A DNA stretch of 32,000 nt from Micrococcus luteus NCTC 2665. Its GTDB lineage: Bacteria; Actinomycetota; Actinomycetes; Actinomycetales; Micrococcaceae. The notes under the pieces were generated by a model. It had not been told where the DNA came from. It did not search any database and worked only from the letters and a program-made list of their open reading frames with translations. Shown piece by piece: positions 1 to 32,000 of the stretch; position 1 is the first letter of the stretch; every line of letters begins with the position of its first letter. The stretch is from positions 2,310,001 through 2,342,000 of the forward strand of contig NC_012803.1 of the NCBI RefSeq assembly GCF_000023205.1, given 5' to 3'. The position numbers and the translations under genes were made by a program.

Positions 1-1286
1 GCGCCGTGCACGCGATACGTGACGGCGCCGCCGTCGTCGTGGACCTCGCGGGCCACCGTGACCAGACGCGAGACGCGCTGGGCGAAGAGCACCAGCGCAG
101 TGAGCACACCCACACCCACGCCGATCGCGAGGTTGTGAGTGAGCACCGTGGCCGCCACGGTCACGGCCATGACGGCGGTCTCCGAGCGCGGCATCGCGCG
201 CAGGGTGGCGGGGCGCACCGAGTGCCAGTCGAAGGTCGCGGCGGCCACGAACATCATCACGCCCACGAGCGCGGCCATGGGGATCTGCGCCACGAAGCCG
301 CCGAAGGCCACCACGAGCACCAGCAGGAACACGCCCGCGAGGAACGTGGAGATCCGGGTGCGGGCGCCGTTCGCCTTGACGTTCATCATGGTCTGCCCCA
401 CCACCGCGCAGCCGCCCATGCCGCCGAACAACCCCGAGACCACGTTCGCGACCCCCTGCCCCCAGGACTCGCGCGTCTTGTCCGAGCGGGTGTCGGTGAT
501 GTCGTCCACGAGCTTCGCGGTGAGCAGGGACTCGAGCAACCCCACGAACGCGATGCCGACGCTGAACGGCAGGATCAACCGGAGGGTCTCCCACGTCAGC
601 GGGACGTCCGGCGGGCCGAGCACGGGCAGCGCATCCGGCAGCGCGCCCCGGTCCCCCACGCGCGGCACGGCCAGGCCGGCGGCCATCACCAGGGCGGTGA
701 CCACGACGACGGCCACGAGCGTCGCAGGCACCGCAGTGGTGAGCCGCGGCAACAGCACCACGATCGCCAGGGCCAACGCCGTGAGCGGGTACACGAGCCA
801 CGGGACGCCGATCAGCTCGGGCAGCTGCGAGGTGAACACGAGGATGGCCAGGGCGTTGACGAACCCCACCATCACCGAGCGCGGGACGAACCGCATGAGC
901 CGGGCCACCCCGAACACGCCGAGCAGGATCTGGATGACGCCGCCGAGGATGATCGCGGCGAGCAGGTGCCCCACCCCGTGCTCGTGGGACAGCGGCGCGA
1001 CGACCAGCGCCACCGCCCCCGTGGCCGCGGAGATCATGGCGGGGCGGCCGCCCACGATCGCGGTGGTGACGGCCATGGTGAAGGACGCGAACAGCCCGAC
1101 GCGCGGATCCACGCCCGCGATGATCGAGAACGCGATGGCCTCCGGGATGAGCGCCAGCGCCACCACGAGGCCCGCGAGGACCTCGGTGCGCAGCCAGCGC
1201 GGGGTGCGGAGCGTGCGCAGGACGGACTGGCGTTCCAGGGGCGTGGGCGCGCGGTCGGGCGCGGCCACGGAGGCGGAGGAGGGCAT
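1..1286 (-). CDS. SulP-family sulfate/inorganic anion permease, N-terminal ~428 codons (3' end lies beyond the left window edge)
   Basis: Absent from the ORF track because it is open at the window edge. My reverse-strand translation from the ATG (complement of 1284-1286) gives MPSSASVAAPDRAPTPLERQSVLRTLRTPRWLRTEVLAGLVVALALIPEAIAFSIIAGVDPRVGLFASFTMAVTTAIVGGRPAMISAATGAVALV... It continues through many hydrophobic segments (..GQGVANVVSGLFGGMGGCAVVGQTMMNVKANGARTRIST..). These are typical SulP/SLC26 N-terminal and core motifs. The + strand ORFs 6..1415 and 139..1299 are antisense shadows. Confidence 0.85.
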   Translation of the reverse strand, partial: MPSSASVAAPDRAPTPLERQSVLRTLRTPRWLRTEVLAGLVVALALIPEAIAFSIIAGVDPRVGLFASFTMAVTTAIVGGRPAMISAATGAVALVVAPLSHEHGVGHLLAAIILGGVIQILLGVFGVARLMRFVPRSVMVGFVNALAILVFTSQLPELIGVPWLVYPLTALALAIVVLLPRLTTAVPATLVAVVVVTALVMAAGLAVPRVGDRGALPDALPVLGPPDVPLTWETLRLILPFSVGIAFVGLLESLLTAKLVDDITDTRSDKTRESWGQGVANVVSGLFGGMGGCAVVGQTMMNVKANGARTRISTFLAGVFLLVLVVAFGGFVAQIPMAALVGVMMFVAAATFDWHSVRPATLRAMPRSETAVMAVTVAATVLTHNLAIGVGVGVLTALVLFAQRVSRLVTVAREVHDDGGAVTYRVHG

Positions 1287-1344
1287 GCGTCGAGGGTAGC
1301 GGCGGCCCCGGACGCGGCAGGCGCGGACGACGCGGAGCGTGCAC

Positions 1345-1971
1345 TCAGCCGAGCAGCTCCTCGATCAGCGAGGACTCCTCCCGATGGAGGCGCGCCACGA
1401 ACGGCAGCAGCATGAGCACGCCGAACAGCGCACCGTCCCGTGTGGTGCCGGCGGCCTCGTGATCCACCTCGACGCGGGTCAGGGAGAACATCCCACCCGA
1501 GTGGAACCGGGCGACCCGCCGTGGCCGGCCGCCGTCCTCCCCCTGTGCCCGCACCTCCACGGAGCCGTCCCAGTCCGCGCGGGCCACCACGCGACGCCCC
1601 TGGACCGTCCCGTCGACGGCGAAGTAGAGCACGTTCTCGCCCCAGATCTCCTTGAGCTCGTCATGCACGGGCGCCGGTGGCTCCCCCTCGGCCGGTGCCG
1701 TGACGTCCGGTCGATGCGTCACGGCATAGGTCGGGCGCAGCAGGCGGCCCACCGCGCTGCGCCACGTGGCCCGGCGGATCCCCACCGTGGTGGCGGCACC
1801 GCCGATCGACTCCCAGCGGAACGTGCCGGTGCGTTCGCAGCCCGCCAGCTCCCCACGGACCACCCGGCCGACGAGCTCGCCGTCGTCGCGATGCACCGCG
1901 ACGGTCCGCATGCTGCGCCGGACGGTGTCCAGCGTCCCCTCCCGGAACCCGTACGTGCTGGTGCGCGTCAT
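1345..1971 (-). CDS. hypothetical protein (208 aa), probably co-transcribed with the SulP gene
   Basis: ORF-track ORF with strong G/C third-position bias (ATG ACG CGC ACC AGC ACG TAC GGG TTC CGG GAG ...). Amino-acid composition is ordinary, unlike the overlapping + strand shadow ORF 1339..2562. I recognise no family by eye. Confidence 0.55.
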   Translation of the reverse strand: MTRTSTYGFREGTLDTVRRSMRTVAVHRDDGELVGRVVRGELAGCERTGTFRWESIGGAATTVGIRRATWRSAVGRLLRPTYAVTHRPDVTAPAEGEPPAPVHDELKEIWGENVLYFAVDGTVQGRRVVARADWDGSVEVRAQGEDGGRPRRVARFHSGGMFSLTRVEVDHEAAGTTRDGALFGVLMLLPFVARLHREESSLIEELLG

Positions 1972-2039
1972 GGCCCTCCTCTCCGCCCGCCGCGGTCCGG
2001 CCGCATGAGGCGTGCGTCCCAGTGTTCCAGAATCCCCGC

Positions 2040-2196
2040 GTCCCGTGGGCAGGGCTTCGTGGGCAGGGCTTCGTGGGCAGGGTTCCGTGGGCAGAACCGG
2101 CGGCGATTCAGGTTCCGTGGGCGGAAGGAGTCACTCTTCTGCCCACGGAACCGGCTGACCCGCCCACGGAACCGGTTGCCCTGCCCACGGAACCCC
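2040..2196. repeat. Array of eight copies of a CGTGGGC(A/G)G core: five forward, three inverted
   Basis: Forward cores start at 2044, 2058, 2072 and 2086 (14-nt period) and at 2116. Inverted cores C(T/C)GCCCACG start at 2139, 2160 and 2181 (exact 21-nt period), each extended to CCCACGGAACC. GGTTCCGTGGGCAG (2081-2094) is the exact reverse complement of CTGCCCACGGAACC (2139-2152 and 2181-2194). The array lies between the 3' end of the FtsX gene and the start of the 1971 gene. Confidence 0.8.
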
Positions 2197-2281
2197 GAGA
2201 GGCGACTCGGGCGGCATCGCCAGGGAGCACCCGCGCCGGCACCCACCCCCGCAGGCAACGGGCCACCCCCGCGCGCACCCG

Positions 2282-3376
2282 TCACGCCGTGCGCATCACC
2301 CGCACGGGGTCGCGGAACGCCGCGAAGGCCGCCGGGAGCAGGCTCGCCACCACGGCGGTCAGCGCGGCGAGCACGGCCACCCCCGCCACGAAGTCCAGCC
2401 CCAGCGCCCCGCCCTGCCCCACGACGACGGCGTAGCCCGTCCCCGCGCCCACCACCGCCCCGAGCACCGCCGGCGCGGCGGTGCGGACCGCCACGAGCAG
2501 CACGAGGTCCGCGCGGCCGATGCCCAGGGTGCGGCGGCGGCCGAGGTCGCGGCGACGGATGAGCACGTCGGCGAGCACCACGATCGCCACGAAGAAGGCG
2601 CCCGCCCCGAGGATGAGCAGCAGCAGGGACCGGCCGAGTCCGGCCAGCTCCCCGGTGATCGTCGCGTTCCCGGCGGCCAGCGCCCGCGCGGTCTGCACCT
2701 GCGAGGAGCGAGGGTCGGGGTCGATCACGGCCAGGGCCGAGTCCTGCATGGCGCGGGTGCCGGCGGTGTCCGGGGCCAGGACACGGACCTGCTGGACCAC
2801 GAGGGAGGCCGGCGCGGCGGGCACGGCAATCGCGTAGTCCGCGAGGTCCTCGAACGGGGTGAGCGCCTCGAACGCGCCCACCACGGCCCACTGGCGTCCG
2901 TCTCCGGACTCGAGCGCTCCGGAGGGCTGGGCCAGGCCCAGCTCGGCCAGCTTCGCCTCGGGCACCACCACCTCCCCGGGGCCCGGCAGGCGGCCGCGCG
3001 TGAGCTCGACGCCGCGGTCGACGGTGCCCACCACGTGGGTCACCGCCACGCGAGTCCCGCCCGCACCGATCGCGGCGTTCACCGTGTCCACGGGCATGTC
3101 GCGGGCCAGGGCGGCCTCGGCGGAGTCGAGACCGGCGAGGGTGGCGACGGTGGCGCCGGTGAGGAAGCCGGTGCCACCCGAGTCCGTCACGGTGAGCACG
3201 CGCGCCGCGGGCCCGGAGAGCTCCGCGGCGACGGCGGCCTCCGTGGCCGCCTGACGGCCCACCGTGGCGACGGCCGCGAAGCACATGGCGGCCACCACCA
3301 ACAGCACGAGGGCGGAGGGCACGGGCGCGGTGCGGGCGGCGGTGAGGGCCTCGCGCAGCAGGGTCCTCAGGTTCAC
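2282..3376 (-). CDS. ABC transporter permease, FtsX/MacB-like (4 TM with a large extracytoplasmic loop)
   Basis: ORF 2282..3418. N-terminal TM (APVPSALVLLVVAAMCFAAVATV), a ~200-aa loop, then three C-terminal TMs (LLLLILGAGAFFVAIVVLADVL...RRRTLGIGRADLVLLVAV...), which is the FtsX-domain layout. I prefer the GTG start at 3376 (VNLRTLLREAL): a GGAGG lies ~7 nt upstream and this start removes the overlap with the ATPase gene. Confidence 0.85.
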   Translation of the reverse strand: MNLRTLLREALTAARTAPVPSALVLLVVAAMCFAAVATVGRQAATEAAVAAELSGPAARVLTVTDSGGTGFLTGATVATLAGLDSAEAALARDMPVDTVNAAIGAGGTRVAVTHVVGTVDRGVELTRGRLPGPGEVVVPEAKLAELGLAQPSGALESGDGRQWAVVGAFEALTPFEDLADYAIAVPAAPASLVVQQVRVLAPDTAGTRAMQDSALAVIDPDPRSSQVQTARALAAGNATITGELAGLGRSLLLLILGAGAFFVAIVVLADVLIRRRDLGRRRTLGIGRADLVLLVAVRTAAPAVLGAVVGAGTGYAVVVGQGGALGLDFVAGVAVLAALTAVVASLLPAAFAAFRDPVRVMRTA

Positions 3377-3392
3377 GGGCGGGCCTCCGGGT

Positions 3393-4033
<641 letters not shown>

Positions 4034-4037
<4 letters not shown>

Positions 4038-5089
4038 GGGGCGCCGTTCAGCACGCGCACGGTCTCCCCGGCGTCCACGCCGTCCACCACGGCCAGTCCG
4101 TCCGCGGAGCCGCGGACGGTGACGGTGCGCTCCTCCGGGACGCCGTCGCGAACCACGGTGACCCTCGCGGCGCCGTCAGGCTGGGTGCGCAGCGCGGACA
4201 CGGGGACCACGGGCCCGGTGACGGGCGGGACCACGTTGACCTTCGAGAGCAGGGAGGTGGAGGCCTCGGCGGGCAGGGAGTCGCAGTCCGCGCCGCACAC
4301 CGCGCCGCCGTCGGGGGCGGTCAGGGGGATGCGGATCAGCCCTTGGTCGTCCGCGGTGGACTCGCCGGCCACGGCTTCCCACTCGTGCTCGCCGTGGGGC
4401 ACGGTCACCGCGGTGCCGGCCGGGATCATGGCGGCCTGGTCCTGGTTGACCTCGATGGCGAACGTGGGCTCGTCGCCGGGGCGGGCGACGATGGTCTCGC
4501 CTCCCGCGAGCGCGCCGCCGACGGCCGTGGCCTTCGCGTCCACGCTGAGCGCGGCGGGGAGTGATTCCAGCACCACGAGCTGGCCCAGCTCCACGGTGTC
4601 CGCGGCCGGGTAGTCGCGCTCGGTGAGCCAGCCGTTCCAGGCGACAGCGGTGGCCTCGTCCCAGGTGCCGGTGACCTCCACCTTCGCCCCCGTGGCGGCG
4701 AGCATGCGCTGGAACGCGGCGACATCGCTGCCGGTGGCGCCCTCGCCGAGCGCCCGCCACTGGGGCAGCTCGCCCTGCACGGTGATCACGGGCTGCTGCG
4801 CGACGGCGTACAGCACGTCCCCGGCGGCCACCTCACCGGACTCCCCGGCCCGGGTGACGACGCCGGACAGCGCGTTCACGGCGGCGGGCGCCTGCTCGCG
4901 CGTCACGGAGACGCCGAGGGTGATGACGCGGCCGAGCTCCTGCTCGGCGACGGTGACGAGAGCGTCCTCGGACGGACGCTGCTCGGCCTGGGCCGGAGGG
5001 GTGAGCGTGGCCCGGCCGGCCCAGAAGGCCAGGACGGCCACGATCAGGAGCACCCCGGCCAGCGTGGCCCAGCGGAGCGGCCGGGTCAT
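4034..5089 (-). CDS. Membrane-anchored peptidoglycan-binding / HlyD-like periplasmic-adaptor protein
   Basis: ORF 4034..5197. The likely start is MTRPLRW at 5089, an ATGA overlap with the stop of the lipoprotein gene at 5086. It has one N-terminal TM (WATLAGVLLIVAVLAFWAG). A PG_binding_1-like segment follows (GSDVAAFQRMLAATGAKVEVTGTWDEATAVAWNGWL), then a beta-rich C-terminus typical of MacA/HlyD-type adaptors next to MacB pumps. Confidence 0.75.
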
Positions 5090-5829
5090 CCGGAGGTGCC
5101 CCAGAAGACGTCCTGCGGGGGCAGCTCCGGGCAGGTCTGGACGACCTGCGTCTGGCGCTCCTCGGGCACGCCTCTCATGGTCGCCTGCAAGGGCCACCAG
5201 TCATGGCGGCCTGGTGTGAAGAAGGCCGTCACGAAGGACTCCTTGGACGGCCGTGTGCTGGTGTCCACAGTGAACCCCTGCGCTTCGAGACAGGGGATGA
5301 GGTACTGGTCCCAGTAGTCATAGACAAGGCGAAGCTGCGGTTCGCTCCAATCCTGGGTATAGCTCGGGTCGACTGGGTGCTGGGCGATGCAGGTGTTCAT
5401 CGCCAGCGCCCAGGCGCGAGCCTGCGCAGCCGGCGGCGTGGAGTATCGGAGACCGCCCGTCGGCGAGACCTCGACGGGGAATCCGTCTGCCCTCATGCAC
5501 GAGGCGACCTTCTGATCTGATTCCAGGGGAGTCGTGGACCAGTCCTTCCGCTGGACCTGAAGGATCTCGGGAGTTCCCCCGCTCTCTGCCAGGCGGTCCA
5601 TCTGTTCTCGATAGGCCGCTTCCTTCTCCGGCTCCGTCGCCAGAACGGGTTCGATGACCTCGGTCGGTTTCCATGTGGCGGCATCCCACACCTTTGAGGG
5701 GGTACTGCCTGTCTCCGCGTGCGCCGACGCTCCTGCGTCCGCGCCGGAAGCACACCCCGCCAACAAGAGGGCCCCGACGAGTCCGACCATGGCACCAGCG
5801 AAACCGCTTGTCATTCGCCCCTCAGGCAC
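5086..5829 (-). CDS. Lipoprotein of unknown function with an internal Cys-motif duplication
   Basis: Lipobox LLLAGC|ASG after a hydrophobic h-region. The motif occurs twice: SCMRADGFPVEVS and PCLEAQGFTVDTS. GTG start at 5829 (alternative ATG at 5814). GC is noticeably lower than in the flanking genes. Confidence 0.7.
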   Translation of the reverse strand: MPEGRMTSGFAGAMVGLVGALLLAGCASGADAGASAHAETGSTPSKVWDAATWKPTEVIEPVLATEPEKEAAYREQMDRLAESGGTPEILQVQRKDWSTTPLESDQKVASCMRADGFPVEVSPTGGLRYSTPPAAQARAWALAMNTCIAQHPVDPSYTQDWSEPQLRLVYDYWDQYLIPCLEAQGFTVDTSTRPSKESFVTAFFTPGRHDWWPLQATMRGVPEERQTQVVQTCPELPPQDVFWGTSG

Positions 5830-5858
5830 AAGACACCCCAGCGCTCGCAGAGAAAATA

Positions 5859-6185
5859 TCAGTAGGGGTAGTAGCAGTAGCCATTGCTACCCGAAAGAAG
5901 CAATGAGACCGAATCGGCCTTCCAGGTCTGGGTGCCTCGGAGACCAGGCTCCCAGTACCTCACGTAGTAGTTGGCTTTGGTACTCGACACTCCCCCAACC
6001 GACACCGTGAGGTAATCCCCGTACCGCTGCTGCTCGCCACGGACGCCGACATATCCACCTCCGGCACTGCAGTCCTGTCGCCCGGAGTCCGTCAATGCCT
6101 GTGCCGGCACTGCCCCAGAAACGGCCAACAATCCCGCGACGGCGATACCGGCCCCGACCTTTGTAACCCGCTGCTTCATACCCAT
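5859..6185 (-). CDS. Small secreted protein (108 aa precursor, ~77 aa mature), Gly/Tyr/Ser-rich with two Cys near the mature termini
   Basis: Sec signal MGMKQRVTKVGAGIAVAGLLAVSGAVPAQA|LT. Mature part: LTDSGRQDCSAGGGYVGVRGEQQRYGDYLTVSVGGVSSTKANYYVRYWEPGLRGTQTWKADSVSLLLSGSNGYCYYPY. GAGGAGG lies 6 nt upstream of the ATG at 6185. It is the first gene of the five-gene operon and lies in low-GC sequence. Confidence 0.7.
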   Translation of the reverse strand: MGMKQRVTKVGAGIAVAGLLAVSGAVPAQALTDSGRQDCSAGGGYVGVRGEQQRYGDYLTVSVGGVSSTKANYYVRYWEPGLRGTQTWKADSVSLLLSGSNGYCYYPY

Positions 6186-6229
6186 GACGATCCTCCTCAG
6201 GATTCAAGCTCAAATATGAGCCGCGTCAC

Positions 6230-6258
6230 ACACTAGGCGCTAAGGCCTCCCACGGCAA
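6230..6258 (-). promoter_or_regulatory. Candidate sigma-70-type promoter of the five-gene operon
   Basis: On the minus strand: TTGCCG (complement of 6253-6258), a 17-nt spacer, then TAGTGT (complement of 6230-6235), about 45 nt upstream of the ATG at 6185. The intergenic stretch is about 55% GC. This is a pattern match only. Confidence 0.3.
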
Positions 6259-6315
6259 GGGATTCTTCCTGGCCTCCTCAGGCCGTCCCGATTCCCTTTG
6301 CGCTTGCTGCAGCCA

Positions 6316-8391
6316 TCACCGGGCGTCGTCTCGTGAGGCCGCGCCGTCGTCGTCCTCCCCGCCCTGGAACTGGCTCATGTAGAGCCGGTGGTAGGCGCCC
6401 CTGGCCGCGAGGAGCTCGGCGTGGTTGCCCTGCTCCACGATGTCGCCGTGCTCCATCACGAGGATCACGTCGGCGTCGCGGATGGTGCTGAGCCGGTGGG
6501 CGATCACGAAGCTCGTGCGGTCCGAGCGCAGCGCCGCCATGGCGCCCTGGACCAGCACCTCGGTGCGGGTGTCCACGGAGGAGGTGGCCTCGTCCAGGAT
6601 CAACAGGGAGGGCTGGGCCAGGAACGCGCGGGCGATCGTGATGAGCTGTCGCTCGCCCGCGGACACGTTGGAGGCGTCGTGCTCGATGACGGTGTCGTAG
6701 CCCTCGGGCAGGGTGTGCACGAAGCGGTCCACGAACGTGGCCTTCGCCGCGGCGACGACCTCCTCGTCCGTGGCGTCCTGCCGGCCGTAGCGGATGTTCT
6801 CCCGGATGGTCCCGCCGAAGAGCACGGCGTCCTGGAGCACCATGCCGGTGGCGGCGCGCAGCTCGCCGCGGCTGACCGTGCGGGTGTCCACGCCGTCCAG
6901 CAGGATCCGCCCGCCGTCCACCTCGTAGAACCGCATGATCAGGTTGACCAGGGTGGTCTTGCCGGCACCGGTCGGCCCGACGATCGCGACCGTCTGCCCC
7001 GGCTCCGCCACGAAGTTCAGGTCCGTGATGAGCGGCTTCTCCGGCGTGTAGGAGAAGCGCACATGCTCGAACTCCACGCGACCGCGCAGCGGGCGCGGGA
7101 GGTGGGCGACGACGTCGGGCCCGGAGGCGGCGGAGGGCGCCGTTTCCCGGACGACAGTGCTCTCGGAGGGCGCCGTTTTCCGAACGAAAGTGCGGGCGGG
7201 GGTGCCGTCAGGGGTCTCCTCCGGCTCGTCGAGGAGCTCGAAGATGCGCTCGGCCGACGCCACGCCGGAGATCAGCATGTTGGACATGCCGGCGATCTGC
7301 CCAAGCGGCTGGTTGAACTCGCGCGAGTACTGGATGAACGCGGTCACGGCGCCGAGGGTCATCTGCCCGTTGGCCACGCGCAGGCCGCCGACCACCGCGA
7401 TGCCCACGTAGCCCAGCCAGTTCACCCACTGCATGATCGGCATGATCATCCCCGAGTAGAACTGCGCCTTGAACGCGGCCTCGTACAGCTCCTCGTTGCG
7501 CTCGTCGAAGCGCGCGGCCATGTCCCGCTGACGGCCGAACACGGTCACCAGCTCGTGCCCCGTGAACGACTCCTCGATGTGCCCGTTGAGCCGGCCCGTC
7601 TCCCGCCACTGCGCGGAGAAGAGCGCCTGGGACTTCTTGCCGATCACGCCCACCACCACACCGGCCACCGGCAGGGCGACCAGGGCGATGAGCGCGAGCT
7701 GCCAGGACAGCCAGAACATCATGCCGACGATGCCGATCACGGTCAGCACCGAGTACACGAGCGAGGCGAACGCCTGCTGGAGGGCCTGCTGGACGTTGTC
7801 CACGTCATTGGTGGCGCGGGAGAGCAGGTCGCCGCGCTGCCCGCGGTCGAAGTAACTCAGCGGCAGCCGGTTGATCTTGGCCTCGATCTCCTCGCGGAGG
7901 CGGAAGACGATGCGCATGACGATGTCATTGAGCACGCGGCCCTGCAGCCACATGAACAGCTGGGCCACGAGGTACATGGCCAGCACGATCAGAATCAGCC
8001 GGCCCAGCTCGGTGAAGTCGATCCCCTCACCCGGCGTGAACGCCATGCCGGAGAGCATCTCCGCGGCCCGGTCCTCGCCCTGGGCGCGCAGCCCGTCGAT
8101 GACCTGCTCGCGGCTCAGCCCGCCGGGCATCTGCGCGGAGACCACGCCGCCGAAGATCACGTCCATCGCCCGGCCCAGGACGTGCGGGGCCCACACGTTG
8201 AGCACGACGGCGACCAGCACCATCAGCGCGACCACCACCAGGCCCAGCTTCTCCGTGCGGAACAGGCTCATGAGCCGCTTCGCGGACGGCCAGAACGCCT
8301 TGGCCTTGCGGGCCGGCCCGCCGCCCCAGTCGTCGGTGGCGCCCTGCTCCTGGATCTCGAGGATCTCCTCGTCCGTCAGGTGCTCGCTCAT
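6316..8391 (-). CDS. ABC exporter, fused permease/ATPase (type-I exporter half-transporter, MdlB-like)
   Basis: Six-TM ABC_membrane domain followed by an NBD. Walker A GPTGAGKTTLVNLI, signature VSAGERQLITIARAF, Walker B LLILDEATSSVD. The ATGA start/stop overlap at 8388-8391 couples it to the partner gene. The TMD-NBD linker carries an in-frame repeat insertion (see 7137-7194). Confidence 0.93.
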   Translation of the reverse strand: MSEHLTDEEILEIQEQGATDDWGGGPARKAKAFWPSAKRLMSLFRTEKLGLVVVALMVLVAVVLNVWAPHVLGRAMDVIFGGVVSAQMPGGLSREQVIDGLRAQGEDRAAEMLSGMAFTPGEGIDFTELGRLILIVLAMYLVAQLFMWLQGRVLNDIVMRIVFRLREEIEAKINRLPLSYFDRGQRGDLLSRATNDVDNVQQALQQAFASLVYSVLTVIGIVGMMFWLSWQLALIALVALPVAGVVVGVIGKKSQALFSAQWRETGRLNGHIEESFTGHELVTVFGRQRDMAARFDERNEELYEAAFKAQFYSGMIMPIMQWVNWLGYVGIAVVGGLRVANGQMTLGAVTAFIQYSREFNQPLGQIAGMSNMLISGVASAERIFELLDEPEETPDGTPARTFVRKTAPSESTVVRETAPSAASGPDVVAHLPRPLRGRVEFEHVRFSYTPEKPLITDLNFVAEPGQTVAIVGPTGAGKTTLVNLIMRFYEVDGGRILLDGVDTRTVSRGELRAATGMVLQDAVLFGGTIRENIRYGRQDATDEEVVAAAKATFVDRFVHTLPEGYDTVIEHDASNVSAGERQLITIARAFLAQPSLLILDEATSSVDTRTEVLVQGAMAALRSDRTSFVIAHRLSTIRDADVILVMEHGDIVEQGNHAELLAARGAYHRLYMSQFQGGEDDDGAASRDDAR
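7137..7194. repeat. Family-A repeat doublet (unit about GCGCCGTTTCYCGAACGAAAGCGC), copy A1, inside the ABC exporter CDS
   Basis: GCGCCGTTTCCCGGACGACAGTGCTCTCGGAGG then GCGCCGTTTTCCGAACGAAAGTGCG. Units start at 7137 and 7170, a 33-nt period. On the minus strand this is translated as TFVRKTAPSES/TVVRETAPSAA. Confidence 0.85.
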
Positions 8392-10145
8392 GCCACGTCC
8401 TCCGCGGTCAGCTGGGAGTCCACGATCTCCCGGTAGGTCTGGTTGTCCGCCAGCAGCTCGGCGTGGGTGCCGCGGCCGACCACGCGGCCCTCGTCCAGCA
8501 CGATGATCTGGTCGGCGTCGGTGATGGTGGCCACCCGCTGGGCGACGACGATCCGGGTCACCCCGGCCGCCGCACGGTCGAGCGCCGCCCGCAGCCGCGC
8601 GTCGGTGGTGACGTCCAGGGCGGAGAACGAGTCGTCGAACACGAGGACCCGCGGCTCGGCCACGAGGGCACGCGCGATGGACAGGCGCTGGCGCTGGCCG
8701 CCGGAGACGTCCGTGCCGCCCTGGGACAGCCGCGAGTCCAGACCGGAAGCCGCCGCCTCTCCCTTGCCGGTGGTGCGGGCGCGCACGAAGTCGGCGGCCT
8801 GGGCCGTCTCGAGGGCCGCCCAGATGCGCTCGTCCGAGGCATCCGGGGCCCCGAACTGCATGTTCTCCCGCACGGTGCCCGAGAACAGGTACGGCTTCTG
8901 CGGCACGAGGGCCACGGCCTCGGTCAGCTCGGCCCGGGCCAGGTCGGTCACCGGCACGCCGTCCACGAGCACCTCGCCGGACGTCGCGTCGTACAGCCGC
9001 GGCAGCAGGCTGATCAGCGTGGACTTGCCGGAGCCGGTCGAGCCAATGATCGCCGTCGTGGTGCCGGGTGCGACGGCGAAGCTGACGTCGTCGAGCACCG
9101 GCGCCTCGGCGCCGGGGTACTGGAAGGTGACGTGGCGCAGCTCCACGGCGCCGTCGCGACGCGCGGGGGTCACCGGGCGGACCGGCTCACCGAGCGTGGG
9201 GACGGTGTCCAGGACCTCGCCGATGCGGCGGGCGGAGATCACGGCGCGCGGGAGCATCATCATCATGAAGGTGCCCATCATGACCGCCATGAGGATCTGC
9301 AGCAGGTACTGCATGAACGCGGTGAGCGCGCCGACCTGCACGAGCCCCGCGTCCACGCGCTCGCCGCCGAACCACAGGACGGCGGCGGTGGCGAGGTGGA
9401 GGATCATCGTGATGACCGGGCCGAGCAGCACGAACAGCCGGCCGATCCGCACGGACGTCTCCGTCAGGGCGGCGTTGGCGTCCGTGAACCGGCGCGTCTC
9501 GTGGCGTTCGCGCACGAACGCGCGGACCACGCGGATGCCCTGGATCTGCTCGCGCATCACGCCGTTGACGTCGTCGATGTTGTCCTGCATCCGCTGGAAC
9601 AGCGGCATGAGACGCGCGACGATCCACGCCACGATCACCAGCAGCACCGGCACGGAGACCCACACCAGCCAGGACAGGCCAGGGTCCTCGCGGATGGCCA
9701 TGATGATGCCGCCGACCGCCATGATCGGCACGGCCACCATGAAGTTCAGGGCCATGAGGGTGAGCATCTGGACCTGGTTGACGTCGTTGGTGCCGCGCGT
9801 GATGAGGGTCGCGGCGCCGAAGCGGCCGAGCTCCTCCGCGGAGAACGCGTCCACGCGGGTGTAGACGGCACGGCGCAGGTCCCGGCCGACGCCCATCGAG
9901 ACTTTCGCGCCGAACCACACGGCGGCGATCGCGGCGACCACCTGCACCAGCGCGACGCCGAGCATCACGAGGCCGATGTCCCAGATGCGGGCGGTGTCGC
10001 CGCGGGCCACGCCCTCATCGATGATGCGGGCGTTGAGTCTGGGCAGGTACAGCATGGCCAGCGTGCTGATCAGCTGCAGCACGACGACGGCCGCGACGGC
10101 GCCGCGATAGCGCCGGCCGTAACGGCGGAGCAGGGTCCAGAGCAT
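8388..10145 (-). CDS. ABC exporter, fused permease/ATPase (partner half-transporter, MdlA-like)
   Basis: ORF 8388..10298. The likely start is MLWTLLRRYGRRY at 10145, with GGGAG about 5 nt upstream. Walker A GSTGSGKSTLISLL, signature VSGGQRQRLSIARAL, Walker B VLVFDDSFSALD. Confidence 0.9.
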   Translation of the reverse strand: MLWTLLRRYGRRYRGAVAAVVVLQLISTLAMLYLPRLNARIIDEGVARGDTARIWDIGLVMLGVALVQVVAAIAAVWFGAKVSMGVGRDLRRAVYTRVDAFSAEELGRFGAATLITRGTNDVNQVQMLTLMALNFMVAVPIMAVGGIIMAIREDPGLSWLVWVSVPVLLVIVAWIVARLMPLFQRMQDNIDDVNGVMREQIQGIRVVRAFVRERHETRRFTDANAALTETSVRIGRLFVLLGPVITMILHLATAAVLWFGGERVDAGLVQVGALTAFMQYLLQILMAVMMGTFMMMMLPRAVISARRIGEVLDTVPTLGEPVRPVTPARRDGAVELRHVTFQYPGAEAPVLDDVSFAVAPGTTTAIIGSTGSGKSTLISLLPRLYDATSGEVLVDGVPVTDLARAELTEAVALVPQKPYLFSGTVRENMQFGAPDASDERIWAALETAQAADFVRARTTGKGEAAASGLDSRLSQGGTDVSGGQRQRLSIARALVAEPRVLVFDDSFSALDVTTDARLRAALDRAAAGVTRIVVAQRVATITDADQIIVLDEGRVVGRGTHAELLADNQTYREIVDSQLTAEDVA

Positions 10146-10440
10146 GGGGCTCCCAGGGAGTCGGGATGGGTGCGCGACCGCGTGGGCCGCAGTGCGATGG
10201 GCCGAAGGGGGGCCGGGTTCATTGTGCCCCAGCCGCGGGCGGGGAGGCCCGGGGAGCATCGGTCGTCGATGTGACGGCGCCCGGCCGTTGTGGGGCACCG
10301 CCCCCTCAGCGGGTGGGCGGGATCGTGCTCATCTCGGGCCCCTCGACGGTGAACCCGGCGCCGCGCGTCGTCGTCGGACGCCCCGGGCGCACCCCGGACA
10401 ACCGGCTGCCGAACCACCTGCTGGCGGACCCGCACGAGGA

Positions 10441-10549
10441 CTGAGCGACGCCAGACGGGGGCGTGAGCCAGATGTTTCCGCTGCTGAGGGTCCCTCAGAA
10501 CAGCATGAACATCCGGCTCACGCCCCCGGAACGTCTGGCTCAGCGCCCG
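10441..10549. repeat. Family-B composite palindromic element, copy B1
   Basis: CTGAGCGACGCCAGACG GGGGGCGTGAGCCAGATGTTTCCGCTGCTGAGGG TCCCTCAGAACAGCATGAACATCCGGCTCACGCCCCC GGAACGTCTGGCTCAGCGCCCG. It forms nested inverted repeats. The left ~45 nt and the right ~22 nt are near-identical to parts of the 14193-14346 copies. Confidence 0.8.
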
Positions 10550-10734
10550 AAGAGCCTCGCGAAGAACCCTGCGGCCCCGGCACGGCCCGCGCGGGCTGCC
10601 TCGCGCTCGGCGTCGGAGTGACGGCCATCGCACCACTGCCCTGCCGGGACGGCGGCCTTGACGGACTCGACGTGCCAGCCGCATCCGGCCCAGGTGGCCC
10701 TGCGGCAGACGCGGCAGCGCGCAGGACGGCACAT
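10540..10734 (-). CDS. Cys-rich small protein (64 aa), last ORF of the sulfide-detox operon; function unknown
   Basis: MCRPARCRVCRRATWAGCGWHVESVKAAVPAGQWCDGRHSDAEREAARAGRAGAAGFFARLFGR has 5 Cys in the first 35 residues. Most third positions are G/C. The 20 nt before its ATG (CCACCGAAAGAACCCCTCATG) closely resemble those before the regulator's GTG (CCACCGAAAGGACCCGCCGTG). Its stop codon lies inside repeat B1. Confidence 0.4.
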   Translation of the reverse strand: MCRPARCRVCRRATWAGCGWHVESVKAAVPAGQWCDGRHSDAEREAARAGRAGAAGFFARLFGR

Positions 10735-10771
10735 GAGGGGTTCTTTCGGTGGGGGGCTTCGGGGTGGCCGG

Positions 10772-11047
10772 TCAGGCCAGGGTCAGGAAGAGCTTCTCGA
10801 GGTCGGCGACGGTGAGCTTCTCCTCGTCCTCCGCCTTCTCGGGGTCGGCGAGGCAGTACTGCATGGCCGCAGAGACGATCGCGAAGCCGGCCCGGTCGAG
10901 AGCCGTGGAGACGGCCGAGAGCTGGGTGACGACGTCGCGGCACGAGCCCTCCCCCTCGACCTCGCGGATCACGGCGTCGAGCTGCCCGCGGGCGCGCTTG
11001 AGGCGGTTGAGGATCTTGCGCTGGGTGTCGGCATCGGCGGTGCGCAC
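10772..11047 (-). CDS. CsoR/RcnR-family (DUF156) repressor, CstR-like persulfide-sensor candidate
   Basis: KILNRLKRARGQLDAVIREVE..GSCRDVVTQLSAVSTALDRAGFAIVSAAMQYCL. The two Cys are 29 residues apart, as in CsoR C36/C65. The residue at the CsoR His61-equivalent position (+25) is Ala, which fits a non-copper (CstR-type) sensor. The ORF track extends to 11131. I prefer the GTG at 11047 (AAGGA 7 nt upstream) because the operator-like palindrome at 11093-11108 then falls upstream of the gene. Confidence 0.85.
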   Translation of the reverse strand: MRTADADTQRKILNRLKRARGQLDAVIREVEGEGSCRDVVTQLSAVSTALDRAGFAIVSAAMQYCLADPEKAEDEEKLTVADLEKLFLTLA

Positions 11048-11092
11048 GGCGGGTCCTTTCGGTGGCAGGGGCGGAGCGGACGGGGCGCCAGA

Positions 11093-11108
11093 ATACCCCC
11101 GGGGGTGT
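11093..11108. promoter_or_regulatory. CsoR/CstR-type operator-like palindrome upstream of the regulator gene
   Basis: ATACCCCCGGGGGTGT is a G/C-tract inverted repeat with AT-rich ends. It is the same pattern as the two sites at 14091-14142. Confidence 0.5.
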
Positions 11109-11146
11109 GGGCGACGGCGGCGGGCGGTCACGCGGGGTCACGGAGT

Positions 11147-11204
11147 GCGCCGTTTCTCGAACGAAAACGCTCCGGGAGGCGCCGTTTCGTCAACGAAAGC
11201 GGCG
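11147..11204. repeat. Family-A repeat doublet, copy A2 (intergenic, between TauE and the regulator)
   Basis: GCGCCGTTTCTCGAACGAAAACGCTCCGGGAG then GCGCCGTTTCGTCAACGAAAGCGGCG. Units start at 11147 and 11179, a 32-nt period, which is not a multiple of 3. Confidence 0.85.
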
Positions 11205-11218
11205 GGGTGGGGCGGGGG

Positions 11219-11989
11219 TCAGGCGAGCAGGGACGCCCCCTCGACGGTCAGGACTGCCACGCCCATGACGAGGACGAACCAGCCGAAGGCCTGGCGCAGT
11301 GTCGCCGCGGGCACGCGCTGCATGAGCGCCACGCCCGCCAGCGCGCCCGCCACGGACACCCCGGTCAGTGCGAGCAGGAACGGCCAGTCCGGCTCGACCG
11401 CGGGCAGCTTGCCCACGAACCCGGCCAGCGTCTGCACGGTGATCACCAGCAGCGAGGTGCCCATGGCCGCCGCCATCGGCAGCCCGGCCAGCAGCACGAG
11501 CGCGGGGACGATCAGGAACCCTCCCCCGGCGCCCACCAGGCCGGTCACCAGCCCGACGCCGAGACCCACCACCAGCAGCCGACCCACGCGGAGGCGTGGG
11601 GCGTCGTCGCCGGTGGGGCCGCCGTCGTCGTCCCCCGTGCGGCCGCGGATCATGCCGCGGGCGGTGAGCAGCATCATCACGGCGAAGCCCCCCATGAGCA
11701 CCGGCCCGGGCAACGCCGAGCCGAGCAGGCCGCCCAGCACCGCCCCCACCACGCCGCCGGCCGCGAACAGCCCGCCGGTGCGCCAGCGGACGTTGCCGGC
11801 GCGAGCGTGCAGGGCCACCGCGACGAGCGAAGTGACCCCGACGGCGAACAGGGAGCCCGCGATCGCCTCCTGCGGATCGAGCCAGGCCACATAGGTCAGC
11901 AGCGGCACCATGAGGATGGACCCGCCGCCGCCCAGCAGGCCGAGCAGCAGCCCGACCGCGGCGGCCAGGAGGAGCGCGAGCCAGCCCAT
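11219..11989 (-). CDS. TauE/SafE-family sulfite/organosulfur anion exporter
   Basis: ORF 11219..12103. The likely start is MGWLALLLAAAVGLLLGLLGGGGSILMVPLL at 11989, 2 nt after the upstream stop. Multi-TM protein with the two Gly-rich TauE signatures (GGGGSILMVP and GAGGGFLIVPAL). Confidence 0.88.
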   Translation of the reverse strand: MGWLALLLAAAVGLLLGLLGGGGSILMVPLLTYVAWLDPQEAIAGSLFAVGVTSLVAVALHARAGNVRWRTGGLFAAGGVVGAVLGGLLGSALPGPVLMGGFAVMMLLTARGMIRGRTGDDDGGPTGDDAPRLRVGRLLVVGLGVGLVTGLVGAGGGFLIVPALVLLAGLPMAAAMGTSLLVITVQTLAGFVGKLPAVEPDWPFLLALTGVSVAGALAGVALMQRVPAATLRQAFGWFVLVMGVAVLTVEGASLLA

Positions 11990-11991
11990 GC

Positions 11992-12585
11992 CTATGCCCG
12001 CCGTGCGTCGCGGGACGGGATGCCGCGCAGCACCTCGGCCGCCGGCCGCTCCCGGCCCCTGCGGTTCCACGGCATGCGATCCAGGACCGACCCCATGGCG
12101 CACGTGTTCGACAGGGCGGAGAACACCAGTCCACCGCCCACCCCCGCCGACAGCAGCGCGAGGCGGCGCGAGCCGACCTGGGCCGCGAGCGCACCGACGA
12201 GCACGAGCGAGCCCGCTGTCATGCGGACCTGGCGCTCCATGGCCCAGCCACCAGCCCGGCGCACCACATCCCCGCCGGCCTTCGCGTAGGAGCTGACCCC
12301 GCCGGCGAGCACGTCGGCCTGCGTGAAGCCGGCCGCGGCCAGGCGCTCCCGGGCGTCGGTGGCGCGCATGCCGGAGGCGCAGACCAGCACGACGTCGCCG
12401 GGCAGGCGGGCGGCGACGTCGCCGGTGTGCTCCTTGAGCGTGTCCAGGGGGACGTTGTACGAGCCGGCGATGTGCTCCACGGCGAACTCGGCGGGGGTGC
12501 GCACGTCGATCACGACGGCGGCGCCGGACTCGGTGCGTTCGCGCAGCACTTCGGGGCTGAGCGGGGCCAGGGTCGCCTGGGTCAT
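11992..12585 (-). CDS. Rhodanese-domain sulfurtransferase fused to a DUF2892 (YgaP-like) membrane domain
   Basis: ORF 11992..12642. The likely start is MTQATLAPLSPEVL at 12585, with GAGGAG upstream. Rhodanese fold with active-site loop VLVCASGMRA. C-terminal W..ERQVR..G....NTCAMG two-TM DUF2892-type tail. Confidence 0.85.
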   Translation of the reverse strand: MTQATLAPLSPEVLRERTESGAAVVIDVRTPAEFAVEHIAGSYNVPLDTLKEHTGDVAARLPGDVVLVCASGMRATDARERLAAAGFTQADVLAGGVSSYAKAGGDVVRRAGGWAMERQVRMTAGSLVLVGALAAQVGSRRLALLSAGVGGGLVFSALSNTCAMGSVLDRMPWNRRGRERPAAEVLRGIPSRDARRA

Positions 12586-12634
12586 GGGGGTCTCCTCGGG
12601 TGAGTGGGGGGTCGGGCGGTCGGGCGGGGCGGAC

Positions 12635-14047
12635 TCAGGCACGGTCGAGGCCGAGCCAGCCGAGATAGGAGCCGTCGAGCTCGACCACGTCGAACCCGGC
12701 GCGGCGCAGCGCCTGGGCGGCCACGATGTTGCGCAGGCCGGACTGGCAGAAGGTCACCAAGGTCTTGTCCTTCGGCAGCTCCTCCTGGTGGAAGAGCACC
12801 TTGCCGGCGTTCAGCTGCCGGGCGTCCGCCACGGTTCCGTGGGAGAACTCGGTCTTGTTGCGCACGTCCACCAGCACGGTGTCCTGCTCCGCGCCGACCT
12901 CGCCGGCCTCGATGCGGGACTGCAGCTCGTCGGCCTGCACGGTCGGCACCGGCTCCAGCGTGAGGCCGTCCACGGAGGTGGTGAACGCGGCGGCGGCGTC
13001 GACGCCCACGCGGATCATGTGGTCGCGCATCGTGTGCGCGTCCTCGCGGTCCTCGGCGAGCAGGACGAGGGCAGCGTCGTCGCTCTCCGGGTCGTAGGCC
13101 CAGCCGGCGTGGGTGGCGACCTTGCCCCGGGACGGGAAGGCCAGCGCGCCCGGCACGGTGCCGGCGAGGATCTCGTCCACGGCGCGGGTGTCCACGAACA
13201 CGGCGCCGTCGGCGAGCTTCGCCTGCACGCCCCCGGCGTCCAGCTCCTCGAGCTCGGGCAGCTCGCCCAGGATGGCTGGCCCCTGCTTGTTCTGGCGCTT
13301 CATGCGGGCGAAGTAGGCGTGGGCGTCGGGCTGGCCGTCGAGCAGTTCGTCGATGAAGCCCTGCTCGTCGTCGTTCTTCAGGTAGTCGGACCACCAGGCG
13401 TACTCGCGCTCGTAGCCGACCGTGGTGGAGGGCAACGCGCCGAGTGCCTTGCCGCAGGCGGAGCCGGCGCCGTGGGCCGGGAACACCTGCACGTGGTCCG
13501 GGAGGGTCAGGAACTTGGCCTTGAGGGACGCGAAGAGCTGCTTCGCGCCCTCGAAGCGGGTGTCGACGCCGCCGGCGGCCTCGTCCAGCAGGTCCGGGCG
13601 GCCAAGGTCGCCGGAGAACACGAAGTCGCCGGTGAGCATGTAGCCCGGGGCGTCGGCGAAGGCGCCGTCGGTGACCAGGAAGGACAGGTGCTCGGGGGTG
13701 TGACCCGGGGTGTGCACGGCCTCGACGGTGATGTTGCCGAGCTCCATGATGTCCCCGTCCGTGAGCAGGTCACCCTCGAAGCCGTAGGCCCAGTCCTCGC
13801 CGCCCTCGCCGGACAGGTGGATCCGGGCGCCGGTGGCGTGGGCCAGCTCGCGGGTGCCGGAGAGGTAGTCCGCGTGGATGTGGGTCTCGGTGACGTGCGT
13901 GATGGTCATGCCGCGCTGGGCGGCGAGGTCCAGGTACACCTGGATGTCGCGGCGAGGGTCCACCACCATCGCCTCGTTGTTCGCCTGGCAGCCGATGAGA
14001 TAGCTGGCCTGGGCGAGGTCCTCGTCGTAGATGCGCTCGAGCAGCAT
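12635..14047 (-). CDS. MBL-fold persulfide dioxygenase (ETHE1-like) fused to rhodanese domains (CstB-like)
   Basis: ORF 12635..14188. The likely start is MLLERIYDEDLAQASYLIG at 14047, with GGAGGAG upstream. Metallo-beta-lactamase motif THIHADYLSG, later HTPGHTPEH. C-terminal rhodanese with active-site TFCQSGLRN. Confidence 0.9.
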   Translation of the reverse strand: MLLERIYDEDLAQASYLIGCQANNEAMVVDPRRDIQVYLDLAAQRGMTITHVTETHIHADYLSGTRELAHATGARIHLSGEGGEDWAYGFEGDLLTDGDIMELGNITVEAVHTPGHTPEHLSFLVTDGAFADAPGYMLTGDFVFSGDLGRPDLLDEAAGGVDTRFEGAKQLFASLKAKFLTLPDHVQVFPAHGAGSACGKALGALPSTTVGYEREYAWWSDYLKNDDEQGFIDELLDGQPDAHAYFARMKRQNKQGPAILGELPELEELDAGGVQAKLADGAVFVDTRAVDEILAGTVPGALAFPSRGKVATHAGWAYDPESDDAALVLLAEDREDAHTMRDHMIRVGVDAAAAFTTSVDGLTLEPVPTVQADELQSRIEAGEVGAEQDTVLVDVRNKTEFSHGTVADARQLNAGKVLFHQEELPKDKTLVTFCQSGLRNIVAAQALRRAGFDVVELDGSYLGWLGLDRA

Positions 14048-14090
14048 GGTTCTCCTCCGGGTCGGGGGCAGGGGTCTCGACGTCCATTCG

Positions 14091-14142
14091 ATACCCCATG
14101 GGGTATATCGAGAACGAGCGTAAACTATACCCCCAGGGGTAT
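14091..14142. promoter_or_regulatory. Two CsoR/CstR-type operators in the promoter region of the sulfide-detox operon
   Basis: ATACCCCATGGGGTAT (14091-14106) is a perfect 16-nt palindrome. ATACCCCCAGGGGTAT (14127-14142) has one asymmetric centre base. They are 36 nt apart centre to centre and lie 44-95 nt upstream of the ATG at 14047. The segment is locally AT-rich (cgagaacgagcgtaaactat). Confidence 0.6.
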
Positions 14143-14192
14143 GCAAGAGAGAGGGTGGGGCCCGGGCGGCGACGGGAAGGGATGGCACGATC

Positions 14193-14346
14193 GGGAGACG
14201 TCGCCAGGGGGCGTGAGCCAGATGATTCCGCTGCGGATCGGGCGTCAGAACTGCAGAAACGTCTGGCTCACGCGGCGGGGGGCGTGAGCCAGACGTTTCT
14301 GCTGCGGATCGGGCGTCAGAACCGCAGAAACGTCTGGCTCAGCGCC
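14193..14346. repeat. Family-B palindromic elements, tandem copies B2 and B3 (71-nt period)
   Basis: The unit is GGGGCGTGAGCCAGAYGWTTCYGCTGCGGATCGGGCGTCAGAACYGCAGAAACGTCTGGCTCASCGC, with CGTGAGCC at 14212 and 14283. In copy B3, GAGCCAGACGTTTCTGC pairs with GCAGAAACGTCTGGCTC, a perfect 17-bp stem. The repeats lie between the stop of the PLD gene (14355) and the operators, so they probably act as a terminator/insulator. Confidence 0.85.
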
Positions 14347-14354
14347 CGGGCCCC

Positions 14355-15623
14355 TCAGAGCAGGGGACGCAGCGGGACCAGGAGGACCTCGACCACGCGG
14401 GCGAGGCGGTGACGGTCCTTCCAGCGCGGGGTGTCGATCCGGACGGCCCGCTGGGCGTCGAGGGCGAAGATCTCCTCCATCCGGGCGGCGAAGTCGCGGT
14501 CCACGACCACCACGTTGGACTCGTAGTTGAAGCCCAGGGAGAGGCGGTCGACGTTGGCCGAGCCCACGGTGGACCAGATGCCGTCCACGGTGGCGGTCTT
14601 CGCGTGGATCATGCTGGCCCTGTACAGCAGGATCGTGATGCCGGCCTCGAGCATCTTCCCGAAGAAGCCGCGCGAGGCCCAGTCCGCCACGATGTGGTTG
14701 GAGTCCTCCGGCACCATCACCTGCACGTCCACCCCCCGCCGGGCCGCGTGCAGCAGCGCCTCGAGGACCTGCTGGTCCGGGATGAAGTACGGCGTGTTGA
14801 TGAGGATGCGGTGCTGCGCCCGCTGGATGGCGTCGAGGTAGCTCAGCCGGATCGGGTAGACCAGCAGCGGCGGCTGGTTCGCGGCCACGGTGATGCGCGG
14901 GTCCCACGTGTCCGGGGGGCGCCAGGACATCTGCTCGCCCGCACGGTGGTGCGCGTTCCACTTGATGGAGATCGACCGGTCCAGCCCCCACGCCGCCGGG
15001 CCGCGCTCGCGCACGTGAGTGTCCCGCCACAAGCGGGCGTAGTCGTCGCCGATGTTGAAGCCGCCTGCGAAGCTGACCTCGTCGTCCACCACCATGATCT
15101 TCGAGTGGTTGAACCCGCTGTGTCGGACCACGCCTCGCCAGATCGGGCGGGCGAAGGCCGGCAGCCGGAACACGTGGATGCGCGGGTCCAGCTGACGGTA
15201 GAAGCGGGGCGGGACCACGAGGTTCCCGAACCCGTCATAGGAGACGTAGACCTCCACGCCGCGCGCGGCCGCCCGGTTGAAGGCGTCCATGAACCGCTGG
15301 CCCGTGGGGTCGCTCTTCCAGATGTAGGTCTCGAACTTGATGATCCGCTGCGCTCCGTCGATCGCGGCGATCATCTCCTTGTAGAGGTCCTCACCCGAGG
15401 TGAAGATGCGCAGCTCGGAGCCCTCCACGTGGGCGTCGAACACGCCGGGGTTCGGCGCGGGTCGGCGCACTCGGCCGCGGCGCTTGACCATATCCACGCC
15501 GGTGAGCCCGGCGGCGACCGTCAGCGGCAGTCCCACGAGACCGACGCCCGCGGCCACGGCCGCTCCCCGGAGGAGACGACGGACCGGCAGGCGGGGCAGG
15601 GACGGCAGGGACGGTCGACGCAT
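14355..15623 (-). CDS. Cardiolipin synthase / phospholipase D-family protein
   Basis: Two HKD motifs: HSKIMVVDDEVSFAGGFNIGDDY and IHAKTATVDGIWSTVGSANVDRLS. There is an N-terminal TM anchor (AAVAAGVGLVGLPLTVAAGL). Confidence 0.9.
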   Translation of the reverse strand: MRRPSLPSLPRLPVRRLLRGAAVAAGVGLVGLPLTVAAGLTGVDMVKRRGRVRRPAPNPGVFDAHVEGSELRIFTSGEDLYKEMIAAIDGAQRIIKFETYIWKSDPTGQRFMDAFNRAAARGVEVYVSYDGFGNLVVPPRFYRQLDPRIHVFRLPAFARPIWRGVVRHSGFNHSKIMVVDDEVSFAGGFNIGDDYARLWRDTHVRERGPAAWGLDRSISIKWNAHHRAGEQMSWRPPDTWDPRITVAANQPPLLVYPIRLSYLDAIQRAQHRILINTPYFIPDQQVLEALLHAARRGVDVQVMVPEDSNHIVADWASRGFFGKMLEAGITILLYRASMIHAKTATVDGIWSTVGSANVDRLSLGFNYESNVVVVDRDFAARMEEIFALDAQRAVRIDTPRWKDRHRLARVVEVLLVPLRPLL

Positions 15624-15647
15624 TCGCTCAGTCTACTCAGGGCCCCG

Positions 15648-16622
15648 TCAGCGCGGATAGGTCGAGCGGCGCGTCTCGGTCCAGGCCGCGCTCACCTCGG
15701 AGCGCATGCGCACGAGTTCGATCGCCGTCTCCTGCAGCCTCCGGGCGCTCTCGCTCTCGGGGACGTACTGCCGCACCCGCTGGGCCTGGTCCTCCGCGGA
15801 GACGTCCACCATGACGGCGATCGAGTGCGCCACCAGGCGGGACTCCGCCCCGGTGCGTCGGCTCGCGTAGACGCGCAGCGCCACATGCATGGACCGCTCC
15901 GTGGTGTTCACCAGGAGGGCCTCCACGCGCACGAGGTCGCCTACGTGGATGTTCCGCACGAAGCGCACACCGCCGCCGAACACCGCGACCACGGATTCAT
16001 GTCCGGTCCAGCGGGCGGCGAAGACGGCGGCCGCCTCGTCCACCCAGCGCAGGATCGCGCCCGCGTTGATGGTGCCGCCCACGGTGGCCTCCGCGTTGGG
16101 GGCCAGGAACGCGAGGGTGCTCATCTCCTCGGGGGCCTCCCCGGGCGCGGGGAACGGCAGTCGGGCCATGCCGCGCTCGACGGCGCGGCGGGCCACGGTG
16201 GAGCGGCGGGCCTGTTCGTCGCGCTCGATCTGGCCGGGGGTCGAGGGCTCCCAGACCGGCACGGTCACGGGCACCCCGCCCTCCTCCGCGGCGTAGACCA
16301 CGAGGGACGAGGTGGCGACCACGGGGTCGCCGTCGTCGTCGCGGATCTCCGGCAGCAGCAGGCGGGTCTGGACGTGCACCTCGGCGCCGTCCGTGTGGAC
16401 CACGCGCGCCTGCACCACAGCACGGCGGTCCACCGGCACGGGGTGCCGGAACTGGGTGTGCCCCACGTAGCGGGCACGCACGAACGTCCCGGCCCAGCTC
16501 GCCGCGACGGCGTAGCCGGCCTTCTCGATCCAGGAGATGACGGTGCCGGCGTCCACCAGGCCGGTGGGATGATCGAAGCTGTCCGCCCGGAATTCGAGGG
16601 CGAGGGCTCCGGGGGGTCTCAT
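15648..16622 (-). CDS. Acyl-CoA thioesterase with two tandem hotdog domains
   Basis: The two halves show the same pattern: LVDAGTVISWIEKAGYAVAASWAG...VRARYVGHTQFRHPVPV and TINAGAILRWVDEAAAVFAARWTG...VFGGGVRFVRNIHVGDLV. This is typical of YciA/Acot-type hotdog thioesterases. Confidence 0.75.
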   Translation of the reverse strand: MRPPGALALEFRADSFDHPTGLVDAGTVISWIEKAGYAVAASWAGTFVRARYVGHTQFRHPVPVDRRAVVQARVVHTDGAEVHVQTRLLLPEIRDDDGDPVVATSSLVVYAAEEGGVPVTVPVWEPSTPGQIERDEQARRSTVARRAVERGMARLPFPAPGEAPEEMSTLAFLAPNAEATVGGTINAGAILRWVDEAAAVFAARWTGHESVVAVFGGGVRFVRNIHVGDLVRVEALLVNTTERSMHVALRVYASRRTGAESRLVAHSIAVMVDVSAEDQAQRVRQYVPESESARRLQETAIELVRMRSEVSAAWTETRRSTYPR

Positions 16623-16742
16623 GCCGTCGAACGTATCACCCGACTCCGGGCCCTGTGCGGCCGGTCACGCCCCGTCCAGGAGTCTGCGGGGAACCTCCCG
16701 GCCGCGCCCCAGGCGGGTCCGCGCACGGGGGACAATGGACCC

Positions 16743-17351
16743 ATGACCGCCTTCGACCGTCTCCCCCTGCCCGCGGAGCCCCAGACCCCGCACGACCGCC
16801 TGCGCCACCGCACCGAGGCCGCCGTCGCCGAGCGCGGGGAGGCCGCCGTCGCCGGGCTGGCGGTGCGCCTGATGACCGGCGCGGCCACCCCGGATGACGT
16901 CACCTCGGGCGCCGCCCGCGCCCTCACCGGCGACGACGGCGACCTCAGCCCCGCCGCGACCGGCGCCCTGGCCCTGATGCACGCGTGGCACCGCAGCGCG
17001 CTGCCCGCCCTGACCGGGGCGCTCACCGCCCCCGAGGCGGACGTCCGCTCGGCGGCCCACCTCGTGCTCGCCTCCCGGGCCGGTTCGCTGCGCCGCGACG
17101 CCGCCGTCGACCGCGCCCTCGTGGACGCGGTGCGGGCCGGCTGTGCCGACCCGGACCCGGAGGTCCGCGCGTCGGCCGCGTCCGCGCTGGGCGCCCTCGC
17201 CCGCCCCGAGGACCTCGAGTCCGCCCTGCCCGTGCTCACCGGCATGGTGATGGACGTGGACGCGGACCTGGCCGCGGCCGCCGAGCTGGCCCTCGAGCAG
17301 CTCGCGATCCGCCTGGACCGGCCCGGCCTGCGGGTCAGCCTCGAGGGCTGA
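16743..17351 (+). CDS. HEAT-repeat-like protein (202 aa)
   Basis: This is the in-frame terminal part of the artefactual ORF 14409..17351, from ATG 16743 (MTAFDRLPLPAEPQTPHD...). It is an Ala/Leu-rich helical repeat with HEAT/PBS-lyase-like DPDPEVRASAASALGAL. It does not overlap the convergent/divergent neighbours. Confidence 0.6.
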   Translation: MTAFDRLPLPAEPQTPHDRLRHRTEAAVAERGEAAVAGLAVRLMTGAATPDDVTSGAARALTGDDGDLSPAATGALALMHAWHRSALPALTGALTAPEADVRSAAHLVLASRAGSLRRDAAVDRALVDAVRAGCADPDPEVRASAASALGALARPEDLESALPVLTGMVMDVDADLAAAAELALEQLAIRLDRPGLRVSLEG

Positions 17352-17361
17352 GGCGACGCCC

Positions 17362-18573
17362 GTGCAGTGCCCCCACTTCGACGTCGGCGAGTGCCGTTCC
17401 TGCCCGCTGATGGGCGTGCCGTACGCCCGGCAGCTCGCGGACAAGCAGGCCGCGGTCCAGGCCGCGCTGGCGGACGCGGTCGATGCGGACACGGTCGTGG
17501 CCGAGCCGTTCGCCTCCGCGGAGGCGGGGTTCCGGAACAAGGCGAAGCTCGTGGTGACGGGGTCGGCGGCGGCGCCGCGGCTGGGCATCCTGGACCCGCG
17601 GCAGCACCCCCGCCATCACGACGGCGCCGGCGTGGACCTGCGCGACTGCGGCCTGTACGAGGCCGGCATGGAGGGCGTGTTCGAGGCGTGCGCGGCGGCG
17701 GTGACGGCGGCCGGGCTGGAGCCCTACGACGTCGCCGCCCGCACGGGCGAGCTGAAGAACGTGATCGTGACGCTCTCCCCCGACCGGGAGGCGATGGTCC
17801 GGTTCGTGCTGCGCTCAGCCGACCGGCTGGACGCGCTGCGCGCGGCGGTGCCGGGGCTGCTGGACGACCTCGCGGCGCGCGGGACACCCGCGGCCGTGGT
17901 GAGCGCGAACCTGCTGCCGGAGCACGTGGCCCTGCCCGAGGGCGACAAGGAGATCGTGCTCGCCGGCGGGCCGACGCTGACCATGCGGCTCAACGGGGTG
18001 GGCCTGCGGCTGCGCCCGCAGGGGTTCTTCCAGACGAACACCGCGGTGACCGAGGGGCTGTACGCGACGGCGGCGGCGTGGGTCGCCGAGGCCGGCCTGC
18101 CGGCGACGGCGTGGGACCTGTACTGCGGGGTGGGCGGGTTCGCGTTCCACCTGGCCCGGGCCGGCGTGCGGGACGTGTGGGGCATGGAGTCCTCCGCCGA
18201 GGCGGTGGCCGCGGCCCGGGAGACGGCCGCGGAGCTCGGCCTGGCCGACCGGGCGCGCTTCTCCGCCGGCGACGCCACCTCCGCGCTTTCGTTCGGGAAA
18301 CGGCGGGCTCCGGAGGCGCTTTCGTTCGAGAAACGGCGGGCCCGCCCGGACGCCGTCGTCGTGAATCCGCCGCGGCGGGGCATCGGCGCCGAACTGGCCG
18401 ACGCGCTGGAGGACTCGGGCGTGCCCACCGTCCTGTACTCCAGCTGCAACCCGGCGACGCTCGCGCAGGACCTGGCCCGGATGCCGAGCTATCGGGTGGC
18501 GCGGGTGCAGGTGTTCGACATGTTCCCGCAGACCCGGCACGCGGAGGTGCTCACGCTGCTGACCCGGCGGTGA
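17362..18573 (+). CDS. rlmC: 23S rRNA (uracil-C5)-methyltransferase, RlmC (RumB)-like, with [4Fe-4S] Cys motif
   Basis: The N-terminus MQCPHFDVGECRSCPLMGVPYARQLADKQ mirrors the E. coli RlmC N-terminus as I recall it (MQCALYDAGRCRSCQW...). SAM motif I DLYCGVGGFAFHLA, motif IV VVVNPPRRGIG, catalytic-Cys region LYSSCNPATLAQD. GTG start. An in-frame repeat insertion lies between motifs (18283-18338). Confidence 0.8.
   Translation: MQCPHFDVGECRSCPLMGVPYARQLADKQAAVQAALADAVDADTVVAEPFASAEAGFRNKAKLVVTGSAAAPRLGILDPRQHPRHHDGAGVDLRDCGLYEAGMEGVFEACAAAVTAAGLEPYDVAARTGELKNVIVTLSPDREAMVRFVLRSADRLDALRAAVPGLLDDLAARGTPAAVVSANLLPEHVALPEGDKEIVLAGGPTLTMRLNGVGLRLRPQGFFQTNTAVTEGLYATAAAWVAEAGLPATAWDLYCGVGGFAFHLARAGVRDVWGMESSAEAVAAARETAAELGLADRARFSAGDATSALSFGKRRAPEALSFEKRRARPDAVVVNPPRRGIGAELADALEDSGVPTVLYSSCNPATLAQDLARMPSYRVARVQVFDMFPQTRHAEVLTLLTRR
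18283..18338. repeat. Family-A repeat doublet, copy A3, inverted orientation, inside the rlmC-like CDS
   Basis: GCGCTTTCGTTCGGGAAACGGCGGGCTCCGGAG then GCGCTTTCGTTCGAGAAACGGCG. Units start at 18283 and 18316, a 33-nt period. It is translated as ALSFGKRRAPE/ALSFEKRRARP. Confidence 0.85.
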
Positions 18574-18589
18574 CGGAAGCCGGGGCGCG

Positions 18590-19180
18590 TCACCGCGGGT
18601 TCCCCGCCCGACGGTTCCGCTTCTTCAACTCGACGAAGACCTGCAGCAGCGTCAGAGCCGACGGCGCGAGCGCGGGTTGCGTGAGCACGAGCGGTTGCGC
18701 ACGGGTCAACCCGCCACCCTGCAACGGCCGTCTCGAGTCCCACCGGTTGGCCTTGCGCAGACCACCCTCGTTCCACAGCCGCTCGTCCACCTTGAGCGCC
18801 ACCTTCATCGTGTGCTCCGACTCTGGCGCCACAGCACGGACTTCCTTCACGTCCGCCCAGTCCACGGACCAGTCCCGCGTCCACACCCGTCGCTCATCGA
18901 ACGTGACATGCCGAGGCCGGAACAGACCCATCGTCGCGGAGGGAAGCACCGCCAACGCCAGCGCCAACCCGATGAACGACGCCACACGCCACACCCCGAA
19001 CCCGGCCGAGACATCCTCCGGCGGCCGGAAGATCACCCACACGAACACCGCGATGCACACCACGACGATCAGCCACAGGAACAGCCACCGCGCCGGACGC
19101 ACCCGCGCCTGCACCGGCAGACTCGCCAGGATCTCCTCCCGCGTCGCCTTCTTCCGCAACCGCGTCGGCTTCGCATCCAT
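18590..19180 (-). CDS. Two-TM membrane protein with a cytoplasmic C-terminal domain (possibly bacterial PH-like); function unknown
   Basis: ORF 18590..19321. The likely start is MDAKPTRLRKKATREEIL at 19180, with GAGGAG 7 nt upstream. TMs WLFLWLIVVVCIAVFVWVIF and VASFIGLALALAVLPSATMGLF, followed by RPRHVTFDERRVWTRDWSVDWADVKEVRAV. GC is about 63-65% by hand count of two lines, below the window norm. Confidence 0.6.
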   Translation of the reverse strand: MDAKPTRLRKKATREEILASLPVQARVRPARWLFLWLIVVVCIAVFVWVIFRPPEDVSAGFGVWRVASFIGLALALAVLPSATMGLFRPRHVTFDERRVWTRDWSVDWADVKEVRAVAPESEHTMKVALKVDERLWNEGGLRKANRWDSRRPLQGGGLTRAQPLVLTQPALAPSALTLLQVFVELKKRNRRAGNPR

Positions 19181-19325
19181 CACTTGCTCCTCATCCAGTT
19201 CATGAGCCCTCCGCCCCCCGGCCATCTCCGCCGAGTGTGTCCTGCTCGTTCCCGGGCCACGCTTCCGGCGCGCGGGGGCACACGTCCGCCCCGTCGGCAC
19301 GACCCTATTCCCGGAACCCACCGCG

Positions 19326-19372
19326 CCGCAGCGACATCACCGCAGCTGAGAACCGCTGTGATGTCGCTGCGG
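19326..19372. repeat. Perfect 15-bp-stem hairpin in a divergent intergenic region
   Basis: CCGCAGCGACATCAC (19326-19340) pairs with GTGATGTCGCTGCGG (19358-19372). The interior is cgcAGCtgagaaccGCT. The interior motif GAGAACCGCTG resembles CAGAACCGCAG in family B. Confidence 0.8.
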
Positions 19373-19466
19373 TGCGGTCGACCGGAACGACTGCGCGCTC
19401 GCTGCGGTGAACATCGCCGCGGCACTCCCCGTGCGGCCCCACTTCCCCGCCCGTAGGCTGGTTCCC

Positions 19467-22400
19467 ATGTCGCAGACGCTCACCCCCGCCGCTCCGCAGG
19501 ACCTGAACGCCCGCCGCCACCGGCTCCGCCGCTACCGCGCCGTCATCTTCGACATGGACGGGGTCATCACGGACACCGCCGGCGTGCACGCCGCCGCGTG
19601 GAAGGAGCTCTTCGACGCGGCCCTGCCCGACGTCGGCGCGCTGCCCGCCAACGCCGCCGTCGTCGCCGCGGACCCGGACGTGCTGCGTCCCTTCGACGCC
19701 GCCGCCGACTACCTGCATCACGTGGACGGGCGCCCCCGCGAGGACGGGGTCCGCACGTTCTTCGCCTCCCGCGGCCTGCACGTCCCGGAGGCCGACTCCC
19801 CCGAGGCGGACGCGATGCCGGAGCTGACGGTCCTCGCCCTCGCCGAGCGCAAGCAGGGCTACTTCGAGCAGGTGCTCGAGCGCGACGGCGTCCGCGTGTT
19901 CCCGGAGGCCCAGGACCTCCTCGAGCGGCTGCGGGCCAAGGGCGTGCCGGTCGCGCTGGTCACCAGCTCCAAGAACTCCCGCGCCGTGCTCACGGCCGGC
20001 GGCGTGCTGGACTTCTTCCCCGTGATCGTGGACGGGAACACCGCCGTCGAGCGCGAGCTGCCGGGCAAGCCGGACCCGGCCATGTTCTGGGAGGCCGCCC
20101 GCGAGCTGGGCGTCGACGTCGCGGACGCGATGGTCCTCGAGGACGCCGTCTCCGGTGTGAAGGCCGCCTCGGACGGCCGCTTCGGCCTCGTGATCGGCGT
20201 GGACCGCGAGCCCGAGCTCGGCAAGGGCCGACTCAAGGCGGCCGGCGCCCACCTGGTGGTCCAGGACTACGGGACCCTGCATCTGGAGGACCGCACCACC
20301 ACCCCGTTCGACCCCGCGTGGGTGCTGCGCTGGGACCGCTTCGACCCGGCCTCCGAGGGCACGCGCGAGGTGCTGTGCACCCTGGCCAACGGGTACTGGG
20401 GCACCCGCGGCGCCGTGCCCGGCACGCGTATCTCCTCCGTCCACTACCCCGGCACCTACATGGCCGGGGTGTTCAACCGGCTGACCTCGATGGTCCAGGG
20501 CCGGGTCGTGGAGACCGAGCACATGGTCAACATCCAGGACTGGACCCCGCTCGTGGTGACGCCGCGCCACGGCCGCCCGCTGCTGCCGGGCGAGGAGAAC
20601 CTCGTGGAGTACGGCCAGGAGATGGACCTGCGCCGCGGCGTGCTCTCCCGCACCATGACCTTTGAGGACGAGCAGGGCCGGCGCACCACGCTCCACACCC
20701 GGCAGTTCACCTCGCTGGCCAACCGGCACCTCGCCGCGATCGAGCTGACCGTGGTGGCGGAGAACTGGTCCGGGGACCTCACAGTGCGCTCGAAGATCGA
20801 GGGCCGCGTGGCCAACCTCAACGTCTCCGACGACCGCACCCTCGCCAATCAGCACCTCGAGCCGGTCCAGGCCCGGGAGATCGACGGCGAGACCGTCCTG
20901 CTCGAGACCGCCACCAACCAGTCCGGCATCCACGTGGCCCTGGCCACCCGCACCCGCCAGGTGGCGCCGGTGGGGCACCACGAGCCCATCCGCCGCCCCG
21001 TGGACGGCTCGGACCTGGTGGTCGGCCAGGACATCCTCCTCCACGTGGACGAGGGCGTGCCGCTCGTGCTGGAGAAGATCGCCGCCGTCGCCACGAGCCA
21101 CGACCACGCCAACGCCTCCGTGTGGGAGTCGGCGGTGAAGGACGTCCAGCGCGCCCAGAACTTCCGCAACCTGCTGACCCTGCACGAGCAGCGCTGGGGC
21201 ACCAACTGGGACCGGTTCTCCGTGCGCATCGACCTGGCCGAGCCGTACCGGCACCACCGCCGCTCCACGGCAGCGGAGGCCGGCGGCGAGTACGCGCCGC
21301 CCGTCGTCGACGCCGGCCACTCGGCCCCGGTGGGGTCCGCGGTCCCGATGGGCAAGGACGGCGCGTCGCTGCGCCAGCAGCTCGCGCTGAACCTGCACAC
21401 GTTCCACGTGCTGCAGACGGCCTACGGCCGCCGCCGGGACCTGGACGCCTCCGTGGGGGCGCGCGGCCTGCACGGCGAGGGCTACCGCGGCCACATCTTC
21501 TGGGACGAGATCTACGTCTACCCCATGCTCACGCTGCGCCGCCCCGAGATCACCCGCGGCCTGCTGATGTACCGCTACCGGCGTCTCAACGAGGCCCGCG
21601 CCAACGCCCAGGCCGCGGGCTGGGCCGGCGCCATGTACCCGTGGCAGTCCGGGGCAGACGGCTCCGAGGAGACGCCCACCGAGCTGTGGAACCCGCGCTC
21701 GCGCATGTGGATGCCGGACAACTCGCACAACCAGCGCCACGTCTCCCTGGACATCGCCTACTCGGTGCTGCGGTACATCGAGATCACGAAGGACACCTCC
21801 TTCATCTCGGACTACGGCGCGGAGATGCTCGTGGAGATCTCCCGTTTCTTCATGTCCATGACCCTGCACAACGCCGTCACGGACCGCTACGAGATCCACG
21901 GCGTCATGGGCCCGGACGAGTTCCACGACGGCTACCCGGAGACCCCCGGCTCGGGCCTGCGCAACAACGCGTACACCAACGTGCTGACCTCCTGGGTGCT
22001 CTCCGAGACCGCCCGGCTGGTGCGCTGGCTGGACACCCTCGACGACGGCCTGCCCGAGATCATGGAGATCACCGAGGAGGAGATCGAGCGCTGGGAGGAC
22101 GTCAGCGCCCGCCTCACCGTGCCGTTCTTCGAGGACGGCGAGGAGGCCGGCATCCTCGCGCAGTTCGAGGGCTACCAGGACCTCAAGGAGTTCGACTGGG
22201 AGGCCTACCGGGCCAAGTACGGCAACATCGGCCGCATGGACCTGATCCTGCAGGCCGAGGGCGACGCCACCAACCGGTACAAGCTCTCCAAGCAGGCGGA
22301 CACCCTCATGCTCGGCTACCTGTTCTCCGCCGAGGAGCTGGACGGGATCCTGCGCCGCATGGGCTACGAGCTGCCGCAGGAGGCGTTCGAGCGCATGGTG

Positions 22401-22844
22401 ACGTACTACGAGGCCCGCTCCACGCACGGCTCCACGCTCTCCCGGCTGGTGCACGCCTGGGTGGCGGCCCGCACCGATCCGGACCGCTCGTGGGACCTGT
22501 TCACGGAGGCGCTCGAGTCGGACCTCTCCGACACCCAGGGCGGCACCACCCGCGAGGGCATCCACCTGGGCCTGATGGCCGGCACCGTGGACACCGTGAT
22601 CCGCTGCTACGCGGGCCTGGAGACGCGCGAGGACGTGGTGCGCGTGGACCCGCGCATGCCCTCCCAGCTGCCCGGCGCCAGCTTCACCATCCGGTTCCGC
22701 CAGCAGCCGGTGCAGATCCACATGCGCCGCTCGGAGGTCACGGTCCGCGCCGGCAGCGGCATGTGGCACGACGTGCCGATGATCATCGCCGGCCAGGAGC
22801 ACACCCTGTCCCCGGGCGCCGAGATCACGGTCCCGCTGGGCTGA
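19467..22844 (+). CDS. Beta-phosphoglucomutase-type HAD hydrolase fused to a GH65 glycoside phosphorylase (trehalose/maltose/kojibiose phosphorylase family)
   Basis: ORF 19407..22844. The likely start is MSQTL at 19467. HAD motif I VIFDMDGVITDT, with later SSKNS and EDAVSGVKAA. GH65 catalytic region GLHGEGYRGHIFWDEIYVYPMLTL and a C-terminal GGTTREGIHLGLMAG motif. Confidence 0.9.
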   Translation: MSQTLTPAAPQDLNARRHRLRRYRAVIFDMDGVITDTAGVHAAAWKELFDAALPDVGALPANAAVVAADPDVLRPFDAAADYLHHVDGRPREDGVRTFFASRGLHVPEADSPEADAMPELTVLALAERKQGYFEQVLERDGVRVFPEAQDLLERLRAKGVPVALVTSSKNSRAVLTAGGVLDFFPVIVDGNTAVERELPGKPDPAMFWEAARELGVDVADAMVLEDAVSGVKAASDGRFGLVIGVDREPELGKGRLKAAGAHLVVQDYGTLHLEDRTTTPFDPAWVLRWDRFDPASEGTREVLCTLANGYWGTRGAVPGTRISSVHYPGTYMAGVFNRLTSMVQGRVVETEHMVNIQDWTPLVVTPRHGRPLLPGEENLVEYGQEMDLRRGVLSRTMTFEDEQGRRTTLHTRQFTSLANRHLAAIELTVVAENWSGDLTVRSKIEGRVANLNVSDDRTLANQHLEPVQAREIDGETVLLETATNQSGIHVALATRTRQVAPVGHHEPIRRPVDGSDLVVGQDILLHVDEGVPLVLEKIAAVATSHDHANASVWESAVKDVQRAQNFRNLLTLHEQRWGTNWDRFSVRIDLAEPYRHHRRSTAAEAGGEYAPPVVDAGHSAPVGSAVPMGKDGASLRQQLALNLHTFHVLQTAYGRRRDLDASVGARGLHGEGYRGHIFWDEIYVYPMLTLRRPEITRGLLMYRYRRLNEARANAQAAGWAGAMYPWQSGADGSEETPTELWNPRSRMWMPDNSHNQRHVSLDIAYSVLRYIEITKDTSFISDYGAEMLVEISRFFMSMTLHNAVTDRYEIHGVMGPDEFHDGYPETPGSGLRNNAYTNVLTSWVLSETARLVRWLDTLDDGLPEIMEITEEEIERWEDVSARLTVPFFEDGEEAGILAQFEGYQDLKEFDWEAYRAKYGNIGRMDLILQAEGDATNRYKLSKQADTLMLGYLFSAEELDGILRRMGYELPQEAFERMVTYYEARSTHGSTLSRLVHAWVAARTDPDRSWDLFTEALESDLSDTQGGTTREGIHLGLMAGTVDTVIRCYAGLETREDVVRVDPRMPSQLPGASFTIRFRQQPVQIHMRRSEVTVRAGSGMWHDVPMIIAGQEHTLSPGAEITVPLG

Positions 22845-22898
22845 GCCGGGGAGCCTGAGCCGGGGGCCTGATCCGGAGCCGGGTCCCAGCCGGAAACA

Positions 22899-22968
22899 CT
22901 TTCGCTCGAGAAATCGTCGCTACCATCCCGAAATCCTGGGATGGTAGCGACGATTTCCCGAGCGAAAG
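22899..22968. repeat. 70-bp near-perfect palindrome built from two head-to-head family-A-like units (copy A4)
   Basis: The left arm CTTTCGCTCGAGAAATCGTCGCTACCATCCC (22899-22929) pairs with the right arm GGGATGGTAGCGACGATTTCCCGAGCGAAAG (22938-22968). There is 1 mismatch in 31 bp and an 8-nt loop. It lies 55 nt after the GH65 stop, so it is a plausible terminator, and it directly abuts the IS110 insertion. Confidence 0.85.
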
Positions 22969-22983
22969 CGCGTCTGGGGGGTG

Positions 22984-24480
22984 CCTCTATGGTTTTCTTC
23001 AAGCCGCGAGAGCGACTGATGATGGTGCTGGCGGGGCGGTCGGATCTTGATACAGGGTGCCATCGCGGAGCATCGCGTAGAGCACGTCCGTGCGGCGCCG
23101 GGCCAGCGCGATCAGCGCCTGGTTGTGGCGTTTGCCCTGGGCTCGTTTGCGGTCGTAGTACGCCCTGGAAGGCGGGTGTGACAGCGAAGCGAACGCTGAG
23201 AGGAACAGGGCCCGCTTCAGTCGCTTGTTCCCGCCCCGGGCTACGTGCTCTCCGCGGATCGAGGTCCCGGAGCGTCGGGTGACCGGGGCGATCCCGGCGT
23301 AGGAGGCCAGATGCCCGGCATCGACGAAGTCCTTGCCCACAACTTCAGTGAGGATGCGTGCGGCGGTCCTGATCCCTACTCCGGGCATCGAGATCAGGAC
23401 CGGGTGAAGAGGGTGGGCCTCCACTGCAGCCTCCACCTGGGAGGCCAGGCCGGCCCGCTGACGGGTCAGGCCGGCGAGCTGTTCTGCCAGGATCGGGACC
23501 ACGGTGGCCGCGGCCTGCGTGCCGGCCACGACCACGGACTGCTCGTCCAGGGCTTGGAAGATCTGTTCCGTGAGAGAAGCGGCCAGGCGTGGGGCGTGCT
23601 TGCGCAGCCTGGCCCGCACATGCCCCGGCCCAGCCGTTCTGAGCTGTGCCGGGGTGGGGTAGCGGCCGAGAAGGTCTGCCACGGCGGGGTGGGTGATCCT
23701 GGGCCCGAGCACGCGCTCGAGCGCGGGGTGGATCTGGGTGAGGAGTCCGCGCAGCCCGTTCGAGGTCGCGGTGATCTGCGCGGCGAGGTCGTCATCGAAC
23801 CCGGCGAGCATGGCCAGCTCGGCGATCTGTTCCTCATCGACTCGGATGGAGCGCAGCGTATGGGGCATCGTGCGGGCTGCTTCAGCGATGATCGCCGCGT
23901 CCTTGGCGTCGGTCTTGGCCGAGCCGGGGTGCAGGTCAGCGATCCGTCGCATCGCCAGCCCGGGCAGGTACGCCACCTCAACGCCGTCGCAGGCCTGGGC
24001 CACGGCCACGGGCAGGGCGCCGATCGTGGCCGGTTGATCGACGACGAGCAGCGCGGGCCCGTGGGCGCGGGCGAGCTCGTCGAGGATGCCGCGTAGGCGG
24101 GTCTCGTCGTTGGGCAGGGCCTTGTCGTAGACCTTTTTCCCGGCCGCGGTGAGGGCCACGGCGTGGTGCTCGGCCTTGCCGACGTCAAGGCCGATGAACA
24201 CGGCCGGGTGCTGCTGTGCTGTCATGATCGTTCCCTTCTGGTGCGCCGGTGGCGTGTGCTGGCCGGCCGGGAGGTGATCACGCTCGGCATCCACGTTACG
24301 AAGGCCCTTGTCAGCCGGGTCCTGCCTCTATCAGCGATCCGTGACCACCGGACCGGTCCTGGGTGACAACACCCCCCGGATCATGGATGACTGGGGGCAA
24401 ACGATCATGCCCAGGACCGGCCGGTCAGCACTCCCTGATCCTGCCGGATCCAGGAGCCACGAAGAAGGTAACGGGGTATG
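22984..24480 (-). mobile_element. IS110-family insertion sequence (~1.5 kb, no terminal inverted repeats)
   Basis: It contains the DEDD transposase gene plus a ~255-nt 5' non-coding leader (24226-24480) and a ~15-nt 3' tail. It is bracketed by the imperfect direct repeat AGCGCGTCTGGGGGGTG (22967-22983) / AGCGCGTCTGGGGGGGTG (24481-24498). GC is lower than the flanks. The boundaries are inferred from that repeat and are uncertain by several nt. Confidence 0.75.
22999..24225 (-). CDS. IS110-family transposase (DEDD/RuvC-like N-domain plus C-terminal Tnp domain)
   Basis: ORF 22999..24294. The likely start is MTAQQHPAVFIGLDVGKAEHH at 24225, with AAGGGA upstream. Motifs: GLDVGK, VVVDQP, TDAKDAAIIAEAAR, and C-terminal MPGVGIRTAARILTEVG..FASYAGIAPVTRRSGTS..GGNKRLKRALF. 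Confidence 0.92.
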   Translation of the reverse strand: MTAQQHPAVFIGLDVGKAEHHAVALTAAGKKVYDKALPNDETRLRGILDELARAHGPALLVVDQPATIGALPVAVAQACDGVEVAYLPGLAMRRIADLHPGSAKTDAKDAAIIAEAARTMPHTLRSIRVDEEQIAELAMLAGFDDDLAAQITATSNGLRGLLTQIHPALERVLGPRITHPAVADLLGRYPTPAQLRTAGPGHVRARLRKHAPRLAASLTEQIFQALDEQSVVVAGTQAAATVVPILAEQLAGLTRQRAGLASQVEAAVEAHPLHPVLISMPGVGIRTAARILTEVVGKDFVDAGHLASYAGIAPVTRRSGTSIRGEHVARGGNKRLKRALFLSAFASLSHPPSRAYYDRKRAQGKRHNQALIALARRRTDVLYAMLRDGTLYQDPTAPPAPSSVALAA

Positions 24481-24504
24481 AGCGCGTCTGGGGGGGTGGG
24501 GCTG

Positions 24505-24717
24505 TCAGGCGGAGCGCGGGTACAGCAGCATCCGCAGCACCGGGTAGGCCACGACCAGCGCGCCCAGGGTGATGCCCAGGCGGGGCAGGGTGGTCAGCTC
24601 GGTGGTCAGCCCGAGCACCACGACGACGGCGGTCGCCAGGGCCATCAGCAGGAACGTGATCGTCCGCTCGGCGCGGCGCACGGCGCGGGACTCGGTGGAG
24701 GCGGCGGGGGTGGTCAT
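24505..24717 (-). CDS. Small two-TM membrane protein (70 aa), unknown function
   Basis: ORF 24505..24801. The likely start is MTTPAASTESRAVRRAERTITFLLMALATAVVVVLGL..LGITLGALVVAYPVLRMLL at 24717, with GAAGGAG upstream. It is divergent from the ABC-2 operon. Confidence 0.55.
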   Translation of the reverse strand: MTTPAASTESRAVRRAERTITFLLMALATAVVVVLGLTTELTTLPRLGITLGALVVAYPVLRMLLYPRSA

Positions 24718-25003
24718 GGGGGGCTCCTTCGGGAGTCGGTGGCGACGGGCCGGCGGTCCGTCCTGGTGATGGCTCCATCCTTCCGGCGCCCGCCGCCGCA
24801 CTGAAGGGACCTGAGGCGGGATCGGGTGCCCCGTGGGTCGGCTCCTCGGCCCGACTTTCGGATGAGGAGCACTGGCGGGTCCGCCAGGCGGGGAGGCCCG
24901 TGCGGTCCGCCCCAGGTCGCACCGAGGTTCCGACCGTCGTCGCCCCCGGAACCATCCTCACGCCCCTGCCCCCGGCCACCCGGCGGACGCGAGCATCGTC
25001 ACC

Positions 25004-25798
25004 ATGAACACGCACACCGCCCTCACCCTCCCCTCCCCCGGCCGCACCGAGGCCCCCGCGATCCCCGCGGCTCCCGCGTCCGACGCACCGCCGGCCCCGC
25101 CGATGCTCTCGATCCGCCACGTGTCCAAGCACTACGGCGGCGTCCCCGCGGTGCAGGACGTCTCCTTCGACGTCCCCGCCGGCCGCATCACCGGCTTCGT
25201 CGGCCCCAACGGCGCGGGCAAGTCCACCGTGCTGCGCATGGCCCTCGGCCTCACCCGCCCGGACGCCGGCGAGGTGACCGTGGACGGCGCGCCGTTCGCC
25301 GACGCCGCCGCCCCCGGACGCACCGTGGGCGCCCTGCTGAGCGCGGAGTCCCTGCCGGGGCACATGACCGTCCGCGGCCACCTCGGGTGGGCCGCCGCCA
25401 CGCAGGGCCTGCCCCGCCGGCGGGTCCGCGAGGTCCTGGAGGCCGTGGGCCTGCCGCACGCCGGCCGACGTCGGATCAAGGGGCTCTCGCTGGGCATGCG
25501 CCAGCGCGTCGGGCTGGCCGCCGCCCTGCTGGGCGAGCCCCGCCTGCTCGTGCTGGACGAGCCCCTCAACGGCCTGGACACGGACGCGATCCTCGCGCTG
25601 CGCTCCCTGCTGACCGACTACGCGGCCCGCGGCAACACCGTGCTGCTGTCCTCGCACCTGATGGCCGAGCTGGCGCGGGTGGTGGACCACGTGGTGATGA
25701 TCCGCGGCGGCCGCCTCGTGGCCGCGGGCCCGCTGTCCGACTTCGAGTCCTCGGGCCGCACCCTCGAGGACGCCTACCTGCACCTCGTCCACGGCTGA
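25004..25798 (+). CDS. ABC transporter ATP-binding protein (ABC-2/CcmA-type)
   Basis: Walker A GPNGAGKSTVL, signature LSLGMRQRVGLAAAL, Walker B LLVLDEPLNGLD, H-loop LLSSHLM. The first 33 residues are a Pro/Ala-rich extension. An alternative start is MLSIRHV at 25103. Confidence 0.9.
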   Translation: MNTHTALTLPSPGRTEAPAIPAAPASDAPPAPPMLSIRHVSKHYGGVPAVQDVSFDVPAGRITGFVGPNGAGKSTVLRMALGLTRPDAGEVTVDGAPFADAAAPGRTVGALLSAESLPGHMTVRGHLGWAAATQGLPRRRVREVLEAVGLPHAGRRRIKGLSLGMRQRVGLAAALLGEPRLLVLDEPLNGLDTDAILALRSLLTDYAARGNTVLLSSHLMAELARVVDHVVMIRGGRLVAAGPLSDFESSGRTLEDAYLHLVHG

Positions 25799-25877
25799 CC
25801 GCCGTCCGAACCCCCGCACCCGCCCTTCCCGCACCCCCGCGCCCCCGCGCCCTGCGCCCCTGACCCTGGAGACCCCC

Positions 25878-26723
25878 ATGCAGACCGTCCTCGCCCCCTC
25901 GTCCCTGCCCGCCCCCGCCCCGCAGACCCTGCGCCACGTGCTCCGCGCCGAGGCCGGCCGCGCCGCCGGCCCGGGCGGGATGGTCGTGCCGTCCGTCGCC
26001 GCCGCGGCGCTCGGCACCGTCGCCGGCCTCGGCATGCACGCGGCCTCCCGCTGGATGTCCTCGACGCCGGAGCTGGCGGAGGGCACCGCGGCCGCGGCCC
26101 ACACCGCCGCGGCCACCGGGGTGGAGTCCGCCGTGGCGGTCGCCGCGCTGGTGATGTCCCTGGCCGCCGTCGTGCGGACCAGCCGGGACCAGGGCGCGGC
26201 CTTCGGCGCCCGCAGCCTGCTCGTGCCCCGCCGGGGACGACTGCTCGGCGCCCAGCTCGGCGCCCTGGCCGGCAGCGCGCTGCCGGCCCTGACGGCGACG
26301 GCGGTGCTCACCGCCGCGGCCATCGGCCTGACCGGCGGGGTCGTCCCGGCCGGGGCCGTGGGGCTCGCCGGGCTGCTGGCGGTGCTCGCCGGCACCGCCC
26401 TCGTGGTCCTCGCCGGCGGCCTGGCGGCGGCGGTGCGCTCCCTGCCCGTGGCGCTGCTGGCCTTCGTGGGCGTGATGGTCGTCCTCCCGCTGGCGATGAC
26501 CATGGCCCCGATGCTCCTGCCCGAAGCGATCGGCTCGGCCGTCACGGCGGCGGGCGCGTGGCTGCCCGCCCAGGCGTGGACGGGCGCGGCCGCGGTGTCC
26601 CAGCTCGACCCCGTGACCCCCGCCGCGCTGCTCCCGCTGGTCGGCCGCCTGGCGGTCCTCGTCGGCTGGACGGCGGCTGCCGTGCTCGCCGCCGTGGCCG
26701 TGGTCGCACGCAGGGACGCCTGA
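25878..26723 (+). CDS. ABC-2-type transporter permease (about 6 TM)
   Basis: A hydrophobic 281-aa ORF directly after the ATPase gene, with GGAGA upstream of the ATG. It has multiple Ala/Leu/Val-rich TM segments. The assignment rests on position and topology only. Confidence 0.7.
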   Translation: MQTVLAPSSLPAPAPQTLRHVLRAEAGRAAGPGGMVVPSVAAAALGTVAGLGMHAASRWMSSTPELAEGTAAAAHTAAATGVESAVAVAALVMSLAAVVRTSRDQGAAFGARSLLVPRRGRLLGAQLGALAGSALPALTATAVLTAAAIGLTGGVVPAGAVGLAGLLAVLAGTALVVLAGGLAAAVRSLPVALLAFVGVMVVLPLAMTMAPMLLPEAIGSAVTAAGAWLPAQAWTGAAAVSQLDPVTPAALLPLVGRLAVLVGWTAAAVLAAVAVVARRDA

Positions 26724-26765
26724 CGCTCCCCGCCTGAGGGTCCCGCCGCGCCGGGACCGCCTCCC

Positions 26766-26815
26766 GCCGCCGCCCTGCCCGCGTCTCAGACGCAGGCAGG
26801 GCGGCGGCTTTTCTG
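26766..26815 (+). terminator. Intrinsic terminator after the ABC-2 operon
   Basis: GCCGCCGCCCTGCCCGCGTCT / AGACGCAGGCAGGGCGGCGGC forms a long G/C stem with one bulge, followed by TTTTCTG. Confidence 0.7.
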
Positions 26816-27603
26816 CGCCCTTCCGCGTACGCACCGGAGAGCATTCATGTGCCCGGTATCGAGACATTTCACACCGATTGCCTGCCCCTCTCGAGGTGCA
26901 TTGAATTGTTCCCTCGGATCCCCTTCCGCGCCCCGAGCGCCAGGGCCTCCGGCCGGCGCGACCCGGGGGGACGGCCTGCCCGCCTCGACCCGGAGGACGG
27001 CCTGCCGGCATCCCCTCCACGGCCCCGGAAAGACGGACCGCCGACGGCCCCCGGAGCGCGGCGGCCAGTGGCCGGCCGGCGGACGGCTCGGAGCAGGTCA
27101 GCGCAGGCCGGCGCGGATCGCCGTCGATCGCCACGCGCGCCCCGGACGGCCACCGGCCACGGCCCCGGGAGCGCGTCATCCCGCGCCCCAGGGGCGTCCG
27201 GATCGCCTCGGATCGGCCCCGCAGCGGCGATGACGGCAACCGAGCCACTCCAGCCGTCCATCAAAGGTCGGGGCGGCGGCGCCCTGCCCTAGACCCACGA
27301 CGGCGGGCCCGGCACCTGAGTCGACCGGAGACGCCCACTTTGATCTCCTCACGGAGCCGCCTCAATGCGGACGGACATTCCACCTCATGGCGGTGTTTCC
27401 ACCCCTTGTCCGAGCGGGAGTATTGAGACATCGCAAGGGCGGAAAACACCTCCGGAGCGAAGGACAAGAAGTCACCACGACTCACCTGGAGAACGACTCC
27501 CGAGAGGAACAGACCCCTCTGGACCGGAGAGCCAGGACCCGCACACCACCCCTAGGGCGTGTTGCTAAAGGGTTCGGGGACGTGGATGCGCGAGTCTGGG
27601 GTC

Positions 27604-27993
27604 ATGTCGCGTGATGTCATCTCGGACGAGGTCTGGGCCGTGATCGGCCCACTGTTCCCCGAAGCCAAGACCACCGGGCGTCCGCCCGTGGATCGGCGCG
27701 CGGTGGTCGAGGCCACCGCGTGGCGCTTCCGCACCGGGGCGCCGTGGCGGGATCTGCCCGAGCGGTTCGGGAACTGGAACACGATCTACAAGAACTTCAA
27801 CCGGTGGGCCGCCCAGGGCGTGTGGGAGCGGGTGCTGGAGAAGACCCAGTCCATGGCACAGCAGGCTGGCGAGCTGGACTGGGTGGCCTCGATCGATTCC
27901 ACGATCGTGCGCGTCCACCAGCACGGGGCGACCCTGCCCCGCCCCACAGGGGGCCTGGATGAACTACAAGAAATCCGGGGACGAGCCGGCTGA
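27604..27993 (+). CDS. IS5-family transposase, N-terminal ORF (orfA)
   Basis: MSRDVISDEVWAVIGPLFPEAKTTGRPPVDRRAVVEATAWRFRTGAPWRDLPERFGNWNTIYKNFNRWAAQGVWERV matches the classical DUF4096/IS5 N-terminal domain. The ATG at 27604 lies within ORF 27559..27993. Confidence 0.9.
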   Translation: MSRDVISDEVWAVIGPLFPEAKTTGRPPVDRRAVVEATAWRFRTGAPWRDLPERFGNWNTIYKNFNRWAAQGVWERVLEKTQSMAQQAGELDWVASIDSTIVRVHQHGATLPRPTGGLDELQEIRGRAG

Positions 27994-28483
27994 TCATGCC
28001 ATCGGACGCTCCCGCGGCGGTCTGACGACGAAGAATCATCTGGTCTGTGATGGCAAGGGCCGGGTGCTGGCGTTCGTGGTGACCGGCGGGCAGGTCGCGG
28101 ACACCTCGATGCTGGCCACCACGCTGGAGCAGATCAGCGTTGCCGGGGCCCGTGGGCGGCCCCGGATACGGCCTGACCGCCTGATTGCGGACAAGGGCTA
28201 CCCCTCGAAGGCGAACCGGGCTTGGCTGCGCCGGCATGGCATCGCGGCCACGATCCCCGAGCGGGCCGATCAGATCGCGCACCGGCGCCGCCGCCCAGGA
28301 AGACCGATCGACTTCGGTGAAGACCAGCGCCAGCGCTACCGGGGACGCAATGTCGTGGAGCGGTGCTTCAACCGGCTCAAACAGTGGCGAGGGATCGCGA
28401 TGCGTTCGGACAAGTACGCCCGGAACTATCACGCCGGGCTCAGCCTCGCAGCGACACTGCACTGGCTGACTACCCTACTTTAG
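27959..28483 (+). CDS. IS5-family transposase, DDE catalytic ORF (orfB), in the +1 frame relative to orfA
   Basis: ..DHAIGRSRGGLTTKNHLVCDGKGRVLAFVVTGGQVADTS...LIADKGYPSKANRAWLRRHGI...YRGRNVVERCFNRLKQWRGIAMRSDK is the DDE_Tnp_1 pattern. It overlaps orfA by 35 nt. Joining the ORFs needs a +1 (or -2) shift near CAAGAAATCCGGGG. I cannot tell whether this is programmed or a disabling mutation. Confidence 0.85.
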   Translation: MNYKKSGDEPADHAIGRSRGGLTTKNHLVCDGKGRVLAFVVTGGQVADTSMLATTLEQISVAGARGRPRIRPDRLIADKGYPSKANRAWLRRHGIAATIPERADQIAHRRRRPGRPIDFGEDQRQRYRGRNVVERCFNRLKQWRGIAMRSDKYARNYHAGLSLAATLHWLTTLL

Positions 28484-28505
28484 CAACACGCCCTAGGAGA
28501 AACCC

Positions 28506-28679
28506 ATGTTCACCGTGATCGCCCGCCTGTCCGCCCTCGCCTGGAAGTACGGCCGGACCGCCGTCAACCGCGCCATCACCTTCGTGCGCAACAACAAGGC
28601 CACCATCGACCGCTGGATCGTCCGCTTCGGCTACGCCGGCGCCGTCGAGCAGGTCCTGCGCGCCATCGGCGTCCTCTGA
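28506..28679 (+). CDS. Leaderless class-II bacteriocin candidate (57 aa), aureocin A53 / lacticin Q-like
   Basis: Not in the ORF track because it is too short. My translation: MFTVIARLSALAWKYGRTAVNRAITFVRNNKATIDRWIVRFGYAGAVEQVLRAIGVL*. AGGAGA (28495-28500) lies 5 nt before the ATG. All 56 third positions after the ATG are G or C. A 13-bp-stem terminator follows. The peptide is cationic (7 Arg + 2 Lys vs 1 Asp + 1 Glu), has 2 Trp, and has no signal or leader peptide. The layout resembles the aureocin A53/lacticin Q sequences as I remember them. Confidence 0.65.
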   Translation: MFTVIARLSALAWKYGRTAVNRAITFVRNNKATIDRWIVRFGYAGAVEQVLRAIGVL

Positions 28680-28694
28680 GCGGACGTCCCACCC

Positions 28695-28732
28695 CCGAAA
28701 GCCCTCGTCGCCCCCGCGACGAGGGCTTCGGC
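28695..28732 (+). terminator. Stem-loop terminator after the bacteriocin-like ORF
   Basis: AAGCCCTCGTCGC (28699-28711), a CCCC loop, then GCGACGAGGGCTT (28716-28728). The 13-bp stem is perfect and extendable with a bulge (CCGAA/TTCGG). The U-tract is weak, as is common in high-GC actinobacteria. Confidence 0.6.
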
Positions 28733-28858
28733 GCGCCCGCCCTCCGCCTTTCGTCGCACTCCGCGCCCGACTCAGGTCCGTGGTCCCACCCCCGGCGCTC
28801 CGGGAGACTGGACGCGGCGGCGCACACCGCCCGCCACCGATCCCGAGGAAGACCCCGC

Positions 28859-29434
28859 ATGCTCGATCACCCGAACGCCGCCCCGTCGCCCGAGGACGCC
28901 CCGGCCGCGCCCGCCCGCCCGGCCGGCGACGCCGGGGTCACCCGGCTGCCCCGGCTCGCGCTGCGCGTGTGGCAGGCGACCACGTGCGCGACGGCCCTGC
29001 CGATCGCCGCCGTCCTGGCCGCCGTCGCGCTGTGGTGGGACCACCCGGTGGGCGGCCCCGTGCTGTGGATCCTCGTGGCCCTCACGGCGGCGGTCGCCCT
29101 CGCCGACCTGGCCGTCGTCAACCGCGTCCGGCACCGCAGCTACAGGTACACGGTGGACGAGGACGAGGTGTACATCGCCAAGGGCGCCCTCGTGCGCCAC
29201 ACGGTGGACGTCGCCGTGCCCCAGGTCCTGAGCGTGCACGTGGTCCGCGGCCCCCTGCAGCGGGCGCTCGGCCTGGCCACGGTGCGCTTCGTGAGCGTGG
29301 TGGACGCCGAGTCCCTCGGCCCCGTGGAGCTCGCCGAGGCGCAGCGCGTCAAGGAGGTCGTCCTGCGCGGGCTCGCCGCCCGCCGCCAGGAGTCGGCGAC
29401 CGCCCTCGTCGCCGCCGGTGAGGTCGCGCCGTGA
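28859..29434 (+). CDS. YdbS-like membrane protein with one bPH_2 (DUF304) bacterial PH domain
   Basis: Two TMs (ATALPIAAVLAAVALWW, VLWILVALTAAVALADLAVV). Then RSYRYTVDEDEVYIAKGALVRHTVDVAVPQVLSVHVVRGPLQRALGLATVRFVSV, the bPH_2 signature pattern. GAGGAAG lies upstream of the ATG. Confidence 0.8.
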   Translation: MLDHPNAAPSPEDAPAAPARPAGDAGVTRLPRLALRVWQATTCATALPIAAVLAAVALWWDHPVGGPVLWILVALTAAVALADLAVVNRVRHRSYRYTVDEDEVYIAKGALVRHTVDVAVPQVLSVHVVRGPLQRALGLATVRFVSVVDAESLGPVELAEAQRVKEVVLRGLAARRQESATALVAAGEVAP

Positions 29435-31065
29435 ACGCCGCGCCCCGGACCGGCAAGGCCGCCGTCGCCCGCCCCGACGCCTGGCCCGCGCCGGCGTCGT
29501 TCTCCGACTCCCCCCGCTACGTGCTCGCCCGCTGGATCACGGACCTGCCGGCCATGGCGATCGGGCTCGTCGGCTCGCTGACGTGGATCGCCCAGTGGCC
29601 CGCCCCCTGGGGGCCCCTCGTCCAGGCGCTGATGCTCCTGTGGGTCGCCTCCCTCGTGCTCGGCCCCGTGATCCGCTGGCGCACGGCCCGCTTCCACGTC
29701 TCCGCCGACGGCGTCCAGGTGGACAGCGGCCTGCTCTCGCGCCGCTTCGAGTCCCTGCCGTGGGACCTCGTGACGTCGGTGGACCACCGCCAGCCCTGGG
29801 CGTTCCAGCTGCTGGGCATCACCGAGGTGACGTGCACCCAGACCGGCGAGGACGGGTCCCGCGTCCGCCTGGACGGCCTGGCCCCCGCCGACCTCGCCGC
29901 GTTCCAGCGGCATGCCGACGCCGCCGCGGCGCTCGGCCGGTCCGCGCAGGCCGGGTCCTCGCGCGTCGAGGACATCGCGGCGTCGCGGGTCGACGACGAC
30001 GGCGCCCCGGCGGATCGCGCCGGGGCCGCCCCCGCCGACCAGGCCGACCGCGCCCCCACGGGCCAGGCCGACGCCGCCGACGCCGCCGCCCCGGCCGCCG
30101 TCGTCCACCGCACCACCCTCGCGGACCTGCTCGTGCTGAGCCTGGTCTACGGCCAGGTGCTGCTGCTGGTGCCGCCGGTGGCGTTCGGCCTCATGGAGCT
30201 GACGGACGTGCTGGGCCTCACCGAGCGCCTCGAGTCCCTGCTCTTCTCCGGGCTCGGCTCCTGGCCGACGGCGCTGCTGATCGTGGCCCTGGCCGTGGTC
30301 GTCGGGCTGACCGCCACCGTGGTCAAGTTCCACGGGTTCACGGTGCTCGCGACGCCGGAGGGTCGGCTGCGCATCCGCTACGGGCTGGTCTCCACGCACG
30401 AGCGCGTCATCACACCCGGCGCCGTGCAGGGCGTGGTGTGGCACCGCAACGCGGCCGAGCAGCTGCTGGGCCGGGCCCGGCTGTCCGTGCTCACCCTGGA
30501 CAGCGCGGCCCAGCTGGGCGGCAACCTCGTGCTGCCCTCGATGCCCGTGGAGCGGGCCCGGGCCATCGTGGCCGAGCACCTGCCCGAGTTCGCCGGCACG
30601 GCCCGCCGCCTGTCCACCGGCCTGGCGACGCCGGCCGTCAACCTGGTCTCCCTTCTCGCCCTCGCGGCGGCCTTCGCGGGGACCTGGGTGCTCACGGCCC
30701 AGACGTGGGGGTGGCCGTGGCCGCTCGCCGCCGGCGCCTGCCTCGCGGCCGCCGCCGTCGTGGCCGGGATCATCGCGGTGGCCACCGCGCGCCTCTACGC
30801 CGACCCCGCGGCGGGGCTGTTCCTCACCCGCCGGATCACGGTGGGCGAGCGGGTCACGGCCGTCCGGGCCACCCGCCTGCACGGGATCTCGGCGCACCAC
30901 CTGCACCACGCCCGCACCCCACGCGGCCGGCGCACCGCGTGGCTGCCCACGGTGTTCTACTTCGCCGGCGCCCCCCGCCGGGCCATGGCGCTCGTCACCG
31001 CGCCGGAGGCCGTGGAGGCGCTCCAGGCGATGGTGCGCCACTCCTCGGTGCCGCTGCGCGCCTGA
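29431..31065 (+). CDS. YdbT-like membrane protein with three bPH_2 (DUF304) domains
   Basis: GTG start in a GTGA overlap with the ydbS-like stop, indicating translational coupling. Repeated modules: RFHVSADGVQVDSGLLSRRFESLPWDLVTSVDHRQPWAFQLLGITEV.., RLRIRYGLVSTHERVITPGAVQGVVWHRNAAEQLLGRARLSVLTL.., and LFLTRRITVGERVTAVRATRLHGISA.. TM pairs lie between the modules. Confidence 0.8.
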   Translation: MNAAPRTGKAAVARPDAWPAPASFSDSPRYVLARWITDLPAMAIGLVGSLTWIAQWPAPWGPLVQALMLLWVASLVLGPVIRWRTARFHVSADGVQVDSGLLSRRFESLPWDLVTSVDHRQPWAFQLLGITEVTCTQTGEDGSRVRLDGLAPADLAAFQRHADAAAALGRSAQAGSSRVEDIAASRVDDDGAPADRAGAAPADQADRAPTGQADAADAAAPAAVVHRTTLADLLVLSLVYGQVLLLVPPVAFGLMELTDVLGLTERLESLLFSGLGSWPTALLIVALAVVVGLTATVVKFHGFTVLATPEGRLRIRYGLVSTHERVITPGAVQGVVWHRNAAEQLLGRARLSVLTLDSAAQLGGNLVLPSMPVERARAIVAEHLPEFAGTARRLSTGLATPAVNLVSLLALAAAFAGTWVLTAQTWGWPWPLAAGACLAAAAVVAGIIAVATARLYADPAAGLFLTRRITVGERVTAVRATRLHGISAHHLHHARTPRGRRTAWLPTVFYFAGAPRRAMALVTAPEAVEALQAMVRHSSVPLRA

Positions 31066-31128
31066 GCCGTTCCGACCTGAGACGTCCGGACGCGCGCCGT
31101 CCGGACACGAGCCGTCCGGACACGAGAC

Positions 31129-31174
31129 GAGGGGCTCCGGTCCGTCCCCCCTGGGGGTCGGTCCGGAGCCCCTC
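31129..31174. terminator. Bidirectional stem-loop between the convergent ydbT-like and kinase genes
   Basis: GAGGGGCTCCGG (31129-31140) pairs with CCGGAGCCCCTC (31163-31174), a perfect 12-bp stem. There is inner CCCCC/GGGGG pairing. It is preceded by a tandem CCGTCCGGACACGAG x2. Confidence 0.6.
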
Positions 31175-31196
31175 GCGGCGTGCGGAGGCGGTGCGC

Positions 31197-31907
31197 TCAG
31201 CGGCGGGGCAGCAGCACCTCGAGGCGGAGCCGGTCGGCGTCCGCCCGGACGGCGCACTCGCCGCCGTAGGCGTCCACCCGGGTCCGCAGGGACTCCTCCA
31301 GCCCACGCAGGCCGGCCGCGCCGGCACTGCGGGGCCGGGGGCCGGCGTCGGGGGCGCGGCGGGCGACGAGGCTCAGCGCCACCCGGTCCGCGGCGGGCCC
31401 CAGGCGCACGACGCCGTCCGCCAGCTCCGGATCCCGGGCGAGGGAGGCGAAGAGCTCCAGGAGGCGCAGGACGGCGACCCGGATGCTCGGCGAGAGCGCG
31501 TGGAGGTCCTCCTCGGCGACGTCCCACACCCATCCCGCGGGCACGACGGCGGCGGGGTCGAGGGGGTCGCCCGGGCCGGAGCCGGACGGCAGGTCGGCGG
31601 CGACGCGGTCCGTGCCGCGCAGCACCGTGAGCAGCCGGCGCACGTCGATGAGGGCCTGGTCGGCCATGCCGCGGATCCGGTGCTCGGCGTCGGCCCGCTC
31701 GGGCGATGCCGTCAGGCTCGGCAGCAGCGCGGCCTGCATGGACAGCGTGGTGAGGCTCTGGGCCAGGCCGGCGTGGAGGTCGTCGGCGATCTGCTCCTGC
31801 TCCACCGCCGTCGTCGTGCTGGGGACGCCCGGGCGGCGATCGCCGCCGTCGGGGGCGCGCCCGGGTCCGTCTCCGGTCCCCCGGGGGTGGTGCTGGGATG
31901 GAGTCAT
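31197..31907 (-). CDS. HisKA_3-type histidine kinase-like protein lacking any sensor/TM domain
   Basis: The H-box-like EQEQIADDLHAGLAQSLTTLSMQAALL follows the NarL-partner kinase pattern ER.RIAR.LHD.....L. The C-terminal third is HATPase-like, but I could not see clear N/G boxes. There is no hydrophobic N-terminus. Confidence 0.6.
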   Translation of the reverse strand: MTPSQHHPRGTGDGPGRAPDGGDRRPGVPSTTTAVEQEQIADDLHAGLAQSLTTLSMQAALLPSLTASPERADAEHRIRGMADQALIDVRRLLTVLRGTDRVAADLPSGSGPGDPLDPAAVVPAGWVWDVAEEDLHALSPSIRVAVLRLLELFASLARDPELADGVVRLGPAADRVALSLVARRAPDAGPRPRSAGAAGLRGLEESLRTRVDAYGGECAVRADADRLRLEVLLPRR

Positions 31908-32000
31908 CGGACCATCGTGGTCCAGGGGCGCCCGCGGAAGAAGGGCCGTGGGGATGAACGCGGCTCCGACTTGAGTCGCACGCGATCCCCGGGGGTGCTC

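What the first reader, a model, noticed from the sequence alone, without database searches (positions are those of the whole stretch)
18283..18338. Short hairpin repeat family (GCGCTTTCGTTCGAGAAACGGCG) occurs as tandem doublets both between genes and in frame inside genes; 33-nt period in coding copies, 32 nt in the intergenic copy
Doublets of one ~24-nt unit occur at four places:
- 7137-7194, inside the ABC exporter;
- 11147-11204, intergenic;
- 18283-18338, inside the rlmC-like gene, in opposite orientation;
- a head-to-head variant at 22899-22968.

Unit-to-unit spacing is exactly 33 nt (11 codons) in both coding copies and 32 nt in the intergenic copy.

In rlmC the doublet encodes ALSFGKRRAPE-ALSFEKRRARP, between the SAM-binding region and the VVVNPPRRG motif. 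The same repeat strand is the sense strand in both genes, but it is read in different frames (TFVRKTAP vs ALSFGKRR). By my reading the consensus unit has no stop codon in any of its six frames.

The unit can fold as GCGC(CG)TTTC-loop-GAAAGCGC. This looks like a REP/MITE-like element that can colonise coding loops.
Basis: seen in the sequence. Interest (0 to 1): 0.75.

Follow-up and report, generated by a model that had tools for sequence, protein, structure and literature searches.

The report
Micrococcus gene-end repeat invading genes
A short repeated DNA element specific to the skin and soil bacterium Micrococcus sits in small tandem arrays just after the ends of genes, and in at least three genes it has slipped in-frame into flexible protein loops, where its copy number differs between strains.

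Summary
The window is Micrococcus luteus and holds six copies of a 23-nt core as three tandem doublets. Two have a 33-nt period, inside an RlmC-like methyltransferase and an ABC exporter. One has a 32-nt period, after the TauE stop codon. The "head-to-head variant" belongs to a related palindromic sub-family.

In 869 kb of Micrococcus-like metagenome contigs I found 366 units at about 36 distinct loci, spaced only 32 or 33 nt apart. Copy number differs between samples at 11 of the 36 loci.

Most arrays start 1-20 nt after a TGA stop codon, point the same way as that gene, and follow a C-rich leader. Convergent gene pairs carry palindromic composites.

Coding copies are true insertions. Many M. 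luteus strains have an exact empty site in the ABC exporter, with no target duplication. The methyltransferase carries 1-4 units only in Micrococcus. M. lylae has six antisense units in the same ABC linker. A CopA-type ATPase is a third host. All four coding arrays have a 33-nt period.

The single unit is not a significant hairpin, and the absence of stop codons is unremarkable.

Best reading: a new, genus-restricted REP/MIRU-like gene-end element, with RPE-like in-frame colonisation of loops. Its function and mode of spread remain inferred.

The parts
18283..18305 (+). Unit 1 of the in-frame doublet in the RlmC-like methyltransferase (GCGCTTTCGTTCGGGAAACGGCG)
   Evidence: HMM E 4.8e-9
18316..18338 (+). 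Unit 2 of the same doublet, 33 nt after unit 1. The whole repeat-derived segment is 18283-18345 (aa 308-328, ALSFGKRRAPEALSFEKRRAR).
   Evidence: Homologues carry 1-4 units in Micrococcus only. The segment is a low-pLDDT loop in the AF2 model.
17362..18573 (+). Host gene 1: 23S rRNA (uracil-C5)-methyltransferase-like protein of the TrmA/RumA family, 403 aa
   Evidence: Pfam PF05958. Sources name the homologues RlmC. Best PDB match is 5xj1, RlmCD.
7117..7203 (-). 87-nt in-frame insert in the ABC exporter relative to the empty allele. On the minus strand it reads: C-rich leader ACCCCCGCCCGC, then unit (7171-7193), spacer, unit (7138-7160), then C-rich trailer. It encodes aa 397-425, TPARTFVRKTAPSESTVVRETAPSAASGP.
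   Evidence: The empty site is in L252 and a one-unit allele in L253.
6316..8391 (-). Host gene 2: ABC exporter with fused membrane and ATPase domains, 691 aa. The insert lies in the inter-domain linker.
   Evidence: Pfam PF00664 at aa 53-362 and PF00005 at aa 456-604
11148..11202 (-). Intergenic doublet with a 32-nt period: a TTGACG-type unit at 11180-11202 and a standard unit at 11148-11170
11203..11218 (-). C-rich leader (CCCCCGCCCCACCCCG on the minus strand) between the TauE stop codon (11219-11221) and the first unit
   Evidence: Leaders are array-associated in general.
22899..22971 (.). Palindromic element of the related sub-family, with arms CGCTTTCGCTCGRGAAATCGTCGCTACCATCCC. It lies between the GH65-family gene and a 70-aa gene. 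It is present with or without the neighbouring IS.
   Evidence: Sister copies are at L255:16725-16808 and 18079-18160.
22982..24473 (-). Context only: an IS110-family insertion sequence (transposase 22999-24294) inserted in the G-run about 10 bp from the hairpin. It is not part of the repeat family.
   Evidence: Pfam PF01548 and PF02371. Empty site in L003.

Best explanation
This is a Micrococcus-specific family of short interspersed repeats.

**Anatomy.** The module is a roughly 20-nt, nearly invariant core (CTTTCGTTCGGGAAACGGCG) plus a variable 12- or 13-nt spacer, giving a 32- or 33-nt period. A C-rich leader precedes it.

**Placement.** Modules sit in head-to-tail arrays of 1-6 copies directly after the stop codon of a gene and in that gene's orientation. 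Between convergent genes, two such arrays face each other and form long palindromes. A sister sub-family exists only in the palindromic form.

**Shown.**
- Arrays gain and lose whole modules between strains. The pattern fits replication slippage, but slippage itself is inferred.
- New loci are seeded without any target-site duplication.
- Seeding occasionally lands inside genes.
- The coding arrays that survive are in frame, use the 33-nt (11-codon) module, and lie where a floppy peptide is likely tolerated. Those places are an inter-domain linker of an ABC exporter, a loop of the Rossmann fold of an rRNA methyltransferase, and just after the DKTGT motif of a copper ATPase. There they behave as in-frame variable-number repeats.

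**Inferred function.** The elements are probably transcribed as the first part of the 3' untranslated region. They probably act on the RNA or on transcription there. One possibility is 3'-end formation, with a C-rich, Rho-loading-like leader followed by a pause or structure element. Another is protection of the upstream message, as REP/BIME elements do in enterobacteria.

**Inferred spread.** The mechanism is unknown. A copy-and-paste or template-switch event primed by C-rich microhomology fits the one clean junction.

**Confidence.** About 0.9 for the descriptive part and about 0.35 for the functional and mechanistic part. The single figure given is a blend of the two.
For: **Family is real, and all confirmed copies are in Micrococcus.**
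- Units are far above chance.
- The window's methyltransferase is encoded, residue for residue, on LS483396.1, a 2.50-Mb record of GCA_900475555.1. I take the organism to be Micrococcus luteus from the database names of the homologous proteins and from my own knowledge of that record, not from a title shown.
- 366 units occur in 869 kb of contigs with about 74% G+C. Same-strand spacings are only 32 nt (127 cases), 33 nt (46) or 31 nt (1).
- Copies occur in M. antarcticus and M. lacusdianchii loci.
- No unit occurs in 21 kb of syntenic Citricoccus DNA. None occurs in PLSDB plasmids. No Rfam family matches.

**Gene-end polarity.**
- 51 of 73 flank-distinct runs have a co-oriented, coding-like ORF ending within 70 nt upstream, most often 10-15 nt away. 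Only 3 have just a convergent gene end.
- 11 of 17 gene ends followed by a unit have CCCC within 8 nt of the stop codon, against 19 of 221 gene ends without a unit.
- Leader C-over-G skew is +0.39 to +0.55. Spacer skew is 0.03.
- The TauE stop codon is at the same codon in a strain that lacks the array. The stop codon is therefore native and the element abuts it.

**Variable copy number.** 11 of 36 distinct loci differ in copy number between samples, and arrays reach 6 units.

**Insertion into genes.**
- ABC exporter: the empty allele reads ...GACGGC|GACGTC.... One-unit (54-nt) and two-unit (87-nt) alleles exist within M. luteus, with at most 1 nt of junction ambiguity.
- M. lylae carries 6 antisense 33-nt units (TAERDGFPNES) in the same linker.
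- The methyltransferase has 1-4 units in Micrococcus species and none in Citricoccus, Cellulomonas, Oerskovia or Curtobacterium.
- A CopA-like ATPase carries AFVAETGASRSAFVDETAP just after the DKTGT motif.
- All four coding arrays have a 33-nt period, against 8 of 26 intergenic loci.
- The AF2 model places the methyltransferase insert in a loop with pLDDT 50-65.

**The core resists decay.** In a distant Micrococcus whose methyltransferase is 63% identical, the core is still GCA CTT TCG TTC GGG AAA in three units. It keeps the rare codons CTT and AAA, while the spacer half has diverged.
Against: - No expression, 3'-end or binding data exist, so the RNA or termination role rests only on position and orientation.
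- Unit hairpins are weak and show no covariation, which argues against a classical stem-loop terminator or exonuclease block for the tandem form.
- Leaders of tandem arrays are short (1-20 nt), far shorter than a typical Rho-loading site.
- The M. lylae coding array is antisense, so orientation with transcription is not obligatory.
- The metagenome sample was selected by an exact 19-mer and is redundant across strains. Counts are therefore biased, and no true per-genome census was possible.
- No mobilising enzyme was identified.
Confidence: 0.55

Rival explanations
1. The elements are sites on double-stranded DNA for a sequence-specific protein, such as a nucleoid protein, a gyrase-like enzyme or a regulator. 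In this reading the invariant 20-bp core, with its TTTC-N6-GAAA near-palindrome, is a binding site. The 32-33-bp spacing, about three helical turns, puts successive sites on one face of the helix.
For: - The whole core, including the would-be loop, is almost invariant, and there is no covariation. That pattern fits recognition of sequence better than recognition of RNA structure.
- The spacing is fixed at 32 or 33 bp.
- The core is conserved at synonymous positions in coding arrays of distant species.
- From my own knowledge, not tested here: E. coli BIMEs at operon ends bind IHF and gyrase.
Against: - A protein binding double-stranded DNA does not explain why arrays point the same way as the upstream gene.
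- It does not explain why a C-rich leader lies on the sense strand only.
- No candidate protein is known.
- The core matches none of the actinobacterial operator motifs I could recall. That is memory only, not a test.
Confidence: 0.2
2. The elements are purely selfish or neutral DNA with no host function. An unidentified recombinase or transposase, or template switching during replication or repair, copies the module to new sites. Gene ends and protein loops are simply the places where insertions are tolerated in a compact 2.5-Mb genome.
For: - Presence or absence differs between strains and species at several loci.
- The same ABC linker was colonised independently in opposite orientations.
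- Units decay toward G+C in some lineages, for example ALSSGKREASD in M. endophyticus and the CTGTCGTCC variants.
- Junctions lack a target duplication.
Against: - Tolerance alone does not explain why the leader abuts the stop codon within a few bases.
- It does not explain the near-absolute co-orientation with the upstream gene in intergenic copies.
- It does not explain retention of rare codons in the core across species.
Confidence: 0.25
3. The coding copies are ancestral peptide repeats of the proteins, and their resemblance to intergenic DNA is coincidental or secondary.
For: 11-residue repeats are present in the methyltransferase of most Micrococcus species.
Against: - The coding units are 0-4 mismatches from the intergenic consensus at nucleotide level.
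- The same DNA is read in three different frames or strands: ALSFGKRR, AFVRETA and GFPNES.
- Exact empty alleles exist within M. luteus.
- The segment is absent from all non-Micrococcus homologues.
Confidence: 0.02
4. The elements are classical MITEs or REPINs, mobilised in trans by an IS transposase or by a REP-associated tyrosine transposase (RAYT).
For: - Palindromic composites and the hairpin sub-family look like REPINs.
- An IS110-family element sits 10 bp from one hairpin. From my own knowledge, IS110-family elements often sit next to REPs.
Against: - The commonest form is a direct tandem array, not an inverted pair.
- There is no target-site duplication.
- Orientation follows the local gene, including opposite orientations within 11 kb. 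A mechanism biased to the lagging strand by a single-strand transposase would not give this.
- The hairpin is present in the IS-free allele.
- No transposase related to the window's IS110 occurs near arrays in 869 kb.
- The unit does not end in the GTAG or CGTC tags of RAYT-type REPs, as read from the sequence. RAYT genes could not be searched genome-wide.
Confidence: 0.08

Closest known systems
REP / BIME elements of enterobacteria, and REPINs of Pseudomonas
   Same: - Short (20-40 nt), high-copy, lineage-specific repeats.
- They lie in the transcribed 3' regions of genes, often within about 15 nt of the stop codon.
- They combine into mosaics of direct and inverted copies that form long hairpins between convergent genes.
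- IS110-family insertions are often found next to them.
   Different: - The dominant form here is a head-to-tail array with a strict 32/33-nt period.
- The single unit is not a stable palindrome (z about -0.4).
- There is a C-rich leader.
- There is no GTAG or CGTC tag, and no RAYT was identified.
- Copies occur in frame inside genes.
MIRU (mycobacterial interspersed repetitive units)
   Same: - They occur in actinobacteria.
- They are direct tandem repeats at dispersed loci, oriented like the flanking genes.
- Copy number varies between strains (VNTR behaviour).
   Different: - MIRU units are about 46-101 bp and lie between genes of operons, with small ORFs overlapping the neighbouring stop and start codons (my recollection of the family description).
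- Here the period is 32/33 nt.
- Arrays abut stop codons without overlapping start codons.
- Palindromic composites exist.
- Arrays occur within ORFs.
RPE (Rickettsia palindromic elements) and similar in-frame MITEs, e.g. in Coxiella
   Same: - A selfish-looking repeat is inserted in frame into protein-coding genes.
- It adds a peptide segment at structurally tolerant sites, in different reading frames in different hosts.
   Different: - RPEs are about 100-150-bp palindromes inserted as single copies.
- Here the inserted module is 33 nt and tandemly variable.
- The same family is mainly a gene-end element.
TRIT-type repeated terminator motif reported for Mycobacterium tuberculosis
   Same: A conserved, repeated sequence motif enriched just downstream of genes in a high-G+C actinobacterium, proposed to act in 3'-end formation. 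This description is from my recollection only.
   Different: - No sequence relation was tested.
- The present tandem units lack a strong stem.
- No termination data exist for them.
Genic tandem repeats of Borg elements (PMC9879509)
   Same: Perfect tandem nucleotide repeats occur both between and inside genes.
   Different: - Borg repeats arise locally and independently at each site. They are not one dispersed family with a shared core.
- They occur in a different domain of life.
- I read only the introduction of this paper. My recollection that its genic repeat units are multiples of three and create disordered regions was not checked there.

Membership tests
REP/BIME | The unit is an imperfect palindrome that forms a stable stem-loop | tested here: not met
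   - The unit has an MFE of -6.0 kcal/mol (sense) and -3.9 kcal/mol (antisense), with z -0.4 and -0.15.
- Direct doublets give z -1.5 to +0.7.
- There are no compensatory pairs in 150 variants.
- Only inverted composites and the hairpin sub-family fold strongly (z -8.6 and -12).
REP/BIME | Many dispersed copies lie outside genes, in transcribed 3' regions | tested here: met
   - About 36 distinct loci were found in a biased 869-kb sample.
- 51 of 73 runs lie within 70 nt after a co-oriented stop codon.
- Six elements lie in 41 kb of one genome.
- No whole-genome count was possible.
REPIN-RAYT | Conserved GTAG/CGTC end tag and an associated Y1 (RAYT) transposase gene | tested here: inconclusive
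   - No such tag lies at the unit ends, as read from the sequence.
- The presence of a RAYT gene in the genome could not be tested, because only about 41 kb of the genome was available.
MITE | Terminal inverted repeats and a target-site duplication | tested here: not met
   - At the ABC exporter filled/empty site the junction ambiguity is at most 1 nt, so there is no duplication.
- Tandem arrays have no terminal inverted repeats.
MIRU | Dispersed direct tandem repeats, co-oriented with genes, variable in number between strains | tested here: met
MIRU | Unit of about 46-101 bp with short ORFs overlapping the flanking stop and start codons | tested here: not met
   - The period is 32/33 nt.
- The stop-codon contexts are cTGA, with no ATGA or GTGA overlap.
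RPE-like in-frame elements | Insertion inside ORFs that preserves the reading frame, in more than one frame, at tolerant sites | tested here: met
   - Three host proteins are known.
- Three reading frames or strands are used.
- An empty allele exists.
- The insert lies in a low-pLDDT loop.
RPE-like in-frame elements | A single palindromic element of about 100-150 bp | tested here: not met
   Inserts are 33-nt modules in 1-6 tandem copies.
CRISPR array | Repeats of about 28-37 nt separated by unique spacers of similar length, with a leader and cas genes | tested here: not met
   - The total period is only 32/33 nt, with 12-13-nt spacers that are near-identical within an array.
- Arrays have 1-6 units and lie at dozens of loci.

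The most novel reading that the evidence does not exclude
The core plus its C-rich leader may be a portable gene-end module that is placed immediately after stop codons by a transcription- or translation-coupled process. That process could be sequence-guided, involving an RNA or a dedicated recombinase not yet recognised. The core would then be read by a Micrococcus-specific factor. The same machinery would occasionally write 11-codon modules into proteins, giving a built-in way to generate length-variable disordered linkers.
Probability: 0.1. Interest if true: 0.85.

Novelty: new member of a known kind. Interest (0 to 1): 0.55.

Why it matters
- It adds an undescribed, genus-specific repeat family to the small set known from actinobacteria. 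It also gives a clean bacterial case outside Rickettsia and Coxiella of a non-coding repeat writing peptide segments into conserved enzymes.
- Within one species there are empty, one-copy and two-copy alleles, so the step from intergenic DNA to protein sequence can be studied directly.
- Two features are not explained by the usual REP or MITE models: the strict placement after stop codons behind a C-rich leader, and the fixed 32/33-nt period. Together they point to an untested link with transcription termination in a very high-G+C genome whose Rho factor is unusual.
- Practically, the arrays are ready-made VNTR markers for typing Micrococcus strains. They also break short-read assemblies, and they flagged Micrococcus contamination in two unrelated genome assemblies.

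Tried and rejected
- **Genome-collection scan** with TTTCGTTCGNNAAACGGCG. It was useless for a census or for taxonomic range. Only the Micrococcus loci and the contaminant scaffolds were informative.
- **Protein search with a concatemer** of the six-frame translations of the module, meant to list all proteins that carry it. It gave one hit. The matches are too short for the E-value scale of that database.
- **Rfam searches.** At gathering thresholds on the window, and at E<=1 on a six-unit array, nothing meaningful appeared.
- **Plasmid collection.** No match.
- **Viral contigs.** Two single hits in contigs of 57-60% G+C, consistent with chance.
- **Link to the neighbouring IS110 element.** Rejected as causal. 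The hairpin exists in the IS-free allele, and neither a related transposase nor the IS ends occur in the 869-kb sample.
- **Clean empty site for the intergenic doublet.** The TauE-CsoR spacer is too diverged between strains.
- **Within-locus diversity of core versus spacer versus flank**. Not used as evidence, because loci were ascertained by an exact core match and flanks contain indels.
- **Recalled operator and promoter motifs** (LexA box, ECF sigma -35/-10, GlnR and PhoP boxes). None fits by eye. These are memory-based comparisons only.
- **Literature.** Five full-text searches, including the core sequence itself, and two M. luteus comparative-genomics papers gave no description of the family. 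The 2010 genome paper was not found under the PMC id I recalled, which may be wrong.
Full report
**Source and gene context**

The window has 72.8% G+C. Its 403-aa methyltransferase is encoded, residue for residue, on LS483396.1, a 2.50-Mb record of GCA_900475555.1, and on many other assemblies. I take the organism to be Micrococcus luteus. The basis is the database names of the homologous proteins and my own knowledge of that record.

Pfam scans and the called genes of the matching contigs give the layout:
- two ABC exporters (6316-8391 and 8388-10298, minus strand);
- a CsoR-like repressor;
- a TauE/rhodanese/persulfide-dioxygenase cluster;
- a TrmA/RumA-family methyltransferase (17362-18573, plus strand);
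- a GH65-family gene;
- an IS110-family transposase (22999-24294, minus strand).

**The observation**

A mismatch search and a unit HMM find exactly six units, as three doublets:

| Units | Strand | Period | Location |
|---|---|---|---|
| 7138-7160 and 7171-7193 | - | 33 nt | in frame in the ABC exporter |
| 11148-11170 and 11180-11202 | - | 32 nt | intergenic, after TauE |
| 18283-18305 and 18316-18338 | + | 33 nt | in frame in the methyltransferase |

Shuffles of the window give no match at all. The doublet encodes ALSFGKRRAPE-ALSFEKRRAR at aa 308-328 of the methyltransferase, and TFVRKTAPSESTVVRETAP in the ABC exporter. The repeat strand is the sense strand in both genes.

The fourth site, 22899-22971, is a near-perfect hairpin with 33-nt arms (-66 kcal/mol, z -12). 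Its arms resemble the unit only over the first ~17 nt (E 0.03 and 1.5).

Nine kilobases beyond the window in the same genome there are two more elements of this palindromic type: CCCCGCTTTCGCTCGGGAAATCGTCGCTACC, a loop, then the reverse complement. Each follows a pyrimidine-rich tract of 30-40 nt. The fourth site is therefore a member of a sister sub-family, not a rearranged doublet.

**What does not hold**

- *Hairpin.* The single unit folds weakly (-6.0 and -3.9 kcal/mol for the two strands), no better than shuffles. The direct doublets are no better either.
- *Covariation.* Among 150 distinct unit variants, every departure from pairing in three candidate stem registers is one-sided. None is compensated.
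- *Stop codons.* The unit is free of stop codons in six frames. So are 46% of all 33-mers in this window, and about 19% of those with similar A+T content.

**Wider sampling**

It still returned copies from:
- M. luteus MAW843;
- M. antarcticus;
- M. lacusdianchii;
- a Micrococcus MAG;
- tiny scaffolds of assemblies labelled Carideicomes alvinocaridis and Streptomyces sp. NPDC052101.

The tiny scaffolds are identical or nearly identical to Micrococcus loci, so they are contaminants.

The metagenome scan with the exact 19-mer returned 119 contigs (869 kb, median G+C 73.7%). These contigs hold 366 units. Same-strand neighbours are 32 nt apart (127 cases), 33 nt apart (46) or 31 nt apart (1), and no other spacing occurs.

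After removing redundancy, about 36 distinct direct-array loci remain:
- 18 with a 32-nt period;
- 10 with a 33-nt period;
- 1 with a 31-nt period;
- 7 with single units only;
- 11 of the 36 with different copy numbers in different samples;
- arrays of up to six units.

All eight intergenic 33-nt arrays share a GCGTGTCRC-type spacer. The coding arrays, and the window's intergenic doublet, share a CCTCC(G)GAG-type spacer.

**Architecture and polarity**

Printing all distinct arrays shows a recurring layout: stop codon TGA, a C-rich leader such as CCCCCGCCCG, then the units. Between convergent genes, two such arrays face each other. These composites follow patterns such as two forward then two reverse units, with inner gaps of 27-104 nt. 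They fold into very stable hairpins (L020).

The numbers:
- 51 of 73 flank-distinct runs have a co-oriented, coding-like ORF ending within 70 nt upstream, most often 10-15 nt away. Only three have just a convergent gene end.
- Of 238 distinct gene ends in the sample, 17 are followed by a unit within 40 nt, and all 17 end in TGA.
- 11 of those 17 have CCCC within 8 nt of the stop. Only 19 of the 221 gene ends without a unit do.
- Leaders are strongly C-skewed (+0.39 to +0.55). Spacers are not (0.03).

In the window the units follow their genes even though gene orientation changes within 11 kb (minus, minus, plus). The polarity is therefore with transcription, not with replication. The TauE stop codon lies at the same codon in a relative that lacks the array. 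The element abuts a native stop codon rather than supplying one.

**Coding copies are insertions**

*Methyltransferase.* Homologues aligned show that the segment between GDAT and PDxVVVNPPRRG holds the following.

| Number of 11-residue units | Proteins |
|---|---|
| 1 | P0003 |
| 2 | window, P0004, P0006 |
| 3 | M. yunnanensis P0002, P0014, M. endophyticus P0016 and P0033 |
| 4 | P0032 |
| 0 | Citricoccus, Cellulomonas, Oerskovia, Curtobacterium, Auritidibacter |

An AlphaFold2 model has mean pLDDT 89. It places residues 308-328 between strands 298-302 and 331-334, with pLDDT 50-65. The best solved relative, RlmCD (5xj1), aligns with gaps inside this stretch.

*ABC exporter.* Homologues are all from Micrococcus and range from 662 to 761 aa. 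Many M. luteus strains have the 662-aa form, which lacks the segment. The DNA of three alleles shows:
- an exact empty site, ...ACC CCC GAC GGC | GAC GTC GTC...;
- a 54-nt one-unit insert;
- the window's 87-nt two-unit insert (7117-7203).

The junction ambiguity is at most 1 nt, so there is no target-site duplication. The insert begins with a C-rich leader (ACCCCCGCCGGC) that is 11/12 identical to the 12 nt just upstream. It ends in a C-rich trailer. M. lacusdianchii has the same uninterrupted junction as the empty M. luteus allele, so I take the empty state to be ancestral.

M. lylae carries two to six 33-nt units in the same linker, but in the opposite orientation. There GGT TTC CCG AAC GAA AGC is read as GFPNES. 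That is an independent colonisation.

*Copper ATPase.* A third host appeared in the metagenome sample. A CopA-like P-type ATPase carries AFVAETGASRS-AFVDETAP just after the DKTGT motif, with a 33-nt period.

All four coding arrays have the 33-nt period, against 8 of 26 intergenic loci. The one-sided Fisher probability is 495/27405, about 0.018, from the counts. A period divisible by three is also what allows copy-number change without a frameshift.

**Conservation of the core**

A distant Micrococcus (HMSC067E09) has a methyltransferase only 63% identical. Its three full units still read GCA CTT TCG TTC GGG AAA. They keep the A/T-ending codons CTT and AAA in a genome with about 95% G+C at third positions. 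The spacer half has diverged, with 10 of 15 positions identical. Six M. lylae units keep GCTTTCGTTCGGGAAAC. In neither species were intergenic units found in the 14-21 kb fetched.

In M. endophyticus the peptide has drifted to ALSSGKREASD. The core is thus retained in some lineages and decays in others. A within-locus diversity comparison is confounded by how the loci were ascertained, and I do not rely on it.

**What it most likely is and does**

*Shown.* This is a dispersed, Micrococcus-restricted (as far as sampled) family of 32/33-nt modules. The modules are polar with genes, abut stop codons behind a C-rich leader, and vary in copy number. They seed new sites without a target duplication, including tolerant in-frame sites in proteins.

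*Inferred.*
- Strand-specific placement in the first bases of the 3' untranslated region argues for a role, or at least a constraint, at the level of the transcript or of transcription. The two obvious candidates are 3'-end formation and message protection.
- Arrays grow and shrink by slippage.
- The C-rich match at the ABC exporter junction suggests microhomology-primed copying from another locus.

I rate the descriptive part at about 0.9 and the functional and mechanistic part at about 0.35.

*Rivals.* A double-stranded DNA-binding site fits the invariance of the core and the three-turn spacing, but not the polarity. A purely selfish element fits the turnover, but not the abutment to stop codons. 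A classical MITE or REPIN-RAYT system does not fit the tandem form, the missing duplication, or an orientation that follows the local gene. The ancestral-peptide idea is excluded.

**Comparison with known families**

The family combines three sets of traits:
- REP/BIME: gene-end location, mosaics, hairpins between convergent genes;
- MIRU: actinobacterial, direct tandem arrays, gene-oriented, variable in number;
- RPE: in-frame insertion into proteins.

It fails a defining feature of each:
- REP/BIME: the unit has no stable palindrome;
- MIRU: the unit is much shorter than the MIRU range;
- RPE: it is not a single long palindrome;
- MITE: it has no terminal repeats and no target duplication.

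No Rfam family matches. The searchable literature, including a search for the core sequence itself, does not describe it. The original M. luteus genome paper was not found under the PMC id I recalled. I file it as a new member of the known kind "short interspersed gene-end repeats", with unusual features that deserve a genome-wide census and 3'-end mapping.

**Limits**

- No whole genome could be scanned.
- Density is a rough extrapolation. Six elements in about 41 kb of one genome suggests a few hundred per genome.
- The metagenome sample is biased and redundant.
- The taxonomic range beyond Micrococcus is not excluded.
- There are no expression data.

Noticed in passing
window 22982-24473 (transposase 22999-24294, minus strand): An IS110-family insertion sequence is present in some M. 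luteus strains and absent from others; L003 and L249 have the empty site. It is inserted in a G-run, GCGCGTCTGGGGGG|GGTATGAGCG, about 10 bp from the palindromic element. About 180 nt of non-coding DNA lies upstream of the transposase (24295-24473). In this IS family such a region can encode a guide (bridge) RNA, but I did not examine it.
   Followed up: partly
L002:15638-21212 compared with L001: In one strain (GCA_002088075.1) the DNA beyond the IS110 copy is a cytochrome bc1/oxidase cluster, not the genes seen in the window. This suggests an IS-mediated rearrangement.
   Followed up: no
window 14207-14341; partial copy 10457-10484: A 71-nt tandem repeat (1.9 copies, 93% identical) contains an internal inverted repeat, GTGAGCCAGACG...CGTCTGGCTCAC. 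It lies between the persulfide-dioxygenase-like and phospholipase-D-like genes. A 28-nt fragment recurs 3.7 kb away. This is a second, unrelated small repeat family.
   Followed up: partly
window 11094-11109: A palindrome, ATACCCCCGGGGGTGT, lies upstream of the CsoR-like repressor gene. It resembles a CsoR/CstR-type operator. It sits in a cluster of TauE, rhodanese and beta-lactamase-fold/rhodanese genes that looks like a sulfide-stress (cst-like) operon.
   Followed up: no
L014, L042, L044, L047, L120 (SRJI02 scaffolds); L103 (NZ_JBFAWH010000112.1); P0121: Scaffolds of 350-2200 bp in assemblies labelled Carideicomes alvinocaridis / Aquicoccus sp. SCR17 and Streptomyces sp. NPDC052101 are Micrococcus sequence, with the same loci and about 72-76% G+C. 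They are likely contamination. Several of them end inside repeat arrays.
   Followed up: partly
window 7192-7215 (minus strand); homologues P0122, P0124: Next to the ABC exporter insert, a 12-nt motif encoding TP(D/A)(G/R) is present in 2-3 tandem copies, but only in alleles that carry the repeat units. The first copy is the original flank.
   Followed up: partly
L255:16690-16728 and 18040-18082 (same genome, right of the window): Pyrimidine tracts of 30-40 nt made almost only of C and T (e.g. CCCTCCCCGTCCCCTCCCCCTTCCCCATCCCCCTCCCC) precede the palindromic elements. On the other strand these are strong G-quadruplex-type motifs.
   Followed up: no
window 27586-28483: An IS5/IS427-like element with two overlapping ORFs (DUF4096, then DDE_Tnp_1) is a second insertion sequence in the window.
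   Followed up: no
window 2044-2094 and 2141-2194: Two short tandem repeats were reported by Tandem Repeats Finder: a 14-nt unit (3.6 copies, 94% identical) and a 21-nt unit (2.6 copies, 90% identical). I did not examine them.
   Followed up: no

What the first reader, a model, noticed from the sequence alone, without database searches (positions are those of the whole stretch)
28495..31065. Unannotated 57-codon leaderless bacteriocin candidate with a YdbS/YdbT (bPH_2) export/immunity pair in a high-GC actinobacterium
Seen in the sequence:
- The ORF at 28506-28679 (+) is below the ORF-track cutoff. It has AGGAGA 5 nt upstream, G/C at all 56 third positions after the ATG, and a perfect 13-bp hairpin right after the stop.
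- The peptide is MFTVIARLSALAWKYGRTAVNRAITFVRNNKATIDRWIVRFGYAGAVEQVLRAIGVL. It has no Sec signal, no double-Gly leader and no Cys. Net charge is about +7, and it has two Trp.

Established knowledge, recalled from memory and not searched:
- Aureocin A53 (..IAKYGKKAVSAAWKYKGKVLEWLNVGPTLEWVWQKLKKIAGL) and lacticin Q (..LAKYGSKAVQWAWANKGKILDWLNAGQAIDWVVSKIKQILGIK) share the blocks (A/W)KYG.(K/T)AV and NK..(L/I)(D/E).W(L/I)..G......(V/I)......G(L/I).
- These peptides are made without a leader. To my recollection their loci, and those of other leaderless peptides such as enterocin DD14, carry bPH_2/DUF304 membrane proteins of the YdbS/YdbT type.
- Exactly such a translationally coupled pair follows here (28859-29434, 29431-31065).

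Inference: this is a complete leaderless-bacteriocin module with Arg replacing the usual Lys. I know of no characterised example of that kind in Micrococcales-type actinobacteria.
Basis: partly seen in the sequence, partly recalled or inferred. Interest (0 to 1): 0.85.

Follow-up and report, generated by a model that had tools for sequence, protein, structure and literature searches.

The report
Leaderless bacteriocin cluster in Micrococcus luteus
The 57-codon gene is real and is a distant, arginine-rich relative of the aureocin A53/lacticin Q family of leaderless antibacterial peptides, sitting with its likely export genes in Micrococcus luteus NCTC 2665; this kind of cluster was already predicted in related actinobacteria in 2024, and in this strain a mobile element has cut the gene off from its own promoter.

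Summary
ORF 28506-28679(+) has AGGAGA 5 nt upstream, G/C at every third codon position and a strong hairpin after the stop. Two overlapping bPH_2 (YdbS/YdbT-type) genes follow it.

The peptide misses the curated models NF033881 and PF11758. Three other tests tie it to the aureocin A53/lacticin Q family:
- An HMM built from 24 published family members scores it 25.8 bits (best of 2000 shuffles 11.7).
- BLASTP to an NF033881-positive Tersicoccus peptide gives E 5e-9.
- hhalign of its broadened family against 20 published members gives 97.7 % probability, E 1.7e-12, over the full length.

In every intact relative with enough flanking DNA, one to three tandem peptide genes precede a bPH_2 pair. 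An ABC transporter and a NarL-type two-component system often sit nearby.

- The gene is annotated (ACS31649.1, "hypothetical"; UniRef calls it "Transposase").
- Aureocin A53-like peptides were already predicted in Actinomycetota, including Micrococcaceae (PMC11580447).
- In this strain, M. luteus NCTC 2665, an IS5-family element sits inside the CCTAGG immediately upstream of the start codon.

Antimicrobial activity is untested. I class it as a new member of a known kind, of moderate interest.

The parts
28506..28679 (+). Structural gene for a 57-aa leaderless peptide (MFTVIARLSALAWKYGRTAVNRAITFVRNNKATIDRWIVRFGYAGAVEQVLRAIGVL). It is a distant, Arg-rich member of the aureocin A53/lacticin Q-like family.
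   Evidence: ORF and translation. GC3 = 1.00. Relatives of 56-58 aa at 38-95 % identity. Custom family HMM 25.8 bits. BLASTP E 5e-9 to the Tersicoccus peptide. hhalign 97.7 %, E 1.7e-12. GenBank ACS31649.1.
28495..28500 (+). Shine-Dalgarno AGGAGA, 5 nt before the ATG. Its first three bases lie inside the right terminal repeat / target duplication of the IS.
   Evidence: The same AGGAGA(A/T)(A/C)CCATG is present in IS-free strains and in Arthrobacter loci.
28695..28731 (+). G+C-rich hairpin (13-bp perfect core) between the peptide gene and the bPH_2 genes. Probably a terminator or attenuator without a U-tail.
   Evidence: MFE -39.1 kcal/mol, z -3.6. Identical in M. endophyticus. The function is inferred.
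28859..29434 (+). YdbS-like protein, 191 aa: two hydrophobic segments (40-58, 68-86) followed by one bPH_2 domain (93-165).
   Evidence: Pfam PF03703 41.8 bits. Hydropathy. Orthologues follow the peptide gene(s) in L001, L004, L011, L012, L014, L016-L021.
29431..31065 (+). YdbT-like protein, 544 aa, GTG start overlapping the ydbS-like stop (GTGA). Several TM segments alternate with bPH_2 domains.
   Evidence: Pfam PF03703 47.0 bits in two stretches. Five strong hydrophobic segments. Identity 48 % to the A. echini protein and 27-29 % to the L011/L014 proteins.
25004..25798 (+). ABC transporter ATPase, 264 aa. Candidate secretion/self-protection pump of the cluster.
   Evidence: Pfam ABC_tran 109 bits. 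Identity 47-48 % to the ATPase that directly follows the bPH_2 pair in distant peptide loci L011 and L014.
25878..26723 (+). ABC transporter permease, 281 aa, six hydrophobic segments, no Pfam match.
   Evidence: Identity 31 % (E 2e-12) to the permease of L011.
27551..28497 (+). IS5-family insertion sequence. It has perfect 20-nt terminal inverted repeats (27551-27570 / 28478-28497) and a transposase in two overlapping frames (27559-27993, 27959-28483). It is inserted in the CCTAGG immediately upstream of the peptide start codon. It is an interruption, not part of the cluster.
   Evidence: (NF033580 119.8 and 143.9 bits). The empty site CACCCCTAGGAGAAACCCATG is seen in L001 and L006-L008; L010 has CAAGG at that position. 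The IS is present only in L005 and L009.
27300..27550 (+). Native upstream region of the peptide gene: lower G+C, non-coding, presumably promoter and 5' UTR. It is now displaced about 0.95 kb from the gene by the IS.
   Evidence: Contiguous with the start codon in IS-free strains. Composition. No sigma-70-type consensus found. The promoter role is inferred.
31197..31907 (-). HisKA_3 histidine kinase fragment-sized gene (236 aa). With the GerE-type response regulator just beyond the window end, it is a candidate regulator of the cluster.
   Evidence: Pfam HisKA_3. A response regulator follows in L005. A HisKA_3 kinase plus GerE regulator lie next to the peptide genes in L004, L014-L016, and a GerE-type regulator alone in L013.
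24505..24717 (-). 70-aa protein with two hydrophobic segments, divergent from the ABC genes. A possible small immunity or accessory protein (speculative).
   Evidence: In-frame GC3 about 1.0. L011 and L014 carry 71-75-aa membrane proteins after the permease, but without detectable sequence similarity.

Best explanation
The locus is a class IId leaderless bacteriocin gene cluster of the aureocin A53/lacticin Q type in Micrococcus luteus NCTC 2665.

Shown here:
- The 57-aa gene is a genuine, conserved coding gene.
- Its product is homologous over its full length, starting at Met1, to leaderless A53-like peptides.
- It is followed by a YdbS/YdbT-type bPH_2 membrane pair.
- It is flanked by an ABC ATPase/permease and a NarL-type two-component system, and these recur next to distant homologues.

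Inferred by analogy:
- The peptide is made without a leader and probably keeps formyl-Met.
- It folds into a compact, cationic (+7), amphipathic helical bundle.
- The bPH_2 pair exports it, as DdE/DdF do for enterocin DD14. The ABC transporter assists and also protects the producer, as LnqEF and AucEFG do.
- It kills other Gram-positive bacteria by receptor-independent membrane permeabilisation.
- The hairpin after the stop probably keeps peptide mRNA in excess over export-gene mRNA.

In this particular strain an IS5-family element has landed inside the CCTAGG just upstream of the ATG. It preserves the ribosome-binding site but removes the native upstream region. Expression would now depend on read-through from the element, which points the same way, and may be weak or absent.
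For: The gene is real:
- GC3 = 1.00 with strong codon periodicity.
- All intact homologues are 56-58 codons; none is shortened.
- dN/dS is 0.37-0.53 between Micrococcus and Arthrobacter copies.
- The 5' flanks of those copies are unalignable apart from the ribosome-binding site.

Family membership:
- An HMM of 24 published A53-like peptides scores it 25.8 bits, E 1e-6. The best of 2000 shuffles is 11.7 bits, and no other ORF in the window hits.
- BLASTP gives E 5e-9 and 4e-7 to Tersicoccus and Arthrobacter peptides that pass NF033881.
- The family profile reaches P0014 (E 1.5e-5 in 1.84 billion proteins), which itself scores 24.3 bits on NF033881.
- hhalign of alignments A4 against A5 gives 97.7 %, E 1.7e-12, columns 1-56 against 1-52.

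Structure:
- The AF2 model is all-helical with pLDDT 92.

Context:
- The bPH_2 pair is confirmed.
- The same order, peptide(s) then YdbS then YdbT, is seen in 13 checked loci outside M. luteus, from eight or more distinct lineages.
- The ABC genes are homologous to those of L011 and L014.
- Tandem paralogues occur elsewhere.

Literature:
- PH-domain proteins are required for leaderless bacteriocin export (PMC8657885).
- A53-like clusters with PH and ABC genes occur across Actinomycetota, and two synthetic actinobacterial peptides were active (PMC11580447).
Against: - The peptide has no hit to NF033881 or PF11758 at E <= 1, and no PDB sequence hit to A53, lacticin Q or epidermicin.
- A profile comparison against only three Firmicute peptides was insignificant.
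- The fold comparison is inconclusive. The A53 hit has E = 2.8, the second model found nothing, and DSSP draws residues 31-53 as one helix rather than two.
- Within-genus dN/dS is near 1, although on very few substitutions.
- In one lineage (L023/L024) the peptide gene is a pseudogene while the bPH_2 pair stays intact.
- YdbS/YdbT pairs also exist in genomes without bacteriocins (PMC8657885 Table 1).
- No antimicrobial activity has been reported for this peptide in the literature searched.
- In this strain the IS may silence the gene.
Confidence: 0.72

Rival explanations
1. The cluster is genuine by descent, but in NCTC 2665 it is a silenced relic. The IS5-family insertion upstream of the ATG uncouples the peptide gene from its promoter, so this strain makes little or no peptide and keeps only the export and protection genes. 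This refines the best explanation for this strain rather than excluding it.
For: - The IS has perfect 20-nt inverted repeats ending at 28497, inside the Shine-Dalgarno region.
- The empty site is present in five other Micrococcus genomes.
- A second strain-specific IS (IS110 family, 22999-24294) lies in the same locus.
- The peptide gene decayed independently in L023/L024, which shows that loss of production is tolerated.
- From my own knowledge: NCTC 2665 is used as a sensitive indicator strain and is not known as a producer.
Against: - The ORF, the ribosome-binding site and the hairpin are intact.
- The transposase frames run in the same direction and stop 22 nt before the ATG, so read-through transcription and translation remain possible.
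- No terminator-like site on the + strand was found between 26700 and 28500.
- No expression data are available.
Confidence: 0.4
2. The peptide is a membrane-active small protein with a physiological role in the cell itself rather than a weapon. It might be a partner or substrate of the YdbS/YdbT complex in envelope stress, or a signal sensed by the adjacent two-component system.
For: - YdbS/YdbT pairs are widespread without bacteriocins.
- A NarL-type two-component system is a constant neighbour.
- No activity data exist.
- BacSp222, a family member, has functions beyond killing bacteria (PMC8230399 abstract).
Against: - There is full-length homology to a family whose tested members are bactericidal (PMC11580447).
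- Tandem diversifying paralogues occur.
- Distribution is patchy, with a mobile-element context in A. echini.
- The gene has been lost while the exporter was kept.
All of these are typical of bacteriocins, not of housekeeping small proteins.
Confidence: 0.1
3. The ORF is a chance open frame in a 73 % G+C genome, or a passenger or part of the neighbouring IS, as the UniRef name 'Transposase' suggests.
For: - Long spurious ORFs are common in this window.
- The ORF abuts the IS.
- UniRef names it Transposase.
Against: - GC3 = 1.00 with low GC1 and GC2.
- It is conserved with the same length across genera while the flanks diverge.
- It sits at the same place in IS-free strains, and the IS inverted repeat ends before the ATG.
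- It shows significant family homology.
Confidence: 0.01

Closest known systems
Aureocin A53 / lacticin Q / epidermicin NI01 (aureocin A53-like class IId leaderless bacteriocins; NCBIfam NF033881, Pfam PF11758; PDB 2N8O, 2N8P, 6SIF)
   Same: - Made from Met1 with no leader. About 50-60 aa, strongly cationic, Trp-containing, Cys-free and predicted all-helical.
- Shared blocks (A/W)KYG..AV and NN/NK..(I/V)..W(I/L)...G, and a C-terminal (I/L)G(I/V/L).
- Gene clusters with YdbS/YdbT-type proteins (Orf7/8, LnqC/D) and an ABC transporter.
- Profile-profile probability 97.7 %.
   Different: - Falls below both curated models (no hit at E <= 1). Only about 24 % identity in the hhalign alignment.
- A 4-residue insertion after KYG.
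- Arg instead of Lys (7 Arg and 2 Lys, against 8 Lys and no Arg in lacticin Q).
- Two of the family's conserved Trp positions are replaced: Phe26 in the WAW block, and no Trp in the last helix.
- The 4-helix fold is not confirmed.
- Activity is untested.
Predicted A53-like peptides of Micrococcaceae and Microbacteriaceae in Hourigan et al. 2024 (PMC11580447), e.g. Tersicoccus WP_198928468.1 and Arthrobacter WP_229994749.1; synthetic arcanocin and arachnicin
   Same: - High-GC actinobacterial hosts, and longer, Arg-rich peptides.
- The motif WKYG...(A/V)RNN..T(V/I)..W(L/I).R.
- PH-domain and ABC genes in the cluster.
- BLASTP E 5e-9, 33 % identity over 46 residues to the Tersicoccus peptide.
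   Different: - The Micrococcus/Arthrobacter echini subfamily (56-58 aa...RFGYAGAVEQVLRAIGVL tail) is absent from that paper's text and supplementary tables. Micrococcus is not listed at all.
- Those peptides pass NF033881 and this one does not.
- Arcanocin and arachnicin have measured activity.
Enterocin DD14 / L50 cluster (ddABCDEFGHIJ)
   Same: - Leaderless peptide genes, tandem in some relatives, are followed by a small and a large PHb2-domain membrane protein (DdE 141 aa, DdF 458 aa) and an ABC transporter.
- DdE and DdF are each required for export, and their loss traps toxic peptide inside the cell (PMC8657885).
   Different: - The DD14 peptides belong to a different leaderless subfamily (44/43 aa, two-peptide).
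- Gene order differs: here the ABC genes lie upstream and are separated by about 0.8 kb of non-coding DNA plus the IS.
- No DdD-type immunity gene was identified here.

Membership tests
Aureocin A53-like class IId leaderless bacteriocins | Scores above the curated cut-off of NCBIfam NF033881 (27 bits) or Pfam PF11758 (25 bits) | tested here: not met
   No hit to either model at E <= 1. Positive controls: lacticin Q scores 83.8 and 98.4 bits, and the Tersicoccus and Arthrobacter peptides score 36.6 and 32.0 bits on NF033881.
Aureocin A53-like class IId leaderless bacteriocins | Statistically supported full-length homology to accepted family members | tested here: met
   - A custom HMM of 24 published members scores 25.8 bits, E 1e-6, aligned 1-55. 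The best of 2000 shuffles is 11.7 bits.
- BLASTP E 5e-9 and 4e-7 to NF033881-positive peptides.
- hhalign 97.7 %, E 1.7e-12.
- Intermediate P0014 is reached at E 1.5e-5 in 1.84e9 proteins and scores 24.3 bits on NF033881.
Aureocin A53-like class IId leaderless bacteriocins | No leader or signal peptide: the mature peptide starts at the initiator Met | tested here: inconclusive
   Met1 aligns with Met1 of the family in both the HMM and hhalign alignments. There is no GG motif, no Cys and no 19-residue hydrophobic segment. No signal-peptide predictor was available, and the mature N-terminus can only be shown by mass spectrometry.
Aureocin A53-like class IId leaderless bacteriocins | Small (about 44-64 aa), cationic, Trp-containing, unmodified | tested here: met
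   57 aa, net +7, pI 11.6, 2 Trp, 0 Cys. No modification enzymes among the neighbouring genes.
Aureocin A53-like class IId leaderless bacteriocins | Compact four-helix saposin-like bundle | tested here: inconclusive
   - AF2 pLDDT is 92.5 and 92.0, all-helical, with helices 2-10, 12-15, 17-29 and 31-53/54.
- Foldseek PDB top hit of model 1 is aureocin A53 2N8O, with TM 0.48/0.51 and rmsd 2.8 over 49 columns, but E = 2.8. Model 2 gave no hit.
- The hydrophobic moment is 0.05 for 31-53 as one helix and 0.52-0.53 for its two halves. That argues for a break at the near-invariant (>=90 %) Gly42.
Aureocin A53-like class IId leaderless bacteriocins | Cluster with dedicated membrane export/protection genes (YdbS/YdbT-like PH proteins, ABC transporter) | tested here: met
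   bPH_2 pair directly downstream. ABC ATPase and permease upstream, homologous to those in L011 and L014. The same association holds in all intact relatives examined.
Aureocin A53-like class IId leaderless bacteriocins | Bactericidal, membrane-permeabilising activity of the peptide | not testable with these tools
   Needs synthesis or purification and bioassay. No report was found in the searched literature.
YdbS/YdbT (bPH_2, COG3402/COG3428) membrane protein pair | bPH_2 (PF03703) domain(s) above the gathering score | tested here: met
   41.8 bits (191-aa protein, residues 93-165) and 47.0 bits in two stretches (544-aa protein), against a cut-off of 22.
YdbS/YdbT (bPH_2, COG3402/COG3428) membrane protein pair | Topology: small protein with 2 TM and 1 PH domain; large protein with about 6 TM and 3 PH domains; adjacent co-oriented genes | tested here: inconclusive
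   - Small protein: two hydrophobic segments and then the PH domain. Feature met.
- Large protein: five strong hydrophobic segments by a crude hydropathy scan, and only two PH stretches detected by Pfam.
- The genes overlap by GTGA.
YdbS/YdbT (bPH_2, COG3402/COG3428) membrane protein pair | Required for export of the linked leaderless peptide (as DdE/DdF) | not testable with these tools
   Analogy only (PMC8657885).
IS5 family insertion sequence (the interrupting element) | DDE transposase matching an IS5-family model, terminal inverted repeats, and an empty site in relatives | tested here: met
   - NF033580 scores 119.8 and 143.9 bits (cut-off 110). The two hits cover profile positions 2-110 and 111-258 in two overlapping frames.
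- Perfect 20-nt inverted repeats, found only at the two ends.
- The empty site CCCTAGGAG is present in L001 and L006-L008; L010 has CAAGG there.
- The size of the target duplication (2-6 bp within CCTAGG) cannot be resolved because the target is palindromic.

The most novel reading that the evidence does not exclude
The Micrococcus/Arthrobacter 56-58-aa peptides form a previously unrecognised, Arg-rich clade of active leaderless bacteriocins. They escape all curated models and escaped the 2024 actinobacterial survey. They would be the first ribosomal antibacterial peptides of Micrococcus, accounting for some of the long-reported but unexplained antibacterial activity of the genus. In Fleming's strain NCTC 2665, the standard indicator organism, the gene is switched off by an IS insertion. 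IS-free isolates would therefore be producers, while the type strain is an immune non-producer.
Probability: 0.4. Interest if true: 0.55.

Novelty: new member of a known kind. Interest (0 to 1): 0.4.

Why it matters
Micrococcus genomes are regarded as almost devoid of recognisable antibiotic gene clusters, yet antibacterial activity of the genus has been reported for over a century (PMC10548855). A leaderless bacteriocin cluster that standard models miss would give a concrete, easily tested candidate, because the peptide can simply be synthesised.

It also extends the aureocin A53-like family to a divergent Arg-rich branch, which is useful for improving the NF033881 and PF11758 models. It adds independent comparative support for the link between YdbS/YdbT PH-domain proteins and export of leaderless peptides.

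The IS insertion in the type strain, and the pseudogene in another lineage, are small natural experiments on losing production while keeping the export genes.

None of this changes the current picture of how such systems work.

Tried and rejected
- Direct searches with the single peptide were negative or irrelevant. Pfam and NCBIfam gave only SicP-binding and AMEP412 at E about 0.05. PDB phmmer gave only SptP at E 1.4. BLASTP to aureocin A53 gave nothing, and to lacticin Q only 8/25 identities.
- hhalign of the narrow family against three Firmicute peptides gave 2 % probability. Homology appeared only after adding actinobacterial bridging sequences from the literature and distant relatives from the 1.84-billion-protein scan.
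I do not count the fold as evidence of membership.
- Rfam at gathering thresholds found nothing in the whole window.
- The sigma-70 consensus scan found no promoter between 26700 and 29000, so the native promoter remains unlocated.
- tblastn against PLSDB plasmids gave no match.
- The genome-contig scan returned only three Arthrobacter loci and no Micrococcus genome. Micrococcus contexts had to come from exact-sequence look-ups.
- The idea that the ORF belongs to the IS was rejected on the empty-site evidence.
- The idea that the 70-aa membrane protein is the homologue of the small proteins after the permease in L011 and L014 was not supported by BLASTP.
- Not checked: whether M. luteus has a second, housekeeping YdbS/YdbT pair elsewhere in its genome.

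Full report
**1. The observation**

- AGGAGA lies at 28495-28500, followed by a 5-nt spacer and the ATG.
- Every third codon position is G or C. GC3 is 1.00, while codon positions 1 and 2 over 28500-28679 are 0.58 and 0.48. This is the same in-frame signature as the flanking genuine genes.
- Sixteen nucleotides after the stop a hairpin spans 28695-28731, with a 13-bp perfect core. The 85-nt stretch folds at -39.1 kcal/mol, z = -3.6, and none of 200 shuffles folds as well. No U-run follows it.
- The peptide has 7 Arg, 2 Lys, 1 Asp and 1 Glu (net +7), two Trp, no Cys and no GG.
- The genes at 28859-29434 and 29431-31065 overlap by GTGA, and both pass Pfam bPH_2.

**2. Where the window comes from, and the annotation claim**

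The 9,495 nt from window position 22506 to the window end are identical to LS483396.1 (GCA_900475555.1) and differ at one position from CP007437.1. The exact peptide is GenBank ACS31649.1 from Micrococcus luteus ATCC 4698 / NCTC 2665. GenBank names it "hypothetical protein" and UniRef names it "Transposase". M. endophyticus has it as "hypothetical protein ACEUE7_00520". So the gene is annotated, but uninformatively or wrongly.

**3. The gene is real**

- The exact sequence occurs on contigs in 101 blocks of the public collection.
- Eight clusters at 81-93 % identity, all 57 aa, were found in the 5.8-billion-protein set.
- Three Arthrobacter loci carry copies at 67-72 % identity.
- A profile scan of 1.84 billion representatives added five more distant relatives of 56-58 aa.
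- Between Micrococcus and Arthrobacter copies dN/dS is 0.37-0.53. Within-genus values are near 1 but rest on 5-15 substitutions.
- The 5' flanks of the Micrococcus and Arthrobacter genes are unalignable apart from the ribosome-binding site, so the conservation is specific to the ORF.

**4. What the peptide is**

Single-sequence searches fail.
- There is no NF033881 or PF11758 hit at E <= 1.
- There is no PDB sequence hit to A53, lacticin Q or epidermicin.
- BLASTP to lacticin Q is marginal and to aureocin A53 gives nothing. I verified both recalled sequences against PDB 2N8P and 2N8O.
- A profile comparison against three Firmicute peptides alone was insignificant.

The link comes through actinobacterial intermediates. 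Hourigan et al. 2024 (PMC11580447) mined aureocin A53-like peptides. They list 97 in Actinomycetota, including Micrococcaceae (Tersicoccus, Arthrobacter, Paenarthrobacter) and Microbacteriaceae.
- The window peptide matches the Tersicoccus peptide at E 5e-9 (33 % over 46 residues) and the Arthrobacter one at 4e-7. Both of those pass NF033881.
- An HMM I built from 24 published family members scores the window peptide 25.8 bits (E 1e-6), aligned from Met1 to residue 55. The best of 2000 shuffles reaches 11.7 bits, and no other stop-to-stop frame in the window scores.
- The distant relative P0014 was found with the Micrococcus profile at E 1.5e-5 against 1.84e9 proteins. It scores 24.3 bits on NF033881, just under the cut-off of 27.
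- hhalign of the broadened family (15 sequences) against 20 published members gives 97.7 % probability and E 1.7e-12, covering columns 1-56 against 1-52.

I conclude that the peptide is a divergent member of the A53/lacticin Q superfamily, below the curated thresholds. This explains why it stayed "hypothetical".

The alignment places W37 on the conserved Trp of the I(L/D)xW(L/I) block. Phe26 sits on a family Trp position, which is Trp in the Arthrobacter homologues. Gly42 sits on the family's invariant loop Gly. There is a four-residue insertion after KYG.

**5. Structure**

AlphaFold2 gives confident all-helical models, with pLDDT 92.5 and 92.0 and helices at 2-10, 12-15, 17-29 and 31-53/54.
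- Foldseek against the PDB put aureocin A53 (2N8O) first for model 1, with TM 0.48/0.51 and rmsd 2.8 Å over 49 columns, but at E = 2.8.
- Model 2 gave no hit.
- The hydrophobic moment collapses to 0.05 if residues 31-53 are treated as one helix, but is 0.52-0.53 for each half. This argues for a break at Gly42, as in the A53 fold.

I treat the fold as compatible but unproven.

**6. Genomic context**

In every intact relative with enough flanking sequence, one to three tandem peptide genes are followed by a small and then a large bPH_2 protein:
- M. endophyticus, with two peptide copies;
- A. echini;
- L011, L012, L014 and L015;
- L016 and L017, with three peptide genes;
- L018, with three;
- L019, with two;
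- L020 and L021.

In L011 and L014 the operon continues with an ABC ATPase, a permease and a 71-75-aa membrane protein. A GerE-type response regulator and a HisKA_3 kinase lie upstream.

The window's ABC ATPase (25004-25798) is 47-48 % identical to those ATPases, and its permease (25878-26723) is 31 % identical to the L011 permease. A HisKA_3 gene lies at 31197-31907(-), with the response regulator just past the window end. The functional unit is therefore larger than the coordinates given.

Searching from the YdbS side found only 12 relatives at E <= 1e-10. Those examined again sit behind a peptide gene. There is one informative exception. In L023 and L024, which come from two independent samples, the peptide gene carries a 7-nt gap and a 1-nt deletion while the bPH_2 pair is intact. 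I read it as ordinary loss of a toxin gene with retention of its exporter, because intact peptides dominate elsewhere.

**7. The literature on the bPH_2 pair**

PMC8657885 shows the following.
- DdE (141 aa) and DdF (458 aa) are YdbS/YdbT-like.
- Each is required for export of the leaderless enterocin DD14, and their deletion traps toxic peptide inside the producer.
- Orf7/Orf8 of the aureocin A53 plasmid and LnqC/LnqD of the lacticin Q locus are homologous to YdbS/YdbT.

The supported role is export. Immunity has been assigned to ABC transporters and other proteins. The same paper notes YdbS/YdbT pairs in genomes without bacteriocins, so the pair alone is not diagnostic.

**8.

A 947-bp IS5-family element occupies 27551-28497.
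- Its perfect 20-nt inverted repeats occur nowhere else in the window.
- Its transposase is split over two overlapping frames that together cover the NF033580 profile.
- L001 and L006-L008 have the empty site CACCCCTAGGAGAAACCCATG; L010 has CAAGG at that position.
- The element inserted into the palindrome CCTAGG, and the target duplication regenerates the AGG of the Shine-Dalgarno sequence.

As a result the native upstream region (about 27300-27550, lower G+C, non-coding) is displaced by roughly 0.95 kb. The transposase frames run in the same direction and end 22 nt before the peptide ATG. Only the NCTC 2665 lineage (L005, L009) carries this IS, and also an IS110-family element at 22999-24294. 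Whether the peptide is still expressed in this strain cannot be decided from sequence.

**9. Mechanism**

Shown: homology to the leaderless family, a conserved operon partnership with YdbS/YdbT, ABC and two-component system genes, and an intact ORF, ribosome-binding site and hairpin.

Inferred, from established knowledge of lacticin Q, aureocin A53 and enterocin DD14:
- The peptide is translated without a leader.
- It folds into a cationic amphipathic bundle.
- It is exported by the PH-domain pair with help from the ABC pump, which also protects the producer.
- It permeabilises membranes of competing Gram-positive bacteria without a protein receptor.
- The hairpin keeps peptide mRNA in excess over export-gene mRNA.
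- The NarL-type two-component system controls the cluster.

**10. Novelty and verdict**

The kind of system, A53-like leaderless bacteriocin clusters with PH-domain and ABC genes in Actinomycetota including Micrococcaceae, was published in 2024, with two synthetic peptides shown to be active (PMC11580447). This Micrococcus/A. echini subfamily is not in that paper's text or tables, is missed by the curated models, and has no reported activity.

It is best classed as a new, divergent member of a known kind. The strain-specific IS insertion in a historically important indicator strain is an appealing detail. Interest is moderate (0.4). My confidence that this is a leaderless bacteriocin cluster by descent is about 0.85. 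My confidence that the peptide is an active bacteriocin is about 0.6. The stated 0.72 covers the combined statement.

Noticed in passing
window 27551-28497: An IS5-family element (perfect 20-nt inverted repeats, two-frame transposase) is inserted in the CCTAGG just upstream of the peptide start codon. Five other Micrococcus genomes lack the insertion at this site. The target duplication rebuilds the ribosome-binding site.
   Followed up: yes
window 22999-24294 (-): An IS110-family transposase (DEDD_Tnp_IS110 plus Transposase_20) lies between the GH65 hydrolase gene and the 70-aa gene. It is present only in the NCTC 2665 lineage (L005, L009) and absent from L006-L008 and L010. It is a second strain-specific IS in the same locus.
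   Followed up: partly
window 26724-27550: About 830 nt between the permease and the peptide gene show no codon-position G+C signal, and no gene is called there in any strain. The stretch is conserved within Micrococcus and contains an imperfect inverted repeat (27389-27408 / 27434-27453). There was no Rfam hit and no promoter consensus. Its role is unknown (long 5' UTR, regulatory region, or decayed genes).
   Followed up: partly
L001 7723-7896 and 8001-8174 (M. endophyticus GCA_041900685.1): Two tandem copies of the peptide gene, 84 % identical at the protein level (9 of 57 positions differ), sit where M. luteus has one. The window copy has the upstream flank of copy 1 and the downstream flank of copy 2. 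This suggests a duplication in one lineage or a recombinational collapse in the other.
   Followed up: partly
L016 5001-5675, L017 398-1072, L018 471-1175, L019 60-471: Distant relatives carry two or three tandem, diverged 57-60-aa paralogues ahead of the bPH_2 pair, as in multi-peptide leaderless bacteriocins.
   Followed up: partly
L023 1-348 and L024 1-315: The peptide gene is a pseudogene (a 7-nt gap near the 5' end and a 1-nt deletion after TGGATCA) upstream of intact ydbS/ydbT-like genes. It appears in two independent sequencing runs. P0010 shows the same N-terminal decay.
   Followed up: yes
window 24505-24717 (-): A 70-aa protein with two hydrophobic segments and strong in-frame GC3 is divergently placed next to the ABC genes. 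It may be a small immunity-type protein. It has no detectable similarity to the 71-75-aa membrane proteins that end the operon in L011 and L014.
   Followed up: partly
window 31197-31907 (-): The HisKA_3 kinase gene is only 236 aa, and Pfam detects only the HisKA_3 domain (residues 36-99). Kinases at the corresponding place in L004 and L014 are 380-421 aa. A second, full-size kinase (397 aa) lies beyond the window end after the response regulator (L005).
   Followed up: no
window 28506-28679: UniRef carries this peptide under the name 'Transposase', apparently transferred from the neighbouring IS. This is a database misannotation.
   Followed up: yes
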